DNA from: Eledone cirrhosa
Taxonomy: Eukaryota
NCBI GenBank assembly: GCA_964016885.1
Contig: OZ024741.1
Location: 263,872,001 to 263,936,000, forward strand
Length of the DNA: 64,000 nucleotides
Direction of reading: 5' to 3'
The notes under the pieces are model-generated. The model ran no database searches. It saw nothing but the letters and a program-made list of their open reading frames with translations, and was not told where the DNA came from. A program made the translations under genes and the position numbers. This document shows positions 1 to 64,000 of this stretch, piece after piece. The stretch's first letter is position 1, and each line of letters opens with the position of its first letter.

Positions 1-620
1 ATCAAACTACACACACACCACACTGCACACACACCACACTACACACACACCACACTGCACACACACCACACTGCACACACATCACACTACACACACATCA
101 CACTGCATACACATCACACTACACACACCACACTACACACACACCACACTGCACACACACCACACTGCACACACACCACACTACACACACACCACACTGC
201 ACACACACCACACTACACACACACACCACACTGCACACACACCACACTGCATACACATCACACTACACACACCACACTACACACACACCACACTGCACAC
301 ACATCACACTACACACACATCACACTGCATACACATCACACTACACACACCACACTACACACACAACACACTTCACACACACCACACTGCACACACATCA
401 CACTACACCCACAGCACACTGCACACATATCACACTACACACACATCACACTACGCACATCATACAGCACACACATCACAGCACACACACCACACTACAC
501 ACACACCATGCTGCCCACAGACCACACTACACACACAGCACACTGCTCACACATCACACTACACACACCACACTACACACACATCTCACTGCTCACACAT
601 CACACTACACACACATACCA
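1..620. repeat. CA-rich minisatellite, ~18-20 bp degenerate unit (CACCACACTRCACACACA)
   Basis: Repeated cacact(a/g)cacacaca motif, directly visible. Confidence 0.9.
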
Positions 621-1573
621 TGTCTGGTCTGTTATGTTTAAATTTTATGTGGGATATGAGTGAGAGAAACTGACCGACACTGAGCACATCCACGAACACT
701 TACGATCGGGGTACCTTTATTCTATAGTTCTTCATTTTTAACTCAATAAACCATTCCCATCTCTCTGTGTTGTGATGGTTCCAATACCATGGACTTTTTC
801 CTACCAGAAAAATACGGGAACAAAACCTCATTTTCAGCCTAGGAACGTCCATCCTCCTGGCATCAAATCTCTAATTTGTCCACCCACCCCACATACATAT
901 AATATACTTACAATACTGATACATACATAAACACGCTTTGACGTATACACTCTCAGGTGGACTAAAACTCATAGACACCAAAATCTGCTGCAGACTGTCA
1001 TTCCTATTATGCCCGAAATTTTAACCCACCATCCAGCTTTACACTCCTTGATTCAGAAATCATGTTCAGCTAATCTACCTGTTTCATCTTTCCACTAATA
1101 TCCCCTCTCAAGGATACATTTCAACTGAAACACAAAAATCTCTTCTCTTCTCTTCTCCGATAAAGTATATGAAGCTGAAACGTTGGGCACCTTCCTTTCT
1201 TCACACCAAATAGCCCTATTTTAAATTACCACACTTCCTCCTGTATTATTTATTGCTAAAGCAGCTCCTCACTAAAATATGTCAACCAAAGAGTAACTTA
1301 AACCAGAAGTTGATAGGATCTTTACTTTCAAATATGCTTATTTTAACAGCCTCATTCGTTTCTTGTTTATCCGTACCCCCCCCCTCTATCTATCTCATCC
1401 CTCTCTCTTTCTCTCTCTTTCTCTCTCTTTCTCTCTCTTTCTCTCTCTCGCTCTATCTATCTCCCTCTCTCTCTCTCAGTCTATCTATTTATCTATCTAC
1501 CTACCTATCTACCTCTCTCTCCCACCCCCCTCTACCTATCTATCTACCCCTCCTCTCTCCCTCTATCTATCTA

Positions 1574-1636
<63 letters not shown>

Positions 1637-1924
1637 TTCTACCTACCTACCCCCTTCTCTCTCTGACTTTATTCCTCCTCGTCAGTTTCCGTTTCTTCTT
1701 CACTTCGCCCATCTACACACATTAATTTCCCGCTTTCTACCACCGTAGTAACTTCCCCTTCAGTTGAAATACCCCCCCCCGTCCCACGATGTAACCCCAC
1801 CCCACCCCATCAACACCTCCTTCTGTCATGTTCTGCTTCCATCTCTTTCTATATTTTCACTTTCCAGCCATATCTCTCTCTTCCTCCTTCTCATTTTGCT
1901 TTCACCCATCCAGCCTCTCATTCA

Positions 1925-1925
<1 letters not shown>

Positions 1926-1992
<67 letters not shown>

Positions 1993-2037
1993 ATATCTAT
2001 CTATCTGTCTGTCTGTCTGTCTATCTATCTATTTATC
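1926..2037. repeat. (TATC)n microsatellite
   Basis: Direct tetranucleotide repeat just upstream of truncated Tx1 copy 1. Confidence 0.95.
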
Positions 2038-2412
2038 AGAAGGATCAGGATGGAGAGAGAGGTGCTGCACCCCAGTCGTTTTTATGAAAGGTGGGTGAAA
2101 GTGGCGAGAACGGCCCGTGTGAATGGGCCTTCTCTTTACATAAGCCTGTAGGTGGAAAAGAGGAAGAAACGAGGGAGCACCCCCTCTCTGTGCTCCTGAG
2201 GAGAAGGGTTGCACACTTTTTTCGGGGGTGTGTGCAACCCCCCAAGGCGCCTCCTCTCTATTGAGGATTTTGTTATAATTTTATTTTTTGTTATATTTTA
2301 TTTTATTTTTATATATTGTTATTGCCTCCTCCCTATTGAGGACGCCTTGTTTTGTAAACTCCCCCCATTGTACTTGTCCCACTTTTGATGCCCTGGTGGC
2401 AAATAAAAGAAA
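2038..2412 (+). mobile_element. 5'-truncated Tx1/L1-like retrotransposon, copy 1 (ORF2 end + 3'UTR)
   Basis: Encodes [30 protein letters not shown], matching the ORF2 C-terminus at ~8050-8165. Ends AATAAAAGAAA followed by TATC repeats. Confidence 0.93.
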
Positions 2413-2481
2413 CATATCTATTTATCTATCTATCTATATATCTATTAGTTTCCTCTCGTTTGTCTCTTCTCTTCATTATAA

Positions 2482-2975
2482 TTCAACAAACGAAGGAGAG
2501 GCGGTTTTCGTTTGTGTGATAGCTATGAAAGAGGTTGTATGGTGGACAAGGTTGAAAGGGCTGAGGTCAGACACCTTTCTCTCCGGCCAACAACTGATTC
2601 TTTTTTTCAAATACCACTTTGGAAGAAGAATCAGGATGGAGAGAGAGGTGCTGTACCCCAGCAAGTTTTATGAAAGGTGGGTGAAAGTGGCGAGAATGGC
2701 CCGAGTGAATGGGCCTTCTCTCTATATCAGCCTGTAGGTTGAGGAAAAGGAGGAGGAGAGGAAAGGAGTACAAGCTCTTCGTACTCCTGGAGATGAGGGT
2801 TGCACATTTTTTTTCGGGGGTATGTGTTACCCATATAAACTGTCTCCCTCTATTGGGGAAAATCAACTAACTTTTTAAATTCCATTTGTGATAACATTTT
2901 ACACGTTTTTATTGTATGTAAACTCCCCCCTTTGTATTTGTCCCCTTCTTTTGTGCCCCTGTGGCTAATAAAGAA

Positions 2976-2976
<1 letters not shown>
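2482..2976 (+). mobile_element. 5'-truncated Tx1/L1-like retrotransposon, copy 2
   Basis: NEGEAVFVCVIAMKEVVWWTRLKGLRS...[10 protein letters not shown] matches the ORF2 end. Ends AATAAAGAAA then (TATC)n. Confidence 0.93.
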
Positions 2977-3054
<78 letters not shown>

Positions 3055-3078
3055 CATCCATCTATCTATCTATCTATC
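2977..3078. repeat. (TATC)n microsatellite between copy 2 and the full-length element
   Basis: About 25 TATC units. Confidence 0.95.
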
Positions 3079-3281
3079 TTGATAGAGTAAGACACGCTTC
3101 ACATCGGCTCCGCTATTCCATCGGGATTTACCCTTACTATTGTAAGTACCGGATAAATTTTTCAGTGCAACACATTTGGAACACTAACTCCTGTTATTTA
3201 GGGAAACATTTTTGCATTTACCCCCTTTTTAGGGGGTAAAATAAATATCTATTTTTGCCGAAAAATTTCTTTCTTGGCAGC

Positions 3282-4505
3282 ATGGCGGAAAAGATGGCAG
3301 ACATGTCTGCCATTAGCTCTGCCACGCCCCCCAAGTCTGAAGAACAAAAAATAATTACAACAAAATTAGACAATGAAACAAACAAAGAAAATGAAAAAAC
3401 AAATGTTAATGAAAATGAGCAAACGGAAAACAAACAAACAGAAAATAATACAAATAACAACAGGGCAACTTTCGCCCAGAAAACAAAACAATCCATTACA
3501 TACACACCAATTGACCTAACTGCCGCCAGAGAAAAACTGGCCGAAGCAAAGAAACACATTGTTTTGGGGGAGAACGGAATGTTTTCCATTAACTCCCCCC
3601 CAGAATTCAAGAAAGAAAGAACAGAGAACACAGTTCTCTTCAGAACTATACTGAACCAGACAAGAAAGCCAGCACAGCCCAGCCAAATGGAAATAGAGTT
3701 GGTCCTAAAAGACTATATGAAGAATATTCTCTTCATACGAAAGGACCGACTCTATGGCAGCATTTCGGTCTTAACAAAAGACAAGGAAACGGCGGAGAAG
3801 CTTTCCCTAAGCCCACTCTCATCGACAACATACAGCTTCTATCCCTCCTACATGGGTAGAAGAACACAGAGAGTAAAAGTAAAAACAATGCTGCCCACAA
3901 TGGACTTCTGGTGGGCTATTGCTGGCTTCATAGACATGGGCGAAGACACAATGCTGTCAATGGGGAAGGCAACTGGAGATGCGTTCCTGGGAATGGGCCT
4001 CGACATACTAGTCCAAATGAGGCCCGAAAGAATAGCACAAATCCCGGATCGCATCTGGCTGGATGACCTTACCCCAATAGACATAATTGTAGAGGGGAGA
4101 AGACCAGCATGCTATTTATGCATGGAAAGGGGACACGTTAAGGCTAACTGCCCGAAACGTATCCCCCAAAAAGGACTATTGCCCACACCCACCACAAACA
4201 GTACACCAACACCACCCACCTCCAAAAATACACTAATACCACACACAGCAAACAAAATACAGACACCACCAACCACAAACACAACACAAACATCACCACC
4301 ACCAGCACCAAACACAAGCACGACACAAAAATCACCATCACCAACCACAACACAAACATCACCATCACCAACCACAAGCACGACACAAACATTACCACCA
4401 CCACCACCACCACAAAACCCATTCCAAACAAATAATAAAAAAAACAGTAACAAATCTACCCCTCCCGCAAAAAAAACAACCACACAACACGTCCCTCCCA
4501 CCTAG
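3282..4505 (+). CDS. Retrotransposon ORF1, gag-like nucleic-acid-binding protein
   Basis: ATG at 3282, CX2CX4HX4C knuckle (CYLCMERGHVKANC), Pro/Thr-rich tail. Another frame (..EEFPPTSEEEGGEAFRQVKRKKRK..TPK*) runs to 4722 and probably continues it across an indel in an A-run. Confidence 0.88.
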   Translation: MAEKMADMSAISSATPPKSEEQKIITTKLDNETNKENEKTNVNENEQTENKQTENNTNNNRATFAQKTKQSITYTPIDLTAAREKLAEAKKHIVLGENGMFSINSPPEFKKERTENTVLFRTILNQTRKPAQPSQMEIELVLKDYMKNILFIRKDRLYGSISVLTKDKETAEKLSLSPLSSTTYSFYPSYMGRRTQRVKVKTMLPTMDFWWAIAGFIDMGEDTMLSMGKATGDAFLGMGLDILVQMRPERIAQIPDRIWLDDLTPIDIIVEGRRPACYLCMERGHVKANCPKRIPQKGLLPTPTTNSTPTPPTSKNTLIPHTANKIQTPPTTNTTQTSPPPAPNTSTTQKSPSPTTTQTSPSPTTSTTQTLPPPPPPQNPFQTNNKKNSNKSTPPAKKTTTQHVPPT

Positions 4506-4727
4506 CGCTGAAGAGTTTCCCCCAACTTCTGAAGAAGAAGGAGGAGAAGCCTTCAGACAAGTTAAAAGAAAAAAAAGAAAACACACACCCAGCACACCAC
4601 AAATAACCCACACACAAACACCAACTCCAATCAAAAACACCCCACCCTCAACAAACAAAAATAAATCTGCGCCTCCCGGAGAGGTAGGTGCTTTTCTTTC
4701 TTCACTTTCAACACCAAAATAGATCAA

Positions 4728-7700
4728 TTGAGAGTTGGCTGTTTGAACGCGCGTGGCCTGGGCTCAGCTTGGAAGCAAGCAAAGCTTCTAAATGACCTCA
4801 GGTCACAAAGTATAGATGTGATGGTTGTTTGCGAGAGTCGGATCAGCAGCGTGAGACAGCTGGCGCCCGCCTTCGATGACTTTAAGATGCACGCATCTCT
4901 CTGTCAACCCGGAGGCGGGGGGGGGGGGGGTTGCCGTACTGCTGGATAAACGTCTGGCTCTCGACGTACAGATTGTTCACTCGGACCCGGGGGGTCGATT
5001 ACTGGTGCTGGACGTCGGAGGCGGTGAAGGCGGGGCTTTCAGACTGGTCGGTCTTTATGCCCCCTTCGGGGCGGAAAGAGCCGACTTCTTCCAGCGTCTG
5101 GAGACTTTTCTAGGAACGTCGCGTTCCCTGCTTTTAGTGGGGGACTGGAATGGAATCCTAGATGCGCGTTGGGACTATGCAGGGGTATGTCCCGATAGAG
5201 GGGGGTGTAGCAGCCTCAAGGGGTTACTCGATCGATTCGACCTGGTCGATAGATTTCGACTAGATTGTCCAACTGCGCCAACCTGGACCTGGGCAAACCG
5301 CAGTGGACAATCTAGATCGTACCTAGATAGGTTTTTGGTTAGGAGTAAGGATAGGGACGTATTTAGTTGTCCAGAATTGATCATGGTTGGCTATTCAGAT
5401 CACAAATTAGTGACCTGCGTGGTCAACCTTGATAGAACGCATAGACAGGGTCCCGGTTACTGGAAGATGAACTTGTCCTTGCCGGCAAAGAAAGATTACA
5501 GGAACCGGATTAGTAGCTTAGTTAAGATGCGGTTGACGGGAGCGATCGTCAACAGTAGGTGGTGGGTATCTCTAAAGAGAGAGATTAGAGTAAGTTCGAT
5601 AGGTTACAGTAAGGAACTAGCGGCGAATAGAAATAGGAAGGAAAGGGAGTTAACAGATAAACTAGAAGAGGCGATTAGGAGCGAAGACGTAGCCAGAGTG
5701 TTAGCGGCGAGAACGGCGTTGAGCCAGTTCTATGACGCGAAGCACGAAGGCTGCGTTGTCCGAAGTAAAATACGTGCTTTAGGAAACGAGGGGACCAAAG
5801 CTGTTAGCTGGGCCCGCGTGACAGAAGCCAAGAGTGGGATTAAATCCACCATTCGGTCTTTGCGAGACCAGGATGGACGGGTGATCCTTGAACCTGAGCG
5901 GATGTGCGAGGCCTTTCAAAGGCACTTTGCTCGACTGTTCGGAGGGGGCGGGGGGCCGGACGGGGATGTGGACTTCGGTCCATACCTCGACGGTCTACCG
6001 CGTCTTTCGAGCGGCGAAGCGGAGTGCTGCGAAAGGCCAATCACAGCCACTGAAATCGGGGAAGCGCTCAGCCAATGCAGCAGACGCAAATCCCCGGGTC
6101 TCGATGGTCTACCATACGAATTTTATTTAGCTATGCCGGTCTTGTTCTCCGAACTCCTCGAGGCTGTCTATTGCAACTGGCAACAGAACGGGAGAATTCC
6201 CTGTTCTGTGACCAAGGGCGTGGTCACGCTAGTGAGGAAGGACGAGAGCAAGGGGGACGACTTAAGTAACTTTAGGCCCATAACTCTGCTGAATGCAGAG
6301 TTACAGATTTTGGCCAAGGTGCTGGCGAAGAGGTTGGCGCTTGTGGTGGGTGGTTTGGTGGGAGACGCGCAGACATGCGCTATCCCGTCCAGGTCCATTC
6401 ACGACAACCTCCACCTCATGCGATACATCATAGAGAGGGTTGGCAACGAACCCGGCTTTGGTGGGGCCCTGATCAACTTGGATCAATCTAAGGCGTTCGA
6501 TAGGGTCGACCATGGTTACCTGGATGCGGTGCTAGTGGCGGCGGGCTTCGGACCCGTTTTCATGGGCTGGATTTCTGCCATGCACAGTGGCAACATCTAC
6601 TCTAGGATTAAAGTAAACGGCTACCTCTCGGAGCCGTTTCAAATCACCCGATCCATCAGACAGGGGTGCCCCCTCTCCTCCCTTCTGTACGTATTGACTC
6701 TCGAGCCACTGCTGCGGAAGTTGGAGTTGCTGCGGGGCATACCCCTGGAACCGGGAACCCCTGGAACAAAGCGGTCTCGGCCTATGCCGACGATGTAACA
6801 GTAATGGTGGCGGACGCCTCGGAAATCGGGGCGATCGCCACCCTACTGGAGGAATACGAAAGGCTGACGGGGGCTAGGCTGAACCAGGACAAGTCAGTCG
6901 GTTTGCAACTCGGAACGTGGAGGGGCAAACCGATGCCGTTAGACGGTGTCGTCGGGCGGTGGACGGAGGGCTCGGTGAAGCTGCTCGGGGTCTGGTTCGG
7001 ACCGGACCTCCAGGTGGAGAAGAATTGGGGCGAGGTGACGAGCAGGGTGTTTGCGCTGACCCAGAAGTGGGCCAAGTGCAAACTATCACTGAAAGGTCGG
7101 GCGGAGGTGACGAACGCTTACATAGCGTCCGTCATCTACTACCGCCTGACCGTCGTGCCTTGCCCCAAGGAAAAGCTCACCATCATGGAACGCATGCTCT
7201 TCCAGTTCCTCTGGAAGAAGCGGCCTCCCATGGTGAGGAGATCCATCTGCTGCCAGCACCCTTCGAAAGGAGGGCTGGGTATGCCGTGGCTGTTGATGCG
7301 TAGGCACGCATTGAGGCTACGGCATCTACAGGTATTCCTCAACGGTCAGCCGGTGTGGGCCCCGTTTGTGAGGCGAGCCTTCCCACAGCTCGTCTCGCTC
7401 ACCGAACTGCAATCCTGGGTGAAGCAAAGACCGAGAAAACTGGGCAACTGGCACACCGAGTGTGCCCAGGCGCTCACGGCTATCTGGCAAGCGGACCCGA
7501 CTGTCAGTGGAGAATCCACCTCGACATTCTATAGAGGGTTGGTGGCTAGCAGGGGCGACGACACCCTTGGAGAGTCGCTAGGCATGGAGGAGGACGAACT
7601 GGCCAGCCTGTTCGGTAGAACTTTCGGCCCGGGACCCATGGACAACTTCCAGAGGTCCCTAGCCTGGCAGTGTTACCGGGGGGCTCTGCCCGTTCGAGAA

Positions 7701-8165
7701 AAGCTCTACAGACACGGGCGCCCGGGCAGGGATCCCGCGAAAAAGATCTGTCCCAGATGCGTGCGCGACGAGGAAACCGTTGCGCATGCACTGGTACACT
7801 GCCCGGGCGTTGCCGATCTGTGGGGCTACGTCGAACGACTGCTGTCGCGTGTGGCGCCGATTCGATTAACCGCCGAGTCTGTGGTGAACATCAAGCCGCC
7901 TCCTCCCTTCAGAAATGAAGCAGAGGCGGTCTTTCTGTGCGTAATAGCCATGATGAAAGAGGTTGTGTGGTGGACGCGCCTGAAAGGTCTGAGGTCGGGT
8001 GACTTTCTCTCCGGCCATCACCTGGTTTACTTCTTCCGATACCACTTCGGAAGAAGGATCAGGATGGAGAGAGAAGTGCTTGGTCCCAGACAGTTTTATG
8101 AAAGGTGGGTGAAAGAAGCGAGAATGGCCCGTGTAAATGGGCCTTCTCTCTACATTGTTCTGTAG
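4728..8165 (+). pseudogene. Retrotransposon ORF2: APE endonuclease, reverse transcriptase and C-terminal CCHC, with two frameshifts
   Basis: APE motifs LNARGL, VCES, GDWN, YLDRFLV, SDH. RT motifs SPGLDG, FRPITLLN, DQSKAFDRV, IRQGCPLS, YADD. CPRC..H..HC at the C-terminus. Frameshifts at the G-run ~4917-4930 and near 6750. Confidence 0.93.
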
Positions 8166-8716
8166 GTGAAGAAGTGAAGAGGAAAGGGGGAGCGCCTCCT
8201 CTCTGGGCTTCCCCCGCGAAAAGAGTTGCACACTTTTCGGGGGTATGTGCAATCCCCAACACGCCCCCTCCCTTTTGAGGACTTTTTATTGTTATATTAT
8301 TATTGTTATTCCTTTTTCTTTACTCGATTTATGTAAACTCCCCCACTGTGTAAATGTCCCCTTCTTTTGTGCCCTCGTGGCAAATAAATAGAAATTTATC
8401 TATCTATCTATCTATCCATCCTTCCATCTATCTTTATACCTACGTACCTACTTCGCTCACTATATATATGTCTGTCTGTCTGTCTGTCCATCTATCTATC
8501 AACTCTTCTGTGTCAAGTGTGTTATTCTTTCTCCCATTTTATCTACTCCCTTATCACTATTTTGGGGTGCACCCCTCCTCCATCCCACCCTTCCCCCATT
8601 TTCTCATTATTTCTCATAAATACAATTTCCCTCTTTTCACACCCCTCCCCCTCATTCAAAGCTATACTTTAAGTGTAAAGTCCTCAACAGCTATAACAAG
8701 CCAGAAAATCTCCCCC

Positions 8717-9320
<604 letters not shown>

Positions 9321-9724
9321 AAATATTGTACATTTAAATTGAAATTGAGAACTTCGATAGTGAACGAAATTGCACTTGTATATAATGTGTCAATTGAATG
9401 AAACCAGCTATTTATTGAAGTAAATTACGGTGCTAAGAGACGGAGAAGTAGAATGAGAAGAAAGAGAAGAAGACGGGGTCATCGTAACGACGTGGGGGAT
9501 CAAATGAAATACTTATTAGCCAGCTCCTGCTCTATTACATGGCATAATTATGGTAAATTGACGGATGACGTAACTTACTTATGCCAGCTAAGGTTGTCGC
9601 TAGCTTTTGACACAAACGTCAGCCATTTCTAACTACATCTCAACTCCAAGTGAGAATATGTGTGTGTTTGTGTGTGCTTGTGTGTGCTTGTGTGTGTGTG
9701 TGAAAGAGCTTGAGTGCATTCCTT

Positions 9725-9798
<74 letters not shown>

Positions 9799-10064
9799 GT
9801 GTGTGTGTATATATATACATATTGTTATAATATATCGCCAGAAACAATTGTTCCTACTTTTGGCCAGCAATTACCGACTACATTACTGGTACTTTATTTT
9901 ATCGACCCCGTAAGTATGAAAGGCAAAGTTAACCTCGCCAGAAATAATAATAAAACACACTCCCTGTTTGGTTTGGGTTGGTTTTCGCTTCTGTATCTTT
10001 TATATCTGCATAGTTAATTTATCTGGTTAGTTTATCATTGATTGACCAACGGTTAAAAATACAG

Positions 10065-10113
<49 letters not shown>

Positions 10114-10375
10114 ATCAACGTTCTTTCGCCACACATTTGTGACATTAGTAGTACTGATTGATTAGCTCAAGGCTCGATCTGTATTGATCGGGCCCGAGCT
10201 GATCAATCGCGAAACGCGCCTCAGACCTCAATAAATGTAATGAAGATCTAACACCTCGTCCTTATTATTATTATTGTTATTATTACACTCTGCTTAGTAC
10301 AACACCAATATAACTACTGGAATCTACGCATCGGGTGGTCACGTTGGTGAACCTACAGTAACTGGACGTTACAAT

Positions 10376-10410
<35 letters not shown>

Positions 10411-10412
<2 letters not shown>

Positions 10413-11281
10413 CGAAGGAGGAGTGGCAAGGAACCTGATGGACCAAACTACAGCGGGTGTGTTGCATTGCTGTTGAAGGGGCCAAGCTTCGGGCTTACGG
10501 CAAGAGCACCCTGGTGGGGTGCTGCTCTTAGGCTGTTGGAGATGTGGGCCTTCATATTCTTAGCGCAGGAGTACCCTTGTTTTACTCTGTATTTTACACC
10601 CGCTGTAGTTTATGAAGCTGTGGTCACTTCCAACCGACCAAATCAACCACAGGAGGTCAAATCCTATGTGGGAATGGCGGAGGACCGATTAGGAACGCTT
10701 CCTGATCCATCAGTCGACCTTTAGGTACCCGGACAAACGATCATCCACGAAACTCGCGAGCCACGTATGGTCCCACAAGGACTCGAGTATAGACTACTCC
10801 ATTCAATGGAAAGCCATCACTAAGTCCAAGCCATACGCAAGAGGCAATCCGTCTTGTGGACTATGTATTGCTGAACGGATAAATATTCTAAGGAGATTAC
10901 GCAATAGCGATTGCCTAAACTCAAGAAATGACATCTTCACACTTTGTCCACATGTCTGGAAACACCTCTTGAATAACTACAAAGCTCCGGATTGGATAAC
11001 AACAACATCCTAATTTTCTTATCAACTAGAACTACTTTTCGGACTTTCGCAGTTACACCTTTCGCCCGCAGTTTTTCATTGCTTGGGTGAAGTGACCGTT
11101 TCTGTGCATGCGCGTTCATACGGTTGTCCTTCCTATTCCGTATAACCATGACCATTACGAGCTGAGGATCCGCTAAGGTGAAACAATTGTTCTCGGTATG
11201 GTGAACTAACTGTTGTGTTACCACTCTATCTAACTCGTCCCAGGAACTGAGTGCTCTACCACTACGGATATTACCTTCCAG
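10411..11281 (+). mobile_element. Penelope-like element remnant (GIY-YIG C-terminus + pLTR), tentatively Nematis-like
   Basis: AVVYEAVV...YVGMAED, then broken frames giving KLASHVW, CGLCIAE, CLNSRN. Hammerhead downstream. Short inverted repeat at 10445-10460/10596-10611. Starts in (TA)n. Confidence 0.8.
11152..11201 (+). ncRNA. Minimal type I hammerhead ribozyme
   Basis: CGAG-CUGAGGA-U CC gcuaa GG U-GAAA-CAAUUG-UU^CUCG. Stem I CGAG/CUCG extends to CCAU/AUGG. Palindromic stem III. Confidence 0.8.
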
Positions 11282-11282
11282 T

Positions 11283-11320
<38 letters not shown>

Positions 11321-11385
11321 CTCTCTCCCCTCTCTCCCCTCTCTCTCTCTATATATATATCTATCTATCTATATATATATCTATA

Positions 11386-11431
<46 letters not shown>

Positions 11432-11435
<4 letters not shown>

Positions 11436-11632
11436 AAAATGTTCAAGACCCCGACGGCAGAGATCACGCCGTTTGCGACAGCTATTTCTGGAGTCCAGAA
11501 ATAGCTGTCGAAACGGCGTGAGCCCTGCCGTCGGGGTCTTGAACATTTTCCTATTACCCACTCTACTACCTTAAGTATTGAGTACTCTGGTGCGTTTTGG
11601 TCCACCTGGTGCCTTACCACACTTCCTTCGTT
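11432..11632 (+). mobile_element. Fold-back mini-element (long hairpin + ~80 bp tail) in (TA)n, PLE-related
   Basis: Near-perfect ~58 bp inverted arms. Tail shared with copies at 18481, 56340 and 62856, and similar to the terminus at 10411. Confidence 0.75.
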
Positions 11633-12253
11633 ATATATATATATATATAATTTTTTATGATTTACTGTTAATAAAATAAACAATGATGAAATAATAAAAA
11701 TATGTTTTAAAATATGCGTCCCCCCACCGAGGGTGTGTAACCCTAAGCTATAGTTTATTTAGCTTATAGGTAAGTCCAACACTGTATGTAGAGGGTACTG
11801 ATTAGGATAAAGCGGTAAGGAATATGGTGTACAATCTATATGAAACCTAATGCGATTTGTAATCTATGATATAATGCTAATTACATGTGGTAACGTAACA
11901 TTTTGAGATAAAATGCTACCACATTGCATGCTGCATGATTAAATCTCGTTCAACGAAAATCCAGCTGTGTGTTATACTAACGAGGAAGTCACACCCAAAC
12001 GTAGAAGCATCAACGTGGTCGCTTAACCAACTAGAAATATCAAAGAAATCTTTCTTAAATTGCATCTTGTCTTAAATAAGGAAAAGGACAAATGAAATGA
12101 TGTAATCCCACATATCGCTAAACAGACCTGATCGTTGAGGCTGAAATATGTGTGTGTGTTTATATGTGTGTGTTTATATATATGTGTGTGTGTTTATATG
12201 AGTGTTTGTGTGTATTTATATATATATATGTGTGTGTGTGTGTATGTGTGTGT

Positions 12254-12295
<42 letters not shown>

Positions 12296-12317
12296 TGTGT
12301 GTGTGTGTTTGTGTGTT

Positions 12318-12348
<31 letters not shown>

Positions 12349-12567
12349 TTATATGTGTGTTTGTGTGTATATGTGTGTGTGTTTATATGTGTGTTTGTGT
12401 GTATATGTGTGTGTGTTTATATGTGTGTTTGTGTGTATAATATGTATGTATTTATATATGTGTGTGTATTTATGTATAAGTGTGTATGTTTATATGTGCG
12501 TGTGTGTTAGCGTGCGCGTGTGTGCTTATTTGTGTGTTTGTGTGTTTGTGTGTAACTTAGTGTAAAC

Positions 12568-12792
12568 AATAATGGTTTCTGATTTAGGCAAAAGGTCAGT
12601 AATTTGGGGAGAGGGGAAAGTCGATTAAATCGATCCCAGTGTATTACTGGTACCTTATTTAATCGACTCCATAAGGATGAAAGGCAAAGTAAACCTCGGC
12701 GAGATTTGAACTCAGAACGTAAAGGGCTGTAACTCTGTGTCGGAGAGCAGAGTGTCCGACGCTCTACCGATTACTGCCATTCCCCCGCCCTT
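12568..12792 (-). mobile_element. tRNA-derived SINE, abundant family with a Meta-SINE-like core
   Basis: Minus strand has an A-box-like TGGCAGTAATCGG, B-box GAGTTCAAATC and core TTTGCCTTTCATCCTTA.GG.GTCGAT. Roughly 20 related copies in the window. Confidence 0.85.
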
Positions 12793-13470
12793 AATAATAA
12801 CAACAACAACAACGACAACAACACCAACAACGGCACCAACAACGACAACAACAACAACGACAACAACAACAACTATAACAACAGCAACAACCACAGCAAC
12901 AACAACTACAACAACAACGACAACGACAAATACAACGACAACAACAACAACGACAAATACAACAACAACGATAACAACAACAACCACAGCAACAACGACA
13001 ACGACAACGACAACAACGACAAATACAACAACAACGACAACAACAACAACGACAAATACAACAACAACAACGACAAATACAACAACAACGACAAATACAA
13101 CAACGACAACGACAAATACAACAACAACGACGACAACGACAACGACAACAACAACAACAACGACAAATACAACAACAACAAGAACACCACCACCACCAAC
13201 AACAAGAACACCACCACCACCAACAACGACAACGACAACGACAACAACAACAAGGACAACAACAACAACTACAACAACAAAAACGACGACGACAACAACC
13301 ACACCAACAAGTACACCAACAACAACACCAACAAGTACACCACCAACAACAACAACGACAACAACAACAACTACAACAACAAAAAACGACAACAACAACA
13401 CCAACAAGTACACCACCAACAACAACAACAACAAGTACACCAACAACAACAACAAGTACACCAATAACGA
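12793..13470. repeat. (ACA/ACG)n trinucleotide-type repeat
   Basis: Low-complexity tract producing the poly-Thr and poly-Val ORFs. Confidence 0.92.
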
Positions 13471-13779
13471 TGACTGTACTCAGTACACACGTTACGCTGT
13501 TGATGTAGAAAACTAAAAAATAAAGAAACTATTGTAAATCTGTTAACTTCAATCAACCCACACCTTCCTAGACACTCTAAAATGGCGTCCACGTTGAACA
13601 CACTGGTTATGGTGATACGCCCTACAGAAATGCCACACTATTTCTAATAATGCCATCCTCTATTCCTTCCCTTCTGCCATTTTTCTCTAATCTTGCTAAT
13701 TCAGATACATTCTTCTACAATTATTTACTGAAATATGTTCCTTCTTCTGTATTAAAAATGGACCTTGTCATTTATACAC

Positions 13780-13871
13780 GTAGACAGCATATAGACACAT
13801 AACACACACACAGCTTATAGACACACACACACACACACAGCTTATAGACACATAACACAGACACACACACA

Positions 13872-13961
<90 letters not shown>

Positions 13962-14021
13962 ACACAGCTTATAGACACATAACACAGACACACACACACA
14001 CACAACACAGCTTATAGACAC

Positions 14022-14055
<34 letters not shown>

Positions 14056-14080
14056 ACAGAACTTATAGACACATAACACA

Positions 14081-14138
<58 letters not shown>

Positions 14139-14487
14139 ACACAGCTTATAGACACATAACACACACACAACACAACTTATAGACACATAACACAGACACA
14201 CACACACACACACACACAGCTTATAGACACATAACACACAGACACACACACACACACAGAGTACACATACATACAGACATACACACAGAGAACACAGCTC
14301 ATAGATGCATACACACAGAGTACGCAGCACATAGACAAATAACATACACATACACACACACACAGAACACAGCTCATAGACACATACACACACACATAGA
14401 CACAGAGTACGCAGCACATAGACAAATAACATACACATATACATACACACCGAGTATACGGCACTTAGACAAATAACACACACACAC
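13780..14487. repeat. CA-rich minisatellite with recurring CAGCTTATAGACACATAACAC motif
   Basis: Motif recurs about 10 times between variable (CA)n tracts. Confidence 0.85.
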
Positions 14488-14532
14488 CGAAAGGCAGGAA
14501 AACTGACGCAGAGATAAAATCAATGAAAAACA

Positions 14533-15060
14533 AATAATTGTTTCTGCTTTAGGCACAAGGCCAGCAATTAACCAGTGTATTACTGGTACTTTATTTTATC
14601 GACCCCATAAGGATGAAAGGCAAAGTCAACCTCGGCGGAAACAAATAATGGTTTCTTATATAGGCAAGAGGCCAGCAATTTTGGGGGAGGGGAAAGTCGA
14701 TTAAATCGACCCCAGTGCGTGACTAGTACTTTATTTTATCGACCCAAAAGGATGAAAGTTAAACTTAACCTCCGCGGGATTTGAACTCAGATCATAAAAG
14801 GCCGTAACTCTATGCTTGCAAAGCATGCTGTCCGACGTTCTACCGATATTGCCAAACCACCGCCCTAATGAAAAACAAATAATTGTTTCTACTTTTGGCA
14901 CAAGGCCAGCAATTATCCCAGTGTATTACTGGTACTTTATTTTATCGACCCTGTAAGGATGAAAGGCAAAGTAAACCTCGGCGGGAATTGAACTCAGATC
15001 GTAAAGGTACGTAACTATGCTGGAAAGCATATCCGACCCTCTACCGATACTGCCAAAACA
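14533..15060 (-). mobile_element. Tandem cluster of three copies of the abundant SINE
   Basis: Three successive TTTTATCGACCC...GGATGAAAG cores. Confidence 0.85.
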
Positions 15061-15130
15061 AATAATGAAAGACATTGATACAAAAAATGTGTATTTTTAC
15101 AGTTTTTACACAGAGACATACGATATTAAT

Positions 15131-15430
15131 ATGGCGAACTGGTAGAGTCGTTAGAACGTCAGATAGAATACTTTGTGGTATTCTTTTCGGCTCTCAGCTC
15201 CCTGAGTTCAAATCCCGCCGAGGACAACTTTGTCTTTCATCCTTTCGAGGTCGCTAAAAAAAGTACCAGTATAGTACTGGGTCGATTCTTTCTCTATATC
15301 TCTTTCTCACTTCTCTCTTTCATTTTCTATCCTTCTCTGGAAGAAATCTGTTGTATTCAGACCTGGAGAGGGATGGGTTCCGCCAGGTTTAAAATGCCTT
15401 AGAAACGCCGTATGTCAATACGACGCCTTC
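15131..15430 (+). mobile_element. SINE subfamily with extended tail (...GGAAGAAATCTGYTGTATTCA...CGCCAGGTTTAAAATGCC...)
   Basis: tRNA head + core + distinct tail. Relatives at ~22080-22400(-), 27060-27680(+), 32770-33010(+) and 44540-44750(-). Confidence 0.75.
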
Positions 15431-15444
15431 AGGAATGACGGAAC

Positions 15445-15638
15445 TTATTCCTGAGGGAGTCGTGGGGACAGAGACCTCAAACACTCCTCTCAGTAGGTCC
15501 TGTCAGAAGCAACCGTATTCAACTGATCCAGCTGGATCCCCAAGCGAGACCAGCTAAGCTCATGGATGTTATCCAACCATTTTGCTCAGGGGTCTACCCT
15601 TGGTTCACATATCGGTTGGTTTTTCCCGTAAAATTTGT
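15445..15638 (-). mobile_element. RTE-clade LINE 3' end
   Basis: Degenerate RP.GRP..RW region. Homologous pieces at 21350-21720, 21770-21930, 26140-26340, 31785-32165 and 55060-55130. Confidence 0.8.
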
Positions 15639-16836
15639 CCAGTGATTCTTTCCTGTGACATTCTAACCACATGTCTGTAATATCGGAGCTGTGATCTCTC
15701 AATTCGGAGAAGAAGCAGCTATACCTGGAGTGACTCCACTGATTCTTTCCTGTGACATTCTAACCACATGTCTGTAATATCGGAGCTGTGGTCTCTCAAT
15801 TTGGAGAAGTAGCAGCTATACCTGGAGTGACTCCAGTGATTCTTTCCTGAGACATTCTAACCACATGTCTGTAATATCGGAGCTGTGATCTCTCAATTCG
15901 GAGAAGAAGCAGCTATACCTGGAGTGACTCCACTGATTCTTTCCTGTGACATTCTAACCACATGTCTGTAATATCGGAGCTGTGGTCTCTCAATTCGGAG
16001 AAGTAGCAGCTATACCTGGAGTGACTCCAGTGATTCTTTCCTGAGACATTCTAACCACATGTCTGTAATATCGGAGCTGTGATCTCTCAATTCGGAGAAG
16101 TAGCAGCTATATCTGGAGTGACTCCAATGATTCTTTCCTGAGACATTCTAACCACATGTCTGTAATATCGGAGCTGTGGTCTCTCAATTCGGAGAAGTAG
16201 CAGCTATATCTGGAGTGACTCCAGTGATTCTTTCCTGAGACATTCTAACCACATGTCTGTAATATCGGAGCTGTGGTCTCTCAATTCGGAGAAGTAGCAG
16301 CTATATCTGGAGTGACTCCAGTGATTCTTTCCTGAGACATTCTAACCACATGTCTGTAATATCGGAGCTGTGATCTCTCAATTCGGAGAAGTAGCAGCTA
16401 TACATGGAGTGACTCCAGTGATTCTTTCCTGAGACATTCTAACCACATGTCTGTAATATCGGAGCTGTGGTCTCTCAATTCGGAGAAGTAGCGGCTCAAC
16501 CTGGAGTGACTCCAGTGATTCTTTCCTGTGACATTCTAACCACATGTCTGTAATATCGGAGCTGTGATCTCTCAATTCGGAGAAGTAGCAGCTATACATG
16601 GAGTGACTCCAGTGATTCTTTCCTGAGACATTCTAACCACATGTCTGTAATATCGGAGCTGTGGTCTCTCAATTCGGAGAAGTAGCGGCTCAACCTGGAG
16701 TGACTCCAGTGATTCTTTCCTGTGACATTCTAACCACATGTCTGTAATATCGGAGCTGTGATCTCTCAATTCGGAGAAGTAGCAACTCTACCTGGAGTGA
16801 CTCCAGTGATTCTTTCCTGAGACATTCTATCCACAT
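15639..16836 (-). repeat. 97-bp tandem satellite (~12.3 copies) derived from RTE C-terminal coding sequence
   Basis: Unit starts at 15639, 15736 ... 16803. Minus strand reads LQVEPLLLRIERSQLRYYRHVVRMSQERI. Confidence 0.92.
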
Positions 16837-17384
16837 CCCCAAAATACAAAAAAAAAAGCAAAACAAACCAAACTCCAAAAGACCTGCCCCTCCACCACCA
16901 CCCAAACCCTGTCCACCCCCTATACACTAAGTCTACTTAATTATACGAAGAGTTTAAATTGCTGTAAGCTTGTCATAAAGCAAGAGTTAGTTTCTGCCGA
17001 TTACATCGCTAAACAGTTGTATAAATAATATTACAAATATTGATGGGAATATGTAACAAAAACCTAAGGCTAAAAAGCTAGAAACAAAACCAAGCAATGA
17101 ACAGAGGATGGAGGAGGGCGAGTGAGGGTAAAGAAGGGCAGATCTGGATGTATAGGAAAGTAGAGGAAAGGAAATTGTATTGACAGGTTTATATACTTCG
17201 TTAACGATCAAATATTAGTATTGGACGAATCAGTTCAGCTTAAACTATACCGAAGAGAAGGAGATAGAAATACGGTTTGGTAATTTGGTTATAAAGACAC
17301 TCGAACACATGTACACACACACATGTACACAGACATGTACACACACACAGAGGCACACACGCACACACACATACACACACACAC

Positions 17385-17415
<31 letters not shown>

Positions 17416-17429
17416 TATATATACATATA

Positions 17430-17489
<60 letters not shown>

Positions 17490-17505
17490 TATATCTATAT
17501 ATATG

Positions 17506-17536
<31 letters not shown>

Positions 17537-17959
17537 ATATTACACAGGCACATACACACATGTACACACACACATTCGCATACACACACATGCACAAACG
17601 TATGCACACATGTACACATACGTCTCTAAGTAAGCGTGTAAGCATGCATATTTTAAATGTCTGACTGCAAATAAATACATTCATATATGTATGAAAGACA
17701 AGTATATTGTGATGAAATGGTTGTATAAAATACAAGCTGCTGTCACAAATAGTTGTCCAAGACAGCTACTACATGTTTAACTAACCAGATACCAAGATTT
17801 GATGCTAATACTGGCAATATCATCAAAGATAATTTAGAGTCCAATTCCATAGGAGACATTTTTTTCATTTCCTTAATGCAAATGAATTCAGAGCTCAACT
17901 TTGAGCCATTGATTTTATACACAGACAGAGAAGTATCTGTGTATCGAACCTCACTCAAG

Positions 17960-18230
17960 TCTAAAGTCTGTCTTGAGCGCGACGGCTCATCAGACCGGTG
18001 TTTATTTCAGGTTTCCGTGGTATGAAGCGACTGAGAGTATAAGACAGGACACCAGTCCATTGTAAGGTTAAACCCCCAATTACTACTGGTATTCATTTTT
18101 ATCTGAATATACTGGAGCAAGGTGAAATGAAGTCATTGCTCAAGAACACAGCACAACCCAGTCCAGGAATCGAACCCACGACATTATGATCGTAAGTCCA
18201 ACACTCCTTGCCACTAGGTCTCATGCCACT
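17960..18230 (-). mobile_element. tRNA-derived SINE, second family
   Basis: Minus strand GGGTTCGATTCCTGG..GTTCTTGAGCAA..AACCTTACAATGGACTGGTGTCC. Relatives at 20170-20335, 36553-36770 and 48080-48415. Confidence 0.75.
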
Positions 18231-18441
18231 AAATCCAGTACAAATATGGACATACATCTGTTACTTCTGCGAGATTATTTGCAAATCGGTTGCCGGATGA
18301 AGAGTCACCTCTGTGCACTTGGGAGGGTAGTGTAAACCTCTTGCTTGAGTGATCGAGATGATGTTGAGCAGGATATCATCTGACAAGATGACAGCCGTCT
18401 TATATATATATATATATGATATACATTACAAGGATATAATG

Positions 18442-18480
<39 letters not shown>

Positions 18481-18483
<3 letters not shown>

Positions 18484-18658
18484 AACGAGTAGGACCCCGA
18501 CGGCTGAGCTCAAGCCGTTTCGACGGCTAATTCCGTCGAAACGGCTTGAGTTCAGCCGTCGGGGTCGTACTCGTTCCTATTACCCACTCTACTACCCTAA
18601 GTATTGAGTACTTTGGTGCTTTATGGTCCACCTGGTTCCTTACCACATTTCTTCCGTT
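18481..18658 (+). mobile_element. Fold-back mini-element in (TA)n
   Basis: Same family as 11432 and 62856, with a shorter hairpin centre. Confidence 0.75.
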
Positions 18659-18751
18659 ATATATATATATATATATATACTATAAATTATGTCCATAGAA
18701 TCATTTGATAAGATATATACTCCATTTCCTCTCCCAATAACCATAATTAAC

Positions 18752-18815
<64 letters not shown>

Positions 18816-18829
18816 TACATATATATGAA

Positions 18830-18861
<32 letters not shown>

Positions 18862-19067
18862 AGTATGTATACGTACATGCATATATGTATACAGACGTAC
18901 AGTAGTATCTATATATATACATACATGCACACATACATATAAATGTACGTATGGATTTAACGAACATTTATTATAATGCTCGGTTTGTTTGTAAACAAAC
19001 ATCCCGTATTAAGCCGTACAGTGTTTAGCAACCATTGTTGCCCTTTTGTTCAACACTGACAAAGGAT

Positions 19068-19108
19068 CGATGTACTAGTTTCAAGCTTATTAGCTATCGT
19101 CAGCACCG
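19068..19108 (-). ncRNA. Minimal type I hammerhead ribozyme
   Basis: CGGUG-CUGACGA-U AGCU aaua AGCU U-GAAA-CUAG-UA^CAUCG. Confidence 0.82.
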
Positions 19109-19347
19109 TATACCTTCCTGCCAGATGATTGAACGTCTGAAAGTATATACTTTCCTTATGCATATTAACGGCTGAGCAGCCTAATTTGCATATCGAGTGA
19201 GTTAATCGGTCGGGCGCACCGAAAACGATAAATTGAAAAAATGAAACGAAATTTCATTTCTCACTCTTAGTACGGCTGTTACTTAAATATAAGTATGTAT
19301 ACGGTGTATATACTTTCAGACGTTCAATCATCTGGCAGGAAGGTATA

Positions 19348-19388
19348 CGTTGCTGACAATAGCTAATAAACTTGAAACTAGTACAACG
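19348..19388 (+). ncRNA. Hammerhead copy with core mutation (CUGACAA)
   Basis: CGUUG-CUGACAA-...-GAAA-CUAG-UA^CAACG. Stem I covaries with the 19068 copy. Confidence 0.65.
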
Positions 19389-19688
19389 TTCCTTTGTCAG
19401 TGTTGAACAAAAGGGCAACAATGGTTGCTAAACACTATACGGCTTAATTCGGGATGTTTGTTTACAAACAGACCGAGCATTATAATAAATGTTCGGTAAA
19501 TCCATACGTACATATATATGTGTGTGCATGTATGTATATATATATATATACATACTACTGTACGTCTGTATATATATATGTATGTACGTATACATACTTA
19601 TATTTAAGTAACAGCCGTACTAAGAGTGGGAAATGAAATTTCGTTTCATTTTTTCCATTTATATATATATATAAGTACATATATATGA

Positions 19689-19724
<36 letters not shown>

Positions 19725-20334
19725 ACACACACACATACAAACATGATGTATATAGAGATATTATCTATGTTCTGATATGTTCCAACTGTTCTACCAAACG
19801 GAACAGCAGCATCTGATTAAATAATTCCCTAAGAGAAATTTCTGGTGTAGACAAATTATTTGGATAAACATATCCGGCATGCCTGTGAATTTAGGCTGTT
19901 TCTATCTCCAACCTTATCGTTTCTACCTGATATAGAATGTGATCTACGGACTCCCCCGCCGAGAAAGACGTATAAGAGACCAAATGATTAATCAACTCAA
20001 CCCCATACGCATTGAATTAGAGTACAAAGTGGTTGGGTATTTCAAGAAAATGTCTACTTTTAACGTAATTTCCATGTCGAATCTACGTAATAAAGGTAGC
20101 ACCTCTGAATTATATAGGTTTCTATTCTCTTTCTGTCAACCTAATTTAATCACAAGTCTGTCTCGAACCTAGAGGCTCATCAGGTCGATCTTTATCCTCG
20201 GTTTCCCTGGCATTAAGCTACTGAGAGTGCATGACTCTCCCTGGATAGGACGCTGGTTTATCGCAGGATAAACTCCCCAGCTATTTCTAGTACTCACTGT
20301 CACCTGAGTGTACTGGAACAACGTGAAATAAAGC

Positions 20335-20381
<47 letters not shown>

Positions 20382-20527
20382 TAAAGTGTTAAACGATATT
20401 CAATGATTATGTCAAAGAATGAGTTTTACAGTAGATTGGAAGCACTCTACGGTAAAAAATTATTTTCCGGAGTTATTAATATTAAAATATAAATATTAAT
20501 AAAATAGATGTTCTTTTTATCAATTAC

Positions 20528-20580
20528 ATTTTATTATACATATTTCGGATGTACAATAGTACGTCCTCATCAGACAAAAT
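20528..20580 (-). ncRNA. Type I hammerhead ribozyme in a short (TA)n-flanked element (~20375-20636)
   Basis: AUUUUGU-CUGAUGA-GGAcGUAC uauu GUACaUCC-GAAA-UAUGUA-UA^AUAAAAU. Confidence 0.82.
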
Positions 20581-20636
20581 ATAATGATACATGACATACC
20601 CTGAGATGTTAAATGGTTAAGATTTAATCAAGGTAG

Positions 20637-20716
<80 letters not shown>

Positions 20717-20841
20717 TATATAAAAATCCGTAAGGTAAATATTTATCATTAGTACATATTTAAAAGTTTAAGCAACAAATTACTGGTTTCACCTGCTTAG
20801 AGAGAAAGCAGTAATTTATTGCTTAAACTTTTAATCTGTAT

Positions 20842-20961
<120 letters not shown>

Positions 20962-21052
20962 GGCTTGTAAAAGGTAAACAGAATAACAACACAATCGGTA
21001 CACTATATGGAAGGGATATATTAGGTTAACGCTTGATATAGCAGGAAGAGGG

Positions 21053-21088
21053 TCTTAACGTTTCGGACATAGTCCTTCATCAGAAGAA
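21053..21088 (-). ncRNA. Minimal hammerhead-like motif
   Basis: UUCUU-CUGAUGA-A GGAC uau GUCC-GAAA-CG-UUA AGA. Palindromic AACGUU as stem III, weak stem I. Confidence 0.6.
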
Positions 21089-21349
21089 AGAATGAGAAAT
21101 AAGATAGATTGAGGTGACGGGCGGGATGGAATTGGAAAAAATGTCTTTAGATAAAAATAACAGGTCCATTCATGTTGACATATCTTGCAAAACTGTTAGT
21201 GTTGGCGTTTTGTGTATGATTTATTTTTTAGAAAAGTGGATGATGTTTTGTAGAAACACACACTATATAATAATATATATTTATATAGGGCTTTAAGAAT
21301 CGAGTGTTTGATGAGGACTTTTTTTTAAATGAATCTCAGCAACATATCA

Positions 21350-21930
21350 TATTACAGTCATGTGATTAGAATGTCTCAGGAAAGAATCGTTAGAAAATTA
21401 GAGTGTTTGGCTCGGAGAGAGTAACTCCAGGTAGAGCCTTTACTTCTCCGAATTGAGAGATCACGGCTGCGGTATTACGGACATGTGGTTAGAATGTCTC
21501 AGGAAAGAATCACTGGACAGATTTTACTGACACAACCAGCTTGTTGGAGACCCATGGGTAGACCCCGAATAAGATGGTTGGCTAACCCTCATAGTCTGGG
21601 TTGGTCACATTTGAGGATCCAGCCGGATTAATTGGAAACGGTAGCTTCTCACTGGACCCGCTTGAAGGCGTGTTTGGGGACACTGTCCCCACGACCCTCC
21701 CAGGAATAAGTGGGCGAAAAAGAAGTGTATATAGCTGCATCAGCCTTTCCTTTGGATAACATGATATATTACAGGATATGTTACAGGCGAAGCCAACTGG
21801 CAGGAGACCTCGAGATAACCTCTAGCAAAATGGTTGGATAACATTCATGGGCTCGGCAGGTCTCGGTTGGGGATCCAGTTGGATTAACTGGAGACCGTTG
21901 CTTCTGACAGGACCTAGAAATAAGTGGGCG
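21350..21930 (+). mobile_element. RTE-clade LINE 3' fragments with partial internal duplications
   Basis: LQVEPLLLRIERSRLRYYGHVVRMSQERITGQIL, same family as the 97-bp satellite. Confidence 0.8.
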
Positions 21931-22552
21931 AAGAAGAAAGAAAGAAGAATCTCTGCAAGAAACCTTTAATATCAACAAACAATAAACACGTCGAAGCAGG
22001 TTCGAATCTTAAATGTGCTCTAATTTGTTTTTTGTTGTTTTTGTTGGGGATTTCAACACAAAGCGCATAGCATGCATATATGGTGCCGTAATTCCCGCAG
22101 GAGTCGTAGGAGCCTGGTATTAACATACGTCATTTCTAGGGCATTTTAAAACCTGGCGGAGCGCAATCCTCTGCAAATCTGAGTATAGCAGATTTCTTCC
22201 AGAGAAAGATAGTGAGATAAGGAGATACAAGGGAATCAACCCCAGTACTAGACTGGTACTTTTAAATCGACCTCAAAAGGATGAAAGGCAAAGTTGACCT
22301 CAGCGCGATTTGAACTCAGAGAGCAGATAACCGAAACAAATAACACAAAGTATTCTATTCGACGTTCCAACGACTCTGTCAATTCACCACCTTCAGAGCA
22401 AAGAACTGGAATAAATAGCACAACGCATTCTATCGGACGCTCTAACGACTTTGACGATCAACCACCGTAATTAAAAATGATAGAGAGATGTTAATGATAT
22501 AATATATTTTTGTTATTCTTTTAATACATCAGTTAAAAAAGTATTCGCCACT

Positions 22553-22860
22553 ACCAACTTACTCTCCGCCTCAGGGACCCGGCCGACATGATGGAGAATG
22601 CAGTGTCCCGGAGGGCGACGAGGGAAACGTGCTGGAACAGCCACTCCACCTCGCATGTCTCACACCTGTGGGCAGCCAACTCCACTCCAATAGCAGTGAG
22701 TAGGGTTGTTGTCTGGGGAGCTACAGACTTTACCACAAACTTATCAGAGAGCAGCCGACACTTGGACAGTTTTTCCCTTTTCGGCTTGGCGGACTGCAGG
22801 GCCTAGGCTGGTAGCCGAACGCACTAGGTGGCCACTTGAGTAGGGGTCAAAGCATGTAGT
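22553..22860 (-). mobile_element. CRE-like non-LTR retrotransposon 3' fragment (RLE endonuclease C-terminus)
   Basis: AEK..KLSKCRLLSDKFVVKSVAPQT...EVEWLFQHVSLVALRDTAFSIM resembles the CRE-clade ending AE..K..KY..L....P.A.ET...LFQR.S.A..RGNA.SI. Confidence 0.65.
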
Positions 22861-23214
22861 TGAAAGAAACTTTCTCTAATTGTGAACACCTCACACAGAT
22901 ACAGATTTGAAAAAATGCAATGCAGGGAAGGAAAGAAGGATTTTGAAAAAAACAAACAAACATAAAAATGATATTGGCCTGCTGGTAAATATCTTATACA
23001 GATGGAGAATATGTTGCAAAGAAGTTAGATACACTGTAAAAAAAACTTCTAGAAAGCTGGACTTAGAGAGATGTAAGAAGCAAACATAATCTGCCATGTT
23101 TGATAGATTGGGAAATAGCCCAAGCTCTAGAAATTGTTGATATGATTGAACACGTTTTAGCACTTAAAATTCCGATTTAGTATAGCTTGATTATATTTGG
23201 TGAGTGTAAATAAT

Positions 23215-23247
<33 letters not shown>

Positions 23248-23490
23248 TATATATATAAATAGATATAGATAGATAGATATTTCGTTTCTGAATTTGTTTA
23301 GCAAGATTCTTTATCTGAAAACGTGTGTTGAAACCGATATTGTTATACTTTGGGAGGGTCATGTTGCCAATAAGAAACACACGCACCAGTTGCTTTCACT
23401 TCAATGTATTATAATAAATTTATAAATTTAGGAATTTATAAATTTCCGGTTGGTTGGTTGGTTCCACAACCTGATGATTGTTTATATATT

Positions 23491-23533
23491 GTCAAAGTTC
23501 TTTCGTCACACTTTCTGTGACCTCTTCAGTGAC
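23491..23533 (-). ncRNA. Type I hammerhead ribozyme
   Basis: GUCA-CUGAAGA-G GUCACA gaaag UGUGAC-GAAA-GAAC-UU^UGAC. Confidence 0.8.
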
Positions 23534-23628
23534 TGGGATTCTTTTCTTTGTTTTTGTGCTTCTCCTTTGTTCTGTCATGGCGTAGGACAGAACAAAGGAG
23601 AGGCACAAAAACAAAGAAAAGAATCCCA

Positions 23629-23671
23629 GTCACTGAAGAGGTCACATAATGTGTGACGAAAGAACTTTGAC
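23629..23671 (+). ncRNA. Type I hammerhead ribozyme, inverted sister copy
   Basis: GUCA-CUGAAGA-G GUCACA uaaug UGUGAC-GAAA-GAAC-UU^UGAC. Differs from its sister only in loop II. Confidence 0.8.
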
Positions 23672-24130
23672 AATATATAAACAATCATTTGGTTGTGGAA
23701 CCAACCAACCAGCCGGAAATTTATAAATTCCTAAATTTATAAATTTATTATAATAAATTGAAGTGAAAGCAACTGGTGCGTGTGTTTCTTATTGGCAACA
23801 TGACCCTCCCAAAGTATAACAATATATATAGAAAGTGTAATAAACACGGGTGTGTATGATTGTGTATAGAAGATCATATTAATAAAAGGAATTCCAACTT
23901 TGTCTGATTTACTCGTTTTATTTACAATCCTTTAAAATGTATAATGGTATTAGAATGAAATAGTATGGTAGAATATTAAATGTTAAGTGTTAATTGAACA
24001 AATACTTTCATACTTTCGCAATCTTCAGGTTCAATTGTGTGGTGACAGTCAACTTTGCAATTTTCAATACATGTGCATAGGTCGACTTTGCTTGCTCACA
24101 GCCAAAGCTTCGATTTTACTAAGCTTCCAC

Positions 24131-24192
<62 letters not shown>

Positions 24193-24213
24193 ATATATAT
24201 ATATATGTGTGTG

Positions 24214-24282
<69 letters not shown>

Positions 24283-24413
24283 TATTATTATTATCGAGGT
24301 TAACTTTGCCTTTCATCCTTACGGGGTCGATAAAATAAAGTACCAGTAATGTACTGGGTAATTGCTGGCCTTGTGCTTATAATAGAAACAATTATTATTA
24401 TTATATACATACA

Positions 24414-24470
<57 letters not shown>

Positions 24471-24838
24471 ATATACATACATATATATGTACACATATAT
24501 GTGTGTGTGTATGTATTTATATACGCGTGTATGTGTGTATGTATGTATACGTGTATGTGTTCGTGTGTGTGTGTGTCTGTTTTTTTTTCTTTTTCCGTCT
24601 ATGGCGGGCTTTTGAGGTTATGAAGCTGCCAAATTGCAAATAAATACATAAATTATGATAATAGTGGTGGTGGTGGTGATGGGGATGATGATGATGATGA
24701 TGGGTGGGAGTGGGAAGGATGCTGATTTTAGAAACTTAATTAATATATATATATATATATAAAGTTGTTATATAGTAAGGTGCATTGTGTATCTCCATAT
24801 TTTTTTTCCCTCATATCAAGAATTTGAAGAATTCATTT

Positions 24839-24912
24839 TCACCTGATGAGTTCAGTGATAATCGATCATGGCTTCACAATCGATCTATCTCTTATTGAAA
24901 CTTGTGTCGTGA
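24839..24912 (+). ncRNA. Hammerhead ribozyme in a (TA)n-flanked element (~24761-24955)
   Basis: UCAC-CUGAUGA-irregular long stem II-GAAA-CUUGUG-UC^GUGA. Confidence 0.65.
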
Positions 24913-24953
24913 TTAAATGATTGGAATTTTACCTTGCCTTCGGATTTTCATTT

Positions 24954-24996
<43 letters not shown>

Positions 24997-25075
24997 CGAT
25001 TCCATCTTTTTTTCTTTATACTTTCACTCGTGTAGAACACCTCGGTTATTTTTCATTTTGTAAAAAAAACCTCAC

Positions 25076-25145
<70 letters not shown>

Positions 25146-25284
25146 TATATTTTTTATCCTAATCGTTCTAGGGATTTTTTACCTGTTAAACTGCCATCGT
25201 ATTCCGAATTCTTCTAATTTGAGGGAAGTGTCATTCCTGAGAGTTTATAGTAGTAAGAATTCTTTCTTTCCTTCTTTCTTTCTA

Positions 25285-25740
25285 GCATTGGCACAAAGCC
25301 AGCAATTTGAAGGGGAAAGGGAAAGTCAGTTAAATCGACCCCAGCGTGTTACTGGTATTTTATTTTATCGACCCCGTTATGGTGACAGGCAAAGCTAACC
25401 TCGGCGGCATTTAAACTCAGAACATAAAGGGACGTAACTATATGTCGCAAAGCATGTTGTCCGACACTCTACCGATTGCTGCCATTCCACTACCCTTTTA
25501 CTATTACGAAATAATTGTTTCTACTGTAGGCTGAAGACCAGCAATTTGAAGGGGAGGGGAAAGGCAATTGCATCGGCACCAGGGTATTACTGGTACTTTA
25601 TTTTATCGACCCCGTAAGGATGAAAAATAAAGCTACTCTCGGCGGGATTTGAAATCAGTACGTAAAGGGCCGTGACTCTATACCATGAAGCATGGTGTCC
25701 AACGCCCTACCGATTTTGCCAATTCACCACCCTCGAAGTA
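25285..25740 (-). mobile_element. Two tandem copies of the abundant SINE
   Basis: Two complete head + core units. Confidence 0.85.
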
Positions 25741-27277
25741 GTATCAACAATAATAGTTTATTGTTGATACTACTTGAAGGGCGGTGGATTGGCAGAATCA
25801 GTAGAGCTCCATATTTTGCGGCATAGAGTTGTAATCATTATCAACTTTTTCTAATATAGGCCCCAGGCTAAAATGTTATGAGGGTGACCAGTCGATAAGA
25901 CAGACCGCAGTACTTGACTGGTTTTTTTAATTTTTTTATCATCTGTGGAGAGATAAAAGACGAAATTGACCTTTGCGAAATTTCAACCAGGACCGATACA
26001 AATACTATGAGACATTCAGTCAATCCACCGTCTTTCTCAGTGAATCAATGTATTGAGTTTAGATTATAGCTTGTAATTTACGTTTATAGTAACTAACCAC
26101 CATATCCTGTGGCCGTATCGATATCTGCCACTTTCGACATGTTCTCTAGCAGAACAGCTTTGGGAAAGACCAACCAGCAGGAGACCCAGGGTTACACATC
26201 TCGAGCAAGATGGTTGGTCTCGCTTGGGGGATACAGTCGGATGAATTGGTGACAGTTGCTTCTGACAGGACCTGCTGGCAGGAGCACTTGAGGAGTCTGT
26301 CGTGTCCCCCCCCACCCTCTCCGGAATAAATGGGCAAAGAAGAAGAAGAAGAAGGGGAAGGGGAAGGAGAAGAAGAAGAAGAAGAAGAAGAAGAAAAAGA
26401 AGGAGGGGAGGAGGAGAAGGAGAATGATTAATAATAATAATAATAAGAAGAAGTTTAGCTATATTTCACTTTAAGGTAAATCTGGTGAGATTATAAAACT
26501 AATTATAAATCTAATTATAAACTAATAAATATAGCAAACTAAATCCTCCTTTTTTTAAAAATCCTGCCATATTTAATTCCGTCGCTGGAATAAATACAGA
26601 TTCCACTGTTGAGAGTTTCCCAAATAGCAAGTCCAATACTGTAATTCCAGTTGAAGTGGCAGACGACTTCAACTCCAGAACTGATATCTGATTGTAACCT
26701 GCAAGAGAGAAATACTTTGCTACCTCCATCATTTGACCTCATGACCTTGTAGTTAGCTAATGTATTTGAAGATATTCAAATAAAGTACCAGTAAAATATT
26801 GGATGGTGGTGGTGATGTAACCGTCTATCCCCACCCCACAAATTGCTGGCCTTGTGTCAAAAACTAGAAATAATTGCGATATAAGGCAATGGATTGGCAG
26901 AATCATTAAGATGTCGAACAAAATGTGACATTAGTTATGTCCCTTTACTTTCTGAGTTCAAATCCCGCCGAGATTTGGTTTGGCATTCATCACTCCCACC
27001 AATATATATAACGGTGTACTCATGTAAGAAATCATTATTATTTGTCATGGCGGAATGGAGAAGGCGGCTTCTTGGCATAGTCGTTAGAACATCGGATAGA
27101 ATACTTTGCCCTGGTATTCATTTCCACTCACTTCTCTCTGAGTTCAAATCCCGCCGAGGTCAACTTTGCCTTTTATCCATTCGAGGTCGATAAAAAGTAC
27201 CAGTCTAGTACTGGAGTCGATTTTTCCTCTATATGCCTTTCTCACTTCCTCTCTCTCTCTCTCTATATATATATATA

Positions 27278-27496
27278 AAGGAACGATCGACTTTCGTCAA
27301 ATCGGACCGAGGGCACAATGTTTCCGTTGGTCTTTCCAATTGCTAATACTATCTATCGGTCGCAACTCCAGGTAGAAGGAGCAACGTGAAATAAAGTGTC
27401 TTGCTCAAGGACATAACGCATCGCCTGGTCCAGGAATCGAACTCACAACCTTACGATTGCGAATCCAATTCTCTAACCACTCAGCCACACGCATTC
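27278..27496 (-). mobile_element. Young tRNA-derived SINE (third family) nested in an older SINE
   Basis: Near-identical to 57733-57953. A-box TGGCTGAGTGG, B-box GAGTTCGATTCC. Apparent TSD tctctctctata(t/c)atatatat. Confidence 0.85.
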
Positions 27497-28090
27497 TCTC
27501 TCTCTATACATATATATATATATATACATACATACATATATATATTATATATATATCCTTCTCTGGAAGAAATCTGCTGTATTCAAACCTGGAGAGAAGG
27601 GATACGCCAGGTTTAGAAATGCCCGAGAAACGCTGTATGTCAAAATGGCACCTCTACGACATCCCCCAAAGTTACGAGTCCATACATATATGTATGGCAG
27701 AATAGAGTATGTGGCAGTTCCGGAACTTCTGTGATTATATGTCATATCTCTATAAGGAAAACAAATGGATTAAAACAAAAAAGTCACAGATTTTTTATTC
27801 AATAGCCGAGGAGGAAATGAAACAAGGAGAGGCTTGATAAGATTCCTCTAAAATATTCATTCTTTTAACCTATTTCATTCTACACATTTCTCTTTTATTT
27901 TTCAGATAAGTTTTTCCGGCAATTCTCTATATTCTAATCTCAACGTCTCACTGAAGAGACTATTTCTATATACAGTGGTCAAGAGTTTTAATCAGCTTCC
28001 TTCCTGTCTTCTTTTCTGTACATTCCTATCAAACACCTAATCAGATTCCCACGTTTCTTCAGCATTCTTTAACAATTTAAAGGTGATGAG

Positions 28091-28443
28091 CAGTTAAGGG
28101 CAGACTCGACAGAGTACCACTAATATGTTAGAGTGTAGCACTGAAAGTTAGACTCGACAGAGTACCGTTTGACAGTTAAGGGCAGACTCGACAGAGTGCC
28201 GTTAATATTTTAGAGTGTCGCAGTTAAGGGCAGACTCGACAGAGTACCGTTAATATTTTAGAGTGTACAGTTAAGGGCAGACTCGACAGAGTACCGTTAA
28301 TATTTTAGAGTGTAGCAGTTAAGGGCAGACTCGACAAAGTGGCGTTAATATTTTAGAGTGTAGCAGTTAAGGGCAGACTTGACAGAGTGCCGTTAATATT
28401 TTAGAGTGTAGCAGTTAAGGGCAGACTCGGCAGAGTGCCGTTA
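28091..28443. repeat. 48-bp minisatellite, ~8 copies
   Basis: Unit CAGTTAAGGGCAGACTCGACAGAGTRCCGTTAATATTTTAGAGTGTAG. Confidence 0.9.
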
Positions 28444-29927
28444 AAAAAAAAAGAAAGAATTTGTTCTCGAGTCCAAATCCCATCGAGTTGACATTTCTTT
28501 TCAGCTTTCAATCAATAAATCAATGAAGATCTAATATTATTTAATTAACTAGTCTATTCCTCCAACACATTTGTCCTATTGTTGCTTTTCTATGTATTTC
28601 TGAAATCCCGCCCAACATTTGGACCCAGAAACGGATTATGACGAGTTATAAAAAATAATAAAACTTTATATTCAGACATGTATTGTACAAGTTGTCACAT
28701 TATTATATGGTCATTTGTTAAAAAAATATAGCCTTTTGAAATATAGCCTTTTTTGATATACACTGTATAAAGAACTATTATTTTGTCACTGAATTATCAC
28801 GGGACCAGAGCTCCATTGGTAATTGAATAGTTGCTTATATTGCTTGCTTCCACTTTGTGGAAAAATTGTTATATTTAATATACAGAGCGGGGTGGTGTGG
28901 ATCCCTAAAGCCTGGGCAGAAATGTGGAGTTTATACTTCTGTAAATGTGGAGTTTATACTTCAGAAATGGGGAGTTTAATCTATCAGACATTATGAATAA
29001 ATTCCAGAAACCTTTATAGCCTGTAGTTCTATGAAGATTGACTTCCAACACCAGACAACTTATATAAATGCGACAGTACGGCCAGCAGAATATATTCGTG
29101 ATTTCTGCAAAATGTCTGCCCTGGAGCTAAACAAAATTAGAAATCGTTATTATAAAGTCACTTTTACTGAAATCACGAGAAAAATTGATTCCCCTCTGTT
29201 GAATCCTATTTAGCATTTGCAAAAGTGAGTAAATTTTCTTGTCATTCATTTTTCATTTTTCACCCTATCCCCTTTACTCAGCTACCTCGCCATTTTATTT
29301 TGCAGAAATGCAGCTTAGATTATTATCTAGGCAGGACATATAGATAAAAATTGCCAATATACTACAACTAGCTTTCAGTATAAATTAAAAACTATATTCA
29401 CATAGTCACGTATTTATTTTCAATTTCATTTCTCTGCAAAATTTTCAACGATTTTTCCTACAGCAGACAAGAAATTCGTATCAGTTGTACACCCAATCTC
29501 CATAACAATATAGATTTTTTCTTCTCTTTTCTAACCTACAGAATAAATAATATTAGGAATATTGTAGTCCTTCGTGCTATTCAAGCATCATCAGATTATT
29601 GCAATGACAAAATCATATATTTTCACTAGCTCTGACAGTTGGCAGGTAAGCAGTATACTGTACTGATGAAAGATAATCACCCAGAAACATTAGTGTCTGC
29701 AGTTCTGTTTACATGCCAACACAAGAGCAAGAATGATGGTATCATTCTACTGACATGGCTTAAAGAAACTGTTTGCATAATTGAAAACGAATCGAATATT
29801 ATTATGTATTCAGCCATGTAGAGCGATAAACTATCTGTTAGTTATTTTTTTTTCCTTTTCTTTTAATTTTCAAGAAATAAACTTTGATAAGGATGATATA
29901 TACACGTATATATATATATATATATAA

Positions 29928-30110
29928 TAATTATTTCTACTTTAGGCATAAGGCCAGCAATTACCCAGTACATTACTGGTACTTTATTTTATCGACCCCG
30001 TAAGGATGAAAGGCAAAGTCAACCTCGGCGGGATTTGAACTCAGATCGTAAAGGGACGTAACTATGCTGGAAAGCATGGCCTCCGACCCTCTACCGATAC
30101 TGCCAATCCA
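29928..30110 (-). mobile_element. Abundant SINE copy
   Basis: Core + B-box + head. Confidence 0.85.
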
Positions 30111-30285
30111 CATAATAATAAAGAGAGATAAACACAGATATATACATATATGTGTTCAAATCGTAAGGGACCAGATTCACTGGGGTGAATAGGATACTAT
30201 CTATGAACAACACGGTTTGCCAGGCTCAATTAAAAGAATAAATTAAGAAAAAGTACAAACTGAAATTGTGACAACTGCCAATTGT

Positions 30286-30365
30286 ACATCCAGACAGCCT
30301 TTGGCAATGCTGTTTCGCAATTAAGTGAATGGGAATTACCAATTCTATTGTTCGTCAGTGGATGT
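30286..30365 (-). ncRNA. Type I hammerhead ribozyme with full stem III
   Basis: ACAUCCA-CUGACGA-stem II-GAAA-CAGC(loop)GCUG-UC^UGGAUGU, inside a ~30120-30510 element related to 55700-56135. Confidence 0.85.
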
Positions 30366-30518
30366 CCGAGTGACTAAAACCTTTCACTTCTAGGTTTCTT
30401 AGAAAACTAAATGAGGCGCGTGTTTAGAATAACGCATATGGCATTCAGTGCCTTATTTTTCCTTGAGCTGTTTTAATTGTAAGGGACTACTTTGAGTTTC
30501 TAACTCAATATATACTTT

Positions 30519-30580
<62 letters not shown>

Positions 30581-30581
30581 T

Positions 30582-30745
30582 ATAAGAACAGATTAAAGTT
30601 TAAGCAAATAATCGCTGCTTTCACCCTTAACGGGATCTTCTGACATTAAAAAATCATGCGTCCACAGATTCCTTTTTTTTTTTAGTTTTAAAAGATCCCG
30701 TTAAGGATGAAAACACCGATTCTTTGCTTAAACTTTATTTATTAT
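30582..30745. mobile_element. Fold-back PLE terminus
   Basis: AAAGTTTAAGCAAA.AATCG..TTCA.CCTTAACGGGATCTT present as inverted arms. Same terminus at 50580 and 63225, related one at 20760. Confidence 0.65.
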
Positions 30746-30759
30746 TTATTATTACTATA

Positions 30760-30809
<50 letters not shown>

Positions 30810-31188
30810 TGTGTGTGTGTGTGTCTGTGTGTGTGTGTAGGTGTATATATATGTATTATGTGTGTGAATGTGTATGCATGTATGTGTATGCATATATATA
30901 TATATATATGTATATGTATGTTTATATATGTATATATGTATGTGTGTATACACATATATATATATATATATATATGTGTGTTTGTGGGGAAGCGCATACG
31001 TGAATACATATAAACATATATATGCACACACACATGCACGCATATATATATATATCTATATCTATATATATATATATCTTATAATAATAATAATTAAGCT
31101 CTGTTGCTTACATAGAGCACTCTTTTTTCCTGGACTTTTCCGATGGAATTACTTCATTTATATATCTATATATATATATATATATATA

Positions 31189-31221
<33 letters not shown>

Positions 31222-31784
31222 ATATATATATATCTATATATATATAGATATATATATGCGTGTTCGCCCAAATACAAAAATATTTGTCTCTCGAGAAACT
31301 CTCTCTCTCTCTATCTCTCTCTTTCCCTCTTGTTCTCCCTCTCTCTATCTCTTTCTTTCACCCACTCTCTCTCTATTTGGATAAATTGGTTTAATTAAAA
31401 AAGAATAACTAAATGAAATAGGTAAATAAATCTAGTTTATAATAACCCTGGTTATGGTGGGGTGGTGGTGGCTAACAGAAAAAAATAGGTCGAGTCAAAA
31501 TATTTCTAATATATTTTCATATATTTACTTGAGGATTACACAAATATTCTATATACAGCTGACACGATTTAGGTCTTTAAATTTTAGTTGGAAACATATG
31601 TACTTTCGTTTTTATGTTGTCTATGCTACCTATGGCGTCACATGTGTACAAATAAATCCGTATATATATCCAACACGCTACAACCATGAGAGCACAGACA
31701 ACAACAACTTCTCCTTCTTCTTCATTATGCCCCCTTCCTCCCCACCCCTCCTCCTCCTCCTCCTCCTCCTCCTCCTTCATCTTC

Positions 31785-32165
31785 TTCGCCCACATATTCA
31801 TGAGAGCGTCGTGGGTGGGCAGAGTAGTCAAATACTCCTTTCAGCGAGTCCTGTCAGAATCAACCGTCTCCAACCGTCCGACTCGATCCCAAGCGTGACC
31901 AGCTCATGGTTGTTATCCAACCATCTTTCTCGAGGTCTACCCCTGGGTCTTCTGCTCGTTTCGTTTGCCCCGTAAAATATGTCCAGCGATTCTTTCCAGA
32001 AACATCCTAACTTCATGCCCATAGTATCGGAGCTGTGACCTCTCAATTCGGAGAAGTAGCGGTTCTACATGGAGCGATCTCCGAGCTTCGCACTGTATAT
32101 AGAAACCTTACTCTAAACACCATTCGGAAGAATCGCATGTCGGCTGCTTATATTCGCGATCGTAT
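31785..32165 (-). mobile_element. RTE-clade LINE 3' fragment
   Basis: RRPRGRPRERWLDN motif in the ORF track (31828-32046). Confidence 0.8.
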
Positions 32166-33317
32166 TTTTACATTTTTTCAAATTTTATTATACTTATATA
32201 AAATAATTGTTTCTACTTTTGGCACAAGGCCAACAATTATCCCAGTGCATTGCTGTTACTTTATTTTATCGACCCCGTACAGAATTTGAACTCAAACCGT
32301 AAAGGGCCGTAGCTTTCCACCGCCTATATAAAATAATGAAATTTGTACTCTTTTTCAAAATAAAAATATTTATTAAATTAAGCCATAATGCGATGAAACA
32401 AATTTATCAATTTATATATTTGTAATAAATATATATTATGTAAAGCGGTTTCAGATTCAGGCACAAGGCCAACAATTTGGGTAGGTGGGAAAAGTCGATT
32501 AAATCGAACCCAGTGCATTACTGGTGCTTTATTTTATGCACCCTTTAAGGATGAAAAGCAAAGCTAACCTCAGCGAGATTTGAACTCAGAGCGTAAAGGG
32601 CCGTAATTCTACGCCGCAAAGCATATTGTCTGACGCTCTACCGATACGGCCAATCCACCGCCCTTGTATTATGAATAACGATAATTGATTATCAATTACA
32701 ATAATATAATTACAATGATATAATTACAATAATATAATTACAATAATATTGTAATAGTCTCGGAGACTGACGGCTAATTGGCAGAGTCATTAGAAGGTCG
32801 GATAGAATGCTTTATGGTATTCCTTCAGTCTCTGTGTTCTTTCTGAGTTCAAATTTGCCTTTGATGCATTCGAGGTTGATAAAAAAAATACCAGTCTAGT
32901 ACTGGAGTTAATCCCCCCCCCTCTCTCTCTCTCTCTCTCTCTTAAAATACCTGAGAAATGCCGTATGTCAGTACGGCGCCCCTACGACTTCCCCAGGAAT
33001 TACGGGATCCTCCACACACTCTCGGAAACAATAAATTACTTTGTTCCATGTGTAAATCAATTCTATCTGGCCAACATGTATAACAATATTACAAAGCTGT
33101 TTATACAAACAACAAAACAAATGTTTAAAGGGGAACAAAACAAAAAGGAGAAAAAGAAAAAAAGAATCAAGCAACGAAAGAAAGGGAAAGGGGGAGGGCA
33201 GGCACTATACCCCTGTCTGAGTGGTTTCAGTAAAGACATTACCGCAGAGAATAGCCAGAGTCACCCGCAGCAACAACCACCCACTTCATGGGGCTCCTTC
33301 CTCAAGCGGGCTGCTTG

Positions 33318-36300
33318 ATGTCTTCTCCATCCTGTCCGTTGTGACCACGAGGTGGAGTGTCTGTTCCAGCACGTCTCCCTCCCCATCCTCTGGGACAATG
33401 TCTTCTCCATCCTGTCCGCTGTGACCACGAGGTGGAGTGTCTGTTCCAGCACGTCTCCCTCACCATCCTCTGGGACAATGTCTTCTCCATCCTGTCCGTT
33501 GTGACCACGAGGTGGAGTGTCTGTTCCAGCACGTCTCCCTCACCATCCTCTGGGACAATGTCTTCTCCATCCTGTCCGCTGTGACCACGAGGTGGAGTGT
33601 CTGTTCCAGCACGTCTCCCTCACCATCCTCTGGGACAATGTCTTCTCCATCCTGTCCGTTGTGACCACGAGGTGGAGTGTCTGTTCCAGCACGTCTCCCT
33701 CACCATCCTCTGGGACAATGTCTTCTCCATCCTGTCCGTTGTGACCACGAGGTGGAGTGTCTGTTCCAGCACGTCTCCCTCACCATCCTCTGGGACAATG
33801 TCTTCTCCATCCTGTCCGTTGTGACCACGAGGTGGAGTGTCTGTTCCAGCACGTCTCCCTCTCCATCCTCTGGGACAATGTCTTCTCCATCCTGTCCGTT
33901 GTGACCACGAGGTGGAGTGTCTGTTCCAGCACGTCTCCCTCACCATCCTCTGGGACAATGTCTTCTCCATGCTGTCCGTTGTGACCACGAGGTGGAGTGT
34001 CTGTTCCAGCACGTCTCCCTCACCATCCTCTGGGACAATGTCTTCTCCATCCTGTCCGTTGTGACCACGAGGTGGAGTGTCTGTTCCAGCACGTCTCCCT
34101 CACCATCCTCTGGGACAATGTCTTCTCCATCCTGTCCGTTGTGACCACGAGGTGGAGTGTCTGTTCCAGCACGTCTCCCTCACCATCCTCTGGGACAATG
34201 TCTTCTCCATCCTGTCCGTTGTGACCACGAGGTGGAGTGTCTGTTCCAGCACGTCTCCCTCTCCATCCTCTGGGACAATGTCTTCTCCATCCTGTCCGTT
34301 GTGACCACGAGGTGGAGTGTCTGTTCCAGCACGTCTCCCTCACCATCCTCTGGGACAATGTCTTCTCCATCCTGTCCGTTGTGACCACGAGGTGGAGTGT
34401 CTGTTCCAGCACGTCTCCCTCACCATCCTCTGGGACAATGTCTTCTCCATCCTGTCCGTTGTGACCACGAGGTGGAGTGTCTGTTCCAGCACGTCTCCCT
34501 CACCATCCTCTGGGACAATGTCTTCTCTATCCTGTCCGTTGTGACCACGAGGTGGAGTGTCTGTTCCAGCACGTCTCCCTCACCATCCTCTCGGACAATG
34601 TCTTCTCTATCCTGTCCGTTGTGACCACGAGGTGGAGTGTCTGTTCCAGCACGTCTCCCTCACCATCCTCTGAGACAATGTCTTCTCTATCCTGTCCGTT
34701 GTGACCACGAGGTGGAGTGTCTGTTCCAGCACGTCTCCCTCACCATCCTCTCGGACAATGTCTTCTCCATCCTGTCCGTTGTGACCACGAGGTGGAGTGT
34801 CTGTTCCAGCACGTCTCCCTCTCCATCCCCTGGGACAATGTCTTCTCCATCCTGTCCGTTGTGACCACGAGGTGGAGTGTCTGTTCCAGCACGTCTCCCT
34901 CACCATCCTCTCGGACAATGTCTTCTCTATCCTGTCCGTTGTGACCACGAGGTGGAGTGTCTGTTCCAGCACGTCTCCCTCACCATCCTCTGGGACAATG
35001 TCTTCTCCATCCTGTCCGTTGTGACCACGAGGGGGAGTGTCTGTTCCAGCACGTCTCCCTCACCATCCTCTGGAACAATGTCTTCTCCATCCTGTCCGTT
35101 GTGACCACGAGGGGGAGTGTCTGTTCCAGCACGTCTCCCTCACCATCCTCTGGGACAATGTCTTCTCCATCCTGTCCGTTGTGACCACGAGGTGGAGTGT
35201 CTGTTCCAGCACGTCTCCCTCACCATCCTCTGGGACAATGTCTTCTCCATGCTGTCCGTTGTGACCACGAGGTGGAGTGTCTGTTCCAGCACGTCTCCCT
35301 CACCATCCTCTGGGACAATGTCTTCTCCATCCTGTCCGTTGTGACCACGAGGTGGAGTGTCTGTTCCAGCACGTCTCCTTCACCATCCTCTGAGACAATG
35401 TCTTCTCCATCCTGCCCGTTGTGACCACGAGGTGGAGTGTCTGTTCCAGCACGTCTCCCTCACCATCCTCTGGGACAATGTCTTCTCCATCCTGTCCGTT
35501 GTGACCACGAGGTGGAGTGTCTGTTCCAGCACGTCTCCTTCACCATCCTCTGAGACAATGTCTTCTCCATCCTGTCCGTTGTGACCACGAGGTGGAGTGT
35601 CTGTTCCAGCACGTCTCCCTCACCATCCTCTGGGACAATGTCTTCTCCATCCTGCCCGTTGTGACCACGAGGTGGAGTGTCTGTTCCAGCACGTCTCCCT
35701 CACCATCCTCTGGGACAATGTCTTCTCCATCCTGTCCGTTGTGACCACGGGGTGGAGTGTCTGTTCCAGCACGTCTCCTTCACCATCCTCTGGGACAATG
35801 TCTTCTCCATGCTGTCCGTTGTGACCACGAGATGGAGTGTCTGTTCCAGCACGTCTCCCTCACCATCCTCTGGGACAATGTCTTCTCCATCCTGTCCGTT
35901 GTGACCACGAGGTGGAGTGTCTGTTCCAGCACGTCTCCCTCACCATCCTCTGGGACAATGTCTTCTCTATCCTGTCCGTTGTGACCACGAGGTGGAGTGT
36001 CTGTTCCAGCACGTCTCCCTCACCATCCTCTGGGACAATGTCTTCTCCATGCTGTCCGCTGTGACCACGAGGTGGAGTGTCTGTTCCAGCACGTCTCCCT
36101 CACCATCCTCTCGGACAATGTCTTCTCCATCCTGTCCGTTGTGACCACGAGGTGGAGTGTCTGTTCCAGCACGTCTCCCTCACCATCCTCTGGGACAATG
36201 TCTTCTCTATCCTGTCCGTTGTGACCACGAGGTGGAGTGTCTGTTCCAGCACGTCTCCCTCACCATCCCCTGGGACAATGTCTTCTCTATCCTGTCCGTT

Positions 36301-36509
36301 GTGACTACGAGGTGGAGTGTCTGTTCCAGCACGTCTCCCTCACCATCCTCTCGGACAATGTCTTCTCCATACTGTCCGTTGTGACCACGAGGTGGAGTGT
36401 CTGTTCCAGCACGTCTCCCTCACCATCCTCTCGGACAATGTGTTCTCCATCCTGTCCGTTGTGACCACGAGGTGGAGTGTCTGTTCCAGCACGTCTCCCT
36501 CACCATCCT
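33318..36509 (+). repeat. 80-bp tandem satellite (~40 copies) derived from CRE-like retrotransposon C-terminal sequence
   Basis: Exact 80-bp period with only a few substitutions per unit. Unit reads HEVECLFQHVSLTILWDNVFSIL, homologous to EVEWLFQHVSLVALRDTAFSIM at ~22585-22652. Confidence 0.92.
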
Positions 36510-36552
36510 GTGTGTATGTAAATATATATTTGTCTATCTGTCAACCTATATG

Positions 36553-36770
36553 TGGAGGCGCGTGGCCTAGTGGTAAAGCTGTTGGATTAATGATCATAAT
36601 GTCGTGGGTTCGATTCCTTGGATGGGTTGCAAATCACTTAATTTCCCTTCATTTGCTCCAATATACTCAGCTGTAAATGAGTAACCCTGCGATGGACTGG
36701 TGTCCTGTCCACGTCATGAAACTAGGATAAGGCCCGGCTTAACGAGCCTTCTGGCTTAAGACAGACTTTA
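36553..36770 (+). mobile_element. tRNA-derived SINE, second family
   Basis: GGCGCGTGGCCTAGTGG A-box, GGGTTCGATTCC B-box, tail AACCCTGCGATGGACTGG. Confidence 0.8.
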
Positions 36771-37159
36771 GTGTATCTATATGATGGTGTGTTTTTCTGT
36801 GTGTGTTTTGCTTTCTTTTGTGTTATGTATGTCTATGTGCATATGTTTGTTTGTGTGTGTGTGTGTATGTTTGTTTGTATGTGTGTGTGTTTGCTTGTGT
36901 GTGTGTGTGTGCATATGTTTGTTTGTGTGTGTGTTTGTTTGTTTGTTTGTATGTGTGTGTGTTTGTTTGTATGTGTGTGTGTTTGTTTGTGTGTGTGCAT
37001 ATGTTTGTTTGTGTGTGTATGTTTGTGTGTGTGTATTTTGTTTGTATGTGTGTGTGTTTGTTTGTGTGTGTGTTTGTGTGCGTGCGTGTGTGTGTTTGCC
37101 TATACTCTTATAAGTACTAAGCTTCCAATATTTGTAGAATATCTTGGACACAACAACCG

Positions 37160-38515
37160 ATAAATTAGCTCTCCTTTTGAAGAATATACTTTTATAATCC
37201 AAGAAATACCTGATGCACAAACGAGATAGGGATGCAGAAAAAACACCTAGATGTGACATCAGAGGCAGACTATCCCTATGGAATAAACACCGATGATTTC
37301 ACCCACATCATAAGCAACTGTCCAGAGATGTCATCACGATACTATCTACCTATGAGGTGGGATATAGTGAAATAAGCTCACAACTTTCAACACCATCCCC
37401 CACTTTCTCAACCAGATTTGACGATATTCAAAACTTACCGATCGTTGAGTAATGCAAATAACTTCGAACTGGACATATACCTTTGAACTACATTCTATCA
37501 AGAATAGGTCGTAGAAATTCACCACTATGTTCTTGTGGTGTATCTCCAGAAACTCTTTGACACTATTTGTTCCAATGTAGAAACTATCAGTCTGAGAGAG
37601 AGGCTATGCTGAAACCAATCTTTAAAAAAACGACCAATATTGGAAGTTCAATATATGGTTAAAGGTCTACCATATATAAACAAAATCTTTGAATAAATGG
37701 AAGCTAAGAAAAGATCCAACAAGAGAAACTTGTTTTACAACTGCCCTTGTTTCCTGTTTTCTTTTTCGTTTTGTTATGACATAATCTGTCTCCCATTGGC
37801 CTTCAATGTTTCAAATGTTATTTTGTTTATTTATTTATTACATGTCTCACTACCTCTTTTTGATTACCAACTGTAAGAAGTACTCGACACTTCCCATAGT
37901 CTGTCATGGCTTACTAGCACTATACGGACGTTTAAATTGATTAAATGAATAAATAAACACTATACAATGCAATCCATAGAAAAATAGTCATGGGGTTATA
38001 AAAATAAAAGTTACAGCAATGTGGAAGGCTTATGTACTGGTAGAATGTTCCAGTCAAAACCCCAATAAAATTTGAACATAACAGACCAGACATAATGATA
38101 TGGGACAAGGAAAAGAAGGCATGCACAGTAGTGGAAGTCAGCTGCCCAACAGATGTTAAGATAGTGTTAAAGATTAGCGAAAAGGAAAACATTTATGCTG
38201 AACTAATTAGGAATCTGCAGATACTCCACCCTGACTATATCTTTAGATTCGTACCTGCGATCATTGGGGCTCTTGCATACATTACTAACTGCCCCAGTAC
38301 AAATCTTGAGGAATCTGCAGATACTCCACCTTGCCTAATACTTTTAGATTTACACATATGATCATTGGAGCTCTTAGATACGTTACTAACTGTCTCAGTA
38401 CAAATCTCGAGACACTAGGCTTTACAGAACGAGAAAGAGCAAGGCTAGTTACGAAATTGAAAGTACAGTCCATTAATGGAACTGTAAAATATGTAAGACA
38501 TTCCAGACATTTAGC
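37160..38515 (+). mobile_element. Decayed R4/Dong-like (RLE) retrotransposon C-terminal fragments
   Basis: THIISNCPEMSSRYYLPMR (CCHC remnant, ~37300) and HNRPDIMIWDKEKKACTVVEVSCPTD..EKENIYAEL (PD..D/ExK nuclease, ~38075-38200), with unrelated sequence between. Confidence 0.7.
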
Positions 38516-38630
38516 ATGTAGTAACTGCATATGTACATATATAGATGTATAAACACATATATATATATGTGCACATATATTTCATGCAGATCCACACATG
38601 CAATAACACCCATACCTGTACACACACACA

Positions 38631-38828
<198 letters not shown>

Positions 38829-38908
38829 CAGGCGTACATACATATATTGTTGATGTCTTAATTCTAATGAAAACCTTGTTTCTGTTGTAGAAAGAGTCTC
38901 TTTCGCCA

Positions 38909-38973
<65 letters not shown>

Positions 38974-39073
38974 TCTCTGTTCCCCTTTCTTTCTATTTAT
39001 CTATGTTTCTCCCATCTCTCTATCTTTCTCTTTCCACCCTCTTTCTCTATCCATCCTATATCTATGTCCTCTA

Positions 39074-39106
<33 letters not shown>

Positions 39107-39766
39107 ACTCTCTCTCTGTCTCTTTCACTCTCTCTACCCTCTCTCCTCTTTCACTCTCTGAGATATTCATTAATATATAAGAATAAGCAGAAGAACATAA
39201 CCGTATTATTAATTCCTCGTTGCAACAATAACAATAGACAAACCATTCAGTAAAAGTAATAGAAAGAACGACCTTTGCCAAACATGAGCTTTTATGAAAT
39301 TTCTGAAAAATATTTAGAAACCCGATATCAATTTATTGAATAATGTGTGTGAGATAATATATATAGTACAACATATCTATGTTATTAGGTTATCAGTTAT
39401 ATAAGTGGCGTTCTTATACAACACGTATCAAATACTTTTCTTTCACACGAAGCCTTCCTCACGTTTCTCAGCATATATCAGGATACGTGGTAATAAGCCT
39501 AGCTGTTGATTTCCTAGAGTGTACAGTTTTAATCTACCTCAATACTACTAAGACTAGTAAACCTACAGAGACATATATACCTCCCCAAACTATCCATACG
39601 GGGTCGATAAAATAAAGTACCAGTAATGTACTGGGTAATTTGCTGGCCTTGTGCCAATAGTAGAAACAATTATATATATATATATTTGTGTGTGTGTGTG
39701 TGTGTATATTACTAGAATGAATGAAAGTGTCGTGTCTGAGGAATTACAGACACGAGCCATATCGTC

Positions 39767-39806
<40 letters not shown>

Positions 39807-39867
39807 GACGTAAAATAAGAAAATTAAAAAAAAAATTAAAAATTAACTTACTTACTAAAATTTTCAC

Positions 39868-39945
39868 TCCAACTAATTAGTTTCTGTAATGGGATAAAGA
39901 TAGTTACGTAATATAACCATCGAGAATTCATTACGTCATCAGGGA
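39868..39945 (-). ncRNA. Type I hammerhead ribozyme
   Basis: UCC-CUGAUGA-c GUAAUG...CAUUAC a-GAAA-CUAAUUAG-UU^GGA. Confidence 0.75.
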
Positions 39946-40307
39946 CTCTATTCTCAGCTAAGTCTCCAGGCAATGCGCGGACACTGGGGACTCATATAAA
40001 AATAATAATAATTCGGTGGATGGAACAGCTAGCGGGGACTGAATTTCATGCACTGAAAAAGTTCGCTGTCTCAGGTCAAATGGCAGATTCTAAAGAATCA
40101 ATCACGTGACACTGAGGCTAGTCGGAAGGAGTGGGTTGGTAAGATGACAAAAGCCTACTATGACACCAATGAATTAGTAGTGGATTTGGCAGGTTTGCTC
40201 AACAAATACTGCATCCTCCTGCATTGAACCACCTAGGTACTATGACATAACTTATGTATTTACTAGCATTAGTGTACATCTGTACGCATATGTTGGTAGA
40301 TATACTA

Positions 40308-40427
<120 letters not shown>

Positions 40428-40460
40428 ACAAAGTATAAAACAATCAAATCTTAGTTTAAT

Positions 40461-40507
40461 TGCTGACAATTGTTTCTTCCAGACGAATGTCTTGATTCAT
40501 CGGAGCA
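40461..40507 (-). ncRNA. Hammerhead with core mutation (CCGAUGA)
   Basis: UGCU-CCGAUGA-aucaAGAC auuc GUCUggaa-GAAA-CAAUUG-UC^AGCA. Nearby GAAACAGATATTGTTATA tail as in the Naiad-like element. Confidence 0.65.
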
Positions 40508-40761
40508 TACGCAATGTTTATGTATATATGTGTGTGTGTATGTGTGTGTGTGTGTTTGTGTGTATGAACGCGCGCGTGAGAGTGTATACACTTCGATTTT
40601 GCATTTGTTTTGCAAGATTCTTGGTGTGAAATTATGTTGAAACAGATATTGTTATAGCAATTTATACGTCTCTCTCTCTCTCTCTCTCTCTCTCCCCTAT
40701 CTCTCTCTCTCTCTCTCTCTCCCCCTCTCTCTCTCTATATATATATATATATACGTACATG

Positions 40762-40804
<43 letters not shown>

Positions 40805-40928
40805 GAGAGGTATAGAGATTGTTTTAGCAAGAAGCTAACGGCATTCTATAACATATATGCGACTATAACGTCAAGATGGGAAAAGTAGTTAACGAAAGAT
40901 TTAGGAAAAATAACTCAAACTCATCTCT

Positions 40929-41030
<102 letters not shown>

Positions 41031-41039
41031 ACGTACATG

Positions 41040-41096
<57 letters not shown>

Positions 41097-41137
41097 CGAA
41101 ACATAAGTCAATTGCATCAACTCATAATCCTTTATTT

Positions 41138-41193
41138 ACTGCTATATATATTTCGATGATAGCCATTGAATGGCTGTGACCTCATCAGGCAGT
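41138..41193 (-). ncRNA. Type I hammerhead ribozyme in a ~170-bp (TA)n-flanked element
   Basis: ACUGC-CUGAUGA-..AGCCAU uca AUGGCU..-GAAA-UAUAUA-UA^GCAGU. Confidence 0.82.
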
Positions 41194-41252
41194 TAGTCAG
41201 TTCTTAGGTATGCCAGCTCTGTGTTTATAGTGTTGATGGTATCAGAGCCTTG

Positions 41253-41295
<43 letters not shown>

Positions 41296-42550
41296 AGAGG
41301 TGAGTTTTATTGTAGTACAATAAAGCAATGCAGATATCGGATAAGAAGCACTCTACAGTTTGTAGGACTGGAGTATACATAATATTCAATTCTTTATCAA
41401 TTTAGAATCTTTTCTCAAAGGCACATATACATACACCTCTTTAAAATATACCCATCTTCCTACCTTACTTCAAAGGGCATTATACACTCTATAATACTTG
41501 TTTACTCATTACCCTCATTCTATCTTCACCTTGTAATATCCTTCATAACATATACATTTGTTTTTTTGACGTTAGAATATTCATCCGCAATTATTATTAT
41601 TTTTTCTCTCTATCATAAAACTTTCTAATCTCAATTTCATCCTTAATTTATTATTTTTTTCTCCCCATCAACGAACTCATTCTTAATACATATTAACTCT
41701 TTATTCGCACATATTATCAACTCCTTCAATATACAAACCTTAACTTCACATTATTTTTCTCAAATCATCTAATACACAAACCTTAATAATTTTTTAATAC
41801 ATATTAACTCTTTCTTCGCACATATTATCAATTCCTTCAATATACAAACTTTAACTTCACACTATCTTTCTCAAATCCTTCTACACACAAACCGTAATAA
41901 TTTTTTCTCTTCGTTAATTTTGAAATTGCCACAATACTTATCAACATACACCTTTGTGACGTTAGAATATTCATCCGCAATTATTATTTTTTCTCTCTAT
42001 CTTCATACATAAACTCCCTTTCTTTCCTCGTACATATTTTTCCCTTCGTTAATTTTCAAATTCTTTTAATTTATACATTATCTTCCAACGGTTCTCAACC
42101 TCTCTATGTAAAACAATATATCTTTTCTCAGTTATAAAAACTATCTCTTTCTCTATATCACCCATCTCTCCCTCTCCACCTTCACTCTCATCTCCTCCCC
42201 TTTTTTCATCCTTTCCACCCCCCCCCTCCCTAAATAAAATATGTTTTCCTCGTACATATTTTTCCCTTCGTTAATTTTCAAATTCTTTTAATTTATACAT
42301 TATCTTCCAACGGTTTTCAACCTCTCTATGTAAAACAATATATCTTCTCTCAGTTATAAAAACTATCTCTTTCTCTCTATCACCCATCTCTCCCTCTCAT
42401 CTCCTCCCCTTTTTCATCCTTTCCACCCCCCCTCTCTAAATAAAATATTTTTCCCAATATCACACATCAATCTAAAACCACTTTTCATATGTTGATTTAA
42501 AACTGCACTATCCACAAGTGTTTTTTTAGCCTTCATATCATGTTCTCCTG

Positions 42551-42617
42551 TTTTATCTGATGAAAACACAAATATTATTGCATGATGATGTTTGTTTTTG
42601 AAATGCGCATAATAAAA
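42551..42617 (+). ncRNA. Type I hammerhead ribozyme at the end of a 1.36-kb non-coding (TA)n-flanked element (41293-42650)
   Basis: UUUUAU-CUGAUGA-AAACA...UGUUUUU-GAAA-UGCGCA-UA^AUAAAA. Confidence 0.8.
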
Positions 42618-43257
42618 TACATGGAACTCCTTTAACCATCTTTTGATCTTATATTATATATATATATATATATATACAAAATACGTATATATGTGTGTCT
42701 GTGTATGCGTGTGTATGTGTGTCTAAATGAGTGTATGCGTGTGTGTATATGTGTGTATGTTTGCGTGTTTGTGTATGTGTGTGTGCGTATGTGTGTATAT
42801 GTGTGTATGTTTGTGTGTATGTGTGTATTTATGTGTGTAGGTGTGTGTGTATGTGTGTATATGTATGTATATTTGTATGTGTGTGTATGTGTTTATGTGT
42901 ATGTTTATATGTATGTGTGTGTATGCTTATGTGTGTATATGTGTATGTTTATATGTATGTGTGCACTATGGAAGTTTGACATACAAATCAATCATTATTA
43001 TACATATGAAAATTATATCGAACTTATAAAACAACATAATATCGATTAATTAAAACTTTCAAACGCGATGAAATATTCATGCTGAGGATATATTCGGTAA
43101 CAACGACCCAAATGTATTACTGGTACTTATTTATATTAAAGACTGAATGTCTGTGTGTTATCTTAACCTGCTGGAAACAATAGCTAAATCTCCCCCATTC
43201 ACAGCCTATCGTCTTATATGAGAAACTAAATGTTAAATCATTTAGACTTATATATCC

Positions 43258-43445
43258 TGAAGGTGTGCGGCTTTGTGGTTATAGAACTGGATTGGTGAGG
43301 TTGCGAGTTCGATTCCTGGACAGGGCGATGCGTTATATATTTGAGCAAGACACTTTCGTTTATGTCGCTCTTTCTGCCGGGACTCGCGACTGGTATATAT
43401 AAATTCCGATGGAAACATTGCTTCCTTGGTCCGATTTAACGAGTT
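43258..43445 (+). mobile_element. Diverged copy of the third SINE family
   Basis: GAGTTCGATTCCTGGAC..GGCGATGCGTTAT..TTGAGCAAGACACTTT..GGAAACATTG..GGTCCGATTT. Confidence 0.7.
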
Positions 43446-45389
43446 CCACCCCATCACTCGGTAAGAGAATGAGGTCTGGGGGGCCTTATCAATCGATTCG
43501 ATCCATCGATATTCCTAAATATAATATAATCTTTGGTTATAGATGTGCTGGGTCAGTATTGAACTGTGTATAACCACCACCAACAGCAATGACTGGTACT
43601 TATTTTATCGGCTTATCTCTCAAAATAGTTGACCAAATGCCTAAATCAGAAACCGTTTATTTTATCGGCTTATGAAAGGCAAAGTCGACCTTGATGGGAT
43701 TTGAACTCAAAACGTAGTGTGACATAACTAACTCAAATATATTATCTGTCACTCTACCGATTCTGCTAATCTATTACCGTCAAAGAGTTACGGCCCTTTA
43801 TGGTCTGAGTTCAAATCCCGCCGAGGTTAACTTTGCTTTCATCCTTATGGGGTAGATAAAATAAAGTACCAGTAATACACTGGAATAATTGCTGGCCTTG
43901 TGCCAAAAGTAGAAACAATTATTTCAATGTTACCTTTTCAATATACCACATAGGGATAAAATAATGGTGGGAAGTATTTGAACTGAGAACATAAAACTAT
44001 CATAATGATAATACAACTAAATACTGCCAGAAATTATGGTATTCTTCCCCCTTTCTAGCATCAACCTTTCTATCAAACTCAATATAGTATTACGTGTCAA
44101 ACAAAACTTTGTAACAAAATGGAGTCAGGATAAATTGACATAGTCGCCATGAATGAGAAAATTATTGTGGAAAAACGATCAAGAAAGCCAAGAATTTAGT
44201 CAGTTTATGTATTAAATTAGAATTATTTTTGTTTGTTATAAATCATTTTCTTTGTTTCATTTGTAAAATGTAACAACCGATAAATGGCGGCTACGGCTAT
44301 TACATCGAGAAATTATCACTAAGTGTTAGTTAGAGGCAAGTTTCAGAAAATTACATTATTGCTATACAGTAAACGTCGCAAATTCTCTCTTTAGGTTTTA
44401 GATTATATCTCAGTCTTTCTAAGCAATGGTGTGATTATAAAACAATCATACAATAATCAGAAACAGAATAGAAAGTAATAGTTCATTGTTTCTTGTATAA
44501 GCATTGTATGTATGTATAAACCAATAGCTCCTGGGGGAGTCATAGGGGCGCCATATTGATGTACGGCGTTTCTTGGGCATTTTAAAACCTGGCGGAGTCC
44601 ATCTCCTCTTCAGGTTTGAATACAGCAGATCTCTTCCAGAGAAGGATAGAGAGTGAGAGAGAATGGAAGTGAGAAATAGATATAGAGGAAGAAATGACCC
44701 CAGTATTAAACTGGTAGTTTTTTATCGACCTTAAATGGATCAAAGGTTAAGAATAATAATTGTTTCTACTCTTGGCACAAGGCCAGCAATTACCCACTAC
44801 ATTACTGGTACTTTATTTTATCGACCCCGTAAGGATGAAAGGCAAAGTTAACCTCGGCGGGATTGAACTTAGACCATAAAGGGCCTTAACTCTTTGCTGC
44901 AAAGAAGAAGAAGAAGAAGAAGGAGAAGAAGAAAGAGTAAGGAAACAAAAATCAATGATAATAACAAGACAACATGACCCTTAAAAGGGATAATGTCATA
45001 TTTTAAGGTTAGGTGAGGAAGTTATTCTGGTCATTGAGAAAGCTTTTAATTATCAAAGCAACATATCTGTTCAAACCTACAGCAAATAAGATAATCTTTC
45101 TACATATATTTCTATACATGTTCTATGTATGTACCCGCAGGGCATGGTTGTGCTGATAACAACGGTTGAACATAAAGAGAAAAAAAAAATGGAAACAAAA
45201 CATTAACTGTTCAGCTGAGTCAGTCTATGAAAATATGATGTTTGCTCACGTGATTAGCTTACTTCCTTGTGACACGACAAGGTCATATCGCACCGCATGA
45301 CCTGACTTTACACAGATGTTTGAAATATTAAGTTCACCTTATGGGACCTTTCAGCATTTTTACACAGATGACACACACACACACACACG

Positions 45390-45528
<139 letters not shown>

Positions 45529-45739
45529 TTATGTGTGCGTGTTTATATTATATAGGGTGTATGCATGTCTGTGTAAATGCATATACATACCTACATACAT
45601 ACATGTGTGTAGCGTCATATATTCAACAGGTTGCGAGAGAACTCTATACTTGTGGAGGAGCGACGATAGCTATATTTTTAAAGAGAATTTACACAGATTT
45701 AAGCGATCCACCATTCATTTCGCATGTGAAGTAGGCAAT

Positions 45740-46520
45740 ATCTGATCTCCTTTTTTGAAAATTGGTATTATCACTCCCGATCGCCATTGCTTAGGTGCGT
45801 TTCCAGAGATCCAGGCCACCCGGCACACACGAATCAGCTAGAGAATACCTTAAGGCTTTTAACATCTCGGACCGGATTTCATCTTCCACTGCAATCTTGC
45901 CCCACTTGAGCTATTTAACTGCTTTTGCAGCCTCAGCCTGGGTGAGATTAGTCACTGAAACTCGTGTACAGCAGAAGATGCTGTTGTGATCGGGTTTAGG
46001 AGATCAGCAAAGTATTCTCTCCACCCCGTGAGGATGCACCTCTCAGAAGAAAGGGGAAACCCCAGACACGTTCTTGATAGCAGGTGTGGAGGAGGGCTTC
46101 TTATTACGAAGTCGGTGGATGGTTTGCCAGAACATTTTATTTGCTGATCTGAAGTCGGATTCCAGCTTAACCCCAAAGTCCTCCCATGTCTTAAGTTTGG
46201 ACGCCTTTACTGTCTCTGCTGCGATCTTCGTGCCTGCATGTACTGCAAGTGCAAGAAGGAAGACTTATTTCCAAGCCAAACTTTGTAAGGTCCCTTCTTT
46301 GCTCGGATTGCATTTTTGACTTCTTGATTGAACCAAGGGGTCCTCCTGCCATCCTGTCCCACACCAAGCCTCTTTCGTCCGCAGAATTTAACAGCTGAAG
46401 CAGAAATTGCTGCGCTGAACAATCTCCACCCTATCTTAACGTCCTCAGTTTGCTAGGGAGTTCTCTGAATTTGGATGCAATAGTTGAAGATTTTCTCATT
46501 AGTGCTTCTAACTTTGCGGA
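45740..46520 (-). mobile_element. RTE-clade LINE internal fragment, pre-RT region
   Basis: RRTPWFNQEVKNAIRAKK, WREYFADLLNP, WRSGVIIPIFKKGD. Confidence 0.8.
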
Positions 46521-47279
46521 AACTTTCTTGTTCTTCAGCTATGATGGCTTCTGTCGGAGATCTCACTCGATTGAGAATTACACTGAGTGTTACTTTGCTT
46601 ACCATTAGCCAGGCGCTGTATTTACAACGGCTATTAGAGGTATGTTATCTTCCAACTATCATGAAACTGTCGTGATATTTGGACGTATTTTAATGAAATT
46701 GCTTATTTTCCTATATTTTACGAAATCTCTATAGAAGTGTAGAAGTGCATATATATATATATATACGCGCGCACTCGCGCGCAGCCCCCCCCACACCTAC
46801 ACACCCACACACACGCACACACACATATATAAACCTCAAATGTATGAAGAGAATTATATATGTTAGTATATAATTGCCAAGTAGTTTCAGAATTAACTCA
46901 ATGTATTTATATATTATTGGTTTGAAGAAAAGTTAGATGTTTTTAGGGAGAATAAGTTGGAAAGGCAGACATAAACACAGCAAATATAATCAAAAATAGA
47001 GATGGAAAAATTAGTTTTTAAATCATTTTTAGTTCCTTACACATATTTCAAGAGAGTTATACATCGAATTATTGGGAGAATATTACGTGTAATTCGTATA
47101 ATTAAGGTCTATACAAAGAAAATGATCTACAGATATAATTTGGAATACCATTATATATATCTCGATCTTAAAATAATAATAATAATGAAAGTATTATATA
47201 CAGTGCTCCATACATACAGATACATGCATGTGTGTGTATGGAGGGGGAATATCGAGTGTACTGTTGGCGAATTTCAGGA

Positions 47280-47385
47280 AGCATAGAGATTTTTGAAGGA
47301 TGCAGTGTCCCGACAGCTAACAACTGATGCAGGTAGTTTGTTCCATGCTTCAGCAACTCTGAGCGGGAAAAAATGTTTCCGAAAC
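47280..47385 (-). mobile_element. CR1-clade LINE 3' fragment
   Basis: FRKHFFPLRVAEAWNKLPASVV matches the FF..RV...WN.LP motif. Confidence 0.7.
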
Positions 47386-47503
47386 ATGTATAACCGAAAT
47401 TCAATTCCCACATTACTCGGGATGGGGGGACATCTCGAGTCTACCCCTTGACATAACGAATGACTAAATAATATTCTGCTTCAATTTCATACGTTTTTAT
47501 TAA

Positions 47504-47649
47504 TCCTCTGAAGATGAAGATCTATATAATGATATTCCAAATTAAATCTGTATATCATTTTGTCAGTATAGATTTAGATTATACGAATAATACATAACAT
47601 TCCTCCAATAATTCGATGTTCAATAACTCTCTTGAAACATGTGTAAGGA
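47504..47649 (+). ncRNA. Hammerhead-like motif with ~110-nt stem II insertion
   Basis: UCCU-CUGAAGA-...long...-GAAA-CAUGUG-UA^AGGA. Confidence 0.5.
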
Positions 47650-47701
47650 ATTATAAATGATTTAAAAGCTTATTTTTTCATCTATAAAATTGATTATATA
47701 T

Positions 47702-47753
<52 letters not shown>

Positions 47754-47755
47754 TT

Positions 47756-47790
<35 letters not shown>

Positions 47791-48001
47791 AGAGAGAGCG
47801 AGAGAGAAAGAGGATATATATATACCCCCCCCCCTCTCTCTCTGTATATATGAAATCATCAGGAATAGCATTTTTGATGATTTCATACGAATAAACAGTT
47901 CTAGTCATGTAGAAGCCATTTCTATATTAAATTTTGTTGTTCTCACTCTACTAATGTATTGAGTACCTTATTTACTGTGATTACCCCCGATTTCACTCGG
48001 G

Positions 48002-48076
<75 letters not shown>

Positions 48077-48574
48077 AGGTAAGAACTTCCTTCGTCCACG
48101 AATGACCATGGGATTAGCACCTAGAAAGTTCCCCACAGAGGCACATGTCTAGGCAAGGTGATTTTTTGGAAGACCAACCGTCGGCCATGCATACCAGTCT
48201 CCCCTCTCCATGCCACCGATGTTGTCCAAGGGAAAGGCAATGACAGATATAGCTAGGCACCAATTATGTTGCAATTTATTTCTACAGTTGAGATAACTGG
48301 AGCAATGCGAAATAAAGTGTCTAACCCAAGGTCACACTGCATCACCCGGTCCGGGATCGAACTCACAACCTCACAACCTCACGATTGCAATCCCAACGCT
48401 CTTACCACAAAGCCACTATTCTTGCCTTATAGTTCATTGAGAAAAGATGCTGGTCTGTATTTAACGAAAGACATATATAATCAGTGTAATTAGAACATAA
48501 GTAAATATAAGTATATTCTTTTGATGCCTGTACCTTTTTATCTATAAAATTTGATATAAGGTTAGCTATATTTT

Positions 48575-48985
48575 TACGATTTAAACAATACGATTTGAAC
48601 GAGGGTTAAATATCTGTACGATTTGAACTGGAGTTATATATCTGTATGATTTGAATCGGGGTTAAATATCTGAATGATTAGAACTAGGGTTAACTATTTG
48701 TATGGTTTCTGTATTTGAACTGGGGTTAATATCTGTATGATTTGAAGTGGGGTTAAATATATGTAAGATTTGAACTGGAGTTAGATACTGTATGATTTGA
48801 ACTATGGTTAAATATTGGTATGATTTGAACTAGGATTAAATATATGTATAATATGAAGTGGGGTAAAATATTTATATGATTTGAACCGGGGTTAAATATC
48901 TGTTTGATTTGAAATGGGGTTAACTATCGGTATGATTTGAAGTAGGGTTAAATATATGTATGATTTGAATTAGGGTTAAATATTT
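48575..48985. repeat. ~28-bp degenerate minisatellite, ~14 copies
   Basis: Consensus TATGATTTGAACTGGGGTTAAATATCTG. Confidence 0.88.
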
Positions 48986-49470
48986 CTTTGACACTTTTAC
49001 AAATTTTAAGCACGATGATATATGTACGATATAAACTACATACATTCCACCATGATGTCTGGTTTGAATGAGTTTCCAGCGTCCATTTCTAACATTTTTA
49101 CTCGAGAAAAGAAATTTACCAGCCGAGCTTTTTATGTAAACAGCAGACGATAAAGCTGTTAGCTACAGCAGCCAGGAAATGCCATAGATGGAACAGTAAG
49201 ATTAAAACTGGGTGTGTATCGTGCTCAAGTTAAGCAATAAATATGGCGAACGTTGATGTTTTTTCTATCTATTTTTGTGTGTCAAGGGCCATGTGAGATC
49301 GGACATTGCTAACGATTCACAGCCATAATTTACGCCCACTTCATCCCAAATTCTATTGGAGAAGAAAATCTTTTTTTCCTATTTTTTTTGCTATTCTACT
49401 TTGTTTTTTTTTATTTCTTTTACTTTTGTTGTGGATATTGAGATTACACATACACACATATACTTATATA

Positions 49471-49541
<71 letters not shown>

Positions 49542-49587
49542 GTATAAATATATATATATATATATACGTATAAATATATATATATAC

Positions 49588-49622
<35 letters not shown>

Positions 49623-49624
49623 CG

Positions 49625-49681
<57 letters not shown>

Positions 49682-49691
49682 ATATATATAT

Positions 49692-50177
49692 AAATGGAAA
49701 AAATGAAACGAAATTTCATTTCTCACTCTTAGTACGGCTGTTACTTAAATATAAGTATGTATACGTACATACATATATGTATACAGACGTACAGTAGTAT
49801 GTATATATATATATACACGCACACATATATATATGTACGTATGGATTTACCGAACATTTATTATAATGCTCGGTTTGTTTGTAAACAAACATCCCGAATT
49901 AAGCCGTATAGTGTTTAACAACCATCGTTGCCCTTTTGTTCAACACTGACAAAGGAACAATATACTAGTTTCAAGCTTATAAGCTATCGTCAGCACCGTA
50001 TACCTTCCTGCCAGATGATTGAACGTCTGAAAGTATATATTTTCCTTATGCATATTAACTGATGAGCAGCCTAATTTGCACATCGAGTGAGTTAATCGGC
50101 CGGGCGCACCGAAAACGATAAATGGATAAAATGAAACGAAATTTCATTTCTCACTCTTAGTACGGCTGTTACTTAAG
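49692..50177 (-). mobile_element. 428-nt non-coding hammerhead unit with ~57-bp terminal direct repeat
   Basis: AAATGGA.AAAATGAAACG...GTTACTTAA at 49692 and 50120. Highly similar to the 18858-19660 units. Confidence 0.8.
49958..49998 (-). ncRNA. Minimal type I hammerhead ribozyme
   Basis: CGGUG-CUGACGA-U AGCU uaua AGCU U-GAAA-CUAG-UA^UAUUG. Stem I relies on G.U pairs. Confidence 0.7.
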
Positions 50178-50204
50178 TATGTATCTCGAGTTATTCATCA
50201 AAAT

Positions 50205-50302
<98 letters not shown>

Positions 50303-50579
50303 TAAAAGGAAAAGAAAATGCTGACAAATTGTTCCCAGTAAAAAATAGTTTAATTAGGAATAAGTAAAAATTAGTAATAAGTATTGGTTAGTATTCAGTT
50401 TTAGTTTTAAGTTTTTACCTGTTGCGCATTTCTAATGCTTTTCAAAATAATTATGAGATAGAGCGCCCGTGATGTTTGCTCTAATCTAGAGCAAACATCA
50501 CGGGCGCTCTATCACAACTCGTGTGTTACACCTCTATTCTTTTAAATATATATATATATATATATATTTATTTATTTAT

Positions 50580-52300
50580 TAAAATAAGAGATTAAAGGTT
50601 AAGCAAAGAATCGCTGCTTTCACCCTTAACGGGATCTTCTGAAACTAACAAAGTCAATCTGTAAACGCAGAAGTGGATATTTCAAAAAACATTGGAACCG
50701 GAGGATGACAGGAAGACGGTACTTTGGTTCGTGGAAACGTTCCCTGTCAAAGAACGGGAAATAACGAATATAATACGTCATTAATAGGAGCGGTGAAAAA
50801 CAATTACGCGCAAAGACAGAACCACGTTTATGGTATAAAAGAAGTCGTAGACTAATGTTCTCTTAGGTGGTTCATAGAGACGTTCTCTGGCAATGAACGG
50901 AAACAACGATGATAATACGTCATATGTGGAGCGGGGAGAACAATTGAATGCAAAGACAAAACCACGTATATGGTAAAGTTGAAGTCGTGGACTAAAATTC
51001 TGATTAGGAAACCGAATGAATCTCCGATTCAGAGTTAAGAATAAAGTAAATAAAATACAATACAGAGGTAATAGAAATTAAATAAATACATACACGCATG
51101 CAAATACGTACATACACAAGCATACGCGAAAACACTTGCCATAGGTATACAGAACCACGCACATATAAATGTGTGTGTGTGCGTGTATACAAATAAATAA
51201 ATAATTAAATAAACGTATATAAATAAATAAATACGTATATAACAAGCTCACACACATACCTACATGTAAATACACAAATGTTCGGAGACGTAAGTCAACC
51301 AAAACATAAAGTACACATATACACACACCCTACATACGTACGAACCAGCATACTCACACAGACGCAAAACTCCCGTATACACAACCAAACCATATGTACC
51401 AGAATATATAAAAAATTATACGCCATAACATATACAATCAAATATACGTACGAGAAAGTATACGTACCTTCACAAAACTTACAGGTAATATATACTTACC
51501 TATGCAAATAAGTAATGGTATAAACAAAACATATACTTAGCTACCACATCAAGACGTAAAATATCCACGTATAGATCGTACTATCCGTTAGCGTATAACG
51601 TGGGGCTGTAATACAGGAAAGTTTTGTGCAATTAATGTTTACAAGCCGAAATTGCCTCAGATTTTTTGTTTAAGATGTGGTCTGTGGCGTAGAGTATTTC
51701 CAGGGCCTCAGCGGCGCAGAGGTCACATGGTCTTTTATTTCCGTTATACGATCTAGCCCTAGCTAGGATCTCCCAGTGTAACTTATATTGGGTGTGGTTG
51801 TCTTTTAGACTCCAGATATAAGCTGAAAGTGACGTCATATTCCTTCTTAGAGGGTAACGAAAAGAATGGGTATGCATGTAAAGACGCTGCTTGAATCTAT
51901 TGGCGGTTAACCCTATGTAGGCCCTACGGGACGTGGGTGTTTCAACCTTACATTTGTAGACAATGTTACTAGAGAGGCATTTCCCGGATAGGGGGCAATC
52001 AGCCCGATTCCTACAATTACAGTTAGTACTAACTACAGGGTTGCACGTGTTCCTACGGCTAGGTAGTTTAGCTAAATTTGAAGCTGTGATGTTATGTGCA
52101 AGGTTAGGAGTCGTAGAGTAAGAAATTTTAATAGTATTTCTATTAAACATTTTACTATATTTATGTGTCGGGGGAAAATGCTTCGTAATAAGGGAAAGAA
52201 AGATCTTAGCTAATGGTGTGGCCACCTCCATATTATATGGTGGGTTATACCAACAAATGCGACGGGATCTATTTCTTCTAGGTCTATTTTCGTACTCTGT
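50580..52300 (-). mobile_element. 5'-truncated Penelope-like element (GIY-YIG domain + 3' non-coding region)
   Basis: ORF 51632-52231 followed by a 3' region ending in the terminus shared with 30582 and 63225, then (TA)n. Confidence 0.8.
51632..52260 (-). pseudogene. PLE linker + GIY-YIG endonuclease fragment, tentatively Nematis-like
   Basis: WYNPPY..KHFPPTHK..FNRNTIKISYS, CNC....CPLSGKC, IVY...YIGLT..FKQRL..H, CDLC..E, LNKKSE..CKH. Confidence 0.88.
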
Positions 52301-52384
52301 ATATGCTACCTTATCGACAAATCCACTCCGAGCAAGAGCTTCATTGAAATAAGTGGGATGGTCGTTGAAAATATGCTCGTTAGT

Positions 52385-52456
<72 letters not shown>

Positions 52457-52691
52457 TTTTGATGAATAACTCGAGAATTATTCAATTTCACATAATTTTA
52501 ATGAGGTCTATTGTTTTTGAAGTGAAGAATATAAAACACCATTATTATCACCTCTTTCTCTCACTCTCTCTCATTCTCTCTTCCCCTCTCTCTCTTTCTC
52601 CTCTCACTTTTTCCTTCTCTCTCTTTATCTTTCACACACACATACAAATGAAAAGGACTACATTCACAAAAACACATGCTTTGCTCTCTCT

Positions 52692-52806
<115 letters not shown>

Positions 52807-53003
52807 TAAAAGGAAAAGAAAATGCTGTTAGTGAATACTAACCAATACTTATTCCTAATTAAACTATTTTTCACTGGGAAAAATTTGTCAGCATTTTCTT
52901 TTCCTTTTACTAATATATCACAACTCGTGTTACACCTCTATTTTTTAAAATAATATATATATATATACATATATATATATAAAGAGAGAGGGAGAAAGGG
53001 AGA

Positions 53004-53109
<106 letters not shown>

Positions 53110-53184
53110 CATACACACACACACATAAACACACAAACATATATACAAACGCACACATACATACACACACACATACGTACATAC

Positions 53185-53740
53185 TTGATGGCTACAAACT
53201 CTGCTAAGAGTACTGCAATCGATTGTCAGATTCAGATGTGTGACCCTCAGATATGGCTTTCCAAGCCTGCTAGAGACTTGCATTCTTCACACACTGACGA
53301 CAACTATGGATCTCCCTGACCTCAGCTCTTGCATCAGGCTGTTTGTGAACCCTCACAATACCGTGGAGATCATAGTTCACTGGTTCTCTTTGAACATGGA
53401 TGCGACTGTGGCTCCTGAGACCAGATTTGCTCAAGCAAATCTTTCCACACTCCAGGGCACACCAATTCAATGGAGACACCGATCGTTTCGAGAGATACAC
53501 CGGGGCATTGCTTACGCACATCCTGTTTGATGTCGCGCTCTATGAGTATGTCCTCAAAATCATGGACCCCATCATTCACCATTCCACTCCAAGTTTCTCT
53601 TTCAAGAGCCTCTATCTCCCAGTCAGCCACCATCAATGAGTCCATTACACAATCGTTGATTCGGAGCCTTGGCTTGTGAGGTGGTCTCCTTGCCCTTACA
53701 AAGCTCGCAATAAAGAGTTGTTTTGGGATTCGATCATACA
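53185..53740 (-). mobile_element. RTE (BovB-like) LINE C-terminal fragment
   Basis: RIPKQLF...RRPPHKPRLR...WEIEALERETW and C2H2-like CLECGKICLSKSGLRSH. Confidence 0.7.
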
Positions 53741-53999
53741 TACATATACAGAAATATTCCAGTAAAAATTTCTGTATATGTAAGGGTGTATGTTTATATC
53801 TGTGTATATAATTGTCGGTGTGTGTTTATCTAAATATATATATATTTCCTTTTTTCTCGCGTAGTCTGATTAACTGATGAGGTCTAAGAAGACTAAAACA
53901 TGTCAGCATTGTCTCCGATATTGGAAATGACTAAGATATTTCTTCTGCGTCGTCTAATTATTTCTAGTTATCAATTTGATTGGTTTATGATTTAGAATC

Positions 54000-54670
54000 A
54001 AGGACAATATTTTTTTGGCGAGGATGGGTGGGAGAAAGTTGATTAAATCGATACCAGTGTATTACTAGTACTTTATTTCATCGTTCCCGTAAGGGTGAAA
54101 GGCAAAGCTAACCTCGACAGGATTTGAACTCAGAAAGTAAAGAGACGCACTCTATGCCGCAAAGCATGGCGTCCGATTCTCTACCAATTACTGCCAATCC
54201 ACCACCCTTTGTTTTATTGTGAATATTGATTTCTAATTTAGGCAAAGCTGGGAAAAGCCCAAAGTTGATTAAATCAACCCCAGTATTTAACTGGTACTTT
54301 ATTTTATCGACTTCAAAATGATGAAAGGCAACGTTGACCTTGGTGGGATTTGAATTCAGAATGTGAAGAGCCAGTACAAATAGCGTAATGGCATTTTATC
54401 TGACGCTCTACCCATTACTGTCAAGCCACCGCTCTTTGTATTGTAGTTAATATTGGTTTCTGATTTAGGCACAGGGATCAACAATTTTGGGGAGGGGAAA
54501 ATCGATTAAATCGACCCCAGTGTGTTACTGGTTCTTTATTTTACCGACTCCCGTAAGAATGAAAGGCAAAGTTAACCTCGACAGGATTTGAACTCAGATC
54601 AGAAACGGGCGTAACTCTGTGCCATAAAACATGCTGTCCGACGCTCTACCGATTACTGCCATCGCCCTTT
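54000..54670 (-). mobile_element. Three tandem copies of the abundant SINE
   Basis: Three head-to-tail ~220 bp units. Confidence 0.85.
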
Positions 54671-55864
54671 GTAGTGTAGTTAATATTAAAATAGATAAAG
54701 TGCCGAAATCAAATATATAATAGAAAGTTAGTATCGTTCTTTCGTCACCAAAGTAAGTTCCCCTTTTAATTATAAGCGATACCATAAGTTTAGGGTCCCT
54801 AGAATAGAGGCTTTGGGGTGAGGTTCTATGACGTAGTTGAATTGTTAGAAGTAATAACTAAATTCCTTTCAAATCAAATCCAACCCTTTGAAACATTGAA
54901 ATGGTATATTAGATGATGTAATTCTGTTCTAGACACTCGTAAAAAGACAGGATAGCCACGGCTGGAATGTCTATAACTATAAATCAGTTCAATCGTGGCT
55001 AACAAACTGGGGCTAAACAGCAACAACAACAACAACAATGACATTAACTGGAGAAGGTTACTTCTGACAGGACCTGCTGGAAGGAGTGTTTGAGGACTCT
55101 TCCCTCACGACTCTCTCGGGAATAAGAAGAAGCAAAAGAAGAAGAAGAAGAACAACAACAACAACAATTACAAGAATAACAACAACGATGATAACGACAA
55201 CGACGACAACAACAACTATGACAACAACAGTAACAACAATAACAAAACCAACAAGAGCAACAACAACAACGACAACTATAACAACAGCAATAACAACAGC
55301 AACAACAGCAATATCAACTAGATATGATAAACCATTTTGTCTGAAAAGAAACATTATGCCTTAACAGAAGGGGCTGATATGATTTCTGATAAAACTTTAT
55401 TTAACACTTCCTGTTGGGTTATCTAGCACTTCCTGTTGCTATAATGTTCGCGGTACAAGCAGTATTAAACTGATGTTCAGTTTTTTTTTATATGGGAAGT
55501 GCACAGCTCACATTAATTTTCTTCTCGAATATTATCAAAGTTTTATGAACATCTGTTAACAAAATACATGAGGTTATTTGAGGGAGGAATAGGGTCTATG
55601 AGCCGTCACATAGCCACTCGACCTGCTAGACATAGCAGTTTAATCATCTTAAAAAGGGAAAAATAATACATTATATATATATATATATTATAATAGAATA
55701 GAAAAGAAAAACGAACACAGATATATACATATATGTGTTCAAATAGTAAGGGACCAGATTCGCTAAGGTGAAAAGAATACTAACTAAAGACAATTGGGTT
55801 TGCTTGTCTCAATTTAAGAAAAAATCAAGAAAATAAATACAAACCGGAATTGTGGTAACTACCA

Positions 55865-55939
55865 ATCACCCAGACAACTTGTTGTTTCGCAATGTTATTT
55901 GTGAATAGAATTACCAATTCAAGCTCATCAGTGGGTGAT
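55865..55939 (-). ncRNA. Type I hammerhead ribozyme
   Basis: AUCACCCA-CUGAUGA-GC...GC-GAAA-CAAC aa GUUG-UC^UGGGUGAU, 8-bp stem I. Confidence 0.85.
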
Positions 55940-56214
55940 GAATTAGTATCCTAGACACTTCTAAGTATATTAAGAAACTGAATAGTGTGCTATATAAAAT
56001 ATAGCGCACATAGTATCTTAGCGTGTCTCATAAACTTACACCACTAAAAATAGCAGCCAGGTTTATTCGACTTTTGAAATAGCTCAACAAATTAACGGAG
56101 CCGAATATATCAAAGGTATATATTGAGTTAGGAACTCAAAATGAAATGAGCTCCGGCCGTTTCGACAGCTAAATCTGAGCTCAAAACATGGGGAGACGCT
56201 TAATTATTTTACCC

Positions 56215-56317
<103 letters not shown>

Positions 56318-56540
56318 TATCTATCTATCTATATATCTCAGTCGTCGGGTTCCTGACTCCTTTCCTATTACCCACTCTACTACCCTAAGTATCGAGTACT
56401 CTGGTGCGTTATGGTCCACTTAGTTTCTTACCACACTTTCTTTGTTATATATATATATATACGTTATTCCGGGTTGAATCGGAGGTAACCACAGTAAGTA
56501 AGGTACTCGAATGAAACAGTTCTAGTCCTGTAGAATCTCA

Positions 56541-56596
<56 letters not shown>

Positions 56597-56780
56597 TATA
56601 CATATATATATATAAGTTTGTTTTGAAACAGCGAACGAATTTGAAATAGAAATAGAACATTTCATCGTATTTTTTGACTAAAGAAATTTTAGCCTGAGAG
56701 TGGGGTTTAGAAAACCCTCTAAGAAATGCAAAAAGATGAGTATCGACGCGTACATGTAGATGTGCGCATGTATATATATT

Positions 56781-56816
<36 letters not shown>

Positions 56817-57305
56817 GAGGCGGAGAGGAGTGCATGGCAGTAGGACCTAACCTGGGGTCTCGTGGTTGTTAAAGTAAATTACTTCATCCTGCTACGTCCA
56901 AATAGACAATACGTAGATTAAGTGAACTACCTGCTCATTGGATTAATGTGTAAGTGGCTGAATATACCACAGATAAAGTGGGAACGCTTAAGGCAATTCT
57001 CGTGTAGAAATAGTGTAGCGGTATATGACAAGCAAGGCCGTCAAAATTACAGCTACAATACACCTGACGAGACAGGTATTCATAGTTTCTATCGAAACAG
57101 TTTTATCTACAAAGATTGGATCAACAAGAGCCAATGTTTAAAGAACAGAGTCAAATATTTCATATAGCGGAATCAAAGAGTCTCACATACAAAGAGTGGA
57201 TCAACAAGAGACAAACTCAAGTGGAATCAAACTCAATACCTCATGATTGCAACGACAACTTCATAACCAGTTGACTACAGCCGTATTTATACATATATAC
57301 ATACA

Positions 57306-57397
<92 letters not shown>

Positions 57398-57431
57398 TAT
57401 ATACACATATGCATATATATATATATCTATA

Positions 57432-57475
<44 letters not shown>

Positions 57476-57521
57476 CATATATATATATATATATTTATAC
57501 ATATATATATATATATACGCA

Positions 57522-57553
<32 letters not shown>

Positions 57554-57557
57554 CATA

Positions 57558-57620
<63 letters not shown>

Positions 57621-57680
57621 GCATATATATATATATATATATCATACACCCTCTTCCATTACCCCATAGCCATCACTATA

Positions 57681-57732
<52 letters not shown>

Positions 57733-57736
<4 letters not shown>

Positions 57737-57953
57737 AGGCGTGTGGCTGAGTGGTTAGAGAATTGGATTCGCAATCGTAAGGTTGTGAGTTCGATTCCTG
57801 GACCAGGCGATGCGTTATGTCCTTGAGCAAGACACTTTATTTCACGTTGCTCCTTCTACCTGGAGTTGCGACCGATAGATAGTATTAGCAATTGGAAAGA
57901 CCAACGGAAACATTATTTCCTCGGTCCGATTTGACGAAAGTCGATCGTTCCTT
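57733..57953 (+). mobile_element. Young tRNA-derived SINE (third family) in (TA)n
   Basis: Near-identical to 27278-27496. No poly(A) tail. Both flanks are TA repeats. Confidence 0.85.
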
Positions 57954-58229
57954 TATATATATAGCGGCGATGAATTAGTTTAGCGAGGTTTTTTATATGA
58001 AATCGTGTGTCGAAACAGATATTGTTATACTTGGGGAGGGTCATATTTGCGTAATATTGCCAGAATTAATACCACAATGGTAGAAATAACAGTAACAACA
58101 ACAATAACGGTGAAGTAAACAACAATACATCTAGCAATCATAACAATAATAATAATGCTAATGATAGAAACAACAACAACCACCCTGATAACAACAATAG
58201 CAACACACACAACTATGACGATAGATATA

Positions 58230-60643
58230 ATGACAACCCCTTAGAGAAACTATTTTTCAACCCAGCTGACAAAACATATAAGATGGGTAATATCTATCCT
58301 ACGAGGTTACCCTTTAATAAAAGAGTTTGCATACCACAGCAAATAGATGACGAGATAGAGGCACAGTTCACCATAGCTAGAAATAAGATTAGACAAGTAG
58401 TAGACAGGTATACTAAGAGACAGAGCAGACCAGAGGCCCAACAACTTGGGAGGAAACCTGTAGAAGGCTTGGTTAGCCTCAAGCAGCGCACAGGGATGGT
58501 GAGGTAGTGTGTCTACCCACAGATAAGTCTGGTAGGATGTCAATAGATAGCATGCCGAACTACATCGAGGCTATGCAACCCCACATCACCAACACGAGCG
58601 AAGTTGCACAACAAACACACGATGGGAGAGAAAAAATCCTCAACGCTCACATGATGATGTGGACTGACATCCTAAAGCCAAGCAGACGCACTGCCAACAA
58701 CTTCCAGGCGTCTAACAATGGCATACCACCCTTGTATGGGCTCCGCAAAGACCACAAGACAGTCGACGACCCGACAACAGGACCACCAACAAGACCCGTA
58801 TGCGGAGCTAATATAGCTAGCAACTACAGGATCTCCTTCTTCCTCTCAATGGTTATACGCCCCATAATCAAGATGTCCCCAGATGTATGTGAAAGTACAG
58901 AGGACCTCCTCAGCAGAATCAGTGAGTGCAACAAAAACAGGAGCCTATCCAACTGCATAATAGGCAGCATGGATGTGGTGTCACTGTACCCATCCATTAA
59001 CATTGATTTTGCTGTGAAAAGATGTGTGGAGATGATCATTGAGAGTGACGTGGAGTTCTGCGACGTCGACACAGACGAACTGGGCCTCCTACTTAGACTT
59101 ACCTACGACACTGACTACCTAGACAGCCATGACCTTAGATGTTTCTGCCCTAGTAGACCTATAAGAGGTAGACCCCCCCACCATAACCTCAATAGCAAAA
59201 AAGACTCCCATAGGAAGGTGGATTGGGTGGACCAAAGCTATACGGACCCCCCAAAACACTGATCAGGTAAGAAAAATGGTCGCACATGCAATAGGGGCTA
59301 GTATCAAAACTACCCTAAAGGGCCACATATTTAAGTTCAATGAGACAATCTACACCCAAAATGAGGGAGCAGCCATCGGCGTCAGCATAGCTGGTGATGT
59401 TGCCAACCTTTTCATGGTATGGTGGGAAAGGAGACTTAAAGATCTCCTTAATGAGAGCTCCATAGACATCATCATGTACTCTCGTTATGTAGACGATATC
59501 AATATAGTTATAAGAACACTCCCACTAGAGAGCACTAACAAGTTTGATTTAGAACGTAGCACGATGGAAAGCATCCAGCAGATAGCTAATTCCATACACC
59601 AGAGTATAACTGTAACTATCGACTTCCCTTCCAAACACCCTAACAATAGACTACCTGTATTAGACACAGAACTCTGGATTAACACTATAGACGAGAGAGC
59701 CCAAATTCTCCACTCACACTATGCTAAACCCATGGCCTCCAAATACCTGATACTCAAAAACTCAGCAATGTCCAGTAGTGCTAAGTTTAATATTCTGATC
59801 GCAGATTTGGTACGAGTGATGAAGAATGTGTCCAGCATGTGCGACCCAACAGAAATGGAAAGACACATCCAACACTTCATCAACCGCATGCAGTTCTCTG
59901 ACTACAACCAAAGAGACAGAGTCAGAGTATACGAAGGAGCCATGGAAAAGTATAAGACCCTCATAGAACTGGACATGAAAGGAATTTGCCCACTATACAG
60001 GAGAAAATCATGGAATAGCTTAGATAGGGCTAGACATAAGATAGGGAAGGCCACATCATGGTACGACAACCAGAGATATCAGAGTGTCATGTTTGTGGAC
60101 GCCACCCCTGGAGGGAAATTAGCTAACCAGTGTAGAAAGGCCCTGAGAAAGACCCACTTAAAAATAAAGGTGGTAGAAAAGCCAGGAACCACCATAAAAT
60201 CCCTGATCAGCAAAACCTACCCTTTTAAGAAAACCCACTGTACCAATAGGAAATGTATCATATGTAAGGTGAACCCCCGGATAAACTGTAAAACTAGAAA
60301 CGTAGTCTATAGCATAAGATGTACAGAGGGTACTTGCAGAAACATGACAACAACATACATAGGTGAGACAGCTCGTAGCATAGGTGAAAGGATAGACCAA
60401 CACTGGGGGGAACTAAAAGGACGAAAAAACGGGTCAGTACTATACGAACATGCTAGACAACAACATGACGGTAACATAGACAACATAGAAATTAGAATAA
60501 TATCTAAACATAGGAATGACCCAGCAGATAGGCAAATCAGAGAGGCCAGTGAAATAGAAATTAGAAGACCAAAGCTAAACAGAAAGAATGAGTGGAACAA
60601 CAACAACACCCAAACAAACAACACTGACCTAAGAGAAGTATAA
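58230..60643 (+). pseudogene. PLE polyprotein: reverse transcriptase + GIY-YIG endonuclease, two frameshifts
   Basis: GLVSLKQR/DGEVVCLPTDKSG, YGLRKDHK, RPVCG, DVVSLYPSI, GAAIG, RYVDD, LPVLD, CTNRKCIIC, VVY..YIGETARS..ER..QH, EA..I..LN. Frameshifts near 58490 and at a C-run near 59175. Confidence 0.92.
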
Positions 60644-60920
60644 ATAAGTAAATAAATAAAATAAAATAAAATAAGATAAATAAATACATACACAAGCACA
60701 ATAACAACAAGCACATAAACACACACTAGTCACCCAGCAGGCACAACACTATACACACTAGTCACACAGCACACATAACACTATACACACACGCAAACGC
60801 ATGCGCAAAGAAGACAAAATAAAATAAACAAACAAGCAAATAAATAAATAAATATATAGACAGACTGAATAAAAAAAAATGGCGTAGACATACAACACAA
60901 CAGGAGGAAAAAATATAACA

Positions 60921-60972
60921 CCACTGACGATGTTGCAGATGTGCAACGAAAGATTTATGTAAATTATGTAAA
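60921..60972 (+). ncRNA. Degenerate hammerhead in the Naiad-like pLTR
   Basis: CUGACGA-U GUUGCA gaug UGCAAC-GAAA-GAUUUA ug UAAAUU. Stem I and cleavage site imperfect. Confidence 0.55.
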
Positions 60973-61162
60973 CTATATATACGTGTTTGTGTCTATATTG
61001 TATCTGTATTATTTTTGACCGTCGGTCAGTCAATGGCAACATTGAGGACCGAGTAAGTTAGATCGCAGATATAAAAGACAGCGAGAAGCGAAAACCAACC
61101 AAACAGTGAGTGTGTTCTGTTATTAATTCTGGCAATATTACGCAAATATGACCCTCCCCAAG

Positions 61163-61282
<120 letters not shown>

Positions 61283-61543
61283 TTATATAAATACGTATAT
61301 AAATGCTGATACATTAGACAGACACACACAGGCAGGCAGACATGCAAGCAGACAGACAGACAGGCAGACAGAGATTCAAACCATTTATACATTTTAATAT
61401 CTGGTTCTCTGGTTCTATTCATTCCACAGAGTTTCTTCTTAAATTTATCTAGTATGAATTTACTCCAGCATCACGTTAAAATATTACTTATTCCAGTACA
61501 TTTTACGTACACTTACTGACACCAACCAACATTAAAAACTATG

Positions 61544-61617
<74 letters not shown>

Positions 61618-61685
61618 ATATATACATATATATATTTGTATATATATAGACACACACTCACACACACACACTTATATATACATAT

Positions 61686-61746
<61 letters not shown>

Positions 61747-61747
61747 A

Positions 61748-61835
<88 letters not shown>

Positions 61836-61895
61836 GATTATTTGGTAATTGCAATTTATACGAGCATTAGATATATTACTAGCTATATATATATA

Positions 61896-62434
61896 TGGGG
61901 CCATGTCGAACAACTGCTGTCACGGGTGGGACCAATCCGGTTGACCACTGAGTCCATTGTAACGACCAAGCCGCCTCCCCCCTTCAACAATGAAGGAGAG
62001 ACGGTCTTCCTCTGTGTAATAGCCATGGTGAAAGAGGTGGTATGGCGGACACATTTGAAAGGGCTGAGGTCGGACACCTTTCTCTCCGGCCAACAACTGG
62101 TCCTTTTCTTTAAATACCATTTTAAGAGAAGGATCAGAATGGAGAGAGAGGTGCTCTACCCCAGCGAGAATGGCCCGTGTGAATGGGCCTTCTCTCTTTA
62201 TCAGCCTGTAGGTGGAAAGGTGGAAGTTCAAAGGAGCACCCCTTCTCTGTGCCCCTAAGGAAAAGGGTTGCACACTTTTTCGGGGGTGTGTGTAACCCCC
62301 AAAACGCCTCCTCCCTATTGAGGACTGTATTGTTAATTTTATATTTGTTATTTGTTTTTTACTCGTTCCTTTATGTAAATTTCCCCCTTGTATTTGTCCC
62401 CTTCTTTTGTGCCCTCGTGGCAAATAAATAGAAA
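61896..62434 (+). mobile_element. 5'-truncated Tx1/L1-like copy 4, in (TA)n
   Basis: [20 protein letters not shown]...[10 protein letters not shown] plus a 3'UTR ending AATAAATAGAAA. Confidence 0.92.
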
Positions 62435-62562
62435 CTTATATATATATATATACAGAGTACTATGTACATATATATATTGCATTTTTTCTTAGAATATATT
62501 TACTCTTCCTATTTAAATAACTATATATACACACACACACATGTATATATATAGATACATAC

Positions 62563-62596
<34 letters not shown>

Positions 62597-62744
62597 TTAT
62601 TACAAATAGGAAGAGGTTAGAAATATTTTCCTTTCCGGTTACATTCTAATCTGAAATGGCCAGTTTATGGCTGTGAAACATCACTAACGTCCAATCTCAC
62701 GTCATTCTTTACACATAAGACAAGACGTTACTTATACCCTCATA

Positions 62745-62855
<111 letters not shown>

Positions 62856-63046
62856 ACGAAGGAAATGTGGTAAGGAACCAGGTGGACCATAACGCACCAA
62901 AGTACTCAATACTTAGGGTAGTAGAGTGGGTAATAGGAACGAGTAGGACCCCGACGGCTGAGCTCAAGCCGTTTCGACGGCTAATTTTGGACGCCAGAAT
63001 TAGCCGTCGAAACGGCTTGAGCTCAGCTGTCGGGGTCCTACTCGTT

Positions 63047-63048
<2 letters not shown>
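62856..63048 (-). mobile_element. Fold-back mini-element in (TA)n
   Basis: ~57-bp near-perfect arms + tail. Same family as 11432 and 18481. Confidence 0.75.
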
Positions 63049-63123
<75 letters not shown>

Positions 63124-63679
63124 TCTGTGTGCTGAGATCGGGGAGACCACTAATCATGGGAGTACTCCAAACATGGGGAGACGCTGAATTATTTTACCTC
63201 TCTCTCTCTATATATATATATTTATTAAAATAACAGATTAAAGTTTAAGTAAAGAATCGCTGCTTTCACCCTTAACGGGATCTTATCGAGCCCTCTTTGG
63301 ATTTTAGTCTTCACATTTATTATTATTACTATATATATATATACATGAATATATGTATAGTATATTTGGCAATATACTGTATGTTTAATTTAAAACATTT
63401 AGAAGACCATACGCTATGAGTTTTAAAGTAGTGACTATGTCACTTACTTATTCCAGGCAAAAAAACAACAACAGAGAGCGGCCGACAGACAGTCTGTTTC
63501 TTGCTTGTTAGAGTTTATCAAGATTACACACTCCGCTGCCTTTGCCGATAATTATAGAAGCTGGATTCTTATAGAATTCCAGTAATAATCAGGAGCTGAT
63601 TAAACAGAGCGATTGCCGGTCCAGCAAAAATTAGGTATTAGGATTGGTGCTCTGAAATAGCGATGAGTACATGAATGTA

Positions 63680-63979
63680 CGAGGTGTGTCAGAAAAGTTC
63701 CAGGACTGATGTCACAAAATATTTATTTCAAACCCAAACTTCACACTAGTAGTTTTCTTCTTCAAAGTAATCCCCCTGGAGTCTAATGCACTTTTCCATT
63801 CTTTTCTGCCACGCTTGCATGCACTCCTGGAAGGATTCTTCCGGGATCCTCCGCAGTTCCGTCGTCGCAGTTACATACTCCAGGGGGATTACTTTGAAGG
63901 AGAAAATTCTTAGTGTGAAGTTTGGGTTTGAAATAAATCTTTTGTGACATCAGTCCTGGAACTTTTCTGACACACCTCG
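63680..63979. mobile_element. Mariner-derived MITE, 300 bp, TA target duplication
   Basis: TA|CGAGGTGTGTCAGAAAAGTTCCAGGACTG...CAGTCCTGGAACTTTTCTGACACACCTCG|TA, ~103-bp arms. Minus-strand internal frame ESFQECMQAWQKRMEKCIRLQGDYFE is the end of a mariner transposase. Confidence 0.9.
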
Positions 63980-64000
63980 TATGTACAGTATATTTGGCAA

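What the first reader, a model, noticed from the sequence alone, without database searches (positions are those of the whole stretch)
1926..8420. Tx1-like retrotransposon piling up in a (TATC)n microsatellite: candidate new target-specific family
Seen: three diverged copies (2038, 2482, 3079) in the same orientation, separated by TATC tracts. None has a poly(A) tail, and all end AATAAA(T)AGAAA just before TATC repeats. Established: Tx1-clade APE elements include sequence-specific families (Kibi and Koshi in microsatellites, Keno, Mutsu, Dewa). Inference: the endonuclease targets GATA/TATC repeats strand-specifically and successive subfamilies re-insert at the same site. I know of no such described family in molluscs but cannot search for one.
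Basis: partly seen in the sequence, partly recalled or inferred. Interest (0 to 1): 0.75.

Follow-up and report, generated by a model that had tools for sequence, protein, structure and literature searches.

The report
Octopod LINE that targets TATC repeats
This is a young, abundant jumping gene in what is likely an octopus-type genome; its copies sit mostly in TATC/GATA short repeats, facing one way, likely because its own DNA-cutting enzyme picks that repeat, and a close sister family sits in ATT repeats instead, which would allow a direct test of how such elements choose a target.

Summary
Real. Three same-orientation copies from three subfamilies lie in TATC tracts at 2038, 2482 and 3080. 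A fourth (61896) lies in (TA)n. Genome-wide, 557 of 566 5' ends of the youngest subfamily follow TATCT in one phase, and 198 of 221 sampled 3' ends run into TATCT; none has poly(A). The repeat behaves as a target, not a tail: 25 of 40 genome-order truncated copies have TATC at or near the 5' junction (background under 2%), and several carry 8-22 bp target duplications starting at the 3' TATC, including window copy 1. Eleven of those 40 junctions lack it, and TA/TC sites are also used, so the preference is strong but not strict. ORF2 (endonuclease, RT, zinc finger) falls among Tx1-type elements, apart from the fish group. A sister family (67% identical) sits in (ATT)n. Endonuclease-driven targeting is inferred, not assayed. 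I found no paper on this target; Repbase could not be searched. This scan noted the family at eight other loci of this genome. New variant of a known kind.

The parts
1925..2037 (+). (TATC)n tract upstream of copy 1; its last 12 bases (2026-2037) are the 5' copy of a target-site duplication
2038..2414 (+). Copy 1: 5'-truncated, subfamily C1a (96.5% to a full-length C1a copy); ORF2 C-terminus and 3' UTR, ending AATAAAAGAAA-CA
2415..2445 (+). Imperfect TATC tract; 2415-2426 is the 3' copy of the 12-bp duplication TATCTATTTATC
2446..2481 (.). 36 non-repeat bases between the tract and copy 2; not explained by a target duplication
2482..2978 (+). Copy 2: 5'-truncated, subfamily C2 (98% to a full-length C2 copy), ending AATAAAGAAA-TC
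2979..3079 (+). (TATC)n tract between copies 2 and 3, ending in TATCT
3080..8396 (+). Copy 3: youngest subfamily Y, both ends present, 5.3 kb (typical unit 5.70 kb), about 1.3% from other Y copies
3142..3147 (+). Splice-donor-like GTAAGT in the 5' UTR; a GT[AG]AGT lies 30-63 bases from the 5' end in all five TATC reference copies; function untested
3282..4722 (+). ORF1 (broken in this copy; 611 aa in L063) with a CCHC zinc knuckle at about 4107-4157 and a Pro/Thr-rich region
   Evidence: Pfam zf-CCHC E 0.012-0.019, below its curated cut-off
4719..8165 (+). ORF2 (broken in this copy near 4917 and 6757): APE endonuclease, reverse transcriptase, zf-RVT; in subfamily Y the expected start position holds ATA, overlapping the ORF1 stop
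8166..8396 (+). 3' UTR with AATAAA (8383-8388), ending GAAA-TT, no poly(A)
8397..8433 (+). TATC tract downstream of copy 3
61896..62436 (+). Copy 4: truncated, subfamily B, with (TA)n on both sides; a relaxed-target insertion outside the reported interval

Best explanation
This is a recently expanded lineage of Tx1-type LINE retrotransposons whose copies sit mainly in (TATC)n microsatellites in one orientation and phase, likely because the element's APE endonuclease nicks the GATA strand of that repeat. Shown: the position, orientation and phase of insertions; 8-22 bp target-site duplications starting at the TATC just after the element's 3' end; absence of poly(A); head-to-tail stacking of at least five subfamilies. 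Inferred: (1) the endonuclease nicks near GATA/GATA, and the freed end primes reverse transcription at the element's 3' end, probably by pairing with a few read-through UAUC bases rather than with a poly(A) tail; (2) a second cut 8-22 bases downstream makes the duplication; (3) each insertion leaves TATC on both sides, so the site stays a target and later subfamilies pile up; (4) full-length RNAs probably begin inside the upstream TATC tract, so the cDNA end would pair with the target, which would explain the fixed TATCT junction and the rarity of 5' truncation in the youngest subfamily.
For: 5' phase: 557 of 566 Y 5' ends follow TATCT genome-wide; 30 of 30 inspected have a TATC tract. 3' side: of 221 copies, 198 run into TATCT, 1 into TATC, 8 into (TA)n, 7 into (TC)n and 7 into other sequence; 0 have poly(A) and 0 are GATA-oriented. 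Truncated copies in genome order: 25 of 40 have TATC at or within 30 bases of the 5' junction, 4 have TA/TC, 11 have other sequence; background is 0.14% strict and 1.9% lenient. Thirteen truncated copies duplicate sequence beyond the perfect TATC run; about six include clearly non-repeat bases (L242, L243 twice, L129, L186, L236), and window copy 1 has a 12-bp imperfect duplication. Where the 3' flank is (TA)n, the 5' flank is also (TA)n in L208, L209 and window copy 4. The five reference copies have different 5' ends, yet all begin after TATC-type repeat. 23 of 35 and 10 of 30 full-length Y copies lie within 150 bases of a relative's 3' end, and 6153 of 27717 counted (TATC)4 tract starts follow an element-type 3' end. 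A sister family (ORF2 67% identical, same AATAAAGAAA-NN end) has (ATT)n downstream in 25 of 25 copies, and 19 of 20 fetched copies share one 5' start directly after (ATT)n. The APE catalytic motifs align with human L1 ORF2p. For step 4: 0 of 13 full-length copies with a short 3' TATC run duplicate non-repeat bases, against 13 of 52 truncated (Fisher p = 0.055); 38 of 39 fetched young copies are full-length.
Against: No nicking assay and no RNA data. 11 of 40 genome-order truncated junctions, and 19 of 76 in the whole census after setting aside 4 that adjoin element sequence, have no TATC nearby, including window copy 2 and the only truncated Y copy (L094). TA and TC sites are used. The 76-copy census is biased towards TATC because loci were fetched around other copies; the 40-copy set is the fair one. 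No pre-insertion (empty) allele was seen (inconclusive). The full-length versus truncated contrast is borderline, and it also compares young with old subfamilies. Duplication ends inside perfect repeats cannot be fixed, so the nick is placed only to within about 4 bases.
Confidence: 0.85

Rival explanations
1. TATC is written by the element itself (a repeat tail, plus a repeat head on full-length RNA) and insertion is largely random.
For: No poly(A) and an almost constant TATCT after the 3' end; a fixed TATCT before full-length 5' ends; 11 of 40 truncated junctions lack TATC; about a fifth of counted TATC tracts begin at an element end.
Against: Truncated copies have lost any head, yet 25 of 40 still sit at TATC. 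Duplications begin at the first 3' TATC and run into unique sequence. Flanks switch together to (TA)n on both sides. Half of the full-length Y copies sampled (33 of 65) lie just behind a relative's 3' end.
Confidence: 0.05
2. The endonuclease is only loosely specific (AT-rich or pyrimidine/purine-skewed repeats), and the TATC bias comes mostly from pairing between read-through UAUC in the RNA and the nicked DNA, so specificity is inherited through the flank.
For: Use of TA and TC sites. The hairpin loop differs little between the TATC and ATT families. Loop grafts changed L1 nicking only partly (PMC1950540, passages). Pairing of target-like RNA with the cut strand aids priming in SART1Bm and R1Bm (PMC7265360, passages).
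Against: TATC and ATT families form separate, well-supported clades with many endonuclease differences. The endonuclease is held to be the main determinant in site-specific elements (PMC4494074 and PMC7265360, passages). This rival shares most steps with the best explanation and may contribute alongside it.
Confidence: 0.2
3. Copies insert widely and survive only in microsatellites (selection), or the arrays arise by tandem duplication or assembly error.
For: A few adjacent Y copies share near-identical spacer tracts (L082 and L083), which could be DNA-level duplication.
Against: Copies only about 1% diverged already show the fixed phase. Neighbours are usually different subfamilies about 80-84% alike. 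Selection would not fix strand and phase. Pieces of the Y family occur in contigs or reads of four public runs.
Confidence: 0.03

Closest known systems
Kibi (TC)n and Koshi (TTC)n, Tx1 clade, teleost fish; crocodilian Tx1-1_Crp-type families in (TTCC)n/(TTTC)n (PMC4494074 and PMC3812793, passages)
   Same: Tx1-type APE elements inserted in a pyrimidine-rich strand of a microsatellite.
   Different: The target is TATC and the host is an octopod. The lineage is separate from the fish Tx1-named group in the RT tree (33-38% identity to it over the RT region).
Keno (U2 snRNA), Mutsu (5S rRNA), Dewa (tRNA), Tx1L (Tx1D)
   Same: Same radiation: U2-flanked and 5S-flanked relatives were recovered and placed in the tree.
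   Different: These target RNA genes or a transposon. Keno and Tx1L targets are from PMC4494074 passages; the Mutsu and Dewa targets are recalled.
Waldo (ACAY)n, MinoAg1 (AC)n, Dong (TAA)n (PMC3812793, passages); SART1Bm, TRAS1, R1Bm (PMC7265360, passages)
   Same: Repeat-specific insertion; precedent for RNA-target pairing at priming and for retargeting by endonuclease swap.
   Different: They belong to other clades (clade assignments partly recalled) and use other targets; SART1Bm copies end in poly(A), these do not.
L1-Tx1 families in Octopus vulgaris (PMC13282606, passages)
   Same: 13 recently active L1-Tx1 families with 421 near-full-length insertions are tabulated; this lineage may be among them.
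   Different: The main text has no occurrence of 'target' and says nothing on insertion sites. Its library and supplements were not examined.

Membership tests
Tx1 clade (L1 group) non-LTR retrotransposons | ORF2 with N-terminal APE endonuclease, RT and C-terminal zinc finger | tested here: met
   Pfam Exo_endo_phos E 1.8e-11, RVT_1 E 5.5e-24, zf-RVT E 2.8e-5 (the last is below its curated cut-off); aligns to human L1 ORF2p over residues 26-875.
Tx1 clade (L1 group) non-LTR retrotransposons | ORF1 with a CCHC zinc knuckle (feature recalled) | tested here: inconclusive
   A CX2CX4HX4C motif is visible, but Pfam zf-CCHC scores 15.5-16.1 bits against a cut-off of 20.8.
Tx1 clade (L1 group) non-LTR retrotransposons | RT groups with Tx1 elements | tested here: met
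   The octopod clade (100/99) joins the fish Tx1-named group (99/96) and then the U2-flanked elements (96/94). Caveats: midpoint root, no Repbase references, no vertebrate L1 row, 48 of 97 available rows used.
Target-specific Tx1 families | One sequence type in more than 20% of flanks (criterion in PMC4494074, passage) | tested here: met
   557 of 566 5' ends; 198 of 221 3' ends; 25 of 40 truncated junctions.
Target-specific Tx1 families | Sequence-specific nicking by the endonuclease | not testable with these tools
   Needs a nicking assay.
Kibi/Koshi | Target is (TC)n or (TTC)n | tested here: not met
   (TC)n in 7 of 221 3' flanks, TATCT in 198.
Kibi/Koshi | RT falls inside the teleost Kibi/Koshi group | tested here: inconclusive
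   It lies outside the fish Tx1-named clade sampled, but no row is verified as Kibi or Koshi (one search gave no accession).
Typical L1-group elements | Poly(A) tail on inserted copies (feature recalled) | tested here: not met
   0 of 221 copies.
Any existing Repbase or Dfam family | An entry describing this family and target | not testable with these tools
   No such library is held.

The most novel reading that the evidence does not exclude
An undescribed octopod Tx1 radiation in which both ends of the element's RNA borrow the microsatellite they sit in: transcription starts in the upstream repeat and runs into the downstream repeat. Both ends then pair with the target, giving poly(A)-free, phase-exact and mostly full-length insertions. 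Sister lineages in one genome have switched between TATC and ATT, making a natural pair for mapping APE specificity and a scaffold for full-length targeted insertion.
Probability: 0.4. Interest if true: 0.68.

Novelty: new variant of a known kind. Interest (0 to 1): 0.5.

Why it matters
How APE-type elements recognise microsatellites is described as poorly understood (PMC3812793, passage). Here two young sister families with uninterrupted ORF2 copies, 67% identical, occupy different repeats in one genome, so endonuclease swaps and RNA-end swaps can separate protein from RNA contributions. The high full-length fraction is unusual for L1-group elements (recalled) and bears on the poorly understood 5' integration step. 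In practical terms, about a fifth of the counted TATC tracts begin at an element end, which matters for GATA markers and for repeat annotation in octopods.

Tried and rejected
Ribozyme at the 5' end: Rfam gave 8 weak hits, all far below their gathering scores; rejected. A hairpin between the flanking CTATC and the GAT[AG]G at the element start is possible in four reference copies but absent in C2; not pursued. Copy 4 as a separate (TA)-specific family: rejected, since 27 of 32 B copies run into TATCT. Spliced retrocopies of subfamily Y: the two degenerate searches gave 4 and 1 matches, all unspliced variants, and no spliced junction was found in the fetched loci; the donor-like motifs remain unexplained. 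Empty-site test: laying four public runs on L062 showed no joint that skips the element among the 15 listed of 99; contigs and reduced-representation reads make this inconclusive, and the window's own site was not examined with reads. Expression: no RNA holder listed. Hosts and targets of the unnamed 40-50% relatives: cluster look-ups gave no organism, the first metagenome scan found nothing, the second returned only relatives at 24-40% identity, and the Atlas gave no result. The mismatch-tolerant duplication count was inflated by pure repeats and was replaced by the strict count. Rows dropped: of 221 copies, 128 entered the junction census; the rest lacked 60 bases of 5' flank, were under 90% to a reference, or were duplicates. 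Literature searches returned no paper on a TATC/GATA-specific Tx1 element. Kojima and Fujiwara 2004 and Anzai 2005 were not read, and the supplements of PMC4494074, which may list further targets, were unavailable.
Full report
Observation. The window holds three same-strand relatives at 2038-2414, 2482-2978 and 3080-8396, each followed by two variable bases and a TATC tract, and none has poly(A). Their shared 3' parts are 81-85% alike. Copy 2 is separated from the upstream tract by 36 non-repeat bases. A fourth relative at 61896-62436 sits in (TA)n.

Anatomy. Copy 3 belongs to a young subfamily (Y). Of 39 further copies fetched, the best scorers for the 3' end, 38 are full-length at about 5.7 kb. 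Mean pairwise distance is 1.05%, and 6 of the 38 have both ORFs uninterrupted. ORF1 (611 aa) has a CCHC-like knuckle; ORF2 has APE, RT and zf-RVT domains and aligns to human L1 ORF2p, including the endonuclease motifs. The window copy lacks about 390 bases of ORF1 and has three frame breaks. The genome is 3.0 Gb, and the best named ORF2 relative is from Argonauta hians (67%), so the host is probably an octopod. Exact 3'-end motifs occur 722 (Y and B), 6155 (C2) and 3479 (C1) times; these are lower bounds. Copies 1, 2 and 4 belong to C1a, C2 and B. The five reference copies are about 80-84% alike and have different 5' ends.

Target or tail. Genome-wide, 557 of 566 Y 5' ends follow TATCT. Among 221 distinct copies with a 3' end in the fetched DNA, 198 run into TATCT, 1 into TATC, 8 into (TA)n, 7 into (TC)n and 7 into other sequence; none has poly(A) or GATA orientation. 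The key test is truncated copies, which cannot carry an element-encoded head. From 60 genome-order hits, 40 truncated junctions could be resolved: 25 TATC, 4 TA/TC and 11 other; 13 hits extended beyond the fetched DNA, 1 was too diverged, and 6 were full-length with TATC at or near the junction. Background is 0.14% for two units and 1.9% for the lenient class. Thirteen truncated copies duplicate sequence past the perfect repeat, 8-22 bases in twelve and 28 in one, always starting at the first repeat unit after the element; several include unique bases, and window copy 1 has a 12-bp imperfect duplication. So the repeat after the 3' end is mostly target DNA. Against strictness: 19 of 76 truncated junctions in the full census have no TATC nearby and do not adjoin recognised element sequence; some are probably later deletions or poor reference matches, but this was not shown. 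An empty allele was not seen (inconclusive).

Piling up. 23 of 35 and 10 of 30 full-length Y copies lie within 150 bases of a relative's 3' end. 6153 of 27717 counted (TATC)4 starts follow an element-type end (starts preceded by C are not counted, so the fraction is rough). Stacking follows from a target that survives insertion. A further preference for element-adjacent tracts is possible but not established.

Relatives. In an RT tree of 48 rows, the TATC subfamilies form one clade (100/100) within an octopod clade (100/99). That clade is sister to unnamed proteins at 40-50% identity, then to a group containing a tick protein, then to fish Tx1-named proteins (99/96), then to U2-flanked elements (96/94) (flanks; a 95-row quick tree gave the same groups with the deeper order unresolved). 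The root is a midpoint and no labelled Repbase or vertebrate L1 row was available. Earlier notes of this scan describe the same TATC family at eight other loci of this genome, and several mention an ATT sister. I tested that lead: a protein search recovered a family 67% identical in ORF2 with the same AATAAAGAAA-NN end, (ATT)n downstream in 25 of 25 copies, and one shared 5' start after (ATT)n in 19 of 20. The notes' TGTC and transposon targets were not tested. The endonuclease hairpin loop, which probes the minor groove in L1 (PMC1950540, passages), has Ser at its fourth position in the TATC subfamilies and Ile in the ATT family, among many other differences.

Mechanism. Most likely (0.85) the APE nicks the GATA strand and target-primed reverse transcription starts at the element's 3' end. 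AATAAA lies only 6-8 bases from that end, so the transcript probably reads into the repeat, and priming probably uses that pairing rather than poly(A); target-like RNA aids priming in SART1Bm and R1Bm (PMC7265360, passages). A second cut 8-22 bases downstream would give the duplication. Full-length copies end their 5' flank in ATCT in 45 of 52 cases, and never duplicate unique bases (0 of 13 informative, against 13 of 52 truncated; p = 0.055). This suggests, weakly, that the RNA also starts inside the upstream repeat and that its cDNA end pairs with the target. These steps are inferred; no RNA or enzyme data exist here.

Known kinds and novelty. Microsatellite-specific Tx1 elements are known for (TC)n, (TTC)n, (TTCC)n and (TTTC)n (PMC4494074, passages), and other elements for ACAY, AC and TAA (PMC3812793, passages). 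Eight searches returned no TATC/GATA-specific element. A 2026 O. vulgaris annotation lists 13 active L1-Tx1 families without discussing targets (PMC13282606, passages). Repbase, the 2004 Kojima and Fujiwara paper and the PMC4494074 supplements could not be seen. The element works like Kibi and Koshi and is a Tx1-type element, but it is not filed as Kibi or Koshi. Verdict: new variant of a known kind, interest 0.5.

Noticed in passing
window 3142-3147 and 4684-4689; L063, L224, L238, L239, L252, L371: A splice-donor-like GT[AG]AGT lies 30-63 bases from the 5' end in all five TATC reference copies and again shortly before the ORF2 start (also in the ATT sister; GTAGGT in the window copy); the ORF2 stop lies in an acceptor-like CTGTAG/GT in four of five. 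No spliced retrocopy was found.
   Followed up: partly
window 4719-4722; L063: Subfamily Y, the youngest, has ATA overlapping the ORF1 stop where C1a, C1b and B have the ORF2 ATG; this suggests non-AUG or coupled translation.
   Followed up: partly
L345-L389: Young sister family, about 6.0 kb and mostly 99% identical, inserted in (ATT)n and also stacked head to tail.
   Followed up: yes
window 61896-62436: Subfamily B copy in (TA)n on both sides, a relaxed-target insertion.
   Followed up: yes
L260, L268-L271, L277 (metagenome loci): Tx1-type relatives with U2 snRNA or 5S rRNA matches beside them, resembling Keno and Mutsu.
   Followed up: partly
P0004-P0074: A large group of unnamed ORF2 proteins, about 40-50% identical, is the nearest outside relative of the octopod clade; hosts and targets are unknown.
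   Followed up: partly
window from 33238, about 40 units: 80-bp satellite array with 97-99% identity between units.
   Followed up: no
window 15638-16836 and 28173-28444: 97-bp (12.4 copies) and 48-bp (5.7 copies) tandem arrays.
   Followed up: no
window 23337-23825: Near-perfect inverted repeat with 240-base arms, 97% complementary, 9 bases apart; fold-back or MITE-like.
   Followed up: no
window 27268-27545 and 57686-57963: Two inverted copies of a 278-base dispersed repeat, 96% alike.
   Followed up: no
window 10693-11013: Short open frame that resembles a Penelope-type nuclease fragment (recalled); Pfam found nothing.
   Followed up: partly
run X5 on L062: A run with a different organism label holds pieces nearly identical to subfamily Y, so the family may be shared with a close relative.
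   Followed up: no
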